Shown here: positions 1 through 64,000 of the stretch, one piece after another
Position numbering within the stretch: position 1 is the stretch's first letter
How the letters are laid out: each line of letters begins with the position of its first letter
From: Clostridia bacterium
Lineage (GTDB): Bacteria > Bacillota > Clostridia > Christensenellales > CAG-138
Length of the DNA: 64,000 nt
Direction: 5' to 3'
Assembly (NCBI GenBank): GCA_030527115.1
Contig: JAUNBM010000004.1
Coordinates: 1,153 to 65,152 of the forward strand
Position numbers and translations under genes: made by a program
The notes under the pieces: model-generated
What the model was told of the DNA's origin: nothing
The model's input: the letters and a program-made list of their open reading frames with translations, nothing else
Database searches by the model: none

Positions 1-1151
1 GCGTCAGCGTTAAGGAGCTTGGCGACCGGTTCATCCGCGAGTATTATCAGGACGCGGATGCGCTCGGCGTTGAAAGGGCTTCGGTCAATCCGAGGGCAAC
101 CGAACACATCGGGGATATCATCGCTCTTGTGGAAAAGTTGATTGAGAAAGGACACGCCTATGCCGCTTCAAACGGCGACGTTTACTTCTCCGTTCGCAGT
201 TACCCGCCCTATGGCAAGCTGTCGGGAAGGAATATCGACGATTTGGAGAGCGGCGCAAGGGTCGACCCCTCCGAACACAAGCGCGATCCCCTCGACTTCG
301 CCCTCTGGAAGGCGGCAAAGCCCGACGAGCCCGCCTGGGATTCGCCCTGGGGAATGGGACGGCCCGGCTGGCATATAGAATGCTCCGCCATGAGCATGAG
401 CATCCTCGGCGAGAGCTTTGATATTCATTGCGGCGGGCAGGATTTGATTTTCCCGCACCATGAGAATGAAATAGCCCAGAGCGAGGCCGCGACCGGCAAG
501 CCCTTTGCCCGCTATTGGATGCACAACGGCTACATCAATATTGATAACGTGAAGATGTCCAAAAGCCTCGGAAACGTTTTTACCGTCCGCGAGCTTGCCG
601 AAAGGTTCGACCTTGAGGCGATAAGGCTGTTTATGCTCGGGGTTCATTATCGCAACCCGATCAATTTCTCCTTTGAGCTGATCGAACAGGCGCAAGTTGC
701 GCTTGACCGGCTCAGAACCGCCCGCGAGAGGCTACGCGACGCCCTTACCGTGGAAACCTCCACCGAACAGGACGAAGCCTTTATCGCCTCCCTCGAAGGC
801 TATCATGCGCGCTTTGACGCGGCGATGGACGACGATATGAATACGGCGGACGCGCTGGGCGTATTGTTTGAATATGCCCGCGCCTGCAACAGCTTTGTGA
901 CCGTGACGCGCTCCAAAAAGGCTGTCGAAGCTTCGATTGCGCTCCTAAACACGCTTTTGGGCGTTCTCGGACTTTTAACCAGCGAAAAGCAGGAAGAGAT
1001 TCCCGAAGAAGCGCTCCGGTTGCTAAGCGAGCGCGTGCAAGCGCGCAAGGAGAAGAACTATAAACGGGCTGACGAGATTCGCGATCTGCTGAAGTCCATG
1101 GGCTTCGCAGTTGAGGATACTGCGCAAGGCCCGAAACTCAAGAAAATATAA
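1..1151 (+). CDS. cysS: cysteine--tRNA ligase, C-terminal part (5' end outside window)
   Basis: The ORF is open to the window edge. It has the class I aaRS motifs HIECSAMS and KMSKSLGN, followed by a helical anticodon-binding tail. Confidence 0.93.
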   Translation, partial: VSVKELGDRFIREYYQDADALGVERASVNPRATEHIGDIIALVEKLIEKGHAYAASNGDVYFSVRSYPPYGKLSGRNIDDLESGARVDPSEHKRDPLDFALWKAAKPDEPAWDSPWGMGRPGWHIECSAMSMSILGESFDIHCGGQDLIFPHHENEIAQSEAATGKPFARYWMHNGYINIDNVKMSKSLGNVFTVRELAERFDLEAIRLFMLGVHYRNPINFSFELIEQAQVALDRLRTARERLRDALTVETSTEQDEAFIASLEGYHARFDAAMDDDMNTADALGVLFEYARACNSFVTVTRSKKAVEASIALLNTLLGVLGLLTSEKQEEIPEEALRLLSERVQARKEKNYKRADEIRDLLKSMGFAVEDTAQGPKLKKI

Positions 1152-1167
1152 TTAAAGGAGTATCCCC

Positions 1168-2166
1168 ATGAACCTGCTGTTTATCCTGTTCCTCGGCGCG
1201 ATCGCCGTATACGTCCTCTATGCCGCCATAAGCGGCAAGGGCCGTCTTTACAACGCCGATTTCATCAAGGAAGCCCTTAAGGCGAAGTTCCACAAGGTCA
1301 TGCGCCTGATGTATCTGGCGCTCGGTCTCGTTATGCTCTTGGAAGCCGCCGTTATGGCCGGACAAACCTATCTCTTTGAGGCGGACGACTATTTTGTCGC
1401 TGAGTCCTACTATGACGCAAACGGCCACTATTATGAGATTACGATGGACGAGGACACCGAAACCTACTATCAAACGGTTCTCGGCGAAACAACCCCCGTT
1501 CGCCTTTACACCTATGAAGAAATGCTGGAGCAGGACTTTATCGAGGTCGACGATAGCGGCAACGTAACCGACATCTATCTGTATAAAACCAGCACCTATC
1601 CGGCCTATGCCAAAGATTCCGATGGAAACTACTATTTCACCGAAACCTACTATGACGCCGACGGCGTGCGTCACAGAATAACCGAGGACGACGGCGTTTA
1701 CTCCGAGAAGGTCGGTGGTAATGCGGAGACCGAGGTGATTAAGTATACCGAGGAGGAGTTTATTGCCACGTTTGAGTTCAACGAGACCGATCTCTCCAAG
1801 CCGGTATTGAACGTTACCAAGACGAACCCCAACTCCGACGAGGATGAGTCCACGACAACCGCGGCCGCCTCCACCTCCCTGCTCTCCTGCATGGGAACGA
1901 CGACGACCGAAACCAATAATCCCACCATCTCCTATCTCACGATGGCGCACAAGTCCGATTTTCTGTCGAGCATCTCCTACGAGACCTTCAGTACGCTGAA
2001 TATCGTGTTTATGGTGCTTTCGCTGGTTATCCTGGTCGCCATATTCGTAGCGATAAGGCTTATGACGGACAAGGAGAAGAAGAACAAGGCGCGGGTAACC
2101 AATACGCCTGCCTCCGGTCTCCCCTCCTCCGCCTTCGACTTCGACGAGGATGACGGCGAAAAGTAG
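1168..2166 (+). CDS. hypothetical membrane protein with Tyr/Asp-rich extracytoplasmic region
   Basis: SD aaggag lies upstream of the ATG. There are N-terminal and C-terminal hydrophobic segments and repeated YYD-type motifs. I recognise no family. Confidence 0.6.
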   Translation: MNLLFILFLGAIAVYVLYAAISGKGRLYNADFIKEALKAKFHKVMRLMYLALGLVMLLEAAVMAGQTYLFEADDYFVAESYYDANGHYYEITMDEDTETYYQTVLGETTPVRLYTYEEMLEQDFIEVDDSGNVTDIYLYKTSTYPAYAKDSDGNYYFTETYYDADGVRHRITEDDGVYSEKVGGNAETEVIKYTEEEFIATFEFNETDLSKPVLNVTKTNPNSDEDESTTTAAASTSLLSCMGTTTTETNNPTISYLTMAHKSDFLSSISYETFSTLNIVFMVLSLVILVAIFVAIRLMTDKEKKNKARVTNTPASGLPSSAFDFDEDDGEK

Positions 2167-2198
2167 AGCCGAAGCACAACATATCAAAAAATAAAAAC

Positions 2199-2240
2199 CG
2201 GGACTGATGCAAATTAGCTTTGCGTCAGCCCCGTTTTTTT
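2199..2240 (+). terminator. rho-independent terminator between convergent genes
   Basis: A 12-position stem (2199-2210 with 2222-2233, one mismatch and one G-U) is followed by T7 at 2234-2240. Confidence 0.75.
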
Positions 2241-2287
2241 AATTACCCGTCCAGCTGTAACCTGCCGATTCGAAGCGCCCCGCTTCC

Positions 2288-3265
2288 CTATTCCAGCCCC
2301 TCCGCAATCTTCAACAGCTCGCCTTCATCCAGCGTTTGGGAGGAGATATGGTACACTACGCCGTCGAACGCATCGATATACATATTCGGTTCGGAGTGCA
2401 CGCCCAGCCGCTCTCCCCAAAGCTCGTGAAGCAATTCCGGATATTCCGTATAGGCGGTCGCATGGTAGCAATAAAGCACCGTAGTGCCGCCCCGCTTTAT
2501 AATCAGGGCATCTTCCATTTTGGCGACCTCAACGGCGAAATAGACGTCCGTCCCTTCCACCTCAAACCCATTGTCCTCAGGATTCAGCCAGGTTTCCGCA
2601 TCAACCCTCAAAAGCTCGCCCGCCTCGTTTTTAAGGACGAGCGAGTACCCCGAAACACAGCTTTTATAGTCCCCGTCGACCGCATATTTTTCGATCGTTA
2701 CGCCGTATTTCTCCTCCGTGCCTATCAGGCGAAGCTCTCCCCCGGCGGGATAATGGAAGCTGACGCTTGCCCGCACGAACTCATAGCCGTCGGGAATGTA
2801 ATTTGGACAGGCTATCGAAGCCTCCGCCCCCAAAATCAGCTCCCTCAGCGCGCTTAGCGAGTCGACCGCCTCACGCAAGCTTGTTCCATTCGACCCGTCC
2901 TCATATATCGCGCTCCAGATTTCATCCCCGGGCGCGGTCGATAGGTACTCCGCTATCGCTTCGTCCACCGACTGCTCGGGCAAAAGCGTCTCCGGGCCCG
3001 GCGTAGGCGCAATTGATTCCTGCGACTCAACCGGCGAGCCGTCCCAGTTTATCCTTCCGAATACGCCCGTTGCCGCCAAGGTCACGGTGGACACAAGCAG
3101 GACGAGCGCCGCCGCAAGCGCCGCTATGCCGTGGCGGCTCAGCCGGACTGAGCCTCTAAGCCCACTATCGGAAACGGCGCCAGCCAAACGCGCCCGCATT
3201 CGCCGTTTTGCATCCGAATCGGGGCTTACCTTATCCCAAGCCTGTCTTATCCTTTCGTTTTGCAT
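2288..3265 (-). CDS. putative membrane-anchored anti-sigma factor
   Basis: It lies immediately downstream of the ECF sigma gene. It has a short cytoplasmic N-terminus, one TM segment (IAALAAALVLLVSTVTLAA) and a large extracytoplasmic domain. I chose the MQNERI start over the longer ORF. Confidence 0.55.
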   Translation of the reverse strand: MQNERIRQAWDKVSPDSDAKRRMRARLAGAVSDSGLRGSVRLSRHGIAALAAALVLLVSTVTLAATGVFGRINWDGSPVESQESIAPTPGPETLLPEQSVDEAIAEYLSTAPGDEIWSAIYEDGSNGTSLREAVDSLSALRELILGAEASIACPNYIPDGYEFVRASVSFHYPAGGELRLIGTEEKYGVTIEKYAVDGDYKSCVSGYSLVLKNEAGELLRVDAETWLNPEDNGFEVEGTDVYFAVEVAKMEDALIIKRGGTTVLYCYHATAYTEYPELLHELWGERLGVHSEPNMYIDAFDGVVYHISSQTLDEGELLKIAEGLE

Positions 3266-3278
3266 ATTCTTTTCCTCC

Positions 3279-3764
3279 TTAATTCTGTAAAAAATCATCC
3301 CCAAGTTTGTTCCTAAGCCAGCGTCTGCCTTCGCTTAGCTGGCTACGCACGGTGGAACCCGGACGGTGGAGCATCCGCGCTATCTCCTCGGTCTTGTAGC
3401 CTTCGTAATAATGAAGGTAGATAACCGTCTTACACCTGTCCGGCAACGACATTATCGCCTCCAAGACGGCGATATGCTCTCCCTTGTCTTCTGGCGCAAC
3501 AACCAGCTCCTCCTTCAGCGACACGAGGCTTTTACGGCGGCGGCGAAGCTCGTTGCGACAATGGTTGGAAACGGTAACTATCAGCCAAGCTTTCTCATGC
3601 TCGGTGGAGTTGAACTGCGCTCCGCGCCGCTCCATGAGCTTCAAAAAAGTGTTCTGTACCGCGTCCTCCGTATCGGCCTTGTTCTTGAGATACACATAGG
3701 CAATCCTGTAGACCATGTCCGCGTGCCGCTCGTATGCCGCGATAATCTCCTCACCCTGTCGCAT
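3279..3764 (-). CDS. ECF-type RNA polymerase sigma-70 family factor
   Basis: Region 2 and region 4 signatures are present (DAVQNTFLKL, and a C-terminal HTH in YYEGYKTEEIARMLHRPGSTVRSQL). I chose the start at MRQGEE; the longer ORF has no support. Confidence 0.85.
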   Translation of the reverse strand: MRQGEEIIAAYERHADMVYRIAYVYLKNKADTEDAVQNTFLKLMERRGAQFNSTEHEKAWLIVTVSNHCRNELRRRRKSLVSLKEELVVAPEDKGEHIAVLEAIMSLPDRCKTVIYLHYYEGYKTEEIARMLHRPGSTVRSQLSEGRRWLRNKLGDDFLQN

Positions 3765-3882
3765 TCTCCGAATCCCCCTTTCACCTATTACACACCGCAA
3801 GCCGGCAAATTGTCGAGATTTTTTTGAAATAAATACTACGCTTACAGGACGGCGGCGTTCCGTCCCATAAGCTGTCTGCAAG

Positions 3883-4061
3883 TGTATAAACGCCGTATAT
3901 ACAGCGAAAAAACGGTGTATAAAGCTAAAATGGTAGTAAGATGGTAGTAAGCACTTACTACCAAGTGAAAAAAGAAAAACCCCGAAAGCGGCTTGCTGTC
4001 AGGGTTTCTATGTGGCTGCGGAACTAGGATTTGAACCTAGACAATACGAGTCAGAGTCGTA
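3883..4061. repeat. left copy of island-flanking direct repeat (att-like), with the last 49 nt of tRNA-Gln at 4013-4061
   Basis: Aligned by eye to 12391-12571 at roughly 90% identity. Positions 4013-4061 are identical to the 3' 49 nt of the intact tRNA-Gln gene. Confidence 0.85.
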
Positions 4062-4586
4062 ATGAAGAACGGAAAAGCGCTCTCTCTGAGTGACTTTTTC
4101 CCGCAATTACCATCATTTTAGTTTGATGAAAAACACCACATAACTCTGAGGGAGTGGCTGTGTAGTAGTAAGTTGGTAGTAATCAGCTTTTATGCAAATT
4201 CTATACTACCATGTTTCGGCTGGTATTTTTGAAAATCGCATTGCGTCATTTCAAAGATCCGCGCCACACACGATTAAAAGCCTGTGACACAACATTGTCA
4301 TAGACGGGTCACTTGCGAATTGATAAAATAATATCGTAAAATCCTATACCCGCAAATCGGATAATTCGTCCCAAAAGAGATGTAGGACGCTCCTCGCATC
4401 CCTTTTTCGGCGATTCAAGCTAAGGAGAAAGTATGGAACAGTATAATTGCTTAACCTGCGTGTGGAAAACGGCCGTTATTGCGGAAAATCATGTACTTTG
4501 TTTCTTCCCCAAATGCGTTCACGAAATCGCTGCCACGCCCAGCAGTGGAAGAAGTGAGCCTCAAAGCGAAGGAGGAAACACTCAAA

Positions 4587-5975
4587 ATGAAGGGCATAAT
4601 ACTACTTGCCGCATGTGCAATTCTGATGATTTGCACGACATTGATTTTTACGAGAAGAAGTAAAAATATCGAATCTTTCCATGTGGCGAATCGAAAACTC
4701 GGCACATTCAGCTCCGCAATGTCTATTGCAGCCACATGGATTTGGGCACCCGCACTATTAGTATCGGCAGAACAGGCGTACAAAAATGGACTGCCTGGGC
4801 TGTTCTGGTTTTTGGTGCCTAATGTGCTTTGCTTGCTTATTTTTATCCCATTCGCAAAGCGCATCCGGAAAGATATGCCTCATGGCATCACCCTATCGGG
4901 ATATATGGGTGAAAAATACAAGTCGAAGAAGGTAAAAGGTGTTTATATCGCCCTGCTTGGAGGACTATCAATCCTATCAACGGGCGTTCAGCTTCTTGCC
5001 GGAGCGAAGATAATAACCATGGTTACCGATTTGCCTTTCTTTGCAGTAACGGTAGCTCTCGCTTTAATCACCTTCTTGTACTCCCAGTTCTCTGGAATTC
5101 GCGCATCAGTCATGACGGATGTTGTGCAAATGCTGATAATGCTTGTTGGGTGCGCCCTCTTCGTTCCGTGGGCCTTATCTTCCGGTAGCGGATTGCAAGA
5201 TTTCGTTGCCGGCATAAGCAACAGCACAAAATCAGGGCTCTTTTCGGAGCATGGCATAAGTGTACTACTGTCGTTTGGGCTTCCTACGGCCATCGGGTTA
5301 ATATCAGGTCCTTTCGGGGATCAGTGCTTTTGGCAACGGGCATTTGCTACAAGGTCAAGCAAAATTGGCAAAGCGTTTACCCTCGGTTCTGCCATTTTTG
5401 CTATCATCCCTCTGTCCATGGGCGTCTTGGGATTCGTTGCTTCCGGCAATGGCTCTTTCATCCCCACGGATACGGGCATAGTCAACCTCGAGCTGATTCA
5501 GCGCTTGTTTCCCGCATGGGCAACATTGCCCTTTGTATGTATGCTGATAGCAGGACTCATGTCAACGCTTGATAGCAACCTTTGCGCTGTAGCCTCCCTC
5601 ACTACCGACATCACAGACAAGCCCTCGCTCGGAAAATCAAAGGTTGCAATGGCTATCCTGCTTGTTGTTGGGATTGGAATTGCGAATATCCCCGGTCTTA
5701 CTGTAACGCACTTGTTCTTAATTTACGGCATCTTGCGTGCAACGACTTTGATTCCCACCGTTTTAACCTTAAAGGGCAAAAACCTGACCGCGAATGCCGT
5801 ATTTTCGGCGGTTTTATCCGCTTTGTGCATAGGTTTTCCTCTCTTTGCGATCGGAACATTGCGCAACATTTCAGCGTTGAAAATTGTTGGTTGCGTTTCA
5901 GTTTTATTGATAGGCCTTGTCACCTCCCTTGTTGTTTCAAAAATTGAATCTCGAAAGGAGGCGGCAAACCAATGA
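4587..5975 (+). CDS. sodium:solute symporter family (SSF) transporter
   Basis: About 13 hydrophobic segments. The N-terminal pattern (F.VANRKLG...SIAATWIWAPALLVSAEQAY) is typical of the SSF family. A strong SD aaggagg precedes the ATG at 4587. The stop overlaps the next start (ATGA). Confidence 0.8.
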   Translation: MKGIILLAACAILMICTTLIFTRRSKNIESFHVANRKLGTFSSAMSIAATWIWAPALLVSAEQAYKNGLPGLFWFLVPNVLCLLIFIPFAKRIRKDMPHGITLSGYMGEKYKSKKVKGVYIALLGGLSILSTGVQLLAGAKIITMVTDLPFFAVTVALALITFLYSQFSGIRASVMTDVVQMLIMLVGCALFVPWALSSGSGLQDFVAGISNSTKSGLFSEHGISVLLSFGLPTAIGLISGPFGDQCFWQRAFATRSSKIGKAFTLGSAIFAIIPLSMGVLGFVASGNGSFIPTDTGIVNLELIQRLFPAWATLPFVCMLIAGLMSTLDSNLCAVASLTTDITDKPSLGKSKVAMAILLVVGIGIANIPGLTVTHLFLIYGILRATTLIPTVLTLKGKNLTANAVFSAVLSALCIGFPLFAIGTLRNISALKIVGCVSVLLIGLVTSLVVSKIESRKEAANQ

Positions 5976-6583
5976 ACACGAAAATGGATGTGGTTCAAGT
6001 TCCGCTTGCATCGCTTAAACTTCGTGAGAAAAACACGAGGATTCATGCCGAAAAGCAGCTTCATGAGTTCGAGCGCAGCATAAAAATGTTCGGGCAGATA
6101 AGACCTATCGTTATAGACGAGGATAACGAGATTTTAGCAGGGAACGGATTGTATCTTGCTCTTAAAAGATTAAACTATGAAATGGCTGATTGCTATATCA
6201 TCTCTAATCTGACTGAAGCGCAAAAGAAAAAGCTGATGATTGCTGATAACAAGATATTCTCGCTCGGCATCGACAATCTTGCGGTGCTCGAGGAGTTTAT
6301 AAATGAGCTCGTTGGCGATTTGGATATCCCGGGATTCGACCCTGATATATTGGCAACCATGACCGAGGATGTAGAAGATGTCACTCGCCGTATCTGTGAT
6401 TATGGCGTTTTGAACGATGAAGATATTTCCGTCTTTGAGAGAAGCGCAAAAAGCGACGAAACGGCCAAAGTTGCAAATGCGCCATCGCAACCATTTAACC
6501 AAAGTCATTCAGATGAGCATGAGTCCACGGAAGTATCGTCATATGTGGTTTGCCCAAGATGCGGTGAAAAGATATGGCTATAA
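5972..6583 (+). CDS. ParB N-terminal (ParB/Srx fold) domain protein, IbrB/DndB-like, with C-terminal CxxC
   Basis: The sequence LREKNTRIH...SIKMFGQIRPIVIDEDNEILAGNGLYLALKRL...LMIADN matches the ParB-like domain seen in IbrB and phage ParB-methylase proteins. It is translationally coupled on both sides. Confidence 0.7.
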   Translation: MNTKMDVVQVPLASLKLREKNTRIHAEKQLHEFERSIKMFGQIRPIVIDEDNEILAGNGLYLALKRLNYEMADCYIISNLTEAQKKKLMIADNKIFSLGIDNLAVLEEFINELVGDLDIPGFDPDILATMTEDVEDVTRRICDYGVLNDEDISVFERSAKSDETAKVANAPSQPFNQSHSDEHESTEVSSYVVCPRCGEKIWL

Positions 6584-7335
6584 AGCGTCGCGTTTCAGGC
6601 ATTGATGTAGTGACGGCCGCACGTATTCGCATCAAAAATGCTTTCTCCAATGGCTTGCCCGTTTACCTGAGCTTTTCGGGCGGAAAAGACAGCCTTTGCC
6701 TTGCCGAAATCACACTCGACCTTATCAACAGCGGGGAGATTGACCCCTCCCTGCTGACGGTGATTTTCATTGACGAGGAGGCGATTTTCCCTTGTATCGA
6801 GCGAACGGTGAAAAAATGGCGTCAGAAATTTATGCTTGTAGGCGCCAAATTCATTTGGTACTGCTTAGAAGTCAAGCATTTCAACTGCTTCAACTCTCTT
6901 TCCGAAGATGAATCATTCTTTTGCTGGGACTCAACGAGAAAAGATGTTTGGGTCCGCAATATTCCATCATTCGCAATTACCGATCACCCCATGCTGAACA
7001 AGCGGGCTGACGATTATCAGGCTTTCCTGCACCGCTCGTGTAGTAACGGTGTTACACTTGTTGGTGTTCGAGCATATGAATCGCTACAACGCATGCAAAG
7101 TTTCGCAAGAATGGGCGAGGCCAAAATGCGAATAACATCGAACAGACATTTTTTCCCGCTTTACGATTGGCGCGATGCGGATATGAAGCTTTCTCCTATC
7201 TCTTTTGTTGACTTCTTTGTGATTTTGTATTCTTTGATAAACGCATATCGAAGCTCATACATGCGCAGTGCGATTTCACGGAGCTTGGATTTCTGTTCTT
7301 CTACCTTTGCGCGCATTGCCAACTCGGCGTTCTGA
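6574..7335 (+). pseudogene. PAPS reductase / PP-loop family protein, IbrA-like (DUF3440-type), C-terminally truncated
   Basis: The PP-loop SFSGGKDS is present, with FIDEEAIF, CWD....WVR, GVRAYESLQR and PLYDWRDAD blocks colinear with IbrA-type proteins as I recall them. Recognisable sequence stops near 7185. The rest of the ORF is antisense of the convergent parB gene. Confidence 0.65.
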
Positions 7336-8156
7336 CGCTCAGTTTCTTCATCGTCGATAACCCTGTCTTTGTACAGATATGCGCCACCCCATTCGTCAAT
7401 ATAGTAGTAGTATCGAATTTCATCTGTGTCTGCGGGAAGCGTCACATCCTCAAACTTTCTGAATATGGTGATATACGCAACGCGTTCCTTTGTATAATCG
7501 GCTTTTTCAAGACGTATTGCGAATTCAGAAAGCCTTTTATCCCAGCAAGCCTTTCTTTGGGCTTTCTCTTGGTTGTCGAGAGCTTTCTTTATCTCATACT
7601 CGAAATTCGATGTCCCTATTGCATCAAGAAGCTTGTTCCTCACTTTGATATCCTCAACCTTATTCAATCTATCAAGGTCGGTTAGGCTGAGTTGCCTCTG
7701 TGATGCTTTTTTCAGCTTGCCTTGGTCAAGCTCTATGAGCTTTATTCTGCGTCTGACAGTCGTTTGAGAGAATCCTGTTTTCTCTGAAATCATTTCTACC
7801 GAATCCCCGAAGTCAAGCATCATCTGAAAACCGTGCGCCTGCTCGATGATGGTTAAGTCGCTACGTTGAAGGTTCTCCGTCATCATCGTAGCAAGTTGCT
7901 CTTTCGGCGTCATGTAAGCCACTACACAAGGCAACACGGTCAGTCCCGCCTGCTTGGCGGCGGCAAGCCTGCGATGCCCAATTATTACCCTGTATTCTCC
8001 GACCTCTGTCGGGGACGGTACGACGGTGAGATTTTGTAGGATGCCGTTCACCTTGATGCTTTCCGCAAGCTCGGTCAAGTCGCCTAAGTCTTTGCGGGGG
8101 TTGTCCGGATGTGGGATCAGCCTGTCCGTGCTGATAAAAGTAATTTCCTGTTTCAT
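7161..8156 (-). CDS. ParB/Spo0J-family protein of the island
   Basis: It has the canonical ParB box (IIGHRRLAAAKQAG), an HTH (ISEKTGFSQTTVRRRIKL) and a Lys/Glu-rich coiled C-terminus. SD aggagg precedes MKQEITF. Confidence 0.85.
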   Translation of the reverse strand: MKQEITFISTDRLIPHPDNPRKDLGDLTELAESIKVNGILQNLTVVPSPTEVGEYRVIIGHRRLAAAKQAGLTVLPCVVAYMTPKEQLATMMTENLQRSDLTIIEQAHGFQMMLDFGDSVEMISEKTGFSQTTVRRRIKLIELDQGKLKKASQRQLSLTDLDRLNKVEDIKVRNKLLDAIGTSNFEYEIKKALDNQEKAQRKACWDKRLSEFAIRLEKADYTKERVAYITIFRKFEDVTLPADTDEIRYYYYIDEWGGAYLYKDRVIDDEETERQNAELAMRAKVEEQKSKLREIALRMYELRYAFIKEYKITKKSTKEIGESFISASRQS

Positions 8157-8317
8157 TTCATTTCCTCCTATTTTCTTTCCTCTCTGCAAGATATTGATAT
8201 ATGAGGACTATAGCCAATGAGTAAGATGCTATATAGGCTACTACCATGAGTGCTATAAATATAAACATTAGTTCTGTCCTCTAATATCTATAATAATCGT
8301 GTAACAGGGTGACTCGG

Positions 8318-8647
8318 CTATTGCTTGCCGGCGGCAACAGCCAACATCCTACGCTTACTCTCCTGGGCTCTGTCGGGAATGCGTTCCCCGATATAGTCAA
8401 AGAGCTTTGCGGCAGGATAGCGATAAGACCCGCGTGAACGCACGGCCGGGATGCGGCCTTCGCTAACCCATTTGCAGATGGTTTTCGGACATACTCCAAA
8501 TATTTCGGCGACCTGGCGAGTATTCAAAACCGTCATCTGCGCTTGAGATGTCGACACATGCTTTTCGAGCTCTTGAACCCGCTTGTGCAACGCAAGAAGC
8601 TCATCTGCACTCTCGGCAAGTACGGCCAACTTCTCGATATCGTTCAT
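8318..8647 (-). CDS. excisionase-type (MerR-like) HTH protein
   Basis: A coiled N-terminus is followed by LNTRQVAEIFGVCPKTICKWVSEGRIPAVR, which is typical of Xis/HTH_17 proteins. It overlaps the upstream gene by 4 nt. Confidence 0.65.
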   Translation of the reverse strand: MNDIEKLAVLAESADELLALHKRVQELEKHVSTSQAQMTVLNTRQVAEIFGVCPKTICKWVSEGRIPAVRSRGSYRYPAAKLFDYIGERIPDRAQESKRRMLAVAAGKQ

Positions 8648-8856
8648 CGGGCCGCCTCCTCTCTAATGCCAAGGTAGCGGCATATGCGATGCTTCGTATC
8701 TTCGCTTTCCCTGCGTCCGTTGAGAACGGATGTGACATGCTCGCGGGTTTGCCCAATCTGCGAGGCAAGCTCTATAATGGTCATGTCGCCCTGCTGGACC
8801 ATCGCAATCTTCGCTGCTACCTGCCAAGGTTCCAAGTCCTTTCGCTTTCTTTTCAT
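8644..8856 (-). CDS. small HTH protein, cro-like position
   Basis: A 70-aa ORF from MKRKRKD with SD aaaggag. It has an HTH-like segment (TIIELASQIGQTREHVTSVLNG) and is divergent from the repressor-like gene. Confidence 0.55.
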   Translation of the reverse strand: MKRKRKDLEPWQVAAKIAMVQQGDMTIIELASQIGQTREHVTSVLNGRRESEDTKHRICRYLGIREEAAR

Positions 8857-9111
8857 GATTTCACTCCTTTCTGTGGACTTTTTGCGAGAACCATGATACA
8901 ATTACAAAAGTAGTTGTATAAGGGGTAAGGGAAGCGGAACGCGCAAAGGCTGTGGAAGGACTATAGCGTGTCCCGCTCGGTGTAACCGTTGGAACGAGTT
9001 TTAGGCCTGTTCCCCTGTTACATTTGTAATTATATACCGACTAAATAGGGATGTCAATAGTTTTCCTCAAAATTTTTTAATTATTTTGTGGATTCCGAAA
9101 CGGAGGAGAAA

Positions 9112-9690
9112 ATGGGAAGATTCCATGACAATTTGCAAAAGTTGCTCGACAGTAGAGGAATAACATTTGCCGAACTCTCTCGGCAAACAGGCATAAGCAA
9201 AAATGGCCTGTCTTATTGGCGCAGTCAAGATATAATTCCATCTTCGAGGACGCTAAAACGCATCACGGATTATCTGGGCATAGAAAAAGAGGATCTTCTC
9301 GCTGCGCAAAACGAGGAGCTATCGGTCGAGGAAATGACTATTATTGAGAGGATTTCTTTTGAACTCGATAAGCGTAGATTGGCAGGTTCTAAGCTGTCAG
9401 AGTATTTGGGAACAAGTAATGCCCAATTTGCAGCATGGAAGCGACGCTCGACAGATCCGCCTGCGAAATATATGCCAAAGATAGCTCACTTTCTGGGTGT
9501 ATCATTAGAGTATTTGCTGACGGGAATTGATAGCGAGCTGTCGGGCGAAAGCAAAGGAGTTGCATACTCATCTTCCGGTGACGAGATTGAGCTATCCCCT
9601 GAGGAAATGGAACTTGCAAGATTAAGGGCGAATGATGCTCTTACACAGCGCATTAAAGAGGTCGTTGAGGACATATTAAAAAGCACTTAA
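9112..9690 (+). CDS. XRE-family regulator with two HTH domains (cI-like repressor position)
   Basis: There are two HTH_3-like repeats (ITFAELSRQTGISKNGLSYW and GSKLSEYLGTSNAQFAAW). SD ggagga precedes the ATG at 9112. Confidence 0.75.
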   Translation: MGRFHDNLQKLLDSRGITFAELSRQTGISKNGLSYWRSQDIIPSSRTLKRITDYLGIEKEDLLAAQNEELSVEEMTIIERISFELDKRRLAGSKLSEYLGTSNAQFAAWKRRSTDPPAKYMPKIAHFLGVSLEYLLTGIDSELSGESKGVAYSSSGDEIELSPEEMELARLRANDALTQRIKEVVEDILKST

Positions 9691-9708
9691 AGCTTGCAAG
9701 GAGGTAGC

Positions 9709-10515
9709 ATGATGAGAACCGCTTTACTTTTCTCCCTGATTGTACTGTTTGCATTTTGCACCGGTTGCGACACTTCAAGCCGAGAGAACACGGCTCGAAA
9801 TGAATTTATCTCGTTGCTGTCTGAAAAAGGCTGGGCCGATGTTTCTGTCTACATCTTGTCAGAAAGCGAGAACCCTATCATTTCACTAAGTTGCGCCGAT
9901 TGTGAAGCTCTTGAATTTGCCGACTTTTGTACAGCCGCATATGAGAGCTATCTAACTATAGCCGTTTCTCATAAGCTTACCGAGCTTGATCTGCGTTGCC
10001 ATATGGCTTCTCGCGAATGTAGCTGGACCGTTTCTTTCGATGAAGCCTCTGGGACATATAAAGTGCTTGATGGGGAGTATTATTTCGACTACACCATTGA
10101 CGATATTCGAGCGATGTATGAGGATGATGCTGGAGAGGTGGCATCCACTTTGAGTAGCATAGAAAATAGAATTTGCGATGAAATGCGTGATTACTATGGG
10201 TGGGATGTAATGTCCGTTGATGTCAGAAATTCAAGTGATGGAGAAAGCTTTATCGTCAATATTCTGTTTGATTCGGGGGATCCCGCTGTCTTTACTTCCA
10301 TCTGCGACGATGCCCTTGAAGCATCTTTTTCAGCCTGCGAAGAATTTGGGCGTCCCTGTTCTTTGCTAATGATTCTCATGCAAGGTGATGACTCTATCGG
10401 TCTGGAAGAAACGGCTTGGCTTACTACCAATGGCATCTCCGGAGTATTCAGCTATAACGGGGCTGATTACGACGATGTGACTATCGAGGAAATGGGGGAA
10501 ATGTTATCCCAATAA
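9709..10515 (+). CDS. lipoprotein, unknown function
   Basis: The signal peptide has a lipobox-like end (LFAFCTGC). SD aaggagg is present. The mature part is acidic and I recognise no family. Confidence 0.7.
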   Translation: MMRTALLFSLIVLFAFCTGCDTSSRENTARNEFISLLSEKGWADVSVYILSESENPIISLSCADCEALEFADFCTAAYESYLTIAVSHKLTELDLRCHMASRECSWTVSFDEASGTYKVLDGEYYFDYTIDDIRAMYEDDAGEVASTLSSIENRICDEMRDYYGWDVMSVDVRNSSDGESFIVNILFDSGDPAVFTSICDDALEASFSACEEFGRPCSLLMILMQGDDSIGLEETAWLTTNGISGVFSYNGADYDDVTIEEMGEMLSQ

Positions 10516-10519
10516 AAAA

Positions 10520-10543
10520 CTGCCCACTATGGGGCAGCTTTTT
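10520..10543 (+). terminator. rho-independent terminator after the lipoprotein gene
   Basis: Stem CTGCCC/GGGCAG (10520-10525 with 10532-10537) is followed by a T run at 10539-10543. Confidence 0.7.
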
Positions 10544-10833
10544 GAACAACGGCTACTTACGGGCGCCTAAGATAGCCAATACACTTGATAATTCCCCCAC
10601 GGGAGGAATTAGAGCCAAAGTTTCCTGTTCCAAGCTGGAGCAGCTGCGGTTAACTGCAATGCAGTTTTCCCATTCAATAAGCAACAGGTCGCAACGTTCA
10701 GGAAAGTCGATTAGTACCACGCGTTTGATGTTGCACCTCCTTATTGAGCTGACGGGTGCAAAGATAATTCTATCAAAGGGGTGATTTCTTTTCAAGGGTG
10801 TAAATATGTAATACTGATAAGTATTACTATATT

Positions 10834-10856
10834 TCAATCTCAATCTCAATCTCAAT
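10834..10856. repeat. hexamer tandem repeat (TCAATC)x3.8
   Basis: Read directly from the sequence: tcaatc tcaatc tcaatc tcaat. It is preceded by the perfect palindrome GTAATACTgataAGTATTAC at 10808-10827. Confidence 0.9.
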
Positions 10857-11133
10857 ATGCTTTGCTTTGGTTTTTTTGCTTTTTTCAAAAACCTTTTGGT
10901 TTCCAAAAAAGAGAGGTTTCTACGATTTTTATATTAAGGAGGTGACAGAAATAGAGGGAAATGGGGCAAAATAAGCAAAAATGATGTTCACTTTTTCCTT
11001 TCAAAAAACATTACCCGAAAACAAAAAAACCAAATGGAAGAAGAAAAACCAAATGGTTTTGTCGCTCTGCAAGCTCGCCCGACCAATCATGCCTTGTCAC
11101 CCTGTTACAAAATTCGACAAGGAGATTATTGTT

Positions 11134-12273
11134 ATGCCTATTCCAAAAATTCATCGTCGTGCCAACGGCACCTATTACTGCTCCCCTTATTTTGGGGGGA
11201 AGCGAATGAGCATCTACGGAAAGACCCCCGAAGAGGTTGAAAAGAAGTATATCAAGCTATGTTATGAGTACGGAACCGGGGTTAGAGTGAGCGAGAAAAT
11301 TACGCTTGCTGATTACATGCGCAGTTGGCTCTCTATCCGCAAGGACACCATCGCTCCTTATACCTATACTGGCTACAAGAACAACATAGAGAATCACATA
11401 GTCCCCTACATTGGGAATCTCTTCCTGCAAGACATTAAAGCGGAGCAGATAAAATCACTATACAACAAACTGCGAAAAGAAGGCTCAAAAAAAGATAACA
11501 AGGGACTCAGCGGAACAAGCATTCTTTATGTTCATAGGGTTCTCAATATGGCTTTCAAAGATGCTGTGAACAGCAACTTGATCCCAAGGAACCCGGTTAG
11601 CACCATAAAGGCTCCTGCACGAAATAACTATAAGCCACAGGCTACAGATGAAGAGGGCTTGAAACGGTTTTTAGACATTATTAAAGGTGAGGAGTACGAG
11701 GTTGCCGCCCATTTGGCAATTGCGCTTGGTGCTCGACGAGGCGAGCTGTGCGGTCTGCAATGGGACGATATTGACTTTGAAAAGAAATTAGCTATTATAC
11801 GCCGAGCGATATCCCAGACAAGCGAAGCCGGCATTATAGTAAAAACAGTAAAATCAGGCAAGGAGCGAATCGCGCCTATTCCTGACGGAACGCTACGACT
11901 TCTATCTTCTGAGATTAACCGTCAAAAAGTTAATCGAGAGATTATGGGTGCCGCATATCATGAGAACAGCTATATATGTGTTCACCGCGACGGAAAGCCA
12001 TTTACGCCATACTCATTGTCAATCAGTATTAACCACGCAATTAAAAAGGCGGGAATAACCATCACACTCAAGGACCTCCGAACAACATATGTTTCGTTGC
12101 AATACAAGTATGGTTCGGATTCTAAGGCAATAATGGGCGCCGTGGGGCATGCTTCTGAAAAGTTTGAGAGGGACAGATACCAATATGTCTACGACAGCAT
12201 GAAAAAGCAACTTGCCGATAATATTGATAAAAACATCTACGAAAGCGAATCCGATGAAAAGGGGAAGTTTTGA
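11134..12273 (+). CDS. tyrosine-type site-specific integrase
   Basis: It has an N-terminal SAM-like domain and a C-terminal catalytic region (ALGARRGELCGLQWDDID, LKDLRTTYVS, AVGHAS, a terminal Tyr region). SD aaggag precedes MPIPKI. It is adjacent to the tRNA att site. Confidence 0.9.
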   Translation: MPIPKIHRRANGTYYCSPYFGGKRMSIYGKTPEEVEKKYIKLCYEYGTGVRVSEKITLADYMRSWLSIRKDTIAPYTYTGYKNNIENHIVPYIGNLFLQDIKAEQIKSLYNKLRKEGSKKDNKGLSGTSILYVHRVLNMAFKDAVNSNLIPRNPVSTIKAPARNNYKPQATDEEGLKRFLDIIKGEEYEVAAHLAIALGARRGELCGLQWDDIDFEKKLAIIRRAISQTSEAGIIVKTVKSGKERIAPIPDGTLRLLSSEINRQKVNREIMGAAYHENSYICVHRDGKPFTPYSLSISINHAIKKAGITITLKDLRTTYVSLQYKYGSDSKAIMGAVGHASEKFERDRYQYVYDSMKKQLADNIDKNIYESESDEKGKF

Positions 12274-12390
12274 AATTATGAACAAAATGTTAAAGTACGG
12301 AGATGTGACTGACACAACAATCTGTTCCGGGCTTACTACCATTGAGCGGCAGACCTCGGCCCCCGCTTGCTGGCTCATTTCGTCTAAAAG

Positions 12391-12571
12391 GTGCATAAAA
12401 CCGTGTATATACAGCGAAAAAACGGTGCATAAAGCTAAAATGGTAGTAAGATGGTAGTAAGCACTTACTACCATTAGAAAAAAGAAGAGCCCTGAAAGTG
12501 GCTAACTATCAGGGTTCTTCGGTGGCTGCGGAACTAGGATTTGAACCTAGACAATACGAGTCAGAGTCGTA
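12391..12571. repeat. right copy of island-flanking direct repeat, overlapping the 3' part of the intact tRNA-Gln
   Basis: Aligned by eye with 3883-4061. The tRNA part is identical, with scattered mismatches in the ~120 bp beyond the tRNA 3' end. Confidence 0.85.
12476..12520 (-). terminator. terminator downstream of tRNA-Gln
   Basis: Stem 12484-12495 with 12509-12520 (GAAGAGCCCTGA/TCAGGGTTCTTC, one mismatch) is followed on the minus strand by a T run (plus-strand A run at 12476-12483). Confidence 0.7.
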
Positions 12572-12596
12572 GGTGCTACCATTACACAATTCCGCA
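12523..12596 (-). tRNA. tRNA-Gln, anticodon CUG
   Basis: Folded by hand. The acceptor stem is UGCGGAA/UUCCGCA with U1-A72, the D stem is GUGU/GCAC, the anticodon stem is UACGA/UCGUA with loop CUCUGAC, the T arm is CUAGG-UUCAAAU-CCUAG, and CCA is encoded. Confidence 0.9.
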
Positions 12597-12788
12597 TTTT
12601 TTCCCGAAAAATCCCGAGATGCCGTCCGCCTGAGTGATAACACCCGCCTCTCGGCAGGTTTGGGTGCCGAGTGTTGCCTTCAACCTTCCCGTCGAAGCGG
12701 GCTTGACTTCCGGCGAACAACGTCAGCTCCCGCTGTATCAATGTGGGTTTATCACAAAAAACGTAACGCACACCGCAGGATTTCCGTT

Positions 12789-12865
12789 TGGTGGGATTAA
12801 TTGGGATCGAACCAATGACCTCTACGATGTCAACGTAGCGCTCTAACCAGCTGAGCTATAACCCC
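12789..12865 (-). tRNA. tRNA-Val, anticodon GAC
   Basis: Folded by hand. The acceptor stem is GGGGUUA/UAAUCCC, the D-arm sequence is AGCUCAGCUGGUUAGAGC, the anticodon stem is CUACG/CGUAG with loop UUGACAU, the T loop is GGUUCGAUCC, and CCA is encoded. Confidence 0.9.
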
Positions 12866-12879
12866 TCGTCGCAATATCT

Positions 12880-12907
12880 ATTATACACTACAACGCAAAA
12901 AAATCAA
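12880..12907 (-). promoter_or_regulatory. candidate sigma-A promoter for the tRNA-Val/tRNA-Gln transcript
   Basis: On the minus strand, -35 TTGATT (12907-12902) and -10 TATAAT (12885-12880) are separated by a 16-nt spacer. The -10 ends ~14 nt upstream of the mature tRNA-Val 5' end. Confidence 0.5.
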
Positions 12908-13045
12908 GGGGTATTTTTCATTTTTTGCAAGTAGGTGAAACGGCGTTTAAGCTGAATATTGTTCTTTGAGCCGGGACGGTTTCGATTTGGGCGTCGCCGC
13001 CCCGGCTCTAAAGGATAAAGATAGCTTTTTTCGCCTGCCGGCAAA

Positions 13046-13861
13046 TCAGAACAGCTTTTCCAAAATCAAATTGACGAGGGCGGTAAAGCGCTTTGCCGAA
13101 ATTGCCGCCGTCTCGTTTACTTCCTCATGCGAGAGGGGCTGATCCAAAATCCCCGCCGCCATATTGGTGATAAGGCTGATGCCCACGACTTTAATTCCGC
13201 AATGCGACGCTGTCATCGTTTCGGGGATGGTCGACATTCCAACCGCGTCCGCCCCGATGATCCTTGCCATGCGTATCTCCGCGGGCGTTTCATAGCAGGG
13301 CCCGGACATCATCAGATACACGCCCTCGGCAAGCTCGATTCCGTTCTCGCCCGCCAGCGCCTTAAGCCTGCTTCTCAGCTCCTTATCGTAAACGTTGCTC
13401 TGATCCGGAAAGCGAAGCCCGAATTCGTCAAGGTTTTTGCCGATCAGCGGATTGCCGCCCGACAGATTGATGTGGTCGGAGATAAGCATCAGCGTTCCGG
13501 GCTTGTAGTCGAGATTCACGCCGCCCGCCGCATTGGTCACGAGCAGTTTCTCAACTCCGAGCTTCTTCATGGTGCGAACGCCCAGAGCGAGCAGATTCTG
13601 CGGATAGCCCTCATAGTAATGGAACCGCCCCTGCATGGCTATCACCGTTTTTCCGTATTTTTCGCCCACGACAAAGCGGTTCTTATGCCCGTGCACCTCC
13701 GAAACCGGATAGCCCTCTATGTCCGCATAGTTGACGAAGCGCTTGTTGTCGAGCGTCTCCGCATAATCGCCGAGCCCGCTTCCCAAAATAAGTCCGATAC
13801 GGGGGCTTTCCCCGCCAACCGCCTTTAGCTTGCTTACCGCCGCATTGATAATTTCCAGCAT
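13046..13861 (-). CDS. punA: purine nucleoside phosphorylase (PunA/PNP-I type)
   Basis: 271 aa, with GLILGSGLG, RFHYYEGY and VGMSTIPE signatures of the trimeric PNP family. It forms an operon with deoB. Confidence 0.88.
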   Translation of the reverse strand: MLEIINAAVSKLKAVGGESPRIGLILGSGLGDYAETLDNKRFVNYADIEGYPVSEVHGHKNRFVVGEKYGKTVIAMQGRFHYYEGYPQNLLALGVRTMKKLGVEKLLVTNAAGGVNLDYKPGTLMLISDHINLSGGNPLIGKNLDEFGLRFPDQSNVYDKELRSRLKALAGENGIELAEGVYLMMSGPCYETPAEIRMARIIGADAVGMSTIPETMTASHCGIKVVGISLITNMAAGILDQPLSHEEVNETAAISAKRFTALVNLILEKLF

Positions 13862-13863
13862 AC

Positions 13864-15039
13864 CTATCCCTCCAAAATATCAGTCAAAAATGATGTTCCT
13901 TCCCTCCAGGTTTCGCCCGTCAGGTATTCATAAACGGTCGCGCCTATGTCCGCAAAGGTTTTCCTCGTGCCGAGATTCACGCCCTTTTTAACGCGCTTTC
14001 CATAAACGAGCAACGGGATGTATTCACGCGAGTGATCGGTGCTGGGCGTGGTCGGATCGCAACCGTGGTCGGCGGTTATCATCAGAATATCGCCCTCCTT
14101 CAGCCCCTCCGTCATCTCCGGCAGGCGCGCGTCAAACTCCTCGAGCGCCTCCGCATAGCCCTCCACATTGTTGCGATGGCCGTACAGCATATCGAAGTCC
14201 ACGAGGTTGACGAATACGAAACTGCCCTGCCCGCTCCCTATAAGTCTGACCGTCGACGCCATTCCGGTGTGATTATTGCGCGTATGATCCACCGTCGTTA
14301 CGCCCTTGTTGCAGAAGATATCCTCGATCTTGCCAACTCCGACGACCTCCAGGCCGCGCTTGTCGAGCGCCTCCAGCACCGTCTCCTTAAACGGGGCGAG
14401 GGCGTAATCCTTTCGGTTTTCGGTTCGGGTATAGTTTCCGTCGCCGCCTACAAACGGACGGGCGATAACCCTGCCCACAAGATTCTCGCCAACGAGCATC
14501 TCGCGGGCGATTTTGCACATCTCATACAGCTCGGCAAGCGGGATTACCTCCTCATGCGCCGCCACCTGAAAGACGCTGTCCGCCGAGGTGTATACGATGG
14601 GTTTTCCCGTCCTTACATGCTCGTCCCCAAGCTCCTGAATTATCTGGGTTCCGCTCGCCACGCAGTTACCAATTACTCCCCTGCCTATCCGCTTCTCATA
14701 TTCGTCCAAAAAGGAGCGCGGGAAGCCGTTGGGATAGGTTTTAAAGGGCTCGTCCATCGCATAGCCTGCCATCTCCCAATGTCCGCAGGTGGTATCCTTC
14801 GCGCGGGTCAGCTCCGCGCACTTGCCATAGCAACCAACGATTTCGCCGGCGGTTTTGGGAAGAACGCTACCGTCTATGTCGGCAATGCCCAGCCGCGTCA
14901 TGTTGGGGATGTTCAGCTTGCCGCGAACCTTATAGATATTTCCGAAGGTGTTGGAGCCCGCATCCCCAAAATCGGCAGCGTCGGGCATCTCGCCGATCCC
15001 CGCGCTGTCCAATACTATCAAAATAACTCTTTTTTTCAT
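13864..15039 (-). CDS. deoB: phosphopentomutase
   Basis: VILIVLDSAGIG, TADHGCDPT and other alkaline-phosphatase-superfamily DeoB signatures are present. I chose the start at MKKRVIL. Confidence 0.9.
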   Translation of the reverse strand: MKKRVILIVLDSAGIGEMPDAADFGDAGSNTFGNIYKVRGKLNIPNMTRLGIADIDGSVLPKTAGEIVGCYGKCAELTRAKDTTCGHWEMAGYAMDEPFKTYPNGFPRSFLDEYEKRIGRGVIGNCVASGTQIIQELGDEHVRTGKPIVYTSADSVFQVAAHEEVIPLAELYEMCKIAREMLVGENLVGRVIARPFVGGDGNYTRTENRKDYALAPFKETVLEALDKRGLEVVGVGKIEDIFCNKGVTTVDHTRNNHTGMASTVRLIGSGQGSFVFVNLVDFDMLYGHRNNVEGYAEALEEFDARLPEMTEGLKEGDILMITADHGCDPTTPSTDHSREYIPLLVYGKRVKKGVNLGTRKTFADIGATVYEYLTGETWREGTSFLTDILEG

Positions 15040-15186
15040 CTTGCACCTCGCATTCTCTTTCGAGTATATCATACCACGAAAGCTCCGTTTCAGTCAACGA
15101 TAATCAGCGGGCTTGCGCCTTTTTACAAAGGCGGGCGAGGAATTTCTTTTGCAAAACATCTTGCTTTTATCCTGCCGGAGCTGATC

Positions 15187-15981
15187 TCAGCCCAGAGCCA
15201 CGTCGAGCACCATCATAACCGTAAAGCCCAGCATCACCCCAACGGTCGCGAGCAACTTGTTGTCCTTGAAGGATTCGGGGATTAGCTCCGAGCAGACTAC
15301 GGCTATCATCGCGCCCGCCGAAAAAGTCAGCGCCAGCGGCAAAGCCGAGCGCACCGAGAGCGCGAACACAACTCCGAGAACTCCGGCTATCGGCTCCACT
15401 ATTCCCGAAGCCTGCCCGATTAGAAAGCTTTTCATCCTCGACGCGCCGTCCCTGCGGAGCGGCATCGCCACGCAAACCCCCTCCGGAAAGTTTTGAAGTC
15501 CTATTCCCAAAGCCAGCGTTATCGCGCCGATTAATGAAGTTCCGCTGAGCCCCAGCGCGACGCTCCCAAAAGCTACTCCGACAGCAAGCCCCTCCGGTAT
15601 GTTGTGAAGCGTCACCGCCGTCGTCAGCTTTATGGAGCGAACCATTTTGGAATCGGTTTTGCCCACCGCCCTGTTCTTCGACAGGAGCAGGTCGGTGCCG
15701 ATGATGAAAGCTCCGCCGAGCAGAAAGCCTATCGCGGCGGTCAGCCACGCATTGTCACCCAGCTCCGTGGAAAGCTCTATCGCGGGCGCTAACAGCGACC
15801 AGAATGAAGCCGCTATCATCACCCCGCCTGCGAAGCCCATCATCGTGTCGAGAATCCTTTGATTCATGGATTTCATGAAGAACACCAGCGAAGCGCCGAT
15901 TGCGGTTACGCCATAGGTAAAAAGAGTAGCAAAAAGCCCCTGCAAAACAGGGGATAGATTTAAAAAAGCTTCCAAGCGCAT
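15187..15981 (-). CDS. ZIP family metal (zinc) transporter
   Basis: An 8-TM protein with the HNIPEGLAVG and QNFPEG motifs typical of ZupT/ZIP proteins. Confidence 0.85.
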   Translation of the reverse strand: MRLEAFLNLSPVLQGLFATLFTYGVTAIGASLVFFMKSMNQRILDTMMGFAGGVMIAASFWSLLAPAIELSTELGDNAWLTAAIGFLLGGAFIIGTDLLLSKNRAVGKTDSKMVRSIKLTTAVTLHNIPEGLAVGVAFGSVALGLSGTSLIGAITLALGIGLQNFPEGVCVAMPLRRDGASRMKSFLIGQASGIVEPIAGVLGVVFALSVRSALPLALTFSAGAMIAVVCSELIPESFKDNKLLATVGVMLGFTVMMVLDVALG

Positions 15982-16032
15982 ACCCTCCGAAAATTTTATT
16001 CCCGATATAGTATGCAGTTTCGTTCAAACCCG

Positions 16033-16230
16033 TTATCTTTGGGCTTCTTCCTCGTCCCCGCCCAGCCTCAGCCGGGCGATAAGCCTCAGCTCCTCCGCGC
16101 TTTTCGGAGCGCCCATAGCGCCCATGCAGGCGGTGCAACGGGTTAAACACTCCGGACAGACGCAACCGCTGTCCAGCCCTTTCTCGCTCTGAACCATGTA
16201 TTCTCCGCAATTTTGACAGCTGCAACGCAT
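16033..16230 (-). CDS. small cysteine-rich (zinc-ribbon-like) protein
   Basis: 65 aa with CxCxxC, CxCxxC and CxxC clusters and an acidic tail. The family is not identified with certainty. Confidence 0.5.
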   Translation of the reverse strand: MRCSCQNCGEYMVQSEKGLDSGCVCPECLTRCTACMGAMGAPKSAEELRLIARLRLGGDEEEAQR

Positions 16231-16304
16231 AATTATCCCTCCGCCTTAATAATAGCACCTTTGCGCCCCTATGCAAAGGAAAGTTTTTATGATAAAATAC
16301 GGGC

Positions 16305-17012
16305 ATGAAAAGAACGGTTTTGCTCTTGCTTGTCTTATCGCTGATTTTGTCCGCCTCCTTCGCCTCCGCTTCCGAGCAGGACGCTCTGCTGGCGCAGGGA
16401 AGCAGCGGCGATCAGGTCGTGCGGCTTCAGCTCCGTCTTTTCGATCTCGGCTTCTATACCTACAAGCCGACCGGCAGTTTCCAGGTCGTTACAAGAACTG
16501 CGGTTATAGCCTTTCAGCAGAGGGCAGGAATTATGTCGGACGGTTCCGTCGGAAGCGAAAGCCTGTCCCTTCTCTATTCCAATTCCGCGCCGCGAGCCGC
16601 CTTTGCGTCGGTCATCCCGATAAGCTATACCGCCCAAAGCTCCAGCCTGCCCTATAAGGGCAGCGGCATGGACTGGTATGAGGTAAGAGCCGAACTTGAA
16701 CCGAACCTCGCCTATCAGGTCACCAATGCGGAAAGCGGAGAAACCGCCGGCCTTTTCTTCCTCAACGGCGCTTATCATGCCGAGATGCAACCCGTTTCCA
16801 ATGCCGACAGGCTTATCCTCAACGGCTGGCTCGGCTCAACCAACAGCTATTATAAATGCGCGGTGACGCTAAACCTGAACGGACGTGAGATTGCCGCCTC
16901 AATTCAATGGAACGGCGAGAATATCTGTATGTACTTCACCAACAGCCGCTCCCATGTGGCGGGGCTTACGGATGTGGAGCATTCCGCCCTCGTCGCGCTG
17001 GCTACCCGCTGA
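16305..17012 (+). CDS. secreted protein with peptidoglycan-binding (PG_binding_1-like) domain
   Basis: A signal peptide is followed by GSSGDQVVRLQLRLFDLGFY...TAVIAFQQRAGIMSDGSVG. Confidence 0.7.
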   Translation: MKRTVLLLLVLSLILSASFASASEQDALLAQGSSGDQVVRLQLRLFDLGFYTYKPTGSFQVVTRTAVIAFQQRAGIMSDGSVGSESLSLLYSNSAPRAAFASVIPISYTAQSSSLPYKGSGMDWYEVRAELEPNLAYQVTNAESGETAGLFFLNGAYHAEMQPVSNADRLILNGWLGSTNSYYKCAVTLNLNGREIAASIQWNGENICMYFTNSRSHVAGLTDVEHSALVALATR

Positions 17013-17805
17013 CCTTTTTTCGACCGCTCAGCATCCGAAGTGAAATTGTAACGCTTTCGATTTCACCATTCTCCTGCCGCAAGTCCGAAAACGAGGTCAA
17101 GGGCGTCATCTTCAAAAAATCCTCTTTCATCTCGCGGCTCACCTTCACCGAATAGTCGATATCCAAATAGCTAAACTCCGAAACGTTGTTTCTAAACAGC
17201 GCCACCACTTCCTCGTTGGAATAGGCGGCCTTATTGGACACGGAGCGCAACTCCCGAAGGTAATCGGCGTTTGGCACGAGCTTGACGAGCAGGCCTTCGC
17301 GATTTAAAACCCTGCCAAACTCGGGATAATTCGCGGGCGAAAGGATGTTGATAAGCACGTCGACCGCCCCGTCTCTTACCGGAAGCCGCGCCAGATCCGC
17401 CGCCATCCATGCAACGCCGCGATCCCTCTTTGCCGCAATCGCAATCGCCTCCTTGGACAGATCCACGCCGAGCTTGGGCGCGCCGGATTGAATGGCGCTA
17501 AGAAAGAAGCCCTCGCCACAGCCCGCATCGAGGACGCAACCGTCTCCGACCGTTTCGTTTAACGCCGCCGCAACCGGCTCATATGCCCCCGCCTCGAATA
17601 TCCGACTGCGTGCAAGGAAGATGTCCTCGCCGTACTTTGTCGGCCTTTGCGATGGTACTAAATTTACATAACCCCTTTTGTTGCTGTCGAAGCAATGCCC
17701 GTGTTCGCACAGGAGCGAACTTCCCTCCGCTATAAAAGCGCCCCGACACAGGGGGCAACGGAGCAGATCCAACACGCTTTGAATATTATCCGGCAATCGT
17801 CCCAT
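17002..17805 (-). CDS. SAM-dependent methyltransferase, RlmA/RrmA-like 23S rRNA (guanine-N1) methyltransferase
   Basis: An N-terminal Zn ribbon (LRCPLCRG...CEHGHCFDSNKRGYVNL) is followed by SAM motif I (VLDAGCGEGFF). I chose the start at MGRLPD. Confidence 0.75.
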   Translation of the reverse strand: MGRLPDNIQSVLDLLRCPLCRGAFIAEGSSLLCEHGHCFDSNKRGYVNLVPSQRPTKYGEDIFLARSRIFEAGAYEPVAAALNETVGDGCVLDAGCGEGFFLSAIQSGAPKLGVDLSKEAIAIAAKRDRGVAWMAADLARLPVRDGAVDVLINILSPANYPEFGRVLNREGLLVKLVPNADYLRELRSVSNKAAYSNEEVVALFRNNVSEFSYLDIDYSVKVSREMKEDFLKMTPLTSFSDLRQENGEIESVTISLRMLSGRKKVSG

Positions 17806-17859
17806 GGAAGAATTATAACCCGGTTTGCTTTTTTTCGCAATATATGAGAAAATGGGAGC

Positions 17860-18498
17860 ATGAAAAAGGAGCGTATAAAGATAATCGGCGACAGCCTCGC
17901 CTCCGGCATGGGTACGAGCGGGAGCATTATTACCTCGGAAATAATCGCCTCCTGCAACGGTTTGACCTTCCACCGCAGAGAGGGCGGTTGCGGCTGGGCG
18001 GCTCTTTTAACCCGCGCCTGTCCAAACCTCGAAATAATCAATATGGCCTGCGACGGAATCTCCTCCTCCGAAGCCCTTCTCTGCTGGAAACAGCTTTACC
18101 GCCCGTCGGACAGCAATGTTCTGCTGATGCTCGGAGCAAACGACAGAAAGCGAATAAACGGCATGGACGAGCTTTTTTCCAACCTGATGCAGATGTGCGA
18201 ACTCGTCAAAGCGGACGGCAACCGCCCCCTGCTTTTGACTCCCAGTCCGGCTTCCGCCGAAAATGAAGCCCGCCCCGACCGGATTTTTAAGCACCGGGAC
18301 GTGGTTTTGGTCATCCGCGAGGTTGCAAAAAAAGCGAACGCGGAAACGATTGACATTCACACCGAACTTATGGGCAGGGATATCGACGTTGAGGCGCTGA
18401 TGCGCGGCGGGGACGGCAACCATCCCACCGACCGAATGTCCGAGCTTGTTTTTGACTGCGTTTTCAAAGAACTTTTTAAAAAGGGACTTATCCGCTGA
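17860..18498 (+). CDS. SGNH/GDSL-family hydrolase
   Basis: It has the N-terminal GDS(L) block IIGDSLASG, a GAND block and a C-terminal D..H (GNHPTD). Confidence 0.8.
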   Translation: MKKERIKIIGDSLASGMGTSGSIITSEIIASCNGLTFHRREGGCGWAALLTRACPNLEIINMACDGISSSEALLCWKQLYRPSDSNVLLMLGANDRKRINGMDELFSNLMQMCELVKADGNRPLLLTPSPASAENEARPDRIFKHRDVVLVIREVAKKANAETIDIHTELMGRDIDVEALMRGGDGNHPTDRMSELVFDCVFKELFKKGLIR

Positions 18499-18544
18499 AG
18501 CTGTATTGAAGCAATCTCAGCCAAATCCACGGCATTTCTAAGCT

Positions 18545-18585
18545 AAAAAGATTCCGCCGCAAAACCATTATTTGTCGCGGCGGAA
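18545..18585 (-). terminator. terminator after pepF (between convergent genes)
   Basis: A 9-bp GC-rich stem (18552-18560 with 18577-18585) is followed by a T run on the minus strand (plus-strand aaaaag at 18545-18550). Confidence 0.6.
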
Positions 18586-18618
18586 CTTATAAGTTTATTG
18601 GCTTACTAAGGTTTTAGG

Positions 18619-20406
18619 CTACGCGCCCTTCAATACCGTTTCCAGCTCGTCGAGCGTCTCTTGGAACACGCGCATGGCCTCCGCCACCGTGTCCGGCTTC
18701 GTCAGGTCGATTCCCGCTATCTTCAACTCGTTCAGCGGATAGTCGCTTCCGCCGGTCGACAGGAACTTGAGATAGTTTGAAGCGTCGCCCGTTTTCAGGA
18801 TATTGGTGGCTATCGTTACCGCGCTGGAGAAGCCGGTCGCATATTGATACACATAGAAGCCGCGATAGAAATGGGGAATATATGCCCACTCCATCTCCAT
18901 TATGTCGTTGATCTCCGCTCCGTTGTAATACAGCGAAATCAGCTCCTTGTAAACCTTCGACAGCGACTGCGCCGTCAGCGGCTCGCCCGCATAGTTCATC
19001 TCGTGCGCCCTGCGCTCGAACTCCGCGAACAGGGTTTGGCGAAGCACCGTCGTGCGGAAGCCCTCTAAGAAGTGATTGAGTATATAGGCTCTGCGCTTCG
19101 GGTCGGTCTCCGTCTTTAACAGATGCTTGGTGAGCAACACCTCGTTTACCGTCGACGCAACTTCCGCAACGAGAATCCTGTAATCATGGTTGATATAGTC
19201 GTTCGCCTCCGCCGACAGATAGGAGTGCATGGCGTGTCCCAGCTCGTGAGCCAGCGTAAACACATCGTCCAGTGTGTCCGTATAGTTCAGCAGAACATAG
19301 GGATGCACGCCGAAAACTCCGCAGGAGTAGGCGCCGGTCGTCTTGCCCTTGTTCTCGTAAACGTCAATCCAGCTCTCGGCATACGCCTTGTCGAGCAGCT
19401 TCTGATAGTCCTCACCGAGCGGCTTCAGCGCCTCCTTGACCATCTCCTTCGCCTTGTCAAACGGCATCTCATATTCGATATCCGCCACCATCGGGGTATA
19501 GAGGTCGAACATATCTATCTTGTCCAGCCCCAGAACCTCCTTGCGAAGCCCCAAATACTGCTTCATCGTCGGCAGGGCGTTATGAATCGCCTCAATCAGG
19601 CTGTCATAGACGCTGACCGGCACGTTATTGGCAAACAGGGCGCGTTCACAGGCGCTCTCGAATTTGCGCACGCGGGTAAAGTAGTTGTCGAACTTGACCT
19701 TGCCGCCATACATCGCCGCAAAGGTGTTGAGATACTTTTTGAACTCGCTGAAGAACGTTAAAAACGCCTCCTCGCGAACTCTGCGCTCCTTGCTCTCGCG
19801 GAATACTCCAAAGTTTCCGTGCGTAAGCTGAACCTCCTTGCCGCTCTCGTCCTTGATAGTCGGGAAGCTCATGTCCACGCTCTCAAGCATCTCAAAGCAG
19901 TCGCTCGGCGTATTTGCCGCCTCGCTCAGCATCGCCAGCATGTGCTCGCGCTCCGCATCCAAAGTATGCTCCCTCGACCGGTCGACGTCCTCAATGTAAT
20001 GCCGGTAGGTCTTTAAGCCCTCCTCCTTCATATACTCATCCAGCTTATCCTTGGGAATGGAGAGTATCTCCGGTTCGATATAGGACGAAGCCATTTCCAG
20101 CCGCACATAGAGGTTCATGCCCCGACTCTCCATATCCTGATACTCCGGATCGCCGTTGTCGCCCGACTTTTGCAGGAAGGTATAGACATATACCAGCTCG
20201 GTTTTCTGCGACGCATTTGCGCGAGCGTCCAGCGCCTTTTGCAGGCTTTGAGCCGATTCTCCCAGCGTGCCTTTGAGCGCGCCTATACGCCCTATCTCCT
20301 CCTCGGCTTCCTTATAAGCCTTTTCCCACGCTTCCTTGTTCGGGAAGATGTGGCTGAGATCCCACTTGAATCTCGGATCCATCTCGTTTCTTAGTTTGAG
20401 TTCCAT
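18619..20406 (-). CDS. pepF: oligoendopeptidase F (M3B family)
   Basis: 595 aa with the HELGHAMH zinc motif and overall M3B organisation. Confidence 0.9.
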   Translation of the reverse strand: MELKLRNEMDPRFKWDLSHIFPNKEAWEKAYKEAEEEIGRIGALKGTLGESAQSLQKALDARANASQKTELVYVYTFLQKSGDNGDPEYQDMESRGMNLYVRLEMASSYIEPEILSIPKDKLDEYMKEEGLKTYRHYIEDVDRSREHTLDAEREHMLAMLSEAANTPSDCFEMLESVDMSFPTIKDESGKEVQLTHGNFGVFRESKERRVREEAFLTFFSEFKKYLNTFAAMYGGKVKFDNYFTRVRKFESACERALFANNVPVSVYDSLIEAIHNALPTMKQYLGLRKEVLGLDKIDMFDLYTPMVADIEYEMPFDKAKEMVKEALKPLGEDYQKLLDKAYAESWIDVYENKGKTTGAYSCGVFGVHPYVLLNYTDTLDDVFTLAHELGHAMHSYLSAEANDYINHDYRILVAEVASTVNEVLLTKHLLKTETDPKRRAYILNHFLEGFRTTVLRQTLFAEFERRAHEMNYAGEPLTAQSLSKVYKELISLYYNGAEINDIMEMEWAYIPHFYRGFYVYQYATGFSSAVTIATNILKTGDASNYLKFLSTGGSDYPLNELKIAGIDLTKPDTVAEAMRVFQETLDELETVLKGA

Positions 20407-20430
20407 GCTACTGTCCTCCTATTTTTTAAT

Positions 20431-21315
20431 TTACTGATACTGATGCGCCATAGCGGCGCCAATAATTCCCGCGTCGTTGCCGTGATGCGCGCGCACTATC
20501 GGCGGACAACTCGGAAAAAAGCACTTCTTTTTAACGTTCTCGCTGAGCGGAGCTAAAAGCCTGTCCCCAGCATGGCTCACACCGCCGCCGAGGGCAATCC
20601 TCTCGGGGTCTATAAGATTGACGATGGACGCGATTGCCGAGCCCAGATCGTCGATATAGCGGTCAAGCACCGTTTGCGCCCGCTTATCGCCCGCCTCCGC
20701 CGCCTCGAAAACCCGCTTGGCGCTGTCCGTCCCATACTCGCGGCAAAGGCTTGAAGCCGAGCAATAGGACTCGACGCAACCGAGATTTCCGCAGGTGCAG
20801 GGCTCGCCACCGCTTTTTAAGAGCATATGTCCCAGCTCAACCCCCATGTTGCGCCCGCCGTTGAACAGCCTGCCGTTTATAATCAGTCCGCCTCCAACGC
20901 CCGTACCGAGGGTTAAAAGCGCGGCGGTCTTGCATCCCTTCAGGCTTCCGGACACCAGCTCCGCAAGCGTAGCGGCGTTCGCATCGTTTTGAAGATACAC
21001 GGGCGTATCTATCCGCTGGCGGAGCATCGCCTTAAACGGGACGTTGTGAAAGTCGAGGTTATGCGCGTCGATAACGCTCGCGCCATCGAAGGTGATGCTT
21101 CCGGGTATCGCGGCTCCGACGGCGGCAATCAGGTATTTCGATATTCTAAGCTCCCTGCAAAGCCCCAAAAACATATCCTGCAAAACGTTGAGTACGGCAA
21201 CGACCCCCTCGCCCTTTGGAAAGCGGCGCTCCGCCTTCACGAGGATATTCGCATCGTCGTCAACGATTCCGCCCGCGATATTGGTGCCTCCTATGTCAAA
21301 ACCAAACTGGAGCAT
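20431..21315 (-). CDS. ROK-family sugar kinase (glucokinase-like)
   Basis: It has the N-terminal ATP motif FDIGGTNI and the ROK cysteine motif (CTCGNLGCVESY). Confidence 0.85.
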   Translation of the reverse strand: MLQFGFDIGGTNIAGGIVDDDANILVKAERRFPKGEGVVAVLNVLQDMFLGLCRELRISKYLIAAVGAAIPGSITFDGASVIDAHNLDFHNVPFKAMLRQRIDTPVYLQNDANAATLAELVSGSLKGCKTAALLTLGTGVGGGLIINGRLFNGGRNMGVELGHMLLKSGGEPCTCGNLGCVESYCSASSLCREYGTDSAKRVFEAAEAGDKRAQTVLDRYIDDLGSAIASIVNLIDPERIALGGGVSHAGDRLLAPLSENVKKKCFFPSCPPIVRAHHGNDAGIIGAAMAHQYQ

Positions 21316-21317
21316 CG

Positions 21318-21572
21318 CTATCTCTCCCCCGCCTTCGCCTTTTCCAGAGCTATGGCTAACTGATCCGCGCAGGAGGTATTCTTGGAGCCGCAGAGATTCC
21401 CTTTGAGAATGCTGATTACTTTGTCCGCCTCCATCCCCTCGACCAGCGCGGCTATCGCCTTCAAATTCCCGTTACAGCCCCCTATGAAATTCACGTTGCT
21501 GACGATATTCCCGTTCAAATCGAACGAAACGACCCTCGAACAGGTTCCTCGGTTATTGTATTGATAATGCAT
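21318..21572 (-). CDS. TSCPD-domain small protein (TIGR03905-like)
   Basis: 84 aa with the GTCSR...GGCNGN...CG.K.TSCADQL pattern. Confidence 0.7.
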   Translation of the reverse strand: MHYQYNNRGTCSRVVSFDLNGNIVSNVNFIGGCNGNLKAIAALVEGMEADKVISILKGNLCGSKNTSCADQLAIALEKAKAGER

Positions 21573-22815
21573 CCTTTTCTCCTCTCTTTCGATACAGTTT
21601 CATGATAAGCCTCGAAACCGGCTTTTCTACACAATAGGTCAGAAGCGTCGCGGCAAGCGCCGACAGCGCCAGCGCCTCCACGGTGAGCATAATTTGCGCG
21701 TTGCCTCCGGCGGCGGACACGTCGCCTCCGTGGGCATAGCCCATCGCCGCCCGAAGCTCCACCATTATCCATTGATGCCAGATATAAAGATTGAACGAGA
21801 TCGCCGCAAGGCTCTTTGCCACCGGATTGCTGAATATCTTTCTATACGGCTTGACGGAAAACGCCGAGAACAGAATGAAGCCTAAAAATGCCAGCGACAG
21901 GAAATATCTGTTTTCGAGCTGCCATACCTGGCTTGCCGAAACGCCCGACTGCGCGTGGCAGTCCTTGACCATAATAACGATTACGACCGCCATTGCCATC
22001 GCCGCTATCGTCATCAGCGGCGAGATCAGGCGCTTGAATTTGCATTTTTCAGCGAACCAAACATAGAGGCACGCCCCCGCCATGCCGTTTGCAAATACCG
22101 GCAGGAAGGTTGGAAACTGGTTTACATACATCGCGACGTTCGACTGCCTGGCAAACAAAAGCGCAAAGCCGACTCCTGCCGCCGCCAAAATAACGTACAT
22201 AAACACATGAAGCCGTCTGAATCCCCATGCCAGCAGGGGAAAAACGGCGTAGAACAGCACGAGCAGAGCGACCGTCCAAAGCACAACGCCGAGCTTTGTA
22301 TACATATAGGTGTCCGCGAAAAACATCTGTGTGAAGGTTAGATGCGTTGCAATATCCTTCAGCATATACCCCGCGTTGCCGTTATAGAGGTTGCCCGCCA
22401 GCGCAATGATAAATAGGACGATTATGCAGAACAGATACGAGGGCAGAATCCTCGCGGCGCGCTTGACATAAAACTCCCCAACCTTGGGTACCGGCTCGCC
22501 TTTTATAATCATGGCGCGCGCATGAGGCAAAAAGAGCGAGAATGCCGAAATCAGCACCATCATGTCCACAAAGAGGTAGCCGCAGTAGCGGAAGGCGTTC
22601 AGATCGACATATCTTACTCCGAGCCATTCCAAAAACGGGGTCTGGTAGGCGGGCATCAGCCAGGTTTGCTGCCAGAAGTGAAACCAAAGCACCATCAGCA
22701 CGGAGAGCGCGCGAATCCCATCAAGGACGTCGACGCGATAAAGGTCTCCGCGATAGTCCATGCTTTTTATAAGCCCGTCTTTTATTCCGTTAGAAGCTCC
22801 TGATAATCTCTTCAT
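21553..22815 (-). CDS. acyltransferase family 3 membrane protein
   Basis: About 10 TM segments, with an N-terminal LDGIRALSVLMVLWFHF motif. The start is uncertain (22815 or 22761). Confidence 0.75.
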   Translation of the reverse strand: MKRLSGASNGIKDGLIKSMDYRGDLYRVDVLDGIRALSVLMVLWFHFWQQTWLMPAYQTPFLEWLGVRYVDLNAFRYCGYLFVDMMVLISAFSLFLPHARAMIIKGEPVPKVGEFYVKRAARILPSYLFCIIVLFIIALAGNLYNGNAGYMLKDIATHLTFTQMFFADTYMYTKLGVVLWTVALLVLFYAVFPLLAWGFRRLHVFMYVILAAAGVGFALLFARQSNVAMYVNQFPTFLPVFANGMAGACLYVWFAEKCKFKRLISPLMTIAAMAMAVVIVIMVKDCHAQSGVSASQVWQLENRYFLSLAFLGFILFSAFSVKPYRKIFSNPVAKSLAAISFNLYIWHQWIMVELRAAMGYAHGGDVSAAGGNAQIMLTVEALALSALAATLLTYCVEKPVSRLIMKLYRKRGEKDALSIQ

Positions 22816-23866
22816 TCAAGTTCTTCAGCAGGGCACAGCCAAGCTCCACCATCCCCTTGTAATCGGAATAGCAGGCAATCCCATAATGGCTGTGTATATA
22901 GCGAACCGGCAGACCTATTACTATCGTCGGAACGCCGAAATGGCTGAGGTGGATGGCTCCGCCGTTGGTCGCGCCGCCCGTTCTAACCGCCTCCTGCACC
23001 TCTATTCCGAGGCTGGACGCAAGATCGAGGGCAAAGCGCTGAAACCTGGGATTGGTTATCATCTTCGCGTCAAAATGCCTGAGCATCGGCCCTCTGCGAA
23101 GCCCGGTCTGAATGGCGAACGAGGGTGAGAAGGTATCGTCTGCGGGGCAGCCCTCAAAGACTATTGCGCAGTCGGGACGCACGCGGTTGGACGAAACCAT
23201 AGCTCCGCGAAGCCCAACCTCCTCCTGAGCGGAATATGCGGCGATAACGTCCGCCTGCAAGTCCTCCCCCTCAATCGAGAGCAGGGTTTCGGTGAGCGCG
23301 GCGCAACCGGCGCGGCAGTCGAACGCCTTGCCGAACATATTGTCGTGTGCCTCGTCGTACCAGAATTCAACCTCCGGCACCACGGGCGCGCCTATACCGA
23401 TGCCGTAGTCCTCTAAAACCTCGTTGCGCGAGGACGCGCCTATATCTATAGTCATGCTGTCAACGGAGGGAACCGAATTCTTCTCCGCTTCGCTCATGTA
23501 ATGCGGGGGTTTGGTCGCGACGACGCCGCGCACATAGTTGCCCTTTCGGTTGCGTATGCGCACAAGATGCGCCGGAATGTTGGCGTTAACCCAGCCGCCC
23601 AAGGTTACGAACTTGATCAGCCCGTTGTCCATGATGCTCTGCACCATAAAGCCAACCTCGTCGGTATGCGCGTCCAGTTGAATCACGGGACGGCCGCCCC
23701 GATTCTTGCGGCGGGCAACATATAGATTATTAACGCTGTCCCGCTCAACCGTGCCGATATCCTTGACAAGCCCGCGAATTACATCCAGCACCTCGTCCTC
23801 GAAGCCCGAAACTCCGTTTGCGTTTGAAAAGCTTTTGAGCAGTTCTATTGATTGTTCTTTTTGCAT
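22790..23866 (-). CDS. M42-family metallopeptidase (aminopeptidase/endoglucanase-like)
   Basis: NGVSGFEDEV, DAHTDEVGFMV and AQEEVGLRGA motifs are present. Confidence 0.85.
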   Translation of the reverse strand: MQKEQSIELLKSFSNANGVSGFEDEVLDVIRGLVKDIGTVERDSVNNLYVARRKNRGGRPVIQLDAHTDEVGFMVQSIMDNGLIKFVTLGGWVNANIPAHLVRIRNRKGNYVRGVVATKPPHYMSEAEKNSVPSVDSMTIDIGASSRNEVLEDYGIGIGAPVVPEVEFWYDEAHDNMFGKAFDCRAGCAALTETLLSIEGEDLQADVIAAYSAQEEVGLRGAMVSSNRVRPDCAIVFEGCPADDTFSPSFAIQTGLRRGPMLRHFDAKMITNPRFQRFALDLASSLGIEVQEAVRTGGATNGGAIHLSHFGVPTIVIGLPVRYIHSHYGIACYSDYKGMVELGCALLKNLNEEIIRSF

Positions 23867-23871
23867 TTGAT

Positions 23872-24189
23872 TCACTCCCATTCCAGCGCGCCGATGCTGT
23901 CCAAATAGCGCTCATTGTAATCCATATAATCCTCGACGAAGCGCATACAATACATCTTTTCCTCGGGAAACGCTTCCTGCATCTTCTCGAACATATGGTC
24001 GAAAGCGGCGTCATCGTCATAGACCGCGCCCTCGTCAATCCCGTTTTCGGACATATATTCCTCATCCAGCTCCATAACTCTGTCGAGCATCCGCTCAAAG
24101 CTGTCGCCGCTTAAAATCGAAAAGTCGCCCTGCTTGATGAAGCAGTCCCTGATGAATACGCGCGCCTTTTCATTAGAATATTCTTCCAT
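23872..24189 (-). CDS. small acidic hypothetical protein
   Basis: SD ggagg precedes MEEYSNE. The ORF is highly acidic and lies in the dinB-M42 gene string. I recognise no family. Confidence 0.5.
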   Translation of the reverse strand: MEEYSNEKARVFIRDCFIKQGDFSILSGDSFERMLDRVMELDEEYMSENGIDEGAVYDDDAAFDHMFEKMQEAFPEEKMYCMRFVEDYMDYNERYLDSIGALEWE

Positions 24190-24250
24190 AAAACCTCCAT
24201 GCGCTTTATTTTCATCAGTATAACATGAATTTTCAATTTTCACCACACTT

Positions 24251-25495
24251 TTATGTACGATAGCCTACCGGAAAAATTGTATGCTCCGCCTTTGGGTTCA
24301 TATCTCCGATGCGCCTGTCCCTAAGCAGACCGCACCGCAAAATGGAGTGATGGCCGAAGCGCGCCCTTATCCCGTCCACCGCAAATTCCAGCCGCTCCTT
24401 TCTCATCCTCCGCTCCTCCGGCGTCATAAGTTCCAGTTGCACCGGACGGCTCCCGTCCCAAAAATCGCTTGCGGTTACGCTGATGGATCTCACCGGAATC
24501 TGCCAGCGGTAATTCTTTATAAACAGCTCCATTGCGGCGTCCAAAAGCTCGCCCGCAAGACAGCTCGGCTCGGAAAGCTTCTTCTGCCGCACAAACGAGA
24601 ACAGCCCCACGTCCCGCACCGCAATGGAGATAGTGCAGGCGCGAAGCCCCTGCTCCCGAAGCCGCGCCGCCACGCTTTCGCACAGCATCGAGAGCGTCAG
24701 CCGCACCTGCTCGTCGTTGCAGAGGTCAAAGGGGGTCGTCACCCCGTTTCCAACGCTCTTTGGCGGAATCTTCGTCCCGCTGTATAAAACCGGAGCATCG
24801 TCCCTGCCGTTGGCAAAAGCGTGCAGTTTCAAGCCCCACTTGCCCAATTTGGAAACGAGAACCTCCGGCCGGCTTTGCGCTATCCCGCCTATGGTCGTAA
24901 TCCCGAGCCGCTCCAGCTTTCGCTCGGTCGCCCGCCCCACAAAGAGCAAGTCCGAGGCGGGAAGCGGCCATACCAGCCGCTTATAATTCCACGGCGCAAT
25001 TACCGTAACCGCGTCGGGCTTCTTCATATCGCTTCCTAACTTGGCAAAAACCTTGTTGAAAGAAACCCCCACCGATACCGTAATTTTGAGTTCGCGCTTG
25101 ATAATAATCCGTATCTCGTTGGCGAGCTGTTCCGCCTCCTGAAAATTATTGGTTCGCGCCGTCAAATCCACCCAGCTCTCGTCAAGCCCGAACGGCTCGA
25201 CGCGCATTGAATACCCGTCCAGTATCTCCCGCGCCCTCTCGGATATGCGCACATATTCGTCAAAATGCGGGGCTACGGTTATGAGCTTGGGGCACTTCTG
25301 CCGCGCCTGCCATATCGGCTCCGCCGTCTTGACCCCGCACCGCTTCGCCGCCTCGTTTTTTGCCAGGATGATGCCATGCCGCTTTTGAGGGTCGCCCGCC
25401 ACGGCAAGCGGGAATTTTGCCAAATCGGGGTTGAGCATACACTCCACCGAGGCATAAAACCCGTTGAAATCCACATGAAGAATCCTTCGCTCCAT
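24251..25495 (-). CDS. dinB: Y-family DNA polymerase (Pol IV-like)
   Basis: The N-terminus is ILHVDFNGFYASVE, and palm/finger/little-finger colinearity is present. Confidence 0.85.
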   Translation of the reverse strand: MERRILHVDFNGFYASVECMLNPDLAKFPLAVAGDPQKRHGIILAKNEAAKRCGVKTAEPIWQARQKCPKLITVAPHFDEYVRISERAREILDGYSMRVEPFGLDESWVDLTARTNNFQEAEQLANEIRIIIKRELKITVSVGVSFNKVFAKLGSDMKKPDAVTVIAPWNYKRLVWPLPASDLLFVGRATERKLERLGITTIGGIAQSRPEVLVSKLGKWGLKLHAFANGRDDAPVLYSGTKIPPKSVGNGVTTPFDLCNDEQVRLTLSMLCESVAARLREQGLRACTISIAVRDVGLFSFVRQKKLSEPSCLAGELLDAAMELFIKNYRWQIPVRSISVTASDFWDGSRPVQLELMTPEERRMRKERLEFAVDGIRARFGHHSILRCGLLRDRRIGDMNPKAEHTIFPVGYRT

Positions 25496-25595
25496 CGCCG
25501 AGCCCCCCTGTAAGTAATGCGAACATTTGTTCGTTTACTATTTTATCACAATTCAGGTGCTTGTCAAGTGGAAGATTTTAGGGCATAATTACTAT

Positions 25596-26453
25596 ATGAA
25601 ACGAATCTTTAGCTTAATTTTAGCCTTAACGGCGATCTGTGCTTTCGGGTGTAGCGCTCCCGAAAGCGACGGCGAAACGCCCACCGCAACTTCGGGGACT
25701 TCGGCCTCCGAAGTTATGGACATTTACGCCTTCTCCATCGGCAAGGCGGACAGCCTGCTACTGACCTTTGACGGGAAAACGCTCCTGATCGACGCCGGCG
25801 AGAACGACGACGGGGAGGATATCGCAAAGGCTCTTCTCGCCAAGGGGATAAGCTCCATAGACCTCCTGCTCATCACCCACTTTGACAAGGATCATATCGG
25901 GGGCTTCGATGAGCTTGCCGCGCTAATCGAAATTAACCAAGTTTGGATGCCGGACTATGAGCGCGACAGCAATCACTATCGCAATATGATGGAAATAATC
26001 GAACAAGAATCCATACCCTGCGAGCGCATAAGCGAAAACCTTGTTGCGGAATTTGGTTCGGCAAATCTTGAGCTTTGGCCCTCCACCGTCGAATACACGG
26101 GCGCGGACAACGACGATAACGAGCAGTCGCTGGTTATGGCGGTGAATTACGGCAACTGCCGCCTGCTCTTTATGGGCGATGCGAACGGCGAGTGGCTGAA
26201 CCGGCTCTGCTACGGTACCTATAACCTCACCTGCGACCTCGTGAAGATTCCCTGGCACGGTAGCTGGGACGCAACGCTCACAGCCTTTATTGCCTTTTCC
26301 CTGCCCCAGTTTGCCATTATTACGGACTCGACTAAGAATCCCGCCGATGAGGCAACCGTCGACGCGCTGAGCGCGATAGGAACCGAAATCTACCGCACGA
26401 TGAACGGCGACGTGCATCTGCGTTGCGATGGGCAGAGCGTGTACCAGCCTTAG
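25596..26453 (+). CDS. MBL-fold metallo-hydrolase lipoprotein (ComEC C-terminal-like)
   Basis: It has a lipoprotein signal (LTAICAFGCS), the HFDKDHIGG metal motif, and a DSLLL...LIDAG block. Confidence 0.75.
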   Translation: MKRIFSLILALTAICAFGCSAPESDGETPTATSGTSASEVMDIYAFSIGKADSLLLTFDGKTLLIDAGENDDGEDIAKALLAKGISSIDLLLITHFDKDHIGGFDELAALIEINQVWMPDYERDSNHYRNMMEIIEQESIPCERISENLVAEFGSANLELWPSTVEYTGADNDDNEQSLVMAVNYGNCRLLFMGDANGEWLNRLCYGTYNLTCDLVKIPWHGSWDATLTAFIAFSLPQFAIITDSTKNPADEATVDALSAIGTEIYRTMNGDVHLRCDGQSVYQP

Positions 26454-26937
26454 CTTGCGCAAAGGGTACCGCGTGGTGGGTGTATTGGGTTTTGTTATGG
26501 GATATTTGCTTTCTTCTTTATGAAAATAAGAAAGCAACAAAGAAGAAACATACAAGAGGGATTTTTTTACCCTGCATAACGATTATTCTGCCGCCTTGCC
26601 CCGGACATGGAGCAAGGCGGTTTGTGGCTTTATTGTTCCTCTGTTGTACCTTTTGCGAGATTTCTAATAAACGTCAAAAGCTCCGCGGTGGTAATGCAGG
26701 GCTTTCGACGCTGTAAGATGGTGGTGTATTTCAGAAAGCGATTAAGGAACGCCGTCTGACGTAGTTTTTGGGCGGCTGTCCCGAGGCTGAATAAGGAGGA
26801 TATTTGTTTTTCTCTTTTTCAGCCCCAGGACTCGCCTTTGAGCGCACTTACCCTTGTGTGAATACTGTTGATGAGAGTTTGGGTATTTGCCCTCTTATGC
26901 TCGGAAGCCGGCCTTCGCCCCCTCCCAAGACAGCTTG

Positions 26938-27114
26938 TTATGGTTGCGTAAACACGTTGTAGTCGCCCCAGATGGAATTAGCGTCGCCGTTATCGGAATC
27001 GGCAACTCCGTCCCTTACGGAAGCGTTCCACTGTCCCTGCTCACCCGAAGCCGCAATTATATCCATAGGGTTGAGCTTTAATATCGCCATGGTCGGTTTT
27101 TCATAGTTTTTCAT
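26938..27114 (-). CDS. unannotated 58-aa small protein (below the ORF-track cutoff)
   Basis: Hand-translated: MKNYEKPTMAILKLNPMDIIAASGEQGQWNASVRDGVADSDNGDANSIWGDYNVFTQP. SD gggagga sits 7 nt upstream, and the ORF starts 15 nt after the stop of the LRR gene. Confidence 0.5.
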   Translation of the reverse strand: MKNYEKPTMAILKLNPMDIIAASGEQGQWNASVRDGVADSDNGDANSIWGDYNVFTQP

Positions 27115-27128
27115 CGTTCCGTCCTCCC

Positions 27129-28421
27129 TTATTGCCCTGTTGTGATTGTCGAGCCTACGCCCGCCAATATATTCGTGACGCTGTTGTACATCTGCGTGCC
27201 GTGCAGATATTCCTCCGTTCCGTTGACCGAAAGGAACGGGCGGAATGCAAAGTTCATATCCTGAGCCTCGCTAACTCCGTCGATTATCAGTACAAAGGTA
27301 ATCGTGGTATCATCGTTAGCATAGACCTTAAAGCCGGCTTCGCGAAGCAGGGTAACAAGCGCCGCCGCATCCGCCGCACTTTCCATTGCATCCGTCCATA
27401 TAACGTCGTTCCTTGCCGTACTCGTTGCGCCGGAACTGCCATAGAAAGCGATGGAATCGTTGTTAGCTCCGGTCATCACCGGAACACTTTCGCCGTTTAT
27501 CTGAGCGCGGAATCCATAGTTGAAGCTTTCTCCCACAGCAAGCATCGCTTTTAGTTCCCTTACTCCTATCGTTGCCCCAAAGCGAATCTTCTCGCCCGTT
27601 ACCGTCCAAGCTTGAGCGCCCAAGGTGTTGGCATTGATGCGGGTGCCGATGATATAATCGCTATGGTGATACGTATCGCCGTAGTTGGCATAATCAACGG
27701 TGTGTATCCAGAAAGGTGTGGTGGATTGATCATTAAATGTATAGTCGGAATAGTAGTAAAGGCAGTTCCGAATTACCTCCTTGGTAGAAACGCCATAACA
27801 AGTCATATCAAGAAGAAAGCCCTCTGTGTCCGCTTCTAATATTATTGGAAATCCGTAATCAGACGATGGCTGCATTCGATAAATAAATAATCCACGATAA
27901 TAACACTCATCGATTATTAATTTGCCGAACGTGGACGCACAACCTTCGAAAGCATAAGTACATACTTCAGTGCAAGGGTAAGGGATAGTATAGCTTGCAA
28001 CCTTTCTATTTTGAGGATATTTAATTAATCGGCCCATACCCTTTGAAAACAATACGCCGTCAACGGATGTATAATTGGGGTTGTCGGGGTGTACATAGAT
28101 AGCGCTTAACGAAGTACAGCCAATAAAAGTTAATGTCTGGAAATTTTGCGCTGAAGACGAAAGAGTAAATGAGGTTAGTTCAGTGCAGTTTTCGAACGCT
28201 TCTTCCGCAAGAGTCGTCGGATATGAAACTCCATTCTCCATTATCGTCTCCGGCATCACCAGATCTCCAACAGGATTGGTATGTCCGGTTATTGCCGCCA
28301 TGCCTGAGTCAACAACATAAATCCAGCCTTCCGCAGTCGTTCCGTCCGCAGATGATACGCCAGCGGGAATTAGCGTCATCACGAGCAGGAGAACAAGGAT
28401 GATTAATAATCCTTTTTTCAT
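27129..28421 (-). CDS. secreted BspA-type leucine-rich-repeat protein with unknown C-terminal domain
   Basis: A signal peptide is followed by LRR_5-like segments (AFENCTELTSFTL, FIGCTSLSAIYV, AFEGC). GC is lower than in neighbouring genes. Confidence 0.7.
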   Translation of the reverse strand: MKKGLLIILVLLLVMTLIPAGVSSADGTTAEGWIYVVDSGMAAITGHTNPVGDLVMPETIMENGVSYPTTLAEEAFENCTELTSFTLSSSAQNFQTLTFIGCTSLSAIYVHPDNPNYTSVDGVLFSKGMGRLIKYPQNRKVASYTIPYPCTEVCTYAFEGCASTFGKLIIDECYYRGLFIYRMQPSSDYGFPIILEADTEGFLLDMTCYGVSTKEVIRNCLYYYSDYTFNDQSTTPFWIHTVDYANYGDTYHHSDYIIGTRINANTLGAQAWTVTGEKIRFGATIGVRELKAMLAVGESFNYGFRAQINGESVPVMTGANNDSIAFYGSSGATSTARNDVIWTDAMESAADAAALVTLLREAGFKVYANDDTTITFVLIIDGVSEAQDMNFAFRPFLSVNGTEEYLHGTQMYNSVTNILAGVGSTITTGQ

Positions 28422-28540
28422 CTTTTACCTCCGTTTAAGTATATTTTGATATCCAAATGGATATCTTGACTGTATTGTAACCTGCATTGTTTATAATGTC
28501 AAGAGAATTTTTATAATTTTGCTGAAATAATGGTGCAATA

Positions 28541-28792
28541 ATGAAAGTTTTTATTAGGATTCGCGATTTGCGCGAAGATCATGATCTGTCTCAGCGGCAG
28601 ATTGCCGCCCTGCTCGGGATAACTCAGGCGCAGTACAACCGATACGAGCAGGGGCATCGCGACCTGCCCACGCGGATTCTAATTCAGCTTGCGGAGCTGT
28701 TTAACACCTCTATCGACTATCTTCTCGGTCTCACCGACGAGCCAACCCCCTATCCCCCATCGAAATTTAAGAGCCTCCCGCCCCACGGTTAA
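28541..28792 (+). CDS. XRE-family HTH transcriptional regulator
   Basis: It has IRDLREDHDLSQRQIAALLGITQAQYNRYEQG and the common ending IDYLLGLTDE. It is divergent from the LRR gene. Confidence 0.85.
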   Translation: MKVFIRIRDLREDHDLSQRQIAALLGITQAQYNRYEQGHRDLPTRILIQLAELFNTSIDYLLGLTDEPTPYPPSKFKSLPPHG

Positions 28793-29061
28793 AAAACCTC
28801 TTTCCTTCCCTTTTCTCCCGTCCTCGAGTTCAGAACAACTCCCGCTCCATTTTTTTATATTCGATGCTGTAAAAAAGCCAAATTCTGCTCTATCGAAGGG
28901 CAAAATTTGCAAAAATTACCGAATAATAATTCAATACTTGACAAAAATCTCCAAAAGTGATTATCTATATAATGGGGGTTTATATAAATATGTTACAGCT
29001 ATCGGATACCGATTGTTTCGACTTATTTTCCCGCCCGTTTCGGTCTTTTAAATTCGCGCAT

Positions 29062-29098
29062 AATAAAAAGCCCCGTCTTTTTTTAAGCTTCGGGGGCT
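29062..29098 (-). terminator. terminator after the 29121-30038 gene
   Basis: Stem AGCCCCG/CGGGGGCT (29069-29075 with 29091-29098) is followed by a T-rich run on the minus strand (plus-strand ataaaa at 29063-29068). Confidence 0.6.
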
Positions 29099-29120
29099 TT
29101 AGCTTTAATATTATGCCGCT

Positions 29121-30038
29121 TTATTCCTCGTAATCGTCGTCGTCCTCCTCGACGAACTCAAAGAGCTTGCGGCGCTTTTTCTTTTGCGGCTGTTCCGGCT
29201 CGTCGTCCCAGTCCTCATCGTCCAGCTCCGCTTCCTCCTCGCCGCCTTCCAGCATACGGTGGAACCAGCCCATCTTCTTCTTGGGCTTCTTGCCCTCCGG
29301 CTCGTCCTCGCCATAGTAATCGTCGGATTCATACTCCGAAATCTCCGCCTTTGGGCGCGTCTGGGTTTGCGGTTCGGGCGCGGGGCGCGCAGTCTGGGGA
29401 TTCCGCTGAGGCGCGGGTTGTGGCGCGGGCTCGGGCTGTCTTACAACCGGCGCGGGTTCAGTCCGCCTGACTATCGGCGCGGGTTCCGCCTGCGTAGCCG
29501 GACGCGGCCTTACTCCCAGCTCACTGCGGTTGTTGTTAATCATGCCGATGTAATCGCTGAAATAGCGCTGAACATCCGCGAGGATATCGTCGGCATACTG
29601 CCTTGCGCCTTCGCTTATCGCCGCCGCGTTCTCCTCGGTCTCCGCCATGAGCTGTTGGGCGCGGAACGACGCCTCGCGGTACACCGAGGTTTCGGCTACG
29701 AGCGACTCATATTCCTGAACCGACTGATTGTAAATCTTCTCGGCGGTCTGCTGGGCCTTCTGCATCAGCGCCTCCGCCTCCTGCCGCGCATTCTCTATCA
29801 TCTCCTCCGCCTGCTCGTTAGCGTCGCGCAGGGTATTCGCTTCCTCAGCGATTATGCCGCTCGCCCTTCTTATATCCTCAGGAATCATAACCTTTAGGTC
29901 GCCCAGAAGATCGAACAACTCGTCCACCTCGACGATACGCTTGCTCGGCGTACCGAACTTGGTTTTCGGACTGTCCTCCAAAACCTGCTCAATCTTAGAA
30001 ATGATGCTGTAAATCTTCATCGTTTGTGCGCTGCTCAT
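29121..30038 (-). CDS. coiled-coil protein with Pro-rich linker and acidic tail
   Basis: The N-terminal half is Ala/Glu/Gln-rich and helical, followed by PAP/EPAP repeats and an acidic C-terminus. It overlaps the coaD stop by 4 nt. Confidence 0.6.
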   Translation of the reverse strand: MSSAQTMKIYSIISKIEQVLEDSPKTKFGTPSKRIVEVDELFDLLGDLKVMIPEDIRRASGIIAEEANTLRDANEQAEEMIENARQEAEALMQKAQQTAEKIYNQSVQEYESLVAETSVYREASFRAQQLMAETEENAAAISEGARQYADDILADVQRYFSDYIGMINNNRSELGVRPRPATQAEPAPIVRRTEPAPVVRQPEPAPQPAPQRNPQTARPAPEPQTQTRPKAEISEYESDDYYGEDEPEGKKPKKKMGWFHRMLEGGEEEAELDDEDWDDEPEQPQKKKRRKLFEFVEEDDDDYEE

Positions 30039-30523
30039 TGCCTTGCCAACCTTTCCCGTATAAAATTCAGATTATATTCCGGAACCAGCCCGTGTAAATC
30101 CCCGCCGTAGCTCCCGATTTCTTTCACATTGCTTGAGCTTAGGAAAGAATGCGCGGGGTTTGCCATAAAATAAACGGTCTGGATCCCGTCGTTCAAATGA
30201 CGATTGATAGCGTCAATTTGAAATTCGTATTCAAAGTCGCTCGTCGCCCGAAGGCCGCGGATGATGTATCTCGCGCCTATACTGCGCGCATACTCCACCA
30301 AAAGCCCGTCAAAGGTGCCGGAGACAACGTTATCAAGCCCCTCCGCCCTTATCACATTCTCTATCATGGTTACGCGATCGGCTACGGAGAAGCTTGCGCT
30401 CTTACTGACATTATATAACACAGCGACGTATAATTTGTCAAACAATGGAGCCGCATTTTTCAACACGTCCAAATGTCCGACCGTAAACGGGTCAAAACTG
30501 CCCGGATAAACGCCGATCTTCAT
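30035..30523 (-). CDS. coaD: phosphopantetheine adenylyltransferase
   Basis: It has the YPGSFDPFTVGHLD nucleotidyltransferase motif and is about 160 aa. Confidence 0.92.
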   Translation of the reverse strand: MKIGVYPGSFDPFTVGHLDVLKNAAPLFDKLYVAVLYNVSKSASFSVADRVTMIENVIRAEGLDNVVSGTFDGLLVEYARSIGARYIIRGLRATSDFEYEFQIDAINRHLNDGIQTVYFMANPAHSFLSSSNVKEIGSYGGDLHGLVPEYNLNFIRERLARQ

Positions 30524-31080
30524 AAGCCGTCCTCGCAAATCATCATCGTTATGCCGCACCGCCCGAACTTCCTCGTCCGCTTCACGCGCATCAGCCCTTC
30601 CTTTGGCTTCGGCGGCGAGCCTATATCGTGTTCCACCACGACGACCCCGCCCTCCTTAACAAGCCCCTGCGTGAAGAGCAGCTCCAGCGCGTCCTGCGCG
30701 ACATTTTCATAGTAGGGTGCGTCCAAAAAAACAATGTCGAAACGCTCCCCGCTCAACTTCAGCCGTTCTATCGCCTCGCGATAGTCGAACCGCCAAACGC
30801 TGATTATCCCGTCAAGGTCGAGTTTTTCGGCATTGCTCTTTATAATGGAAACGCATTCCGCGTCGTTATCGTTGCAAATAACCTTCGCCGCGCCTCTCGA
30901 CGCCGCCTCCAAGCCCATGCCGCCCGAACCCGCGAATAAGTCTAACACGTTGGACTGCGGAATGTCAAACTGCAAGCTGCCAAATACGCTCTCCTTGACT
31001 CGCGCTATCGTCGGTCTGGTAGCCAAGCCTTCCTTCGTATCAAAGCTGCGCCCCCGCGCGCTACCGGCTATAATGCGCAA
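30520..31080 (-). CDS. rsmD: 16S rRNA (guanine966-N2)-methyltransferase
   Basis: RIIAGSARGR, LDLFAGSGGMGLEA and a DAPY (DPPY-type) motif are present. The rsmD-coaD pairing is conserved. Confidence 0.88.
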   Translation of the reverse strand: MRIIAGSARGRSFDTKEGLATRPTIARVKESVFGSLQFDIPQSNVLDLFAGSGGMGLEAASRGAAKVICNDNDAECVSIIKSNAEKLDLDGIISVWRFDYREAIERLKLSGERFDIVFLDAPYYENVAQDALELLFTQGLVKEGGVVVVEHDIGSPPKPKEGLMRVKRTRKFGRCGITMMICEDGL

Positions 31081-31258
31081 AATCAGCCTCCGAACCCCAA
31101 CATATTGTTTATCAATCCCATTTTAACACCACCCCTTGAAAATAGCAAGAACTTTTTGAACAAATTGTTAACAATCCTGTTATTTTTCACAAGCCGCTTG
31201 CATTTATCTCCAATCAGGGCGAAAATAGAGCTGATATTTTTAAGAAAGCGTGATTTCT

Positions 31259-32365
31259 ATGCGAAACACTTTTGCCACGGTATCCCTCGGCGCTATAGAA
31301 AAAAACCTCGGCTTGATTAAGAGCGGGCTGAAAGGGGGCGCGATGCTTTGCGCCGTCGTCAAGGCGGACGCTTACGGCCACGGCGCCGTTGAGGTCAGCC
31401 GCTTCATTCAGGAGAAGAAGCTGGCGGATTATCTCGCGGTCGCTCTCGTTGAGGAAGGCGTTATCCTTCGAAAGCGCGGGATTGAGCTACCTATTATAAT
31501 CCTGGGCGCGTCCAACTCAGGCGATGTTCAAAACCTCGTTTCCTACGGCCTGTCCCCCGCCGAATCCTCGCTCGATTTTTTGCGCCTCCTGCAAGCCGAA
31601 GCCCGCCGCCGCGAAAAGCGCATCGGCGTTCACATCAAGGTCGATACCGGCATGAACCGCCGCGGTCTTAGAACGCACGAGGAATTTTCCTCCATCCTTG
31701 CCGCTTTTTCAAGCGAACTTCCCAATCTTTATATGCAGGGTCTCTGCACCCACTTTGCCGAATCCTCCCGCCTCGATTCGGACTACACCGACAGGCAGGC
31801 GGAGCTTTTTCTCTCCTATGTCCGCGAGGCGCAAAACGCGGGCTTCGAGCCCATCGTTCACTGCTGTAACAGCGGCGGCGCACTCCTGCGCCCGAACCTG
31901 CATTTTGACATGGTGCGCGTTGGCATAGCCATGTACGGCTACGACCCCGAACCGCAGTTGGCTCAGCCGTCGAAACTGATCCCCGCCATGGGGCTTCAGT
32001 CGCAAATCGTCAATGTATTTGAGTTAAAAGCCGGACAGAGCCTGAGCTATGGGCTCAATTACGCCGCTTCGACGGATATTCGCGTTGCCACCGTCTCCAT
32101 CGGTTACGCCGACGGCTATATGCGCGCGCTCAGCAACAAGGCGCAAGCCGTTATCGGCGGCCAGCTCTGCCCGCAGATCGGAACCATCTGCATGGATCAT
32201 GCGATGTTCGACGTGAGCGGCGTCTCGAACGCTCAAATCGGCGATCCCGTCATCCTAATTGGCGGCGGCATTACAGCCGATCAGCTCGCCTACCTTGCGG
32301 GAACTATAAGCTATGAAGTCCTGACCGGCATATCCGCCAGAGTTCCCCGCGTTTATTACTATTGA
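31259..32365 (+). CDS. alr: alanine racemase
   Basis: It has the PLP-lysine motif AVVKADAYGHG and a C-terminal SYEVLT block. Confidence 0.9.
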   Translation: MRNTFATVSLGAIEKNLGLIKSGLKGGAMLCAVVKADAYGHGAVEVSRFIQEKKLADYLAVALVEEGVILRKRGIELPIIILGASNSGDVQNLVSYGLSPAESSLDFLRLLQAEARRREKRIGVHIKVDTGMNRRGLRTHEEFSSILAAFSSELPNLYMQGLCTHFAESSRLDSDYTDRQAELFLSYVREAQNAGFEPIVHCCNSGGALLRPNLHFDMVRVGIAMYGYDPEPQLAQPSKLIPAMGLQSQIVNVFELKAGQSLSYGLNYAASTDIRVATVSIGYADGYMRALSNKAQAVIGGQLCPQIGTICMDHAMFDVSGVSNAQIGDPVILIGGGITADQLAYLAGTISYEVLTGISARVPRVYYY

Positions 32366-32398
32366 TAAGCCTTTTTGCGGCTTTTAAGCCGATGGAAA

Positions 32399-32432
32399 GG
32401 GCAGGAGGTTGACCGCTTCCTGCCCTTTTTTT
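32399..32432 (+). terminator. rho-independent terminator after alr
   Basis: A 10-bp stem (32399-32408 with 32416-25) is followed by T7 at 32426-32432. Confidence 0.8.
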
Positions 32433-32452
32433 ACCGTACTCGCTTACGTTTT

Positions 32453-33553
32453 TTAGTTGCCGTTTGAGAACAGCCAGATCAGCAACGCCACGAACCCAAT
32501 TCCGAGAAGCAGGGCTATCGCCACGCGCAACGGGGAAATCGGAATCTTGCCTCCGACTTTACCGGTCTGTCCGTTAACCAAAAACTCGTAGGTCTTATCC
32601 TTATAGCGGAACGAGGACAGCCACAGCGGCAAGAGCAGGTATTTATAGGTCACGCCGGAAAAGATGGTCGAGAAATTCAAATTGGAAACCTTGTCGGCGT
32701 GGTTCACCCGCTTTATATGGGACTCGATATGGCTGCGCAGTTTCCGCTTCATCGAGACCTTGGCATTCTCCCAGCCCTGATCCAGCCCGACCGAATACCG
32801 CTCCGAAATGAACCCTGCCACATACTCCGGCCTGTACGCCTTGTTTTCCTCGGTTCGATAGGGCTCGATGCGCTGGAGCATATTCTTGTCGTGCCTGGAG
32901 CTTGCCGCCACAAGCTCGTCGTTGAAAAACCGCGAATAATCGCCGGAGGTGCGGTACCAATCGGTCACCGTAACCGTGTCGCCTTCCTTGTTGGTTTGGG
33001 TTCTGTCCTTGCCGTACTGTGCGGTATAATGGGAAAAGGTTTGGCTGTCAAAAGTCCAGTACGGCAGGTACACGCCCTTGAACGAATCGGGGCGCGCGCT
33101 CTTCTTTGCCTTGGACGGGCAGAAAAGCTGTCTTTTTATCCATTTTCCGAAGTTCGCGCCCGCCTGCTTGTCGCTTATCAAAAACGGGCAGACCCCGTTC
33201 GGAGCTAAAGTGTTTACGCCCTTTGCCTCGGTAACCTGATTTGAGCCGCAGTACGGGCATTCGTTGGAGATCTGTAACGCATCGTAAACCGACTCCGCGC
33301 CGCAGGCCTTGCATATGACCGTCTTTTTTTCGGCTCCCCAGTCGCAGTTGCCGCGAAGCTCCGCGTCCTTAAAGCTCAGCTCCTGCGCCGCTTCCTCGCC
33401 GTCCTCCCCCTGCAAGGGTATCTCCTCTCGATACTCGCAATAGGGGCAATAGAGGCCTCCGCTCTCCGGCGAATAGTCCATAGTAGCTCCGCAGTTGGGA
33501 CATTTTCTGTCCGTTTCTTCCATAGTTTTTGCCTGCTTGATTATATCTTCCAT
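32453..33553 (-). CDS. zinc-ribbon protein with C-terminal membrane anchor
   Basis: It has three CxxC...CxxC pairs (CPNCG..CPYC, CKACG..CPYCG) and a C-terminal TM segment (VAIALLLGIGFVALLIWLF). Confidence 0.6.
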   Translation of the reverse strand: MEDIIKQAKTMEETDRKCPNCGATMDYSPESGGLYCPYCEYREEIPLQGEDGEEAAQELSFKDAELRGNCDWGAEKKTVICKACGAESVYDALQISNECPYCGSNQVTEAKGVNTLAPNGVCPFLISDKQAGANFGKWIKRQLFCPSKAKKSARPDSFKGVYLPYWTFDSQTFSHYTAQYGKDRTQTNKEGDTVTVTDWYRTSGDYSRFFNDELVAASSRHDKNMLQRIEPYRTEENKAYRPEYVAGFISERYSVGLDQGWENAKVSMKRKLRSHIESHIKRVNHADKVSNLNFSTIFSGVTYKYLLLPLWLSSFRYKDKTYEFLVNGQTGKVGGKIPISPLRVAIALLLGIGFVALLIWLFSNGN

Positions 33554-33610
33554 GCCTAACCTCCGTTTGTAACTTTAATATACTACCAAATTTCGCCTCG
33601 CGTCAATACC

Positions 33611-34681
33611 TCACGACCACGGAATCGCAACCGTAAATTCCTCCGCATCCACGTCCATCCAATAGCGCTCGTCAAGCTCAAAGCCCTCGTCAAACATATT
33701 GTAATCATCCAGATAGGGCGAATATGTCAGCATCTTGATACAGCCGTTTTGCTCGTCCACCTGCATCAGCCTGAAATAGCCGCTCCCGCCGTAATCGCCC
33801 GCCGCCTGATAGTTCATCATCATCTCCAGAACCGTCCGCCCGCCTTCGTCAAGCTTGACCTCCCTGGCGTAGATTCCATATCTGTGCCCGCACAGCACCA
33901 TATACACGTTGTCGTTGGGAACGACCACCTTCTCAAACCACTCCTCCCCGGCATCGCTGTATGTCCCCTCGCTCGTATAATAGTCGTGCAGGCAGAGGAT
34001 GGCAACCCTGTCTGGGAAGCTTTGGAGGGTTTCGTTGACCCAGTTAAACGCCGCCTTGTCCGGCGCGTGGCTCATATAAACGAAGATGTACTCCGTCTCC
34101 CCCGCGTTTATCAAATCATAGTGCCCGTGATTATCGAGATAAGCCCCGCCATAATAGGGTCTGTCCTGATATCGTTCCCTGCCGAAATACTTGTCATAGT
34201 ATTCGTAGCCGCCGGTGGTGGGCTCCATATCGTGATTGCCCGCCAAAACCCCGTTGGGTATCCGGTCTATGATCCGCATCGCCTCGTCGGCAACCTTCCA
34301 CTCGTCCTCGACCTCATTGTTGTGGACAAAATCGCCGGTAAACACGATATAGGCAAGCCGCATCCTTTCGCAATTTAGGGACAAAAATTCGGTCATGGAC
34401 AAAAATATCTCCGGAAACTGTGCGGAATAGTGCTGGGTGTCGGACAGCCACGCAATGCTGTACACCCCTTCTCCCACCTCATACGGCTCGGGAACCGGAG
34501 TAGGCGCGGGCGTGGAGGTTGGGGTAGGCTCAAGGGAACTCGTCTCGATTATAACGGGCTGAACTCCGGTGGAGGGCGCGAGGGTAGCCACCGCTATCCT
34601 ATCGTCCTCCGCCTCGATTAAACCGCAGGCGCAGGCTAACAGCAAGGGTAACAAGGCGGCGGTCAGAATCAGCTTTTTCAT
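33611..34681 (-). CDS. metallophosphoesterase lipoprotein
   Basis: It has a lipobox (LLLACACG) and the calcineurin-like motifs SDTQH, GDFVH, GNHD and CGHRY. Confidence 0.8.
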   Translation of the reverse strand: MKKLILTAALLPLLLACACGLIEAEDDRIAVATLAPSTGVQPVIIETSSLEPTPTSTPAPTPVPEPYEVGEGVYSIAWLSDTQHYSAQFPEIFLSMTEFLSLNCERMRLAYIVFTGDFVHNNEVEDEWKVADEAMRIIDRIPNGVLAGNHDMEPTTGGYEYYDKYFGRERYQDRPYYGGAYLDNHGHYDLINAGETEYIFVYMSHAPDKAAFNWVNETLQSFPDRVAILCLHDYYTSEGTYSDAGEEWFEKVVVPNDNVYMVLCGHRYGIYAREVKLDEGGRTVLEMMMNYQAAGDYGGSGYFRLMQVDEQNGCIKMLTYSPYLDDYNMFDEGFELDERYWMDVDAEEFTVAIPWS

Positions 34682-35292
34682 TCCATCCCTCCTATGAACC
34701 ATCTTCTTATCCGAAGCGGCCTGTCCGAATAGGCGCAGAGGAAGCAGTTTGCAAAGCTCTCCTCATAGAATGCCTTTCCGGACGTTTCGATGGAGCGCAT
34801 CGGCAGGGTGAACCCCAGCCCGCTCCACTTTTGAACGCTCTCTTTACGCGCCCAAAGCTTTAAAACGGCATCGTCCCCGTCTGTCGCGCTCCGCAATTCC
34901 TCCCTCTCCCTTGCGGTTGCGATTCTGTCCGCCAGCCCCGTCCGAACGGGTCGCTTTCGAACGAGATCCAAACCGACCGGCGCCGTGGAAAGCAAAACGG
35001 CGGCATAATCCCCGTCGTGGCTCAATGAAAAATGCAGTCCGGGGCAGTCTGAAAGCTCCGGCTTGCCGTGCGCCCCCGTTTCAATCCGGCAGGGAGGAAA
35101 AAAGCCGGGCTTTGCGGCGCTCAACGCCTCCAGCGTCAGATACTCCACCAAAAGTCCGAGGTTTTTTGCGCCGGAATCCGCAACCGTCTCAAGCTTTTGC
35201 CGCCGGTATTCGCTTATCGCCGTTCCCCATTTGGCCCTCAGCGCATCGAGCGCGAACAGCGATGCTATATACAGCCTGTCCTCCTCTAACAT
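34678..35292 (-). CDS. 4'-phosphopantetheinyl transferase (Sfp-type)
   Basis: FSLSHDGDYA and WARKESVQKW motifs are present. Confidence 0.8.
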   Translation of the reverse strand: MLEEDRLYIASLFALDALRAKWGTAISEYRRQKLETVADSGAKNLGLLVEYLTLEALSAAKPGFFPPCRIETGAHGKPELSDCPGLHFSLSHDGDYAAVLLSTAPVGLDLVRKRPVRTGLADRIATAREREELRSATDGDDAVLKLWARKESVQKWSGLGFTLPMRSIETSGKAFYEESFANCFLCAYSDRPLRIRRWFIGGME

Positions 35293-35439
35293 ACCCTTAT
35301 CCTATCACAGCGCCTTCAAAAAAACAATGCCGGATTGCGCCGTCGAAGCGATAAGCCTTGCTATAGCTCGTTTGGCTTGCCCTTTGGACGGCTTTTGATT
35401 TCGGCAAAAAAAGGTTTTTTGGCGAACGCGATGAGGAGC

Positions 35440-35469
35440 GTTTATTTTCGCCGCTTTAGGGCAACGCTA
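35440..35469 (+). promoter_or_regulatory. candidate forespore sigma-F-type promoter upstream of sigG
   Basis: GTTTA, a 15-nt spacer, then GGCAACGCTA. Against the B. subtilis sigma-F consensus GYWTA-15-GGnnAnAHTR this has one mismatch. It ends 41 nt upstream of the sigG start. Confidence 0.35.
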
Positions 35470-35510
35470 AAGGAGCGTGAAGGGGGAAAACTATTTCGGA
35501 GGATATTTTT

Positions 35511-36281
35511 TTGATACCCAAGGTAGAAATTTCCGGCGTTGACACCGCCTCCCTTCCCACATTGAGCGCACAGGAGCTTCAGGAGCTGCTTATACAGGTT
35601 AAATCCGGCGACGAAGCCGCCCGCGAGCGCTTTATACACTGCAATCTCAGGCTCGTCCTCTCCGTCGTTCAACGCTTTTTAAACCGGGGCGAGCAGGCGG
35701 ACGATCTCTTTCAGGTTGGGTGCATCGGGCTTATCAAAGCGATTGAAAACTTCGATCTAAAGCACGAGGTGCGCTTTTCGACCTATGCGGTTCCGATGAT
35801 AATTGGAGAAATCCGCCGCCATCTGCGCGACTATACCGCGCTTCGCGTTTCCCGCTCCCTGCGCGATACAGCCTATAAAGCGATGCAGACGAAAAACCGC
35901 TTACAGGACACGAGCTGTAAAGAGCCCACCATAGCCGAAATCGCAAAGGAGATGAGCCTGCCCGAGGAGGAGGTCGTCTTTGCTTTGGACGCGATAGCCG
36001 AACCCGTCTCGCTCTATGAGCCCGTCTTTCACGACGACGGCGACGCGCTCTTTGTTATCGACCAGATAAAGGACACCAAGACCAGCGAGCAAAAATGGCT
36101 CAACTCGATATCCCTGGAGGAGGGCATTTCGAGCCTCAACGAGCGCGAGCAAAAAATCCTCCGGCTCCGCTACTTCGTGGGCAAAACACAGATGGAGGTC
36201 AGCCGCGAGATCGGCATTTCTCAGGCGCAGGTTTCGAGGCTCGAAAAGGGAGCGCTCAAACATTTGCAGAAGTACGTTTGA
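35511..36281 (+). CDS. sigG: sporulation sigma factor SigG
   Basis: It is near-colinear with B. subtilis SigG as I recall it (VEICGVDTS.LP, NLRLVLSV.QRF, FSTYAVPMIIGEIRR.LRD, GISQAQVSRLEK). The start is TTG. Confidence 0.88.
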   Translation: MIPKVEISGVDTASLPTLSAQELQELLIQVKSGDEAARERFIHCNLRLVLSVVQRFLNRGEQADDLFQVGCIGLIKAIENFDLKHEVRFSTYAVPMIIGEIRRHLRDYTALRVSRSLRDTAYKAMQTKNRLQDTSCKEPTIAEIAKEMSLPEEEVVFALDAIAEPVSLYEPVFHDDGDALFVIDQIKDTKTSEQKWLNSISLEEGISSLNEREQKILRLRYFVGKTQMEVSREIGISQAQVSRLEKGALKHLQKYV

Positions 36282-36289
36282 CCGCAACC

Positions 36290-37003
36290 TCACCCCTGCA
36301 ATCTCAGCATCTCCCGGTGAAGCCGCTTCAATATCCGCTTTTCGAGGCGGGAGATATAGCTCTGCGAGATGCCCAGAATATCCGCAACCTGCTTCTGGGT
36401 GCAGGGATTCTTGTTGTTCAGTCCGAACCTCAGCTCGACTATCTGCTGTTCCCGCTCCGTTAGCTGTCCGAGCGCCTGCCTCAAAAGCTCCCTGTCCACC
36501 GCCTCCTCCAAATCGCGGCTGACTATATCCTCGTCGGTTCCTAAGATGTCGGAGAGCAGAAGCTCGTTTCCGTCCCAGTCGATATTCAAGGGCTCGTCGA
36601 AGGAGACCTCCAGTTTGAGCTTGCAGGTGCGGCGCAAGAACATCAGAATCTCATTTTCGATACAGCGGGACGCATAGGTTGCAAGCTTAATCTTCTTCTC
36701 GGCGTTGAAGGTGTTTACCGCCTTTATAAGCCCAATCGTCCCAATGGAGATGAGATCCTCTATCCCTATCTGCGTATTCTCAAACTTGCGCGCTATATAA
36801 ACGACGAGCCTGAGATTATGCTCAATCAGTCTGTTCTTTGCGCCTGCGTCGGTCTTGCTTGCCAGGATACACCGCATCTCCTCCTCGCCCTCGAGCGGGG
36901 GCGGCAGGGTTTCTCCCGAATGAATATAGTATAGCGGCCTTGCCCTTTTGCAAAAGAGCCTTAATATGAGCAAGCGCAGTTTGAAAAGCAGGTTTTTCTT
37001 CAT
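36290..37003 (-). CDS. sigE: sporulation sigma factor SigE (pro-sigma-E)
   Basis: The pro-sequence (LRL..L...YYI.G.E.LPPPL) is followed by [15 protein letters not shown]...[35 protein letters not shown]. Confidence 0.92.
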
Positions 37004-37775
37004 TTAACAGCCTCCAATCTTCCGTTAACAAAATTTGCGGAACTATCGCGTCGCAATGCTTTAATGATTCCGCCGCCATCGCAACCACCGCGTCCACCTC
37101 GATCCATGCGCCCAGACGAAGCTTTATGCTGTCCGGCCGGCAACCATGGCAGACGGCCTTTCCGTTTGCCGTGACATAGGGTATGGGAATATTGCCCTCA
37201 ATTCCAAAGTTTACAAAGACGACCGGAAGCCCGGTAATAGGTTCGGTAACGAGATTCCCGCTGTCTATAATCCCGTTTAGCCTCCACTCCATCTCCCCAA
37301 GCCGTATTCTAACCGGAACCATACATTCCTTTATCCTCCGAAGCTGAATCAGCCTTCTTATCGCCCTCGGCGCAACGGCGCAAACAAGTCCGCCCAAAAG
37401 CGCGGCCCGAAGCGGCAAGGTTCCGATCAGCGTTCCGTTTTTTTCAACGCTCCCGCCGAAAAGGAGCGTTAAAAACAATACGATTCCGCCCATGAAAAAA
37501 GCGGAGATGAACACGCATAAAAGCGAGGTCAGATAGCCGCGCCCCGATCTGAACAGGGGCAGGGCAAAGGCTAAAAACAGGATCGCCTTGCACAGGGGAC
37601 TTTGAAGCACGGGCAGGATTGAGAGCGACAACAGGGCGTATACCGCGCCTATCAACGACGCCGACAAGCTCCTCCACCAGCGAACCCGAACGCCCGCCAA
37701 TACCGCCGCCAGCGAGAAAATCAGCGCGTTCATCAGGGTATTGTCTATAAGAAACCACTCGATACCTATCCGCAT
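36822..37775 (-). CDS. spoIIGA: sigma-E processing peptidase SpoIIGA
   Basis: It has 5 N-terminal TM segments and the aspartic protease motif IIDSGN, and it sits immediately upstream of sigE. The ORF tail overlaps sigE by 182 nt. Confidence 0.85.
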
Positions 37776-40034
37776 CTACGCCACCCTTATGACCATCACG
37801 GTCATGTCGTCCTGCTGTCCCCTCGTCAGCGCCGCGTTGATCAGCGCATTCGCTATCCCCTTGAGTTCCCCGGCTTTGTTTTTGACTATGGCGCGCTCGG
37901 CATTGTCGCCCAGCACGTCGTATACCCCGTCGGACAGCATTATTATCATGTCGTTTTTCCTTATCTTCACCTCCGTCGTCGAGGGCTTCGCCTCGTCCAC
38001 TATGCCGCAGGGCAGAGCTTCGCCCGACAGCCTGATCACCCGCCCGCCCCGTAGCAGAAACGTTGGCGGCGCTCCAAACTTTACCACCTCGGCCTTCCCC
38101 GCCGACAGATCCAGCGCCACCGCGTCCAAGGTGGCATACATCTCCGAACCGGCTTTTGTAAGCAGAAGCCGGTTTACGTTCTCATATATCAGCTCCCTGG
38201 AGAAGCCTATCCGGTACAGGTTAAACAGCAGTTCAATCGCGGTGGAGCTTTCCTTATGCGCCTCGATTCCGCTGCCCATTCCATCGGAAAGCGCATACAA
38301 AACCTGACCGCCCGCCAGCCGAAACTCCCCGGTTGCATCGCCGCTTATGCCGTCCTTCTGTTCGGGAACGGAAACCACCGCCATGGATGCGCGGAGCTTT
38401 TGCGCCTCCTCAAGTTCAAATACGCCCAGCATTCCGCGCCGCTCCACCTGCAAAAGCCGCACCGGATGCTTTAAATATCCCGAAACAGCCTTCTGCACCT
38501 CCGCCGCCGTCGTCCCCTTGTTGAGGTCGACGCTTATGCGAAGCAACAGGTGTTCATGCGGATATAGCGCATCCACCGATATAACCGGTATGCCCTGCTT
38601 TTCCAATGCCGGAAGCAACTCGCTTTCGAGCCTGTCGTCAATCCACTTGTCCTCCTTAACCCGCACGGCAAGCCCGCTCAAAACCTGGCCGATTCCCAAC
38701 AGCTGGCGGTTGACAAAGGCATACTGCCTGCCCAAAAGAATCGTGTTGGCCTGCTGTGCCAGCGCCTGATTGTATGACAAACAGGCGGAGGCTATCATCT
38801 GCGAAAAGTGCGTACAGTCCTTATCGACAGGCGGTTCAATTTGCATAGTCTCGCCATCATCGGCGCTCCTTGCAAGCCTCAGCAACGTTTCGCCCATCCT
38901 TTCGGCGTCCTTCCAGCAAAGCACCCGCGCCTCGCATTCCGCGCATACCCTCATCGCCCCATGCACCGTCCATTGTTTGAGCATACTCGTTTGCCTGTCC
39001 TCGGTATTCTCGGGGATGAAAAGTCCGGCGATGTCCTCGCATATCGCCGCAGTCTTTGCCATCTCGTCCGCCGCCTTCGACTGCATCCTTCTCATTGCAA
39101 GCGCCGAAGAATGGAGGCGAAGCCTGCGGCTGTTGAGGTATCCGCTGATTATCAAGAGCCACTCCTTTGGCATTATCAAAAAGGGGATGCTTGAAAGCAA
39201 CAGATTCTGCGCGTTGACGACGTGCGTTCCCTCCGCCCAGAGCGTTTGGGTTAGAAGTCCGGCGAGCAAAAACGCGCCGACTATCGCGTAGCTTCCAAAA
39301 TTCGCCACGGTTGACGCGGCTATGATGCAAAACGCCGCGCTCCCCACCAGCGTTAAATCTGCCGCCCCCTGCACCACCAGCCCCGCCGCAAGCAACACCC
39401 CATAGAGCGCGCCCGCCGCGCCCTTTGCATATACCGCCGTCATGGAGCAGAACAGGATTACGATGACCGGCAACGAGATTGAGAACGCCGCGGCGTCGAA
39501 AAGCCCGGTGAGTAGCAACGAGAGCGCCGTAGCCGTCAGCGTTTGCTCCCATTCGTTCAGCGCCCTCCGGCTACTAAGCGCCTTTATCGTTTTCAGCGTC
39601 CAAAACATCAAAATTCCGGCGAGGATTGAAACTCCCAGCGACAGGAGCGCGAAGCACACCGATATCAGCTCGTATTCGAGCGTGAACGGGAGCGACGCAA
39701 GCTGGCACAGCAAAAGCACCAGCACCTTCACCGCGGCGCTGATACGCTTATGAAAGAGCCGGAAGAGCTTGAGCAGGGCGACGAACAGAACCGCTGAGAG
39801 CATCGCGCCGAACAGGGGGCTTGCGCCCATAAACGCGCCGATCAGCATCCCCCCGAGCGCAAACAGGGGACTGCACCCCGACAACGTTACCGCCAGCAGC
39901 GTTCCAAGCCCGAAAGGCGCGTAGCCGCCGCCAATATGAATCCTTGAGAGGAGCAAAGCCACTATAAAACCTGACATCTCTATTGCCAGACGCAGTCTGT
40001 CCCTCTTTCTTTTTGCGGTCTCCTGCTTTTGCAT
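37776..40034 (-). CDS. spoIIE: stage II sporulation protein E (PP2C phosphatase)
   Basis: It has about 10 N-terminal TM segments, a central regulatory region and a C-terminal PP2C domain (SDGMGSG ... DDMTVMV). Confidence 0.88.
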   Translation of the reverse strand: MQKQETAKRKRDRLRLAIEMSGFIVALLLSRIHIGGGYAPFGLGTLLAVTLSGCSPLFALGGMLIGAFMGASPLFGAMLSAVLFVALLKLFRLFHKRISAAVKVLVLLLCQLASLPFTLEYELISVCFALLSLGVSILAGILMFWTLKTIKALSSRRALNEWEQTLTATALSLLLTGLFDAAAFSISLPVIVILFCSMTAVYAKGAAGALYGVLLAAGLVVQGAADLTLVGSAAFCIIAASTVANFGSYAIVGAFLLAGLLTQTLWAEGTHVVNAQNLLLSSIPFLIMPKEWLLIISGYLNSRRLRLHSSALAMRRMQSKAADEMAKTAAICEDIAGLFIPENTEDRQTSMLKQWTVHGAMRVCAECEARVLCWKDAERMGETLLRLARSADDGETMQIEPPVDKDCTHFSQMIASACLSYNQALAQQANTILLGRQYAFVNRQLLGIGQVLSGLAVRVKEDKWIDDRLESELLPALEKQGIPVISVDALYPHEHLLLRISVDLNKGTTAAEVQKAVSGYLKHPVRLLQVERRGMLGVFELEEAQKLRASMAVVSVPEQKDGISGDATGEFRLAGGQVLYALSDGMGSGIEAHKESSTAIELLFNLYRIGFSRELIYENVNRLLLTKAGSEMYATLDAVALDLSAGKAEVVKFGAPPTFLLRGGRVIRLSGEALPCGIVDEAKPSTTEVKIRKNDMIIMLSDGVYDVLGDNAERAIVKNKAGELKGIANALINAALTRGQQDDMTVMVIRVA

Positions 40035-40375
40035 AGCTATATTTTAAGGCGGTCTATGGGTGAATAATTGGCGACTTGCGGTGGGAAGGATATTTTTTCT
40101 TCCATCAAAACCTCCTACCAACCGCCCTTATCCACCATCTATTTCCTCCCGTTGGGACGTTTAGACAAATTGTATGCGCAAAAAATCCGGCGGCAAAAGG
40201 CAAGCCGAACCTTGCAAAACGCGCCGGACGTACAGGCGGAAATCCGTTTTTCTTTTTCCGACCGTTTAACGGTGAACCGAACTTTAGCATCAAAAGATAC
40301 TGCGCTCTTCTTCCGCTCTTGTCATTTGGCTCAATAATATGTTATACTTGGGACGCAAAGAAACGGAGGTTTAGA

Positions 40376-41599
40376 ATGTTTATCGCAAACGGTGATTACA
40401 GCCTGCTTCAGGGCAACTATCTCTTTTCCGAAATAGCCAAGCGCACAGCCGCTTTTAAGGCGAACCATCCCCGGGCGGAGCTTATTCGCATGGGCATCGG
40501 AGACTGTACCCGCCCACTCGTTCCCGCAGTTGTCGACGCCATGCACCGCGCTGTCGACGAGATGGGCGATATAGCAACCTTCCGCGGCTATGGGCCCGAC
40601 TTCGGTTACGATTTTTTGCGCGAAGCTATTTTGAACCGCGATTATCTAAAAAGAGGCATCCGAATCGACGTGGATGAAATATTTGTTTCCGACGGGGCTA
40701 AATGCGACGTTGCCAATATCTCCGAACTGTTCTCAAAGGACTGCATCGTTGGCATAGTCGATCCCGTTTATCCGGTCTATCTCGACACCAACGTTATGGC
40801 CGGACGAAGCGGTCGCTATGATCCAAAGCTGCGCGGCTATGAGCGCATCGTATATCTGCCCGCCGTCGAGCAAAACGGCTTCGTTCCCGACCTCCCACAA
40901 GTTCCCGTGGACGTTCTCTATCTCTGCTACCCGAACAACCCGACGGGGCAAACGCTTTCAAAGGAGCAGTTAAAGCGCTTTGTCGACTGGGCGAACGCCT
41001 GCGGCGCGGTCATTATCTACGATTCCGCCTATGAAGCCTATATCCGAAGCGTCGATATTCCTCACAGCATATTTGAGATCGACGGCGCTAAAACCTGCGC
41101 CATAGAAATCCGCTCGATGAGCAAGACCGCCGGCTTCACAGGTACCCGCTGTTCCTATTCCGTCGTTCCCAGGGAGCTTGTGCGAAAGGACAGCCTGAAC
41201 AATACGGTTTCGCTTCACGACCTGTGGGCGCGCCGGATGTCCACCAAGTTCAACGGGGTGTCCTATATCACCCAAGTTGGCGCGGCGGCGGCTTATTCGG
41301 ACGAAGGCTATGCCCAACTCACCGGCGTGGTCGATTTTTATATGGAGAATGCACGTATTATCCGCGAGGGCATGGAACGCGCCGGCTATACCGTCTATGG
41401 CGGGCAAAACGCGCCGTATGTTTGGATAAAAGCGCCTCACGGCGACAGCTGGCGCTTCTTCAACGAGATTTTGGAGGGGCATCACATAATAGGCACGCCC
41501 GGCGCAGGCTTCGGCGCGGCGGGCGAGGGCTATTTTAGAATGACCGCCTTTGCCTCGCGGGAAAACACCCTTGCCGCCATGCGGCGCATTGGAGGCTGA
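40376..41599 (+). CDS. dapL: LL-diaminopimelate aminotransferase
   Basis: The N-terminus is GNYLFSEIAKR...IRMGIGDCTRPL, and the PLP-lysine block is SMSKTAGFTG. SD ggagg precedes the ATG at 40376. Confidence 0.85.
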   Translation: MFIANGDYSLLQGNYLFSEIAKRTAAFKANHPRAELIRMGIGDCTRPLVPAVVDAMHRAVDEMGDIATFRGYGPDFGYDFLREAILNRDYLKRGIRIDVDEIFVSDGAKCDVANISELFSKDCIVGIVDPVYPVYLDTNVMAGRSGRYDPKLRGYERIVYLPAVEQNGFVPDLPQVPVDVLYLCYPNNPTGQTLSKEQLKRFVDWANACGAVIIYDSAYEAYIRSVDIPHSIFEIDGAKTCAIEIRSMSKTAGFTGTRCSYSVVPRELVRKDSLNNTVSLHDLWARRMSTKFNGVSYITQVGAAAAYSDEGYAQLTGVVDFYMENARIIREGMERAGYTVYGGQNAPYVWIKAPHGDSWRFFNEILEGHHIIGTPGAGFGAAGEGYFRMTAFASRENTLAAMRRIGG

Positions 41600-41600
41600 T

Positions 41601-42257
41601 ATGACGAAAATCATCGCTTTTGAGGGCATAGACGGAACGGGAAAGAGCGTTCAGATGGAGCTTTTGGAATCCCGAATGAAAGCATGGGGGCATAAGGTGC
41701 TGTCCATCTCCTTTCCTATGTATGACAGCTTTTTCGGCTCTTATGTCGGAAGGTATCTGACCGCGAAGGACGGAGTTTCCGCCGACACCGTGGACGGCAA
41801 GAGCATGGCGCTCTGGTTTGCGCTCGACCGCTTTGAAGCCTTTAAAAACCTCGATTACGCCGGTTACGACTTTCTCCTTATCAACCGCTACGTCCTCTCC
41901 AACGCGGTGTACCAGAGCATACGCGATTGCGATATCGCAAAACCCGATATCCTCGACTTTGTTTTGGAGCTGGAGCATGAGCATTTTCATATTCCCCGCC
42001 CCGATCTGCACCTGATTCTCGATATGGACCCCGGCGACGCTTCGCACAATGTCGAAAAGAAGGGCTTTCGCGACTATGTGGGCGACGATAAGGACGTATA
42101 TGAAGCGCACGAATCCATACAAAGCCGGGCGCGAAATATGTACCTCTCCTTTGCCGAACGCCTCGATAACGTGCGCGTCATTCCCTGCATGAAGGACGGA
42201 AAGCTCAAGAGCATCGCAAGCATAGCGGTGCTTATAGACGCGGCGCTGGACGCCTGA
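41601..42257 (+). CDS. tmk: thymidylate kinase-like nucleotide kinase
   Basis: It has the P-loop FEGIDGTGKS and a DRF block. It starts 1 nt after the dapL stop. Confidence 0.7.
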   Translation: MTKIIAFEGIDGTGKSVQMELLESRMKAWGHKVLSISFPMYDSFFGSYVGRYLTAKDGVSADTVDGKSMALWFALDRFEAFKNLDYAGYDFLLINRYVLSNAVYQSIRDCDIAKPDILDFVLELEHEHFHIPRPDLHLILDMDPGDASHNVEKKGFRDYVGDDKDVYEAHESIQSRARNMYLSFAERLDNVRVIPCMKDGKLKSIASIAVLIDAALDA

Positions 42258-42343
42258 TTTCAGCCCTGTGCTTGTTTAATTTTCCCTTAAAGTATCTCCA
42301 TTTTTGACTTGCGTTTTATGTCGAAAAGTGTTACTCTTTTTGC

Positions 42344-43201
42344 ATGAAACGAGTGTATGTCGTCTTTGCGATGCTTATATTGCTCATCGTTTGCGCCTGC
42401 TCCGCCGAGCCGGTGCAGTTGAGCGTTGTTCCTTTGCAAACGACGGTGGAGCCGCAGATTATCGCGGTGGAGCTTTCCTCCACCCCGCTCCCCACGCCCG
42501 TTCCAACTCCTACCGAGGTTCCAACCCCGTCTCCCGTCCCGACCTTCACCCCCACTCCCTCCCCGTCCCCTACCCCCGATCCCAACCGCAAGGTGATAGC
42601 TTTGACCTTTGACGACGGGCCGAACGAAAAATACACCGCGCTCATCCTCGACCTGCTGGAGCAGTATCAGGTGAAAGCGACCTTTTTCGTGCTTGGAAAC
42701 AGCATTGGCGGCAACGAACAGCTCCTGTTGCGCATGGACGAGCTGGGCTGTGAAATCGGCTGTCACAGCTGGAGTCATGCCGATATGACAAAGCAGAGCA
42801 AGGACGAAATGCGAAGGCACTTTGCCCTGGCTGTCGATAGAATCTCCGGTTGCTTTGAAAACGGCTACACCGTCACGCTCATGCGCCCGCCCTATGGAGC
42901 GACCGACTCCTCGGTATACTCCGTTATGAAGGAAATGGGGCTTGCCGTTATCAAGTGGAACGTCGACTCCCGCGATTGGGAATCGAAGAATGCGGACAAG
43001 GTTTTCAAGCTTTGCACCGATGATCTTGAACCCGGCCAGATCTTGCTCTTTCACGACCGGATGCAATCCACGGTCGACGCTATCGGCCGCCTCATCCCCT
43101 ACTTTTTGGAGAACGGCTACGAGCTGGTTACCGTTACCGAACTGATTGAGAGCGGCGGACAAGCCGTTACTCCCGGCAAGGGTTACTCAAAAAGGCCCTG
43201 A
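42344..43201 (+). CDS. polysaccharide deacetylase (NodB domain) lipoprotein
   Basis: It has a lipobox (IVCACS), a Pro/Thr-rich linker, and the NodB motifs TFDDGP and HSWSH. Confidence 0.85.
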   Translation: MKRVYVVFAMLILLIVCACSAEPVQLSVVPLQTTVEPQIIAVELSSTPLPTPVPTPTEVPTPSPVPTFTPTPSPSPTPDPNRKVIALTFDDGPNEKYTALILDLLEQYQVKATFFVLGNSIGGNEQLLLRMDELGCEIGCHSWSHADMTKQSKDEMRRHFALAVDRISGCFENGYTVTLMRPPYGATDSSVYSVMKEMGLAVIKWNVDSRDWESKNADKVFKLCTDDLEPGQILLFHDRMQSTVDAIGRLIPYFLENGYELVTVTELIESGGQAVTPGKGYSKRP

Positions 43202-43233
43202 GCTTCGATTCGATTCTTATTTTAGGCATATTT

Positions 43234-43281
43234 TTCGCCGCGCCTCCGTACATGGCTAACTTGCGGATTGGGCGCGGCGAA
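43234..43281. terminator. bidirectional terminator-like hairpin between convergent genes
   Basis: An 11-bp GC-rich stem (TTCGCCGCGCC at 43234-43244 with 43271-43281) is flanked by T/A-rich runs on both sides. The loop is large, at 26 nt. Confidence 0.5.
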
Positions 43282-43295
43282 CATTATTTTAGGGT

Positions 43296-45899
43296 TTATC
43301 CTTCGACACTCACCTCGATGTCACCGTCTTTGACGTCCACGAGCAAGGTATCGCCCAGCTCAAGGTCGAGGCTCAATATGGCGCGGGCAAGCTTGGTCTC
43401 CACCTTGCTTTGCAGATAGCGGCGAAGCGGTCTTGCTCCAAACTGCGGGTCGAAGCCGTTGTCAATGACGAAAGCCTTTGCCGCTTCGCTTATTTTGAGC
43501 TTGAGCGACCTGTCTCCGAGCCGCTTTGAAAGCTCGTCTATCATCAGCTCGATTATCTGCGACAGATCTTCCCGCGTCAGCGGCTTATAGAACACTATCT
43601 CGTCGAGCCTGTTTAAAAACTCCGGCCTAAAGCTCGAGCGGAGCAGTCTTTCCACCTCCGCCTTCGCGCTTTGAGATATAGCGCCGTCCGCCTCGATGCC
43701 GTCCAGGAGATAGGAGGAACCTATATTGGAGGTCAGGATGATGATTGAGTTTTTAAAATCGACCGTCCTGCCCTGCGAATCGGTTATCCTCCCGTCGTCG
43801 AGAACCTGTAAAAGCACGTTGAAAACGTCGGGATGCGCCTTCTCAATCTCGTCGAACAGCACGACGCAGTAGGGCCTGCGGCGCACAGCTTCGGTGAGCT
43901 GTCCGCCCTCGTCGTAGCCCACATATCCCGGAGGCGCGCCGATAAGACGCGACACGGAGAACTTCTCCATATACTCGCTCATGTCGATTCTGATCATGCT
44001 CCGCACGTCGTCGAACAGCGCCTCAGCCAGCGCCTTTGCAAGCTCGGTCTTACCTACGCCCGTCGGGCCGAGGAACATGAACGAACCGATGGGGCGGTTG
44101 GGGTCGGCTATCCCTGCGCGGGAACGCAGTATCGCCTCGCATACGGCGCGAACCGCCTCGTCCTGCCCTATCACCCGTTTGTGAACTATCTCCTCGAGCC
44201 GGAGCAGTTTTTCGCGCTCGCCCTCCATGAGCTTGGAGACGGGTATCCCTGTCCATCTCGCCACGATCTCCGCTATCTCCTCCTCGGTTACGGTGTTGCG
44301 CATAAGCGCCGCTCCGCGCCGGGTCTGCTTCTCGCTGTCGCTCTTTTTTTGCGCCTCCAAAAGCTTCTTTTCCAGCTCAGGCAAGACCGCATACCTCAGC
44401 CTTGACGCGCGTTCGTATTCGTAGCTGCGTTGAGCCTCCTCCATCTCCGCCGTACTCTTTTCTATCTCCGCCTTGATCGCCTGCACCTCGTCTATCGCGG
44501 ACTTTTCCAGCTCCCATTTCGCCTTAAGCTCGTTGAATCGTTCGCGCAGCTCCGTCAGCTCCTCCAAAAGCTTGCCCAATCGTTCGACCGACAGCGAATC
44601 CGTCTCCTTTTTCAGCGCAAGCTCCTCGATCTCAAGCTGCATTATCCGCCTTCTGACCTCGTCCATCTCGGTCGGCATCGAGTCGATTTCCACCCGTATT
44701 GAAGCGCACGCCTCATCCACGAGGTCTATCGCCTTGTCGGGAAGAAACCTGTCGGTTATATAGCGGTGCGAGAGCGTTGCCGCCGCCACCAAAGCGCGAT
44801 CCTGAATCTGTACGCCGTGAAAGATCTCGTACCTTTCCTTCAATCCGCGCAGAATCGAGATGGCGTCCTCAACCGAGGGTTCGTCAACCATGACGGGCTG
44901 AAACCTGCGCTCCAGCGCCGCGTCCTTTTCTATGTATTTCCGGTATTCGTCGAGCGTCGTTGCCCCGATGCAATGAAGCTCCCCGCGCGCGAGCATCGGC
45001 TTTAGCAGGTTGCCCGCGTCCATGGAGCCCTCGGTCTTTCCCGCGCCCACTATCGTGTGCAACTCGTCGATAAACAGGATTATCCGTCCCTCGCTCTTTT
45101 TTATCTCGCCCAGAACCGCCTTTAAGCGCTCCTCAAACTCGCCGCGGAACTTCGCGCCGGCAATGAGCGCGCCCATATCCAAAGCGAAGATCGTTTTGCC
45201 CTTCAAGCCCTCCGGCACGTCCCCGCGCATTATCCGCTGAGCCAGCCCCTCCGCGATAGCCGTCTTTCCTACTCCCGGTTCGCCTATGAGAACCGGATTG
45301 TTCTTGGTCTTTCTGGAGAGAATCCGGATGGTGTTTCTTATCTCGTCGTCCCGCCCGATCACCGGATCGAGCTTGCCGTCCCTCGCGCGCGAAACGAGAT
45401 CAAACCCGTATTTATTCAGCGCGTCGAAACTGCCCTCGGGATTGTCGCTGGTAACCCGTCCGGTCTTAACCTCGGCAAGCTTTTTTTCAAACTCCGCCTT
45501 GGTGATATTGAAAAGCCTGAAAGCCCGCGCCAAACGGTCGGTGGGCTTGTCGAGCATCGCGAGCATGATATGCTCTACGGAAACATAGTCGTCCTTGGAT
45601 TTTTTAGCTAAAGCTTCCGCTAAGCTCAATATCCTGTCGGCGGACTGGGAGATATAGACCTGAACCTCCCCTCCGCTCACCCTTGCAAAGCCGGAAATTA
45701 TAGTGTCAAGTTCGCCGAGAAACCGATCGACGTCCACGTTCATCTTTTCGAGCAACGAGCCTATAAGCCCGCCGTTTTGATCTGCGAGCGTATATAGGAT
45801 ATGCTCCGGCATAACCTCGGTGTTGCCGTTTTCAACAGCCATTCTCTGCGCGTTTTGAAGCGCCTCAATGGATTTTTGCGTAAAGCTTTGTACGTTCAT
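43296..45899 (-). CDS. clpB: ATP-dependent chaperone ClpB
   Basis: 867 aa with a Clp N domain, two AAA+ modules (GEPGVGKT and GPTGVGKT) and a long coiled-coil middle domain. Confidence 0.95.
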
Positions 45900-45921
45900 C
45901 TTTGCCCTTCCTTTCCCGACG

Positions 45922-46572
45922 TTAAATTAGTCCCACGCCGCGGTTCAAATATGCCAAATAGCGGTTCTCAAGCTCCCTTGCGCTCATTCCCGCAAGGCTG
46001 TCCTTCATCAGCGCGTCAAACATCCCGATATAGGCGCTTATCGCCTCCGCCAGCTCCTCGTTGGAGTAGTTTCTATCCTTGGGGATGGCGATGCTCCTGG
46101 TGAAGCGCTCGGCATACAGCGCGTATTCGATGACGCCGCCCTTAATAAGGCCGGTAAGATACACGTCCTCAAGCCGCTTGATGAGCCTGAAAAACGAGGC
46201 GAGCTGTCTCAAAAGCTCCGGCGACTGCGTGCGGAAAATCACCGACAGCTCACCGATAGCTCCGTTCGGAACGCGGTAGAGCTGAACCTCATAGCGGATT
46301 GTCGGGCGGTAGCGGTAGGACAGACTGCTTTTGAGCGACATAGTAAGCTGATTTGGCTCGACGGACGGCTTCAGCTCGGCGTTTCCTAAGAACGCGCTTT
46401 CTATCAGCCCAAGTATGCTCCCGATTCGCTTTTCGGGTGTCATGAGCTGAACATACTCCGCCAATATCTGATTGATGAGGTTTGAGCGGTTCGTTCCGTC
46501 CCTGCGTGCAAGGCGGTCGATCTCTCCCACCACCTCCTCGGCGAGCATTAAGCTGTATAATCTCTTTTCCAT
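45922..46572 (-). CDS. hypothetical protein with N-terminal ribbon-helix-helix-like segment
   Basis: The N-terminus is SLMLAEEVVGEIDRLARRDGTNRSNLINQILAEYV (CopG-like). A candidate promoter, TTTACA-17-TACAAT, lies upstream on the minus strand. Confidence 0.6.
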   Translation of the reverse strand: MEKRLYSLMLAEEVVGEIDRLARRDGTNRSNLINQILAEYVQLMTPEKRIGSILGLIESAFLGNAELKPSVEPNQLTMSLKSSLSYRYRPTIRYEVQLYRVPNGAIGELSVIFRTQSPELLRQLASFFRLIKRLEDVYLTGLIKGGVIEYALYAERFTRSIAIPKDRNYSNEELAEAISAYIGMFDALMKDSLAGMSARELENRYLAYLNRGVGLI

Positions 46573-46676
46573 GATTTCGCCCCTCCTTTTACATTTATTG
46601 TACGCGGAAAGGAAACTTTTGTAAAGTAATTTATATAAATAGTCACCCGAATTTCACCACGCCGTCAAATTCGGCG

Positions 46677-48245
46677 TCATGCTTCAAAAAGGGTTTCGCC
46701 ATCCTTGATTGTTTTCAAAACCCGAATTTCCTTTATCCGCTCCTTGGGCTTTTTTAGCGGGTTTTCACTCAAAACGACGAGATCCTCGCGCTTGCCGCAA
46801 TTAAGACTGCCCCGCTCCCTCTCCATGAAATATTGATAAGCGGCGTTTATCGTAACCGCTTTCAGCGCCTCCCAAACGGGAACCGCCTGTTCCTGCCCCA
46901 ATACGACCCCTTTTTCGCTGAGGCGGTTTGCCGCGCACCAGACCGTTTCGAGCATATCCGGCTCGACTACCGGCGCGTCCTGATGGAAGGTGAACGGGAT
47001 TCCGAGCCGGAGCGCCGAACCAGCGGGCGAAAGCAGGGCGGCGCGGTCGTAGCCGAGGTTCTCAATATGCGCATCCCCGAAGTGGTAAGCGTGAGCGATG
47101 AAAAACGAGGGAATTATGCCCTCCCTCTTTACCCTCGCGAGCTGATCCTTGCCCAAAAACTGAGCGTGAATCATCACAGGACGCAGGGCTTTGAAGTGCT
47201 TGTAGCGGCGATTGACCGTCTCCACAGCCGTTATGAACTGCTCCGCCGCCGCGTCCCCGTTGCAATGGGCAAGCAGTTGAACCCGGTGGCGCGCCGAATA
47301 TTCGAGCGCCGCCAAAACCTCCTCCGGCTTCATAACCCCATAGCCAACGCTTCCGTCGAGATAAGCCGACTCGCGGCGCATCCACGCCGTCCGGTCCTGC
47401 GGCGAGCCGTCCAGGAAAATCTTTATGCCGCCGATTCTAAACTTTGAGGTGCGGCGCGAAAACAGAGCCTTCAGCGCCCCCGCGTCCTTATAGTCGAGAT
47501 AGGCTACAAGCTCAATATCCGGCATGCCGCTCGCTTGCATTTCACAATAGAGCGGGGCCGCCTCCGCCGTCAGCATCCCCTCCTGCGCCAAAACGATTCC
47601 GTTGGACAGATATTTTCGTCGCGCTGTTCTAATCAGCGAAGATAGCTTGCCCGTTTCCGCCGGAATCCGCTTGACGGCTTCGATAAAGGCTTTCTCCTCC
47701 AGCAGTCCGTTTAGCTCGCCGCTCTCGCTCCGCCCCCGCTTTCCGCCCTCGATTTCGGGCGAGGCGGCGGTTATATTGAGCCGTCTCAGCGCTTCGCTTC
47801 CGAATACTCCCGCGTGCCCGCTCCGGTTTTGCAGAACAAGCGGGCGGTTTCCGCTTATCGAATCCAAGAACTCCCTGTCCACGCGCCCGTCCGCTATCCT
47901 GTCCGGCTCGAAGTTTCGCGCCGTTATCCACTCGCCCGCCAAAACGCCGCGCTCCTTTATAAACGCCTCGATCCGCTCCTTTATTTCAGCCTTACTGCGG
48001 CATCCTAAAAGGTTGGGCTGTGCAAGCGCAAAGGCATAGGCTAAAAAATGCCCGTGCGCATCTAAAAACGCCGGCATCAGGCATCTGCCGCGCAGATCGA
48101 CGCCCTGCGCCTTCGGAGCGAGCGCCTTTAAATCCTCATACCCGCCCCTTTCCGCTATTACTCCGTCTTCAGTAAGAAGCGCCCCAACGGACGGGCAAAG
48201 CTCGTCCATCGTGATAATATCGCCTCCATAGTATAATCTCATCAT
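46677..48245 (-). CDS. amidohydrolase family protein (YtcJ/amidohydrolase-3-like)
   Basis: 522 aa with an N-terminal metal motif (DAHGHF) and a TIM-barrel hydrolase layout. Confidence 0.75.
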   Translation of the reverse strand: MMRLYYGGDIITMDELCPSVGALLTEDGVIAERGGYEDLKALAPKAQGVDLRGRCLMPAFLDAHGHFLAYAFALAQPNLLGCRSKAEIKERIEAFIKERGVLAGEWITARNFEPDRIADGRVDREFLDSISGNRPLVLQNRSGHAGVFGSEALRRLNITAASPEIEGGKRGRSESGELNGLLEEKAFIEAVKRIPAETGKLSSLIRTARRKYLSNGIVLAQEGMLTAEAAPLYCEMQASGMPDIELVAYLDYKDAGALKALFSRRTSKFRIGGIKIFLDGSPQDRTAWMRRESAYLDGSVGYGVMKPEEVLAALEYSARHRVQLLAHCNGDAAAEQFITAVETVNRRYKHFKALRPVMIHAQFLGKDQLARVKREGIIPSFFIAHAYHFGDAHIENLGYDRAALLSPAGSALRLGIPFTFHQDAPVVEPDMLETVWCAANRLSEKGVVLGQEQAVPVWEALKAVTINAAYQYFMERERGSLNCGKREDLVVLSENPLKKPKERIKEIRVLKTIKDGETLFEA

Positions 48246-48273
48246 GGGATAAGTTTGCCCCGCAAACGCGCAT

Positions 48274-49128
48274 TTAACCGTCCTTGAACAGCTTTGCCAT
48301 AAAAGCTTCGGTTGACAGCCCGCTCGGACGGTTGTATCTGCCGAGTCCGAAAAGGCTTGACGGATCCCGCGTGACGATATTTATCTTTTCATAGCAGGTG
48401 AGCGAGGCGCAAAACCCCAGCTCCTTGATGTAAGCTTGAGCTTCGGACGATATTTGCCCGAACGGGTAGGTATAGGCGGTGGGCGTTATATTACAGTTGT
48501 CCTTTAAAAGCTGTTGCGTCCTCTCCGCATCGGAGCAGAATGCGAGCTTATAAGCCTCCGCGCTCTCCCCCTTCATCCTGGCGCTTCCTTTGCGCTTGCC
48601 TTGACGGTGCATATCATAGGAATGATTTTGAAACTCAATCCTGCCCGTTTCCGCCATAAGGCTGATGTCGGCGTAGGACAGATGGGCATAGTTTGGATTC
48701 GGATCGTACGTTTCGCTGTATGCCTCGGTATAGGAACCCACGACGGAAATCACCGCCTTCATTTCCAGCTCCTCAAGGATGGGCAACACATAGGTCAGGT
48801 TGTTGTAGTAACCGTCGTCAAAGGTTATCATGACCGGCTTTTGTGGGAGCGGCTTTCCCTCGGTATAGGCGATAAGATCGGCTACAAATATCGTTTGATA
48901 GCCTTCCCGCTTCAGATACAGCAAGTCCTCCCTTATCGTTTCGGGCGACACGCAATAGTCGCCCCACTTCGCATCGTCCTTTAAAACGCTGTGATACATT
49001 ATTATCGGCAGGCTCACGCTGTCGGCATTCGTATAGAATACCGTTTGCGAGGGCGCGCATCCAAAGCAGGACGGCAAAAACAGGAGCAATACCAGCCCTG
49101 TTGCGATTCTTCTAATCCTATTCATCAT
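48274..49128 (-). CDS. polysaccharide deacetylase family protein
   Basis: A signal/lipobox-like N-terminus is followed by ITFDDGY, HSYDMH and other NodB-type blocks. Confidence 0.8.
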   Translation of the reverse strand: MMNRIRRIATGLVLLLFLPSCFGCAPSQTVFYTNADSVSLPIIMYHSVLKDDAKWGDYCVSPETIREDLLYLKREGYQTIFVADLIAYTEGKPLPQKPVMITFDDGYYNNLTYVLPILEELEMKAVISVVGSYTEAYSETYDPNPNYAHLSYADISLMAETGRIEFQNHSYDMHRQGKRKGSARMKGESAEAYKLAFCSDAERTQQLLKDNCNITPTAYTYPFGQISSEAQAYIKELGFCASLTCYEKINIVTRDPSSLFGLGRYNRPSGLSTEAFMAKLFKDG

Positions 49129-49205
49129 GTATTAGCCTATGACTTCCAAAGCCGGTAAATGACTTTTTTCGATTTGCAACAGCGTGCGGCTCTAAGGCAA
49201 GGCGC

Positions 49206-50342
49206 TCAGAATCTCCTAACCCGGTATCTGCGCCGCGCCAGCGCAAAAACGAGGGCGGTCAGCAACAGCGGCGGCAACGCCGGCCACAGGCCTCCCTCCC
49301 GAATGCTCCAAAGCGCCAAACCCTGCGGCGTTAAAAACGAGAGCAGGCGAACCGCCGGGGATATCTCCCCCAGCTCGAAGAAGCAACCGCCCAGCAGACA
49401 GCTGATCAGCACGATGAATGGGACGAATGCGTCTATCGCCCCGTGCAAGGCGGTCGAATAGGCATACAGGAGGCAGAGCGCGGAGATTAGCGCCGAATAT
49501 ATAACTAAATGCAGGCACTCGAAGAACTCAAGCCCGTCGAGGCACAGCTTTCCGAGGATAATCAAGGCGATGCAAACGCAAAACACCGCGGCAAAATCCG
49601 TTATTAGCCCCAAATCCGCCTCCCGCTTTGAGAGGAGCAGTCTCCCGCTTACCCGCGCGGAATCGGGCGCGGACAAAAAGCGGAGCATCGACGCCGCGCA
49701 AAAGGCTATGAACATCGCAACGATTCCGGCGCTCTTGACATAGACCGCCGAAAACAGGGACGAATTGAGCGCCGTGCGCGCTTCGCCGCCCGACAGGCTG
49801 ATTCGATAATCCGAGCCTCCGCTCTCGCCTGCCGTTTTCAACGCCGCATCTACCGCCTCGCGGCATTCCTCGTCCGTATCGAACAGGTCGCGGCACCGGT
49901 CATAGGTCTCTTGAATCAGCTCAAGCCGCATATGCTCATAATTGACCAGCTCTCTGCCCAGCTGCCCGGAGGAGGAGCCCGCCGCCGTTTCAAACTCAAA
50001 GTTGACGCGCCTGCCCCTTAAAACGCTCTCGCTGTAAGAAGCGGGGATCAGCGCCCAGCCCTCCACCTCGCCGCCGTTCATCCGATCTTGCGCCTGCTCC
50101 GCGCTCTCGTACACAAAGACCTTGGTAGAACCGTGTTCGTTCAGTCCTTCGATAAGCCTGACCCCGAACCCGCCTTCGTCCAGATTGACGATTCCAAAGG
50201 CGTATTCTTCGGCGGGAGCGGCCTTCAAAACACCGCCGACGGCAAGAAAGGCGGCGCATGACAGCGCAAAAACCACGATGACGGAGCCCAGCCCGCCCAG
50301 CGCATATCTAAGCTTCAAAGCCGTGATTCTAACTGCGCGCAT
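49206..50342 (-). CDS. ABC-2 type transporter permease
   Basis: An N-terminal TM segment, a large extracytoplasmic loop and 5 C-terminal TM segments. It is in an operon with the ABC ATPase. Confidence 0.7.
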   Translation of the reverse strand: MRAVRITALKLRYALGGLGSVIVVFALSCAAFLAVGGVLKAAPAEEYAFGIVNLDEGGFGVRLIEGLNEHGSTKVFVYESAEQAQDRMNGGEVEGWALIPASYSESVLRGRRVNFEFETAAGSSSGQLGRELVNYEHMRLELIQETYDRCRDLFDTDEECREAVDAALKTAGESGGSDYRISLSGGEARTALNSSLFSAVYVKSAGIVAMFIAFCAASMLRFLSAPDSARVSGRLLLSKREADLGLITDFAAVFCVCIALIILGKLCLDGLEFFECLHLVIYSALISALCLLYAYSTALHGAIDAFVPFIVLISCLLGGCFFELGEISPAVRLLSFLTPQGLALWSIREGGLWPALPPLLLTALVFALARRRYRVRRF

Positions 50343-51495
50343 AGCCGTCGCTCCTCCCTTTTTTCAAAATCAAGAGGCTCGTCGCAAGCCCAGTTGCGGC
50401 CAAAATGGCGAATATTGCCAGCGTATCGAAACTAAGCGCGGCATAGCCGTTTTGCAGATGGGTTGGAAGCATAAAATTGCCGAGAAACTGCGCCCAGTTT
50501 GGAAAAAGCTGTTTTGGATAGAGGCAGGCTCCGAGAACGACGGACGCAACCAGATAGGCGTTTGAAATCAGCAGAAGCCTGCCGGAATTCTTTGCCGCCA
50601 GCGCAAGCGGAAGAAGGACGAAGAAGCAGGCAAAAAACGCCGCAAACGCCGTGACGACCCCCGCCCCTTTATCATTGCACAGCATCAGGAAAAACGGACA
50701 GCCAACCAGCGAAAAGATTATAAGCGCGGAGATCAGCTTGGACAGGATTGCCGCCGGCATCGAGCCGCCCGCCGCCCTGTAACGGGTGAATATTCCCAGC
50801 TGATATTCCTCCGGAATCGTTTTGACGGTATAGAGCGGGATTAGAAAGCAGAGAAGCGAAAACACGCAGGAATAGAGCATCGTCTGCGTCTGGTTGGAAA
50901 GGCTTTCCACATAGTCGTCCTCGGTTATCCTGTCGACAAGCGTCAGAACGTCCGCAATAATAGCCTGCGCCATCGCATCAACCCATCTGCGCTCGCTCTC
51001 CGCGCTCAGCTCATCGCCGTATCTGAGCAGATACTCCGCCCGGTAGCTCGCCTGCGTCATAGAAATTATATCCAAAATCGGGCGCATCATCGTCTCGCAC
51101 AGGCTCGCCTCCCGCTCCATCTCGCTGTTCAACACGACCTCAACGACCCCGCCCATTTCATATACGTCGTAAAAATAGTTCTTCGGTATCGTGATGATAC
51201 ACGCCGCGCCCCGACTGAGCAACTCCGCGTCCGTCTCGTCCGTTGCCTCGATTATCTCGGAAAACAGCTCGATGCGCTGAAGGTTTGAAACCAGCATCTC
51301 GGTCATGGGAGTTTGGTCTTCGTCGCGAACGGCGATGGGAAACGGCTCAATAAAGCTCCGAACCTCCGCAATCTGCGAAAGCCCTAACTGCATTATGAAT
51401 GCAATTATCAGCGGGCAAACGATAACAAAAAGACCCCTTCCCCTGTTGAAAAAGAGTAAAAAATCCTTCTTTAAACAGCATCGCAGATTTTTCAT
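50329..51495 (-). CDS. ABC-2 type transporter permease
   Basis: Same topology as the neighbouring permease. It overlaps the flanking genes by 4 and 14 nt. Confidence 0.7.
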   Translation of the reverse strand: MKNLRCCLKKDFLLFFNRGRGLFVIVCPLIIAFIMQLGLSQIAEVRSFIEPFPIAVRDEDQTPMTEMLVSNLQRIELFSEIIEATDETDAELLSRGAACIITIPKNYFYDVYEMGGVVEVVLNSEMEREASLCETMMRPILDIISMTQASYRAEYLLRYGDELSAESERRWVDAMAQAIIADVLTLVDRITEDDYVESLSNQTQTMLYSCVFSLLCFLIPLYTVKTIPEEYQLGIFTRYRAAGGSMPAAILSKLISALIIFSLVGCPFFLMLCNDKGAGVVTAFAAFFACFFVLLPLALAAKNSGRLLLISNAYLVASVVLGACLYPKQLFPNWAQFLGNFMLPTHLQNGYAALSFDTLAIFAILAATGLATSLLILKKGRSDGYARS

Positions 51496-52124
51496 GGGTT
51501 TGCAGGCACGATTCTGCCGTTTTCAAGGCGAATCACTTTGGAGCAAAGGCGTTCGACCTCCGCATAGTGATGGCTGATAAACACAACCGAACTGCCCAAA
51601 GACTTTGCCCTGAGTATCAGCCCCTCTATCAGCCGGGCGGACTCCTCGTCCGCGCCCACAGTAGGCTCATCGAGCAACAGAACGTCCGGAGTCGTCAGCA
51701 AAGCCGCTCCGAGGTTCAGCCGCCGCTTCATGCCGCCGGAATACTTATATACCGCCTCATTCGCCACGTCCTCCAGCTTCAGCTCCTTTAAAAGCCATTC
51801 CACGCGCTTGACGGCGGCCTTCTTTGGCAAACGGTAGACGTCAGCCCAGAAGAAAAGGTTTTGCCTTGCGGTCATGGATTCATAGAGCGCAATGTCCTGC
51901 GGCACATAGCCTATCACGGTTTGTTCCCGCTTTGGGAGAGTCCTTTTTCCCGCGCCGGGCTTGTATATCCCGGCAATCACCTTCAGCAGGGTTGTCTTGC
52001 CCGCTCCGTTCGGCCCGATAATGCCTAAGACTTCTCCCGAATAAAGCGAAAGGGAAACCGGCCCGAGTACGGGCTTGTTTCCCAGTCTCATCTCTATATC
52101 TTCAAGAGTGCAAATTACAGTCAA
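51492..52124 (-). CDS. ABC transporter ATP-binding protein
   Basis: It has Walker A (GPNGAGKTT), the signature sequence (YSGGMKRRL) and Walker B (LLLDEP). Confidence 0.92.
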   Translation of the reverse strand: MTVICTLEDIEMRLGNKPVLGPVSLSLYSGEVLGIIGPNGAGKTTLLKVIAGIYKPGAGKRTLPKREQTVIGYVPQDIALYESMTARQNLFFWADVYRLPKKAAVKRVEWLLKELKLEDVANEAVYKYSGGMKRRLNLGAALLTTPDVLLLDEPTVGADEESARLIEGLILRAKSLGSSVVFISHHYAEVERLCSKVIRLENGRIVPANP

Positions 52125-52125
52125 C

Positions 52126-53688
52126 CTATACTCCTAAGTACGCTCCCATAATCATCTCTAAAAGCGGCGATATTCCCTCCTCGAGAACCTCATAGAAGGT
52201 ATAATAATCAACCTCTTCCGGCTCTCCCTCGGGCCAGCTCAGCGTTCCGGGCTCGTCGGTAAGGTGGAGGATCAGCTTAGCATCGTTTATAGCGATGCTG
52301 TCGGGGATTACCAGCCCTTGAATCCTTAGCACCATATCGCTTCCGCCGTTCTCATTCGCGCCCGTCGTGAGCGTGATCGTTCCAAAGCTTTCCCCTTCGT
52401 AATAAATGCTCATCTCGAAGGAACCGTATGCTCCGCCCATGGGGCTTCTTTCGGTTTGGGAATAGTCGAAGTTAGCATCGATCTCCAAATCAAGCTCGGG
52501 GACGGTTAATGATAAACTCCCCGTCAAATAGTCATAGGTCTGCATCTCGAGCGTTAAGACCGACGAATCGAGATTCAATGTGCCGAGCAGATAATCCATT
52601 TCACAGCTTACGGTCTCATCGTCAATGGTAAACGCAACGTCAACCTTAACCACGCGGTCGGCCGCGGTATAGTAAACCAAATCCACCTCCGCATCCTCAA
52701 GCTCCATGAGCACCATCTCCACATAGTAATCATCGAATCCCATTTCCAAGAAAAGGTCGGAGGCCATCATCAAAAAGGCGGTATGAGCCTCCTCGTTGAA
52801 GGTTATCGTGTTGGCAACGCATTCAACCGCATTGCCCTCATAATCTATAAGCTCCGCTTCTTCCACGGTGACTAAGCCCTCGCCGCTCACCAATTCATTC
52901 AGCCGGGCGTCGATCTCAAACAGAAATTCCGAGTCGAGGGACATTCCGCGCATGGCTCCAGAAACGAACATCTCCCCAGGCGCCATCGTGACATATCTTC
53001 CGGAATCCCTGCCTAAAATGGCAAAACTGCTTCCGTCTGATACTCCGGTGAAGCCGACAAGATCAATCCCGCCCAGGGACAGGTCGAAATCAAGTAATTG
53101 TTTATTCTCTTCTACGTTTTGGTGAGCCTCGCCCTCAAGTCTCACAGTTTCGATCATGGACAAAATGGCTTCGACTTCCTCATTTCCATAGGTGTCGACG
53201 TCCGTTAGTTCGAGATACATTTCATAACCGGTCGAAGCGGTTTGCGCCGCGCTTCTGTTCATAAGATAGCCGTTCCACAGCTCGCTCGTATTGTCGAGCG
53301 CAATGCGCAAGGCCTCCTCCGGTTCCGCCTTCCTCGGAGTCTCCTGCTCAACCTCGGCTTCAAGATACCAGGAGCCGTACAGCTTTTGCTTCGCATCGAA
53401 GATTCCCAGCCTCCACATAAGGATTCCGGCGGCCGCAATAAGCGCAACCAGCACCGCGACCGGAATCAGCACCGCCGCCTTGCTTCTTTTCTTCGCCGGC
53501 ACTACAACGGTCTCAACCGGCGCAGCTTCGGCAGGCTGTTGCTCGCCCTGTCCGGCGGTTGGTTCCGCATTGGCAGGCTCGTCGTTTTGAGCCGTCTGCA
53601 CAAAGGGCTCGTCGACGCTCTTGCCGCAGTTCGGGCAGAGGTTTTGCTCGTCGAGCAGGCGTTCTCCGCAAAATTCGCAAAATGGCAT
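52126..53688 (-). CDS. zinc-ribbon membrane protein with large extracytoplasmic domain
   Basis: The N-terminus is CEFCG...CPNCG, followed by a low-complexity linker, one TM segment and a ~400-aa acidic ectodomain. It abuts the ABC ATPase start. Confidence 0.6.
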   Translation of the reverse strand: MPFCEFCGERLLDEQNLCPNCGKSVDEPFVQTAQNDEPANAEPTAGQGEQQPAEAAPVETVVVPAKKRSKAAVLIPVAVLVALIAAAGILMWRLGIFDAKQKLYGSWYLEAEVEQETPRKAEPEEALRIALDNTSELWNGYLMNRSAAQTASTGYEMYLELTDVDTYGNEEVEAILSMIETVRLEGEAHQNVEENKQLLDFDLSLGGIDLVGFTGVSDGSSFAILGRDSGRYVTMAPGEMFVSGAMRGMSLDSEFLFEIDARLNELVSGEGLVTVEEAELIDYEGNAVECVANTITFNEEAHTAFLMMASDLFLEMGFDDYYVEMVLMELEDAEVDLVYYTAADRVVKVDVAFTIDDETVSCEMDYLLGTLNLDSSVLTLEMQTYDYLTGSLSLTVPELDLEIDANFDYSQTERSPMGGAYGSFEMSIYYEGESFGTITLTTGANENGGSDMVLRIQGLVIPDSIAINDAKLILHLTDEPGTLSWPEGEPEEVDYYTFYEVLEEGISPLLEMIMGAYLGV

Positions 53689-53795
53689 GATAAATACCCC
53701 CTTTTTTTAGATTATATCATGCTTTTAAGGTTTTTACAACACGGCAATTCGGTGTTTTCATTTGGAAAGATATGGTGTATAATTGAAGAAAATTC

Positions 53796-56207
53796 TTGGA
53801 GCGCCTCATGCATTCAGAAACGACCTTCTTCAGCGCGGCAATTCCGCTTTTATATATGCTCTGCTTCGCTCTTTGCGGACTCTCCGTTTCCGAGTATGTT
53901 TTCTTTGGACAGAAATTTGCGCGCCGCCTCTGGCTCGGTCTGGCATTGGGGCTCTTTGCCTTTACCTGGTTTCCTTCCCTTTTTGCCTTTTTTATCGGCT
54001 TCACCCTCCTCGCCCAAATTCTTGGACTGCTTCTCGCCCTGGCTCTCGGCTTTACAGCCCTCATGCTCAGCCGCCGGCTCTCGCCCCGAAGCTTTTTCAT
54101 AAAGCGCGACGTTAAGCCTTTGATAATCCTTATCGGAATATTCGCAATCGGCTGTGTTCTTTTCTCCACCCATATACTAAAGAGCAAGGACGGCGCTTAT
54201 TATGTTGGTCAAACCACCTACGGCGATCTTTCGATGCACCTGGGCTTTATCACCAGCATAGCCGAGCAGGGAACCTTCCCCCCGGATTACAGCATCTTTT
54301 CGGGATACCCCATGAGCTATCCCTTCATGTGCGAAACCTCCAGCTCAAGCCTCCTCCTTCTCGGCGCAAACCTGCGCTTTGCCTATCTTTTGCCCGCGCT
54401 TTGGGCATACGCCCTCGTAATCTTGGGCGCTTATAACTTTTTCGAGGGCTGGCTCAAACGCAAGGGGCGAACAGTCTTTGCCACCCTGCTGTTTTTCTTC
54501 GGCGGCGGGTTCGGCTTCCTGTACTTCCTGGATTTGATCAACGCTTCGCCCACCGCGCTTTCCTCGCTCTTGGGCACGGGCGCGAACAACCTGCAAACCC
54601 TGCTGGACGGCTTTTATCAAACCCCAACCAACATTCCCGCCCTTGGGCTTCGCTGGGTCAATCCGATAGTCGATATGCTGATACCCCAGCGCGCCACGCT
54701 CTTTGGCTGGGCGTTCCTGTTCCCCTGCCTCTATCTGCTCTGCGATTTTGTGCGCACCAAACGGCGGCGAAACCTCGTCCCGCTCGGCATTATTGCCGGC
54801 GGTATGCCGCTGATACATACCCATTCCTTTGTGGCCCTCGCCATAATCAGCGCGGCTTATTTCCTCTATGATTTATTCAAAACCCGCGATAAAAAGCTCG
54901 TCCTCGATTGGCTCGTCTATGCCGCAATAGCCGTCGTCCTCGCCCTGCCTCAGCTTGTGCTGTTCACCTTTAAGCAGACCTCCGAAGGCAATATGCTCCG
55001 CATCGGCTTGAACTGGGCTAACGGCACGGACTCCTTCCTCTGGTTTTACATCAAGAACCTCGGCTTTATCTTCCTGCTCGCGCCCATAGCCTTTTTTACC
55101 CTCTCCGGAGACGATCGCAAGCTCTACGGCGGCGCGCTCCTGCTCTGGCTTGTGGCGGAGGTTGTTCTGTTCCAGCCCAACGAATACGACAACAACAAGC
55201 TCCTGTTCATCTGGTTTTTGTTCACTTGCGGGCTGGTTGCAAAGTTTCTCGCCTTTGCAAGGCATAAGCTCCTTGCCGCATGGCAAAAAAAGCACGCCCC
55301 CGAGGACGCTCTGCGCGTTAGAGGCGCGCTCTGCGCGCTATGTCTCTCCCTGCTCACAGCCTACCTCATCATCAAGGCTATCATCGTGCAGTCCAGCGAA
55401 TATGTCTTGGGTTACGGAACCCTCGCGACGATTCTGTTCGTTCTGGGCTTCGTATTGTCGCAACAGTTTTGCGCCGCCATAGTTGAGATAAAAAAAGGCG
55501 CGGTGAGTTCCTTTCTCCCCCGCCTGCTCAGCGCGGCGTTTTCATCCGCCCTCGTTATCATCCTGCTCCGGCGCTTGTCAGCCTATTACGGCAGCGGCTT
55601 GAACGGCGTTAACGTCAGCGCGCCTCTGCTCACGATGCTCGCCTGCCTCGCGCTCGCGGCTCAAATTCTCAGCGCCTTCACCTCCGATGCGCGCCTCCCC
55701 TCCCTGCCCTTTAAAAACCCTTGGGCCTTGGGCGCGGTTTCCTTAACGACCTATCTGCTCTGCGTTTCGCTGTTCCTCTCCGGAGCAATGACCATAGCCC
55801 GCGAATACAAGAGCGAATACATGGCTTTCAACAACTCCGAGATAGAAGCCGCCACCTTCATTTTGGAAAACACCGACGCCGACGCCGTCTTTCTTACCGA
55901 TTATTCGTGGCATCTCAATCCGGTTTCAGCCCTCTCCGGCAGGAGCATAGTATGCGGAACCGATACCTTCCTTTATTTCCACGGGATAGACACCACCGAA
56001 CGCAAGGAGGATATTGCCTCCATGTTCAGCTATCCCTCCCTCTCGCAAGACCTGTTTGAAAAATACGGGGTGGACTACGTTTATATCGGAAGCTCTGAGC
56101 GCTCCAGCTCCAACTATAATTGTGATTCGGACTATTTTTCCTCAAACTACGCCGAAGTCTATAACTCCGGCGGAATCGCTATCTACGATTTAAACCGTCC
56201 GCTGTAA
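53796..56207 (+). CDS. large polytopic membrane protein, possible GT-C-type glycosyltransferase
   Basis: More than 15 hydrophobic segments and a soluble C-terminal domain. The functional call is only by architecture. The start is uncertain (TTG 53796 or ATG 53808). Confidence 0.45.
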   Translation: MERLMHSETTFFSAAIPLLYMLCFALCGLSVSEYVFFGQKFARRLWLGLALGLFAFTWFPSLFAFFIGFTLLAQILGLLLALALGFTALMLSRRLSPRSFFIKRDVKPLIILIGIFAIGCVLFSTHILKSKDGAYYVGQTTYGDLSMHLGFITSIAEQGTFPPDYSIFSGYPMSYPFMCETSSSSLLLLGANLRFAYLLPALWAYALVILGAYNFFEGWLKRKGRTVFATLLFFFGGGFGFLYFLDLINASPTALSSLLGTGANNLQTLLDGFYQTPTNIPALGLRWVNPIVDMLIPQRATLFGWAFLFPCLYLLCDFVRTKRRRNLVPLGIIAGGMPLIHTHSFVALAIISAAYFLYDLFKTRDKKLVLDWLVYAAIAVVLALPQLVLFTFKQTSEGNMLRIGLNWANGTDSFLWFYIKNLGFIFLLAPIAFFTLSGDDRKLYGGALLLWLVAEVVLFQPNEYDNNKLLFIWFLFTCGLVAKFLAFARHKLLAAWQKKHAPEDALRVRGALCALCLSLLTAYLIIKAIIVQSSEYVLGYGTLATILFVLGFVLSQQFCAAIVEIKKGAVSSFLPRLLSAAFSSALVIILLRRLSAYYGSGLNGVNVSAPLLTMLACLALAAQILSAFTSDARLPSLPFKNPWALGAVSLTTYLLCVSLFLSGAMTIAREYKSEYMAFNNSEIEAATFILENTDADAVFLTDYSWHLNPVSALSGRSIVCGTDTFLYFHGIDTTERKEDIASMFSYPSLSQDLFEKYGVDYVYIGSSERSSSNYNCDSDYFSSNYAEVYNSGGIAIYDLNRPL

Positions 56208-58137
56208 GCCCATTAACGCGCAAAACTTCGTTCCATACGAGGGGACGCGGCTTCTTTTCGTAGGCGCTTCTTATCAGCCGGACATTGGCAGGCCTGTTTA
56301 TAACCGCCGTTTTGGTTTCAATCACCTCAGGCTCGCTCGGAAGGGGTTTTCGCTCCGCAACCCGCTGTTTCTCCTCCTCATAGCTGATGTATCTGAGCCT
56401 CGTCGGAGCGACATAGCCGAGCTTTTCAAAGGGGGCGGCTGTCATCGGAGTTCTTGCCCCCGTTTCATCGACCGCCACCGCAATCTCCGCCGGAAACTCC
56501 GCCGCAGTTTCGTCCATGATTATTTTGCCCGTAGTATGGATCTCAAAATCCTCCGGAATCGCGGACTTGAGTTTGAACTCAAAATAGTACAGTATGAGCG
56601 CCACCACCACGCCTATCGCCACTATGGCGCAGATGATTATAAGGGCTATCCTTATAGCCCGCGCAATGCCGGAGGTGTCGATGGTTCCGCCTATCGTATC
56701 GCCCTCTATCATCGGCGTACTCGGCGCCGTCAGGGACTCGCGAATCGCGGATACGTCTATAACCACCGTCGGCGTTGAACAGGGATTGCCCGACGGGTCG
56801 AAAGCGTTGAGCGCGAACGCCAGCGTTGTAACCTCCCCGCTCAGCGTTATATCGTAGGAAAAGGCGGTAACTCCGGCGCTCAAAACCGCAAAATCCGCGA
56901 TGGACTGGGAGCCGAGATAATACTGCTCAGTCAGACTCGCATTCGATATGGGCACTTCGGAATTGTTGATAATCTCAAAGAACACCGTTGCGTTCTCCGT
57001 GTCGGCAGAACTTGCAAAGCTGAGCGTCGCGCTCAGGCTTATATCTATCTGCGAGGAATCGACATAGGGAATTATCGGGTAGCTCGTCGTATCATTATAG
57101 ATATAGGGTTCCAAAAAGCAGTCGGTTCCCTCCGCATGAAACGAGATATAGCGGGTTTGCGTTGCCGACTGCGCCGCCGTCGCCACATAGGAGATCGACT
57201 TGGACTGCGAAGCCGCCAGGTCGAACGGGCCGTCGATAAGGGTGTTTATCTCGTCATACAGGCGTATATTCGTTATGGGCTGGGTTCCAACGTTGGTTAC
57301 AGTTATCGCAAACTCAACGCCCTCCGTCGTTGCGGCAAACGACTGGACGCTCATCTGAAGCTCGATTATCGCGCACTCCACAGTAACGGCTTCCGCCGCC
57401 GCGGTTTGCGTCGGCTGGTTGCGGACGGTATAGGTTACAAGCGGCTGGGAAATCAGATTCTCCTCGCCCATCACGACCGGCAGGGTAACGGTCATCGAAG
57501 CGCCCGCAAGCAGGCTCGTGCTGGGGAGGACTATCGTCGTATCGACTATGCCCTCATCGTAGAGAACGAGGTTGGTCATGTCGAACTTGGTTGCATTCTC
57601 CAGCGTATATACAAACTCCACGGTCGTATCCGGCTTTGCAAGCTCTATGTTGCAGGAGCTTTGAATGCTGATTACCGGCTCGATGAACCGTTCAATGACT
57701 ATGGTGGCGCTCGCCGATTCGTTGATATATATGGGCGTCTCTTGGTATATGTCCAGCGGGCCATAGGAAATATCGACCCACGACAGCTCAAACGTAAGCT
57801 CCGTGTCCAGCACGGAATCCGGAATATTCAAACCGTACAGGTAGAATTCCCTCGCCGCCTGCGCCGACACGGTTACGACGCTCTCGAGCCTTTCGTTCAA
57901 GCCTATTGCCGGACAGGATATGATGGCGTTGTTCAGCGTATACTCGGAGACCCCTCCATTATGAATATCGAAGCGCAACCACGAGAGCGCGCCGCCCACG
58001 CTAAGCTCCGCCTCGGGATCTACGGTTAGCGCGAGCGAGATGGAATGGCTGTTGACCGCATCGGTTGCCGACAGCGGTACAGCGACGGCGCAAAACAGAA
58101 ATGCAATTGTAAGGATACAGGAAATCAGTCTTTTCAT
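56179..58137 (-). CDS. secreted repeat-domain protein with C-terminal membrane anchor
   Basis: A signal peptide is followed by several ~100-aa beta-rich segments, a TM segment (IALIIICAIVAIGVVVALILYYF) and a cytoplasmic tail. The start overlaps the yigZ-like stop (ATGA). Confidence 0.6.
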   Translation of the reverse strand: MKRLISCILTIAFLFCAVAVPLSATDAVNSHSISLALTVDPEAELSVGGALSWLRFDIHNGGVSEYTLNNAIISCPAIGLNERLESVVTVSAQAAREFYLYGLNIPDSVLDTELTFELSWVDISYGPLDIYQETPIYINESASATIVIERFIEPVISIQSSCNIELAKPDTTVEFVYTLENATKFDMTNLVLYDEGIVDTTIVLPSTSLLAGASMTVTLPVVMGEENLISQPLVTYTVRNQPTQTAAAEAVTVECAIIELQMSVQSFAATTEGVEFAITVTNVGTQPITNIRLYDEINTLIDGPFDLAASQSKSISYVATAAQSATQTRYISFHAEGTDCFLEPYIYNDTTSYPIIPYVDSSQIDISLSATLSFASSADTENATVFFEIINNSEVPISNASLTEQYYLGSQSIADFAVLSAGVTAFSYDITLSGEVTTLAFALNAFDPSGNPCSTPTVVIDVSAIRESLTAPSTPMIEGDTIGGTIDTSGIARAIRIALIIICAIVAIGVVVALILYYFEFKLKSAIPEDFEIHTTGKIIMDETAAEFPAEIAVAVDETGARTPMTAAPFEKLGYVAPTRLRYISYEEEKQRVAERKPLPSEPEVIETKTAVINRPANVRLIRSAYEKKPRPLVWNEVLRVNGLTADGLNRR

Positions 58138-58784
58138 GCGTCCTCCTTGCCCGGGGCATAGTCCTCCCCGATCACCTTGCCGGTCAGCGAAGCGTCGGTC
58201 TTGACGGCGATCTCATGCAAAAAGCCCGTTTCCTCCGCGAAGCCGACCTTGAAAACTATGCGAACAGTCGCGCCGTACTCAACGGCCTCGATGCTCCCGT
58301 ATTTTTTAAAAGTGTCCTCCAGTCGCGCCCACAGCGGGTAGCTCAGCTCGAACGAATGCACCCTGCACGGCCGCATAACTATCGGCTCGGCCTCCTTGAC
58401 AGCCGCCGAACAGCATTTGGAATACGCCCGAATCAGTCCCCCCGCGCCGAGCAGTATGCCTCCGAAATACCGGGTTACTACGCAGAGCAGATTGGTTGCC
58501 CCGATTCGCTTAACCGCCTCCATCATGGGCGCGCCCGCCGTTCCGGAGGGCTCGCCATCGTCGGAAAACCTTGCCGTTTCCCCGTTTATGCCGATGGAAT
58601 AGGCGTAGCAGTTGTGGGATGCGTCCCAATGCCTTTTCCTAATTTCCTCAAGCTTCAGCCTCGCCTGCTCCTCGTCGGCGCAGGGAAAGCACCTGCCGAT
58701 AAAGCGCGATTTGGATATGATTATCTCAATCTCGCTGTTCTTTGCAACGGTTCTATACTCCTTTAGCCGCGGCGAACCCTGCAA
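58134..58784 (-). CDS. YigZ/IMPACT-family protein
   Basis: KSRFIGR, HNCYAY and DDGEPSGTAGAPM blocks are present. Confidence 0.85.
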   Translation of the reverse strand: MQGSPRLKEYRTVAKNSEIEIIISKSRFIGRCFPCADEEQARLKLEEIRKRHWDASHNCYAYSIGINGETARFSDDGEPSGTAGAPMMEAVKRIGATNLLCVVTRYFGGILLGAGGLIRAYSKCCSAAVKEAEPIVMRPCRVHSFELSYPLWARLEDTFKKYGSIEAVEYGATVRIVFKVGFAEETGFLHEIAVKTDASLTGKVIGEDYAPGKEDA

Positions 58785-60001
58785 AAGCCCTTCTTTCCCT
58801 TCTTTAAAATGACGCCCTCACCGTCAAGCGCGTCCGCCGGAAGGCTTTCATGAACGGAAGATACCTTCTGCTCTCCGGCAAATACGGCTCCGCTCTCTAT
58901 CAAACGCCGGGCGTCGCTCTTGGACTTGGCAAGTCCGCACAGCGTTAAAAGGTCGGTCACGCGGAGTCCCGATTCCGCAACCTCAGCCTCGCTAAGCTCC
59001 CGCGTCGGCATATGCTCCAGATTTCCAATACTGCCGAACAACGCTTCGGCGGCGGCCTGCGCTTTTTTCGCTTCCTCGCTCCCATGCACCTGTTCGGTAA
59101 GGGTGAACGCCAGCACGCGTTTCGCCTGATTGATCTTTTCGTCCTTATGAGCGCACAGGCTTTTGATTTCTTCCATCGGCAGGAAGGTCAAAAGCGACAG
59201 ACAGCGCTCAACATCGGCGTCGTCCACGTTGCGCCAATACTGATAGAAATCGAATACGCTGCACTTTTCCTTATCGAGCCACAGCGCGCCCTTCTCGGTC
59301 TTGCCCATCTTCTTGCCGTCGGCGGTGGTGAGCAGGGTTGTTGTCAAAGCATAGGCCGGACGCTGTTCCTTGCGGCGGATTAAATCCGCGCCGTTCAGCA
59401 TATTGCTCCATTGGTCGTCCCCGCCCATCTGAAGCACGCACCCGTGCTTTCGATTCAGAATGAGGAAGTCGTAGCTTTGCATCAGCATATAGCTCATCTC
59501 GAAGAAGGTCAGCCCGCTTCCCGAAGCCAGCCGCTGTTTGTAGCATTCGGCGGACAGCATTTTGCTCACCGAAAAATGAACGGCTATCTCACGCATGAAG
59601 TCCATAAAGTTCAAGGAGCGGAGCCAGTCGGCATTGTTCACCATTATCGCCTGTCCCTCGGAAAAATCTATCAGACGCGACATCTGCTTTTTAAAGCAGG
59701 AGGCATTGTAGTCCAATTCCTCAACGCTGAGCAGTTTTCTCAGCTCCGTCTTTCCCGAAGGGTCGGCTATCATAGCCGTTCCCCCGCCGAGAAGGGCGAT
59801 GGGCTTATGCCCGGCGCGTTGCATATGCGCCATGGTCATGAGCGCGACATAATGGCCGATGTGCAGACTGTCGGCAGTCGGATCGAAGCCGATATAAAAG
59901 GTTATCCTCTCCTTGGACAGCAGTTCCCGAAGCTCCTCGGGATGGGAGCATTGCTTTAAAAAACCGCGTTCCTCCAAAACCTCATAGGCGTTGACGTTCA
60001 T
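58763..60001 (-). CDS. tyrS: tyrosine--tRNA ligase
   Basis: It has the HIGH-type motif (LHIGHYV), a KMSKS-type motif (KMGKT) and a C-terminal S4-like domain. SD ggagg precedes MNVNAYE. Confidence 0.92.
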   Translation of the reverse strand: MNVNAYEVLEERGFLKQCSHPEELRELLSKERITFYIGFDPTADSLHIGHYVALMTMAHMQRAGHKPIALLGGGTAMIADPSGKTELRKLLSVEELDYNASCFKKQMSRLIDFSEGQAIMVNNADWLRSLNFMDFMREIAVHFSVSKMLSAECYKQRLASGSGLTFFEMSYMLMQSYDFLILNRKHGCVLQMGGDDQWSNMLNGADLIRRKEQRPAYALTTTLLTTADGKKMGKTEKGALWLDKEKCSVFDFYQYWRNVDDADVERCLSLLTFLPMEEIKSLCAHKDEKINQAKRVLAFTLTEQVHGSEEAKKAQAAAEALFGSIGNLEHMPTRELSEAEVAESGLRVTDLLTLCGLAKSKSDARRLIESGAVFAGEQKVSSVHESLPADALDGEGVILKKGKKGFCRVRRG

Positions 60002-60014
60002 CTTAACCTCCGTC

Positions 60015-60464
60015 TTATTTGGCTTCAAGCTCGCTGGTGCAATGCGGGCATCTGGTGGCCTTTTCGTTTATCTCGGTAAAGCAGTAGGGGCAGAGCCTCG
60101 GCTCGGGCTTGGGCGCTTCCTCCGCCTCCTTCTTCGCTCGGTTCTTCGCCTTATTGATTAGCCTCACCACCATGAAGATGAAGAAGGCGATTATCAGAAA
60201 GTCCACTATCACGGAGATAAGGTTTCCGTAATGAAGAATGGACGCGCCTGCGTCGGTCGCTTCCTGCAAGGTTGCATATTCTCCCCCGTCCAGCGCAACA
60301 AACCAGTTCGTAAAATCGAAACCGATTATCCGGCTGATAAGCGGCATGAAGATGTCGTTTACAACCGATGAAACAATCTTGCCGAACGCCGTTGCAATGA
60401 TAACGCCGATCGCCATGTCCAAAACGTTCCCCCGAAACGCGAACTTCTTAAAATCTTTCCACAT
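60015..60464 (-). CDS. mscL: large-conductance mechanosensitive channel MscL with C-terminal zinc-ribbon extension
   Basis: The N-terminus is FKKFAFRGNVLDMAIGVIIATAFGKIVSS.V.DI.MP, and there are two TM segments. The tail is CPYC....CPHC. Confidence 0.9.
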   Translation of the reverse strand: MWKDFKKFAFRGNVLDMAIGVIIATAFGKIVSSVVNDIFMPLISRIIGFDFTNWFVALDGGEYATLQEATDAGASILHYGNLISVIVDFLIIAFFIFMVVRLINKAKNRAKKEAEEAPKPEPRLCPYCFTEINEKATRCPHCTSELEAK

Positions 60465-60527
60465 AGTTATACTTACCTCCTTTTACCCTAAAAGAATAAC
60501 ATATTTTGAGCTTTCTTTCAACGGGAA

Positions 60528-61682
60528 TCACTTATTTAACACTCTTGCAACAATTGGTCTTTTCACCTTCATCGCGCCCTTGGGACAAAACTCCTGACAG
60601 CAAAAGCAGTGTATGCAGGCGTTCCGCTCAATCCGTGGAATCTTACGTTCGAGGTGAATCGCCTTTGCCGGACAAATATCGGCGCATTTGCCACAACCTA
60701 TGCACTCGTCGTTCAACACTTTGGGAAACGAGCAAAGCGCCTTTTGAGCGATTCCCCCGAACGCCTTGCCAAACAGCCCCGGAAGCTGATTGCGAAACAA
60801 TATGCTGTTATAGTTCTCTATCCTTTGAAAGTCCGGAACTATAAAATCTTCTATATTTCCGCATATATCCAGCTCGTCAGCCGATTTTGGAATAAGCCCG
60901 CGCTTCCACGCCGCCTGCAAGGTCGGCACGTTGTCCTTACCCAGTCCGATTATGCGGGCGCACGCCAAATCCAGCTTGTGCGGCGAGAACGATGCGCCTA
61001 TAACGCCGATCCTCCTCGGCGTTCCCATCGTCGGCCCGTTTCCCTCCATTCCAATAACGCCGTCGGTTATCGAAAGCACCGGCTTTGTATACTCCGCGAG
61101 ATCGACTATCATATCGGCAAAATCCGCCTGATTCGGAAACCTGAAATGATATTCCGGCTTGATCGTGCCCGGAATCACGCCAAACATATTCTTTGCCGCG
61201 CCCGAATACGCCATCATGCCATGCGTTTTTAGCTTGCTGAAATTGATTATCGCGTCCGCATCGTTGAGGTAGGCGGTGTACATGAAGTCCTTGAGAACGG
61301 CCCCCTTTTCAAAATGAACGTTCGTCTGCTCAAAGTTCCAGTTCAGGTTGCCCCCAAAGCGTTCAACCTCGGTTACGCCCGTTGCGGAATAAACGTGTCC
61401 GACATACGCCTTGGTATAAAGCCCGCCCGGACTGTCGCCCACCGTAACTACCGCCCCCCTCTCCACCAGCATCTTAACCAAAGCGCAAAGCAGGGCGGGG
61501 TGCGTCGTTGCGGCGGCGTCGGGCTTTAAAAACGAAACCAGATTCGCCTTTATAGCAACCTTCATTCCCGGCTTTACAAAGCCCAGCCCGTTCAGCGGGG
61601 CGAGCGCGGTTTTTAGCGCCGCAAAAACCTTGTCGTCAGAATAATCCTCGCAACGCGCCAGCACAACTTCCGGGCAGGTCAT
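60528..61682 (-). CDS. DUF362-domain protein with C-terminal 2x[4Fe-4S] ferredoxin domain
   Basis: DUF362-like N-terminal two-thirds. The C-terminus has CIGCGKCADICP and CIHCFCCQEFCP. Confidence 0.75.
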   Translation of the reverse strand: MTCPEVVLARCEDYSDDKVFAALKTALAPLNGLGFVKPGMKVAIKANLVSFLKPDAAATTHPALLCALVKMLVERGAVVTVGDSPGGLYTKAYVGHVYSATGVTEVERFGGNLNWNFEQTNVHFEKGAVLKDFMYTAYLNDADAIINFSKLKTHGMMAYSGAAKNMFGVIPGTIKPEYHFRFPNQADFADMIVDLAEYTKPVLSITDGVIGMEGNGPTMGTPRRIGVIGASFSPHKLDLACARIIGLGKDNVPTLQAAWKRGLIPKSADELDICGNIEDFIVPDFQRIENYNSILFRNQLPGLFGKAFGGIAQKALCSFPKVLNDECIGCGKCADICPAKAIHLERKIPRIERNACIHCFCCQEFCPKGAMKVKRPIVARVLNK

Positions 61683-62962
61683 GAATCACCGACCATAATC
61701 TTTAAAATCTCCCTGTCGGTAACGCACATCCCGTCCTGCGCGATCTTGCCGACATTCTTTATCGTATTTTCAACGCCCTTGGCAATTATTCCCTCGCCGT
61801 CCAAAAACTCATGCCCCTCGATATACATATGGTAGCCAAAGATTCCTGCGTCCACGGAGGCGGCTATCTTTGCCGCGCAGGAGGGCTTTGCCCCGTCGCA
61901 AACCATGCCCGACAAGATTGCAACGGCGTTTACGACCGTATGCGCGATTATCTCATAGTTCGCTCCATGCTTTAAAAAGGCTATTCCTGCCCCCGCTCCG
62001 CATCCGGCGCTGACCGCCCCGCAATATGCCGAGAGCCTTCCGATTCCCGTTTTTTGATGTATCGTTATCAGGTTGGACACCACAAGCGCCCGGTACAGCC
62101 TGTCCTTTGAGCAATCCCACGCCTTCGCATACTCGATAACGGGCAACGATGCGGTAAGCCCCTGATTTCCGCTTCCGGACACTATTATGACCGGCAGGGT
62201 GCAACCGCTCATCCGCGCATCGGAACCTGCCGCCGCCGCCGCCTTCGCCCGAGTCAAGCAGGAGCCCCCGTCGAGCTTCATCAAGGTTCGCCCTATTTCC
62301 GCGCCCCACGCCTCATTCAAGCCCGCCTCGGAAATCCTGGTGTTATATTCTATCTGCCTTGCAATCACAGGCTCAACGTCGGCAAGATTGAGCGAGGAAG
62401 CGAAGTCCAGTATTCCCCTGACGCTCAAAACGGATCTGTCCGTCAGTTTCGTCTCTATCGCGCAGGAGGCGGGGTTCTGCTCGAAGAAAACCCTCTCCCC
62501 GTTCCTCTCTATCCGCGTTATATTGGTATGGTAGTTCTCTATCGTAACCGAGGCGCTGTCCCCGTCCGATTTAAGAGTGATTTTGATGTAAAGCGCAAGC
62601 GAGGTATCCGCAGGCTTTACGCAGATTCGCTTTTCCTTCAAATAGTCGAGGATGCTCTGCTCGGTCTTTGGATCTATGGAGGACAGCACCTCCAAAGCGC
62701 TGTTCGGGTTGCCGCCGACTATCCCCGCCGCGACCGCCGCCTCGATTCCTTTCAGCCCGCAGGTATGCGGAACGCAAACGCTCTTAACGTTTTTTATTAT
62801 GTTGCCGCTCACCTCCGCCACACAGCTCTCGGGAAGCCTGCCCAGCGTTTCGCGCGCCTTCGCCGCCGCATATGCCAGCGCGATGGGTTCGGTACAGCCC
62901 ATCGCGGGAACTAGCTCCTCTTTTAGGATGGAGACGTACTGGCTGTAAAGCTTCAAGTCCAT
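61679..62962 (-). CDS. serine dehydratase alpha-like / L-cysteine desulfidase family (UPF0597) protein
   Basis: It has the GCTEPIALAYAAA N-terminal block and Gly/Ala-rich C-terminal blocks typical of the YhaM/CdsB family. Confidence 0.7.
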   Translation of the reverse strand: MDLKLYSQYVSILKEELVPAMGCTEPIALAYAAAKARETLGRLPESCVAEVSGNIIKNVKSVCVPHTCGLKGIEAAVAAGIVGGNPNSALEVLSSIDPKTEQSILDYLKEKRICVKPADTSLALYIKITLKSDGDSASVTIENYHTNITRIERNGERVFFEQNPASCAIETKLTDRSVLSVRGILDFASSLNLADVEPVIARQIEYNTRISEAGLNEAWGAEIGRTLMKLDGGSCLTRAKAAAAAGSDARMSGCTLPVIIVSGSGNQGLTASLPVIEYAKAWDCSKDRLYRALVVSNLITIHQKTGIGRLSAYCGAVSAGCGAGAGIAFLKHGANYEIIAHTVVNAVAILSGMVCDGAKPSCAAKIAASVDAGIFGYHMYIEGHEFLDGEGIIAKGVENTIKNVGKIAQDGMCVTDREILKIMVGDS

Positions 62963-62963
62963 C

Positions 62964-63773
62964 TCATGCCTCCACGAGCTTCGAGACAAATTCATTCAGT
63001 TCGGGAATATCTATCAGCTCCAAAAGTCCCTCGTCCGCCGCCGCCGCAAGCTTGGGATTTATCGGAAGCCTGCATACGTTCCCTATCCCATGCTGTTGCG
63101 CCAGTTCCAAAGCGGAGCTTTTGCCGAAGATTTCATGCTCATGCCCGCAATCGGGGCAATGGAAATATGCCATATTCTCCACGAGCCCCAGAATCGGAAC
63201 GTTTAGCATCCCCGCCATCTTTATCGCTTTTTGAACGACCATAGAAACCAGCGACTGCGGAGTTGTCACTATCACTATGCCGTCGACCGGAATCGACTGC
63301 AAAACGGTTAAAGGAACGTCGCCCGTTCCCGGCGGGAGGTCGATATACATCACGTCCACGTTGTTCCAAATGACGTCCGTCCAGAATTGGCGAACTGCCC
63401 CGGCGATTATCGGCCCGCGCCAGACTACCGGCTGGGTATCGTCCTCCAGCATCAGATTGATTGACGCAAGCTGGATTCCCGTTTTTGAACGGTTGGGCAA
63501 AATTCCAACGTCCGTTCCCACGGCCTTATCGGTAATGCCAAAGGACTTGGGAATCGACGGGCCAGTGATATCGGCGTCCAATATCGCGGTTTGAAAGCCC
63601 AGCCTCTGCGTCATAACGGCGAGCGCCGACGCCACCATCGACTTGCCCACCCCGCCCTTGCCGCTCATTACGGCAATGACCTTGCGAATCGTACTCATCG
63701 CATTGGGGTCGTCCTTCCTTATCGCGCAGTCCGCATTGCAGTTTGCGCAATCGTGATTGCAGTTGCTTTCCAT
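62964..63773 (-). CDS. Mrp/NBP35-family ATP-binding Fe-S cluster carrier-like protein
   Basis: It has an N-terminal Cys-rich segment (CNHDCANCNADC), a deviant Walker A (SGKGGVGKS) and a CPDCGH motif. Confidence 0.85.
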   Translation of the reverse strand: MESNCNHDCANCNADCAIRKDDPNAMSTIRKVIAVMSGKGGVGKSMVASALAVMTQRLGFQTAILDADITGPSIPKSFGITDKAVGTDVGILPNRSKTGIQLASINLMLEDDTQPVVWRGPIIAGAVRQFWTDVIWNNVDVMYIDLPPGTGDVPLTVLQSIPVDGIVIVTTPQSLVSMVVQKAIKMAGMLNVPILGLVENMAYFHCPDCGHEHEIFGKSSALELAQQHGIGNVCRLPINPKLAAAADEGLLELIDIPELNEFVSKLVEA

Positions 63774-63774
63774 C

Positions 63775-64000
63775 TTAAACTCCTTCCGCCGGCATAAACG
63801 GCGTAACAATTTCTATAACATAGTCCAGCTCAACCACCGGAATTTCCGAAAAGATCTCCGCATAGATTGGGGTGTCAATGCCCGCAGGCAACGTCAGGCT
63901 CTCCTCGGCAGTTAATATCTCGCCATAGCCATACAGCCTGCCGTCCTCCCCATAGAAGCAGATTCGCGCGCGCCCCTCCAAATCCGTTATGAAGGAATTG
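63775..64000 (-). CDS. hypothetical protein, C-terminal part (5' end outside window)
   Basis: The ORF is open to the window edge and its stop abuts the Mrp-like start. I recognise no family. Confidence 0.4.
   Translation of the reverse strand, partial: NSFITDLEGRARICFYGEDGRLYGYGEILTAEESLTLPAGIDTPIYAEIFSEIPVVELDYVIEIVTPFMPAEGV

What the first reader, a model, noticed from the sequence alone, without database searches (positions are those of the whole stretch)
4587..7335. Translationally coupled symporter / IbrB-like ParB-domain / IbrA-like PP-loop operon carried as island cargo
Three genes are stitched together by overlapping stop and start codons: ATGA at 5972-5975, and a 10-nt overlap at 6574-6583. 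The genes are an SSF Na+/solute symporter, a small ParB/Srx-fold protein, and a PAPS-reductase-family PP-loop protein (SFSGGKDS) that is colinear with IbrA/DUF3440-type proteins. ParB-domain plus PP-loop pairs are the DndB/DndC and IbrB/IbrA architecture. The IbrAB-type pair is widespread in prophages and islands, and I know of no defined biochemistry for it. I do not know of a described version hard-wired to a dedicated solute importer. The coupling suggests that an imported small molecule feeds a nucleic-acid or metabolite modification reaction, which would make this a candidate modification or defence-type module. The caveat is that the PP-loop gene is truncated here, so this copy is probably inactive. 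Its value is as a pointer to intact relatives.
Basis: partly seen in the sequence, partly recalled or inferred. Interest (0 to 1): 0.7.

Follow-up and report, generated by a model that had tools for sequence, protein, structure and literature searches.

The report
Dead stump of phage transporter–ParB–IbrA cassette
The three overlapping genes are real, but they are the broken front end of a four-to-five-gene cassette (membrane importer, one or two ATP-using PP-loop enzymes, two ParB-like proteins) that opens the DNA-packaging operon of hundreds of gut Clostridia phages; nobody has worked out its chemistry, and the copy here is inactive.

Summary
An SSF symporter (4587-5975), a ParB-like Zn-ribbon protein (5972-6583) and a PP-loop IbrA-like gene (from 6574) overlap by 4 and 10 nt. 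IbrA homology stops at codon ~205.

The genes lie in an 8.5-kb prophage remnant integrated in tRNA-Gln, bounded by 50-bp att repeats. There the IbrA stump abuts a second truncated gene tail-to-tail.

In 134 of 136 related loci with enough sequence, the symporter is followed by [a 260-aa PP-loop protein in ~90% of them] > ParB-Zn > IbrA > IbrB. TerS is then the first sizeable ORF after IbrB in 67 of 71 loci examined. All five genes have dN/dS of 0.04-0.09.

Two corrections are needed. The window's ParB is not the IbrB counterpart; the true IbrB lies downstream of IbrA and is lost here. The module is the head of a temperate-phage late operon, not defence-island cargo.

IbrA is not CysH or DndC by curated thresholds.

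The mechanism is inferred: an imported precursor plus PP-loop adenylation, directed to phage DNA by the ParB proteins around the time of packaging. I found no paper describing the cassette, although FP_Taranis gp35-38 carries it.

I class it as a new variant of the uncharacterised IbrAB kind. Its value is as a pointer to intact, culturable relatives.

The parts
4012..4061 (.). Left att core: a 50-bp perfect direct repeat of the 3' part of tRNA-Gln. It marks the left boundary of the prophage remnant.
   Evidence: Identical to 12522-12571. GC falls from about 54% to 44-47% between the repeats.
4313..4402 (+). Remnant of the cassette's leader. It holds a promoter-like TTGCGA-18-TAAAAT (4313-4342) and a GC hairpin (4384-4402). 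No activator gene remains upstream.
   Evidence: The conserved TAAAAT block, a sigma-70-like promoter and a terminator-like hairpin occur in related leaders. No RinA-like hit exists in the window.
4587..5975 (+). SSF-family symporter, 462 aa and intact. It belongs to a small clade found almost only in phages and prophages.
   Evidence: Pfam SSF 81.8 bits. phrog_20720 2e-159. 163 viral contigs and 163 genome stretches encode relatives. It departs from 7 of 131 near-invariant family positions.
5972..6583 (+). ParB/Srx-fold protein with a C-terminal CxxC Zn-ribbon ('ParB-Zn'), 203 aa and intact. It is not the IbrB orthologue.
   Evidence: phrog_620 6e-48, and a match to the N-terminal ParB domain of a ParB-methyltransferase model (PDLC03229, 3e-15). 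All 39 near-invariant residues are kept. hhalign to E. coli IbrB gives only 27%.
6574..7190 (+). N-terminal ~205 codons of an IbrA-type PP-loop ATP pyrophosphatase (FSGGKDS). The C-terminal ~180 codons are lost. The ORF reads on to 7335 through unrelated sequence.
   Evidence: The NCBIfam CysH, CysD and DndC cut-offs are not met.
7161..8189 (-). Large ParB_N+HTH_ParB protein of the phage early region. It is also truncated, lacking 123-183 C-terminal residues, and meets the IbrA stump tail-to-tail at about 7186-7192.
   Evidence: Pfam and PHROG hits. Relatives continue 123-183 aa past its residue ~333 and lie about 3 kb upstream of the symporter on the same strand in intact phages.
8318..12273 (.). 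Rest of the remnant: an HTH_17 excisionase-like gene (8318-8647, -), a cro-like gene (8644-8901, -), a CI-like repressor (9088-9690, +), a 273-aa ORF (9694-10515, +) and a tyrosine integrase (10981-12273, +).
   Evidence: Pfam.
12522..12596 (-). Right att core (12522-12571) lying within tRNA-Gln (12523-12596).

Best explanation
What is shown. Window 4587-7190 is the 5' stump of a conserved phage cassette. The cassette order is: SSF-type transporter, then an optional 260-aa PP-loop protein, then ParB-Zn, then IbrA (PP-loop plus DUF3440-like domain), then IbrB (ParB/Srx plus HTH). In relatives it opens the late/packaging operon of temperate Clostridia phages, directly upstream of terS. Here it lies in an 8.5-kb decayed prophage in tRNA-Gln. 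A rearrangement has fused IbrA codon ~205 tail-to-tail to a truncated early-region ParB gene. IbrA's C-terminal half, IbrB, the activator and the terminase are gone, so this copy cannot carry out the cassette's function.

What is inferred. In intact phages the transporter is made late in infection and imports a small molecule that the Clostridial host does not supply in sufficient amount. The PP-loop enzymes use ATP to adenylate a substrate, which is the chemistry common to this fold. The two ParB-like proteins direct the reaction to DNA. The likely result is a covalent modification of phage DNA as it is replicated and packaged, which would serve to evade host restriction or defence in the next infection. 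The substrate is unknown.
For: Identity and architecture (shown):
- The cassette is present in 68 of 68 viral loci and 66 of 68 genome loci baited with the symporter, and in 56 of 58 IbrA-baited loci.
- The gene overlaps are conserved.
- Median dN/dS is 0.04-0.09 for all five genes.
- TerS is the first ORF of 100 aa or more after IbrB in 67 of 71 loci, across different TerS types.
- Truncation, junction and att repeats.

Functional linkage of importer and PP-loop enzymes (strong inference):
- The partnership survives reshuffling of gene order in distant lineages: ParB>SSF>IbrA>IbrB, SSF>x>ParB>IbrB>IbrA, and tandem SSF copies.
- The shorter membrane proteins of FP_Taranis (gp35) and the L323 lineage occupy the same slot and are homologous to the symporter's N-terminal two-thirds (hhalign 96%, E 1.5e-9).
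- In still more distant phages the same symporter clade is followed by a different PP-loop family. That family has an invariant SGGxDS motif, a model with pLDDT 90, and best folds to asparagine-synthetase-like enzymes.
- In T4-like phages that second family is instead next to an unrelated TctA transporter, between the terS-like gene and terL.

DNA as the target (weaker inference):
- ParB-Zn most resembles the ParB domain fused to phage DNA methyltransferases (PDLC03229 3e-15, phrog_498 8e-30).
- IbrB carries ParB/Srx motifs (DGFHR, HNRARG.H) plus an HTH.
- From established knowledge and PMC12839542: DndB/DndC, SspD, BrxP and DpdB show that ParB-like and PAPS-reductase-like proteins act in DNA modification.
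- The IbrA model is a PP-loop fold nearest to nucleic-acid-modifying NcsA, TilS and TtuA, but the scores are low.
Against: - No experiment or direct signal shows that these phages' DNA is modified.
- The IbrA model has only moderate confidence (pLDDT 69). Its fold matches (TM about 0.3) do not separate nucleic-acid-modifying from small-molecule PP-loop enzymes.
- The ParB+IbrA(/IbrB) core occurs without any transporter in phages of Riemerella, Bacillus, Streptococcus and E. coli, so an imported substrate is not intrinsic to the core reaction.
- The only published phenotype for IbrAB that I know of, recalled from memory and reflected in the 'co-activator of prophage gene expression' annotations, concerns gene expression, not DNA chemistry.
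- Overlapping stop and start codons are common between unrelated phage genes, so the coupling alone proves little.
- No riboswitch or other clue names the ligand.
Confidence: 0.45

Rival explanations
1. Late-gene expression or packaging accessory. IbrA/IbrB and ParB-Zn act as co-activators of late transcription, or as ParB-type nickases or loaders that help the terminase, as HNH proteins do in cos phages. On this reading the PP-loop activity modifies a protein, tRNA or RNA needed for late expression, not the packaged DNA.
For: The cassette always lies between a RinA-like late activator (where one was detected) and terS. The leader resembles a Q-type antitermination late promoter. E. coli-type IbrAB is annotated 'co-activator of prophage gene expression'; the underlying ECOR-9 eib study is recalled from memory. 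The nearest folds of IbrA include tRNA modifiers.
Against: This reading gives no role to a dedicated importer or to a second PP-loop enzyme. In S. thermophilus and E. coli phages IbrAB is not next to the terminase. The position may simply reflect late timing.
Confidence: 0.2
2. Small-molecule pathway. The importer brings in a metabolite, perhaps a carboxylate, which the PP-loop enzymes adenylate and convert into a cofactor, signal or anti-defence compound. The ParB/Srx proteins act as nucleotide-dependent enzymes or kinases, not as DNA binders.
For: The same symporter clade, and separately a TctA carboxylate-type transporter, pair with asparagine-synthetase-like PP-loop proteins, whose known relatives adenylate carboxylates. 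The PAPS_reduct fold includes FAD synthase and CysD, which act on small molecules. The ParB/Srx fold includes the serine kinase SerK; the large ParB-HTH at 7161-8189, not ParB-Zn, gave a weak SerK hit.
Against: ParB-Zn is closest to the ParB domains of DNA methyltransferases, and IbrB has an HTH. No further biosynthetic genes are conserved in the cassette.
Confidence: 0.17
3. Sulfur auxiliary metabolism. The transporter imports sulfate or an organosulfur compound, and the CysD/CysH-like PP-loop proteins boost host sulfur assimilation. This is how phage 'cysH' genes are usually read.
For: PHROG and GenBank call these proteins PAPS reductases. Kieft et al. (bioRxiv 10.1101/2021.01.05.425418) count phage cysH, including a DUF3440 clade, as sulfur auxiliary metabolic genes. 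There are weak CysD and CysH profile hits.
Against: Scores are 16-36 bits against curated cut-offs of 154-413. IbrA has no ECGLH catalytic motif and only one invariant Cys. Both PP-loop proteins keep a canonical ATP-binding SGGKDS motif. No CysN, CysC or sulfite reductase partners are present. The obligate ParB partners and late-operon placement are unexplained by this reading.
Confidence: 0.08
4. Prophage-encoded host defence or modification module, expressed in the lysogen to protect the host.
For: The ParB plus PAPS-reductase pairing recalls Dnd, Ssp and BREX type 4 (PMC12839542). There is a weak BrxP hit (5e-4).
Against: There is no restriction or effector partner. The cassette is located inside the late operon, not at a moron site. 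No PADLOC system-level match was found.
Confidence: 0.05
5. The transporter is an unrelated moron that merely hitch-hikes next to IbrAB.
For: IbrAB cores exist without it. Gene overlaps are common in phages.
Against: Co-occurrence is 134 of 136 loci. It persists at about 25-30% transporter identity, through gene-order changes, and into a second PP-loop family. The clade is almost never found elsewhere: only 2,121 of 1.84e9 representatives reach E<=1e-3.
Confidence: 0.05

Closest known systems
IbrA/IbrB of E. coli prophages and islands ('co-activators of prophage gene expression'; PAPS_reduct+DUF3440 with a ParB-like partner)
   Same: The cassette's IbrA aligns colinearly with E. coli-phage IbrA over 333 columns (99.9%). 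The gene downstream of it is a true IbrB homologue with shared NDYNPN, DGFHR and HNRARG.H motifs (99.8%). Both have the same IbrA>IbrB order with overlapping genes.
   Different: The Clostridia-phage version adds an upstream Zn-ribbon ParB, invariantly coupled to IbrA. It also adds a dedicated SSF-type importer, usually a second PP-loop protein, and a fixed position in front of terS. Pfam's DUF3440 model does not reach threshold on it. The window copy lacks IbrB and IbrA's C-terminal half.
DndB/DndC (and SspD, BrxP) DNA phosphorothioation modules
   Same: They pair a ParB/Srx-fold protein with a PAPS-reductase-fold PP-loop ATP pyrophosphatase. The 'DG.HR' motif of IbrB is of the same type as DndB's DGQHR; that comparison is from my own knowledge.
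   Different: The TIGR03183 DndC model scores 23.5 bits against a cut-off of 290. There is no DndC-like cysteine set, only one invariant Cys. No cysteine desulfurase, DndD/E or restriction partner occurs among the conserved neighbours.
ParB-domain-fused phage DNA methyltransferases (phrog_498, PADLOC MTase_II)
   Same: The window's ParB-Zn matches their N-terminal ParB domain best (8e-30 and 3e-15). This suggests a DNA-directing module for a modification enzyme.
   Different: Here the ParB domain is a separate protein, translationally coupled to a PP-loop enzyme instead of being fused to a methyltransferase.
Dpd 7-deazaguanine DNA modification (DpdA/DpdB/DpdC with preQ0 supply genes or transporters)
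   Same: The logic is similar: a ParB-like NTPase partner (DpdB), PP-loop chemistry in precursor synthesis (QueC), and sometimes a precursor transporter (background from PMC12839542 and my own knowledge).
   Different: No TGT/DpdA homologue was seen among the conserved cassette genes. The PP-loop proteins are of the PAPS_reduct type, not QueC. The transporter is SSF, not YhhQ or QueT.
Assimilatory CysH/CysD
   Same: The fold class is the same.
   Different: All curated cut-offs are missed by a wide margin. The canonical SGGKDS ATP loop is retained, no ECGLH motif is present, and the partners and context differ.

Membership tests
Sodium:solute symporter family (Pfam PF00474 / TIGR00813) | Profile match above the curated threshold | tested here: met
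   PF00474 scores 81.8 bits against a 22.8 gathering score. TIGR00813 scores 123 against a 184 cut-off, so that model is not met, and the PanF, PutP and ActP equivalogs are far below their cut-offs. It is an SSF member with no assignable substrate subfamily.
Sodium:solute symporter family | Na+-coupled uptake of a defined solute | not testable with these tools
   I did no ion-site analysis or transport assay. No riboswitch or metabolic neighbour names a ligand.
IbrA (PAPS_reduct + DUF3440) | PP-loop SGGKDS motif and full-length colinear homology to E. coli-type IbrA | tested here: met
   FSGGKDS is invariant. hhalign gives 99.9%, E 1.5e-32, over columns 2-368 of the E. coli-phage IbrA. This applies to the family; the window copy keeps only residues 1 to ~205.
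IbrA (PAPS_reduct + DUF3440) | Pfam DUF3440 (PF11922) domain hit | tested here: inconclusive
   The E. coli-phage IbrA hits PF11922 at 4.7e-33, but the cassette IbrA (L003, L001, Taranis) gives no hit at E<=0.1. Only profile-profile alignment covers the region.
IbrB | Homology of the window's ParB gene (5972-6583) to IbrB | tested here: not met
   hhalign of E. coli IbrB against the ParB-Zn family gives 27%, E 7e-4. Against the ParB downstream of IbrA it gives 99.8%, E 9e-28. No IbrB homologue exists in the window.
DndC / DndB phosphorothioation | DndC equivalog score and Fe-S cysteines | tested here: not met
   TIGR03183 scores 23.5 bits against 290.4. IbrA has a single invariant Cys.
DndC / DndB phosphorothioation | Companion DndA/DndD/DndE or restriction genes | tested here: not met
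   The conserved neighbours are an activator, the transporter, the PP-loop and ParB genes, and TerS/TerL only. I did not run a dedicated search for Dnd proteins.
CysH (PAPS/APS reductase) | Curated equivalog score and the C-terminal ECGLH catalytic Cys | tested here: not met
   IbrA scores 21.5 bits (NF002537) and the 260-aa protein 18.8-27 bits on the four CysH/APS-reductase models, against cut-offs of 154-254. IbrA has no ECGLH. The 260-aa protein has an invariant CGTH at 214-217, which I judge from memory of CysH sequences to align with the 'GDTH / GC.PC' nucleotide-site motif, not with ECGLH.
Known anti-phage defence systems (PADLOC) | Match to a system component above noise | tested here: not met
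   The only hits are a ParB-domain hit to an MTase model and BrxP at 5e-4 over 65 residues.
PP-loop ATP pyrophosphatase superfamily (for the SGGIDS partner family of distant phages) | Conserved SGGxDS motif and PP-loop synthetase fold | tested here: met
   The motif is invariant in 34 members. The model has pLDDT 90. The best folds are TsnB9, asparagine synthetase, beta-lactam synthetase, LarE and NadE, with E from 3e-4 and modest TM of 0.3-0.4.

The most novel reading that the evidence does not exclude
Many unrelated tailed phages carry, right beside their terminase genes, a two-part device: a dedicated importer (SSF-type, its shortened derivatives, or TctA) and PP-loop adenylating enzymes (IbrA/PAPS-reductase type with ParB partners, or asparagine-synthetase-like). 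On this reading, the device builds a so-far-unknown DNA hypermodification from a scavenged environmental metabolite at the time of packaging. IbrAB, long annotated as 'co-activators of prophage gene expression', would then be the core of a new DNA-modification chemistry.
Probability: 0.25. Interest if true: 0.85.

Novelty: new variant of a known kind. Interest (0 to 1): 0.6.

Why it matters
IbrA/IbrB-type pairs (ParB with a PAPS-reductase-like protein) are among the commonest unexplained genes in phages. They are routinely mislabelled as sulfur-metabolism 'cysH' auxiliary genes or as partition proteins.

This work shows that in gut Clostridia phages the pair belongs to a larger cassette under strong purifying selection, wired to its own importer and placed in front of the packaging genes. 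The same pairing of importer and PP-loop enzyme recurs with other enzyme and transporter families in unrelated phages. Together these turn a vague annotation into a testable hypothesis: an imported precursor, ATP-dependent adenylation, and a modification made at the time of packaging.

The work also identifies tractable systems to test it:
- FP_Taranis on Faecalibacterium prausnitzii.
- Prophages in Anaerotruncus colihominis DSM 17241.
- Prophages in Agathobaculum desmolans ATCC 43058.
- A prophage in Clostridioides difficile.

If the product is a DNA modification, it would bear on phage-host range in the gut, on sequencing and cloning biases, and on the interpretation of 'auxiliary metabolic genes' in viromes.

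The window copy itself is a dead remnant and has no functional importance beyond being a pointer.

Tried and rejected
- **Riboswitch or other known RNA in the leader, to name the ligand.** Rfam found nothing in the window leader at E<=1 or in nine related loci at gathering threshold.
- **FP_Taranis gp35 as a non-homologous replacement transporter.** Rejected. With a bridging sequence from the L323 lineage, it is homologous to the symporter's N-terminal two-thirds.
- **Sequence search of solved structures.** The IbrA, IbrB, ParB-Zn and 260-aa protein profiles gave only remote PP-loop or ParB hits.
- **IbrA structure.** The model has moderate confidence, and Foldseek gave only generic PP-loop folds, which do not identify the substrate.
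- **Literature.** Nine searches (IbrA/IbrB/phage; PAPS reductase/ParB/terminase; DUF3440; Taranis; solute symporter/prophage; IbrB/DndB; PAPS reductase/ParB/DndC), one of them rejected for syntax, found no description of the cassette and no IbrAB biochemistry. Maindola et al. 2014 was not held.
- **Ordinary CysH, CysD or DndC.** Rejected on curated cut-offs and motifs.
- **Defence system.** No PADLOC support.
- **L165, which appears to lack a transporter.** It is a deletion variant with a fragment of the 260-aa gene.
- **Full-length IbrA from the word-indexed protein search.** The search returned mostly fragments, so I had to use the 357-aa lineage.
- **Not attempted.** I did not analyse Na+-site residues or search systematically for Dnd, Dpd or TGT partners.


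Full report
**1. The observation**

| Gene | Coordinates | Size | Main evidence |
|---|---|---|---|
| SSF symporter | 4587-5975 | 462 aa | Pfam SSF 5.9e-23 |
| ParB-fold protein ending CPRCGEKIWL | 5972-6583 | 203 aa | ParB_N 9e-4; phrog_620 6e-48 |
| PP-loop protein with FSGGKDS | 6574-7335 | 253 aa | PAPS_reduct 2.6e-6; phrog_2302 5e-55, profile positions 1-208 of 381 |

ATGA at 5972-5975 joins the first two genes, and a 10-nt overlap at 6574-6583 joins the second and third. Compared with an intact 384-aa relative, homology of the third gene ends at residue ~205, near nt 7190.

**2. The setting in the window**

The genes lie in a low-GC block (44-47% against about 54%). The block is bounded by a perfect 50-bp direct repeat, 4012-4061 = 12522-12571, which is the 3' part of tRNA-Gln.

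Inside the block are a tyrosine integrase, a CI-like repressor, a cro-like gene, an excisionase-like HTH and a large ParB_N+HTH_ParB gene (7161-8189, minus strand). That last gene is also truncated, because relatives run on for 123-183 residues beyond its residue ~333. Two gene stumps therefore meet tail-to-tail at about 7186-7192.

In intact relatives the large ParB gene lies about 3 kb upstream of the symporter on the same strand. The window arrangement therefore needs an inversion plus a deletion. The window has no IbrB, no RinA-like activator and no terminase. This is an 8.5-kb decayed prophage.

**3. The intact unit**

The symporter matches a phage-only family over its full length (phrog_20720, 2e-159).

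- Used as bait, it finds 163 viral contigs and 163 stretches in the one-genome-per-species collection, nearly all Clostridia. These include Oscillospiraceae, Lachnospiraceae, Anaerotruncus colihominis DSM 17241, Agathobaculum desmolans ATCC 43058 and Clostridioides difficile.
- Of the loci with at least 3.6 kb of downstream sequence, 68 of 68 viral and 66 of 68 genomic loci show the same colinear order. The order is SSF, then a 260-aa PAPS_reduct protein, then ParB-Zn, then IbrA (~382 aa), then a 175-aa ParB. The 260-aa gene is present in 121 of these loci and absent in 13, as it is in the window.
- The first ORF of 100 aa or more after this block is a small terminase subunit in 67 of 71 loci, of at least two types.
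- A RinA-like activator lies upstream in the loci where it was detectable.
- Baiting with IbrA finds at least 452 viral contigs. Of the closest loci with enough upstream sequence, 56 of 58 have the symporter.
- Gene junctions are conserved. ParB-Zn and IbrA overlap by 10 nt in 139 of 139 loci, IbrA and IbrB overlap in 130 of 138, and SSF and the next gene overlap in most.
- All five genes are under purifying selection, with median dN/dS of 0.04-0.09.

The cultured phage FP_Taranis carries the cassette as gp35-gp38, annotated 'transporter membrane protein', ParB-like, PAPS reductase/IbrA and ParB-like/IbrB, just before terS. The papers on that phage do not mention it.

**4. Corrections to the labels**

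An E. coli phage with annotated ibrA-ibrB allowed a direct test.

| Comparison | hhalign result |
|---|---|
| E. coli IbrA vs cassette IbrA | 99.9%, E 1.5e-32, 333 colinear columns including the DUF3440 region |
| E. coli IbrB vs the ParB downstream of IbrA | 99.8%, E 9e-28, shared NDYNPN, DGFHR and HNRARG.H motifs |
| E. coli IbrB vs the window-type ParB-Zn | 27%, E 7e-4 |

The gene in the window is therefore a distinct ParB family. Its best matches are the N-terminal ParB domains of phage DNA methyltransferases (phrog_498 8e-30; PADLOC MTase_II 3e-15). The true IbrB has been lost from the window.

Neither PP-loop protein is a CysH, CysD or DndC. The best scores are 16-36 bits against curated cut-offs of 154-413. 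IbrA has one invariant cysteine and no ECGLH motif. The 260-aa protein has a canonical WSGGKDS motif and an invariant CGTH.

**5. The transporter slot**

FP_Taranis gp35 (333 aa) has no hit in Pfam, PHROGs or NCBIfam, yet it heads the same cassette in 70 of 72 loci.

A third lineage (L323) has a 304-aa membrane protein in the same slot. That protein carries SPFGDIQMWQRA, which is the symporter's GPFGDQCFWQRA motif. With this bridge, the short proteins align to the symporter family at 96% probability, E 1.5e-9. The slot is therefore homologous across lineages that have diverged to about 25% identity.

The clade is small and isolated. Only 2,121 of 1.84 billion representative proteins reach E<=1e-3.

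Distant members at about 30% identity, many from samples outside the earlier gut sets, keep the partnership while shuffling gene order. Observed orders are ParB>SSF>IbrA>IbrB(>260-aa protein), SSF>x>ParB>IbrB>IbrA, and tandem SSF copies.

Nine distant loci seemed to have the symporter alone.

- In at least six of them it is followed by one or two copies of an unannotated 366-396-aa protein and then TerL.
- That protein family has an invariant SGGxDS motif.
- Its model is confident (pLDDT 90), and its best structural matches are asparagine-synthetase-like PP-loop enzymes.
- In T4-like contigs, two copies of this family lie between the gp16-like gene and terL, next to a TctA-family transporter. 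TctA is an unrelated importer family.

Conversely, phages of Riemerella, Bacillus, Streptococcus and E. coli have ParB+IbrA(/IbrB) without any transporter.

**6. How it most likely works**

Shown:
- A conserved late-operon cassette that couples an importer to PP-loop and ParB proteins.
- The window copy is truncated and lacks essential partners.

Inferred:
- PP-loop enzymes share one chemistry, ATP-dependent adenylation of a substrate oxygen followed by substitution.
- The importer probably supplies a co-substrate that Clostridial hosts do not provide. This would explain why the core exists without an importer in other hosts.
- ParB-Zn is of the methyltransferase-associated ParB type, and IbrB combines ParB/Srx with an HTH. 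These point to DNA as the target.
- Placement at the start of the packaging operon fits a modification made on DNA destined for virions.

I put about 0.95 on the identity and remnant part and about 0.35 on DNA modification specifically. The headline confidence of 0.45 is my single figure for the combined statement.

The rivals are a late-expression or packaging accessory (0.2), a small-molecule pathway (0.17), sulfur auxiliary metabolism (0.08), host defence (0.05) and a hitch-hiking moron (0.05). The IbrA model (pLDDT 69) and its fold matches (NcsA, TilS, TtuA, LarE, CysH, CysD, FAD synthase; TM about 0.3) confirm the fold class only. No riboswitch names the ligand.

**7. State of the window copy**

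- ParB-Zn keeps all 39 near-invariant residues.
- The IbrA stump departs at 2 of 56 near-invariant positions.
- The symporter departs at 7 of 131. Family members average 0.84, with a maximum of 5, in leave-one-out tests.

The symporter result is compatible with relaxed constraint, but the window lineage is also an outlier, at no more than 67% identity to any relative.

The leader keeps a TTGCGA-18-TAAAAT promoter-like site and a hairpin, but the activator gene is gone. The same truncated IbrA product occurs on a second, independent 4.8-kb assembly (P0121).

**8. Novelty and score**

The kind is known by name and is biochemically uncharacterised: IbrAB-type ParB/PP-loop pairs, relatives of DndB/DndC. 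I found no description of three things:
- the five-gene, importer-headed, terS-adjacent cassette;
- the distinction between ParB-Zn and IbrB;
- the wider recurrence of an importer with PP-loop enzymes next to terminase genes.

I rate it a new variant of a known kind, with interest 0.6. The copy in hand is dead, but the family is abundant, strongly conserved and has culturable members. It turns an old annotation puzzle into a set of direct experiments.

Noticed in passing
L337:2247-3404, L339:7289-9483, L385:5313-6503; L406:4094-6327 (proteins P0391-P0454): An unannotated family of 366-396-aa phage proteins has no Pfam or PHROG hit but carries an invariant SGGxDS motif and a confident asparagine-synthetase-like PP-loop fold. 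It lies next to the SSF-clade transporter before TerL. In T4-like contigs it lies next to a TctA transporter and an SNase, between the gp16-like gene and terL.
   Followed up: partly
Leaders upstream of the symporter in L003-L162 (e.g. L013:6876-6956, L004:6857-6882); window 4313-4402: The cassette's leader has a sigma-70-like -35/-10. A conserved -10-like TAAAAT follows 3-10 nt downstream (59 of 80 diverse leaders), then a terminator-like hairpin (45 of those 59, against 5% in shuffles). The layout recalls lambdoid Q-type late promoters (PR'/pause/tR'). If so, the 'RinA-like' gene may encode an antiterminator-type regulator.
   Followed up: partly
window 12607-12784 (-): A 6S RNA gene (Rfam RF00013, 74 bits, E 1e-13) lies between tRNA-Gln and tRNA-Val, immediately outside the prophage remnant's right att site.
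   Followed up: no
L323:1545-4886 (also L324, L325): One phage lineage carries three IbrA paralogues. Two DUF3440-positive copies with their own ParB lie upstream of the transporter-ParB-IbrA-IbrB block, which suggests diversification of this chemistry within a single genome.
   Followed up: no
L333:3895-6749 (also L334, L335): Two SSF-clade transporter genes lie in tandem ahead of ParB-Zn>IbrA>IbrB in environmental phage contigs.
   Followed up: no
window 4479-4587: The public annotation of this protein (P0001, NCBI MAG Clostridia bacterium Q4C04_01120, 494 aa) starts at ATG 4491. Family alignment and the AGGAGG site support ATG 4587 (462 aa).
   Followed up: yes
L137 and L155 (genome contigs): Two bacterial genomes carry the symporter without the rest of the cassette; L155 also has a partial 260-aa PP-loop gene. 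They are probably further decayed remnants like the window's.
   Followed up: no
L043:11626-11698: A tRNA gene is inserted between IbrB and TerS in one phage lineage.
   Followed up: no
L396:2022-3408 and L332:7191-8692: In two distant phage contigs the SSF-clade transporter is followed by a protein with a P-loop-like GPQGSGN motif and, in L332, by a methyltransferase-domain protein, with no recognisable PP-loop partner. These are exceptions to the importer/PP-loop rule and were not resolved.
   Followed up: no
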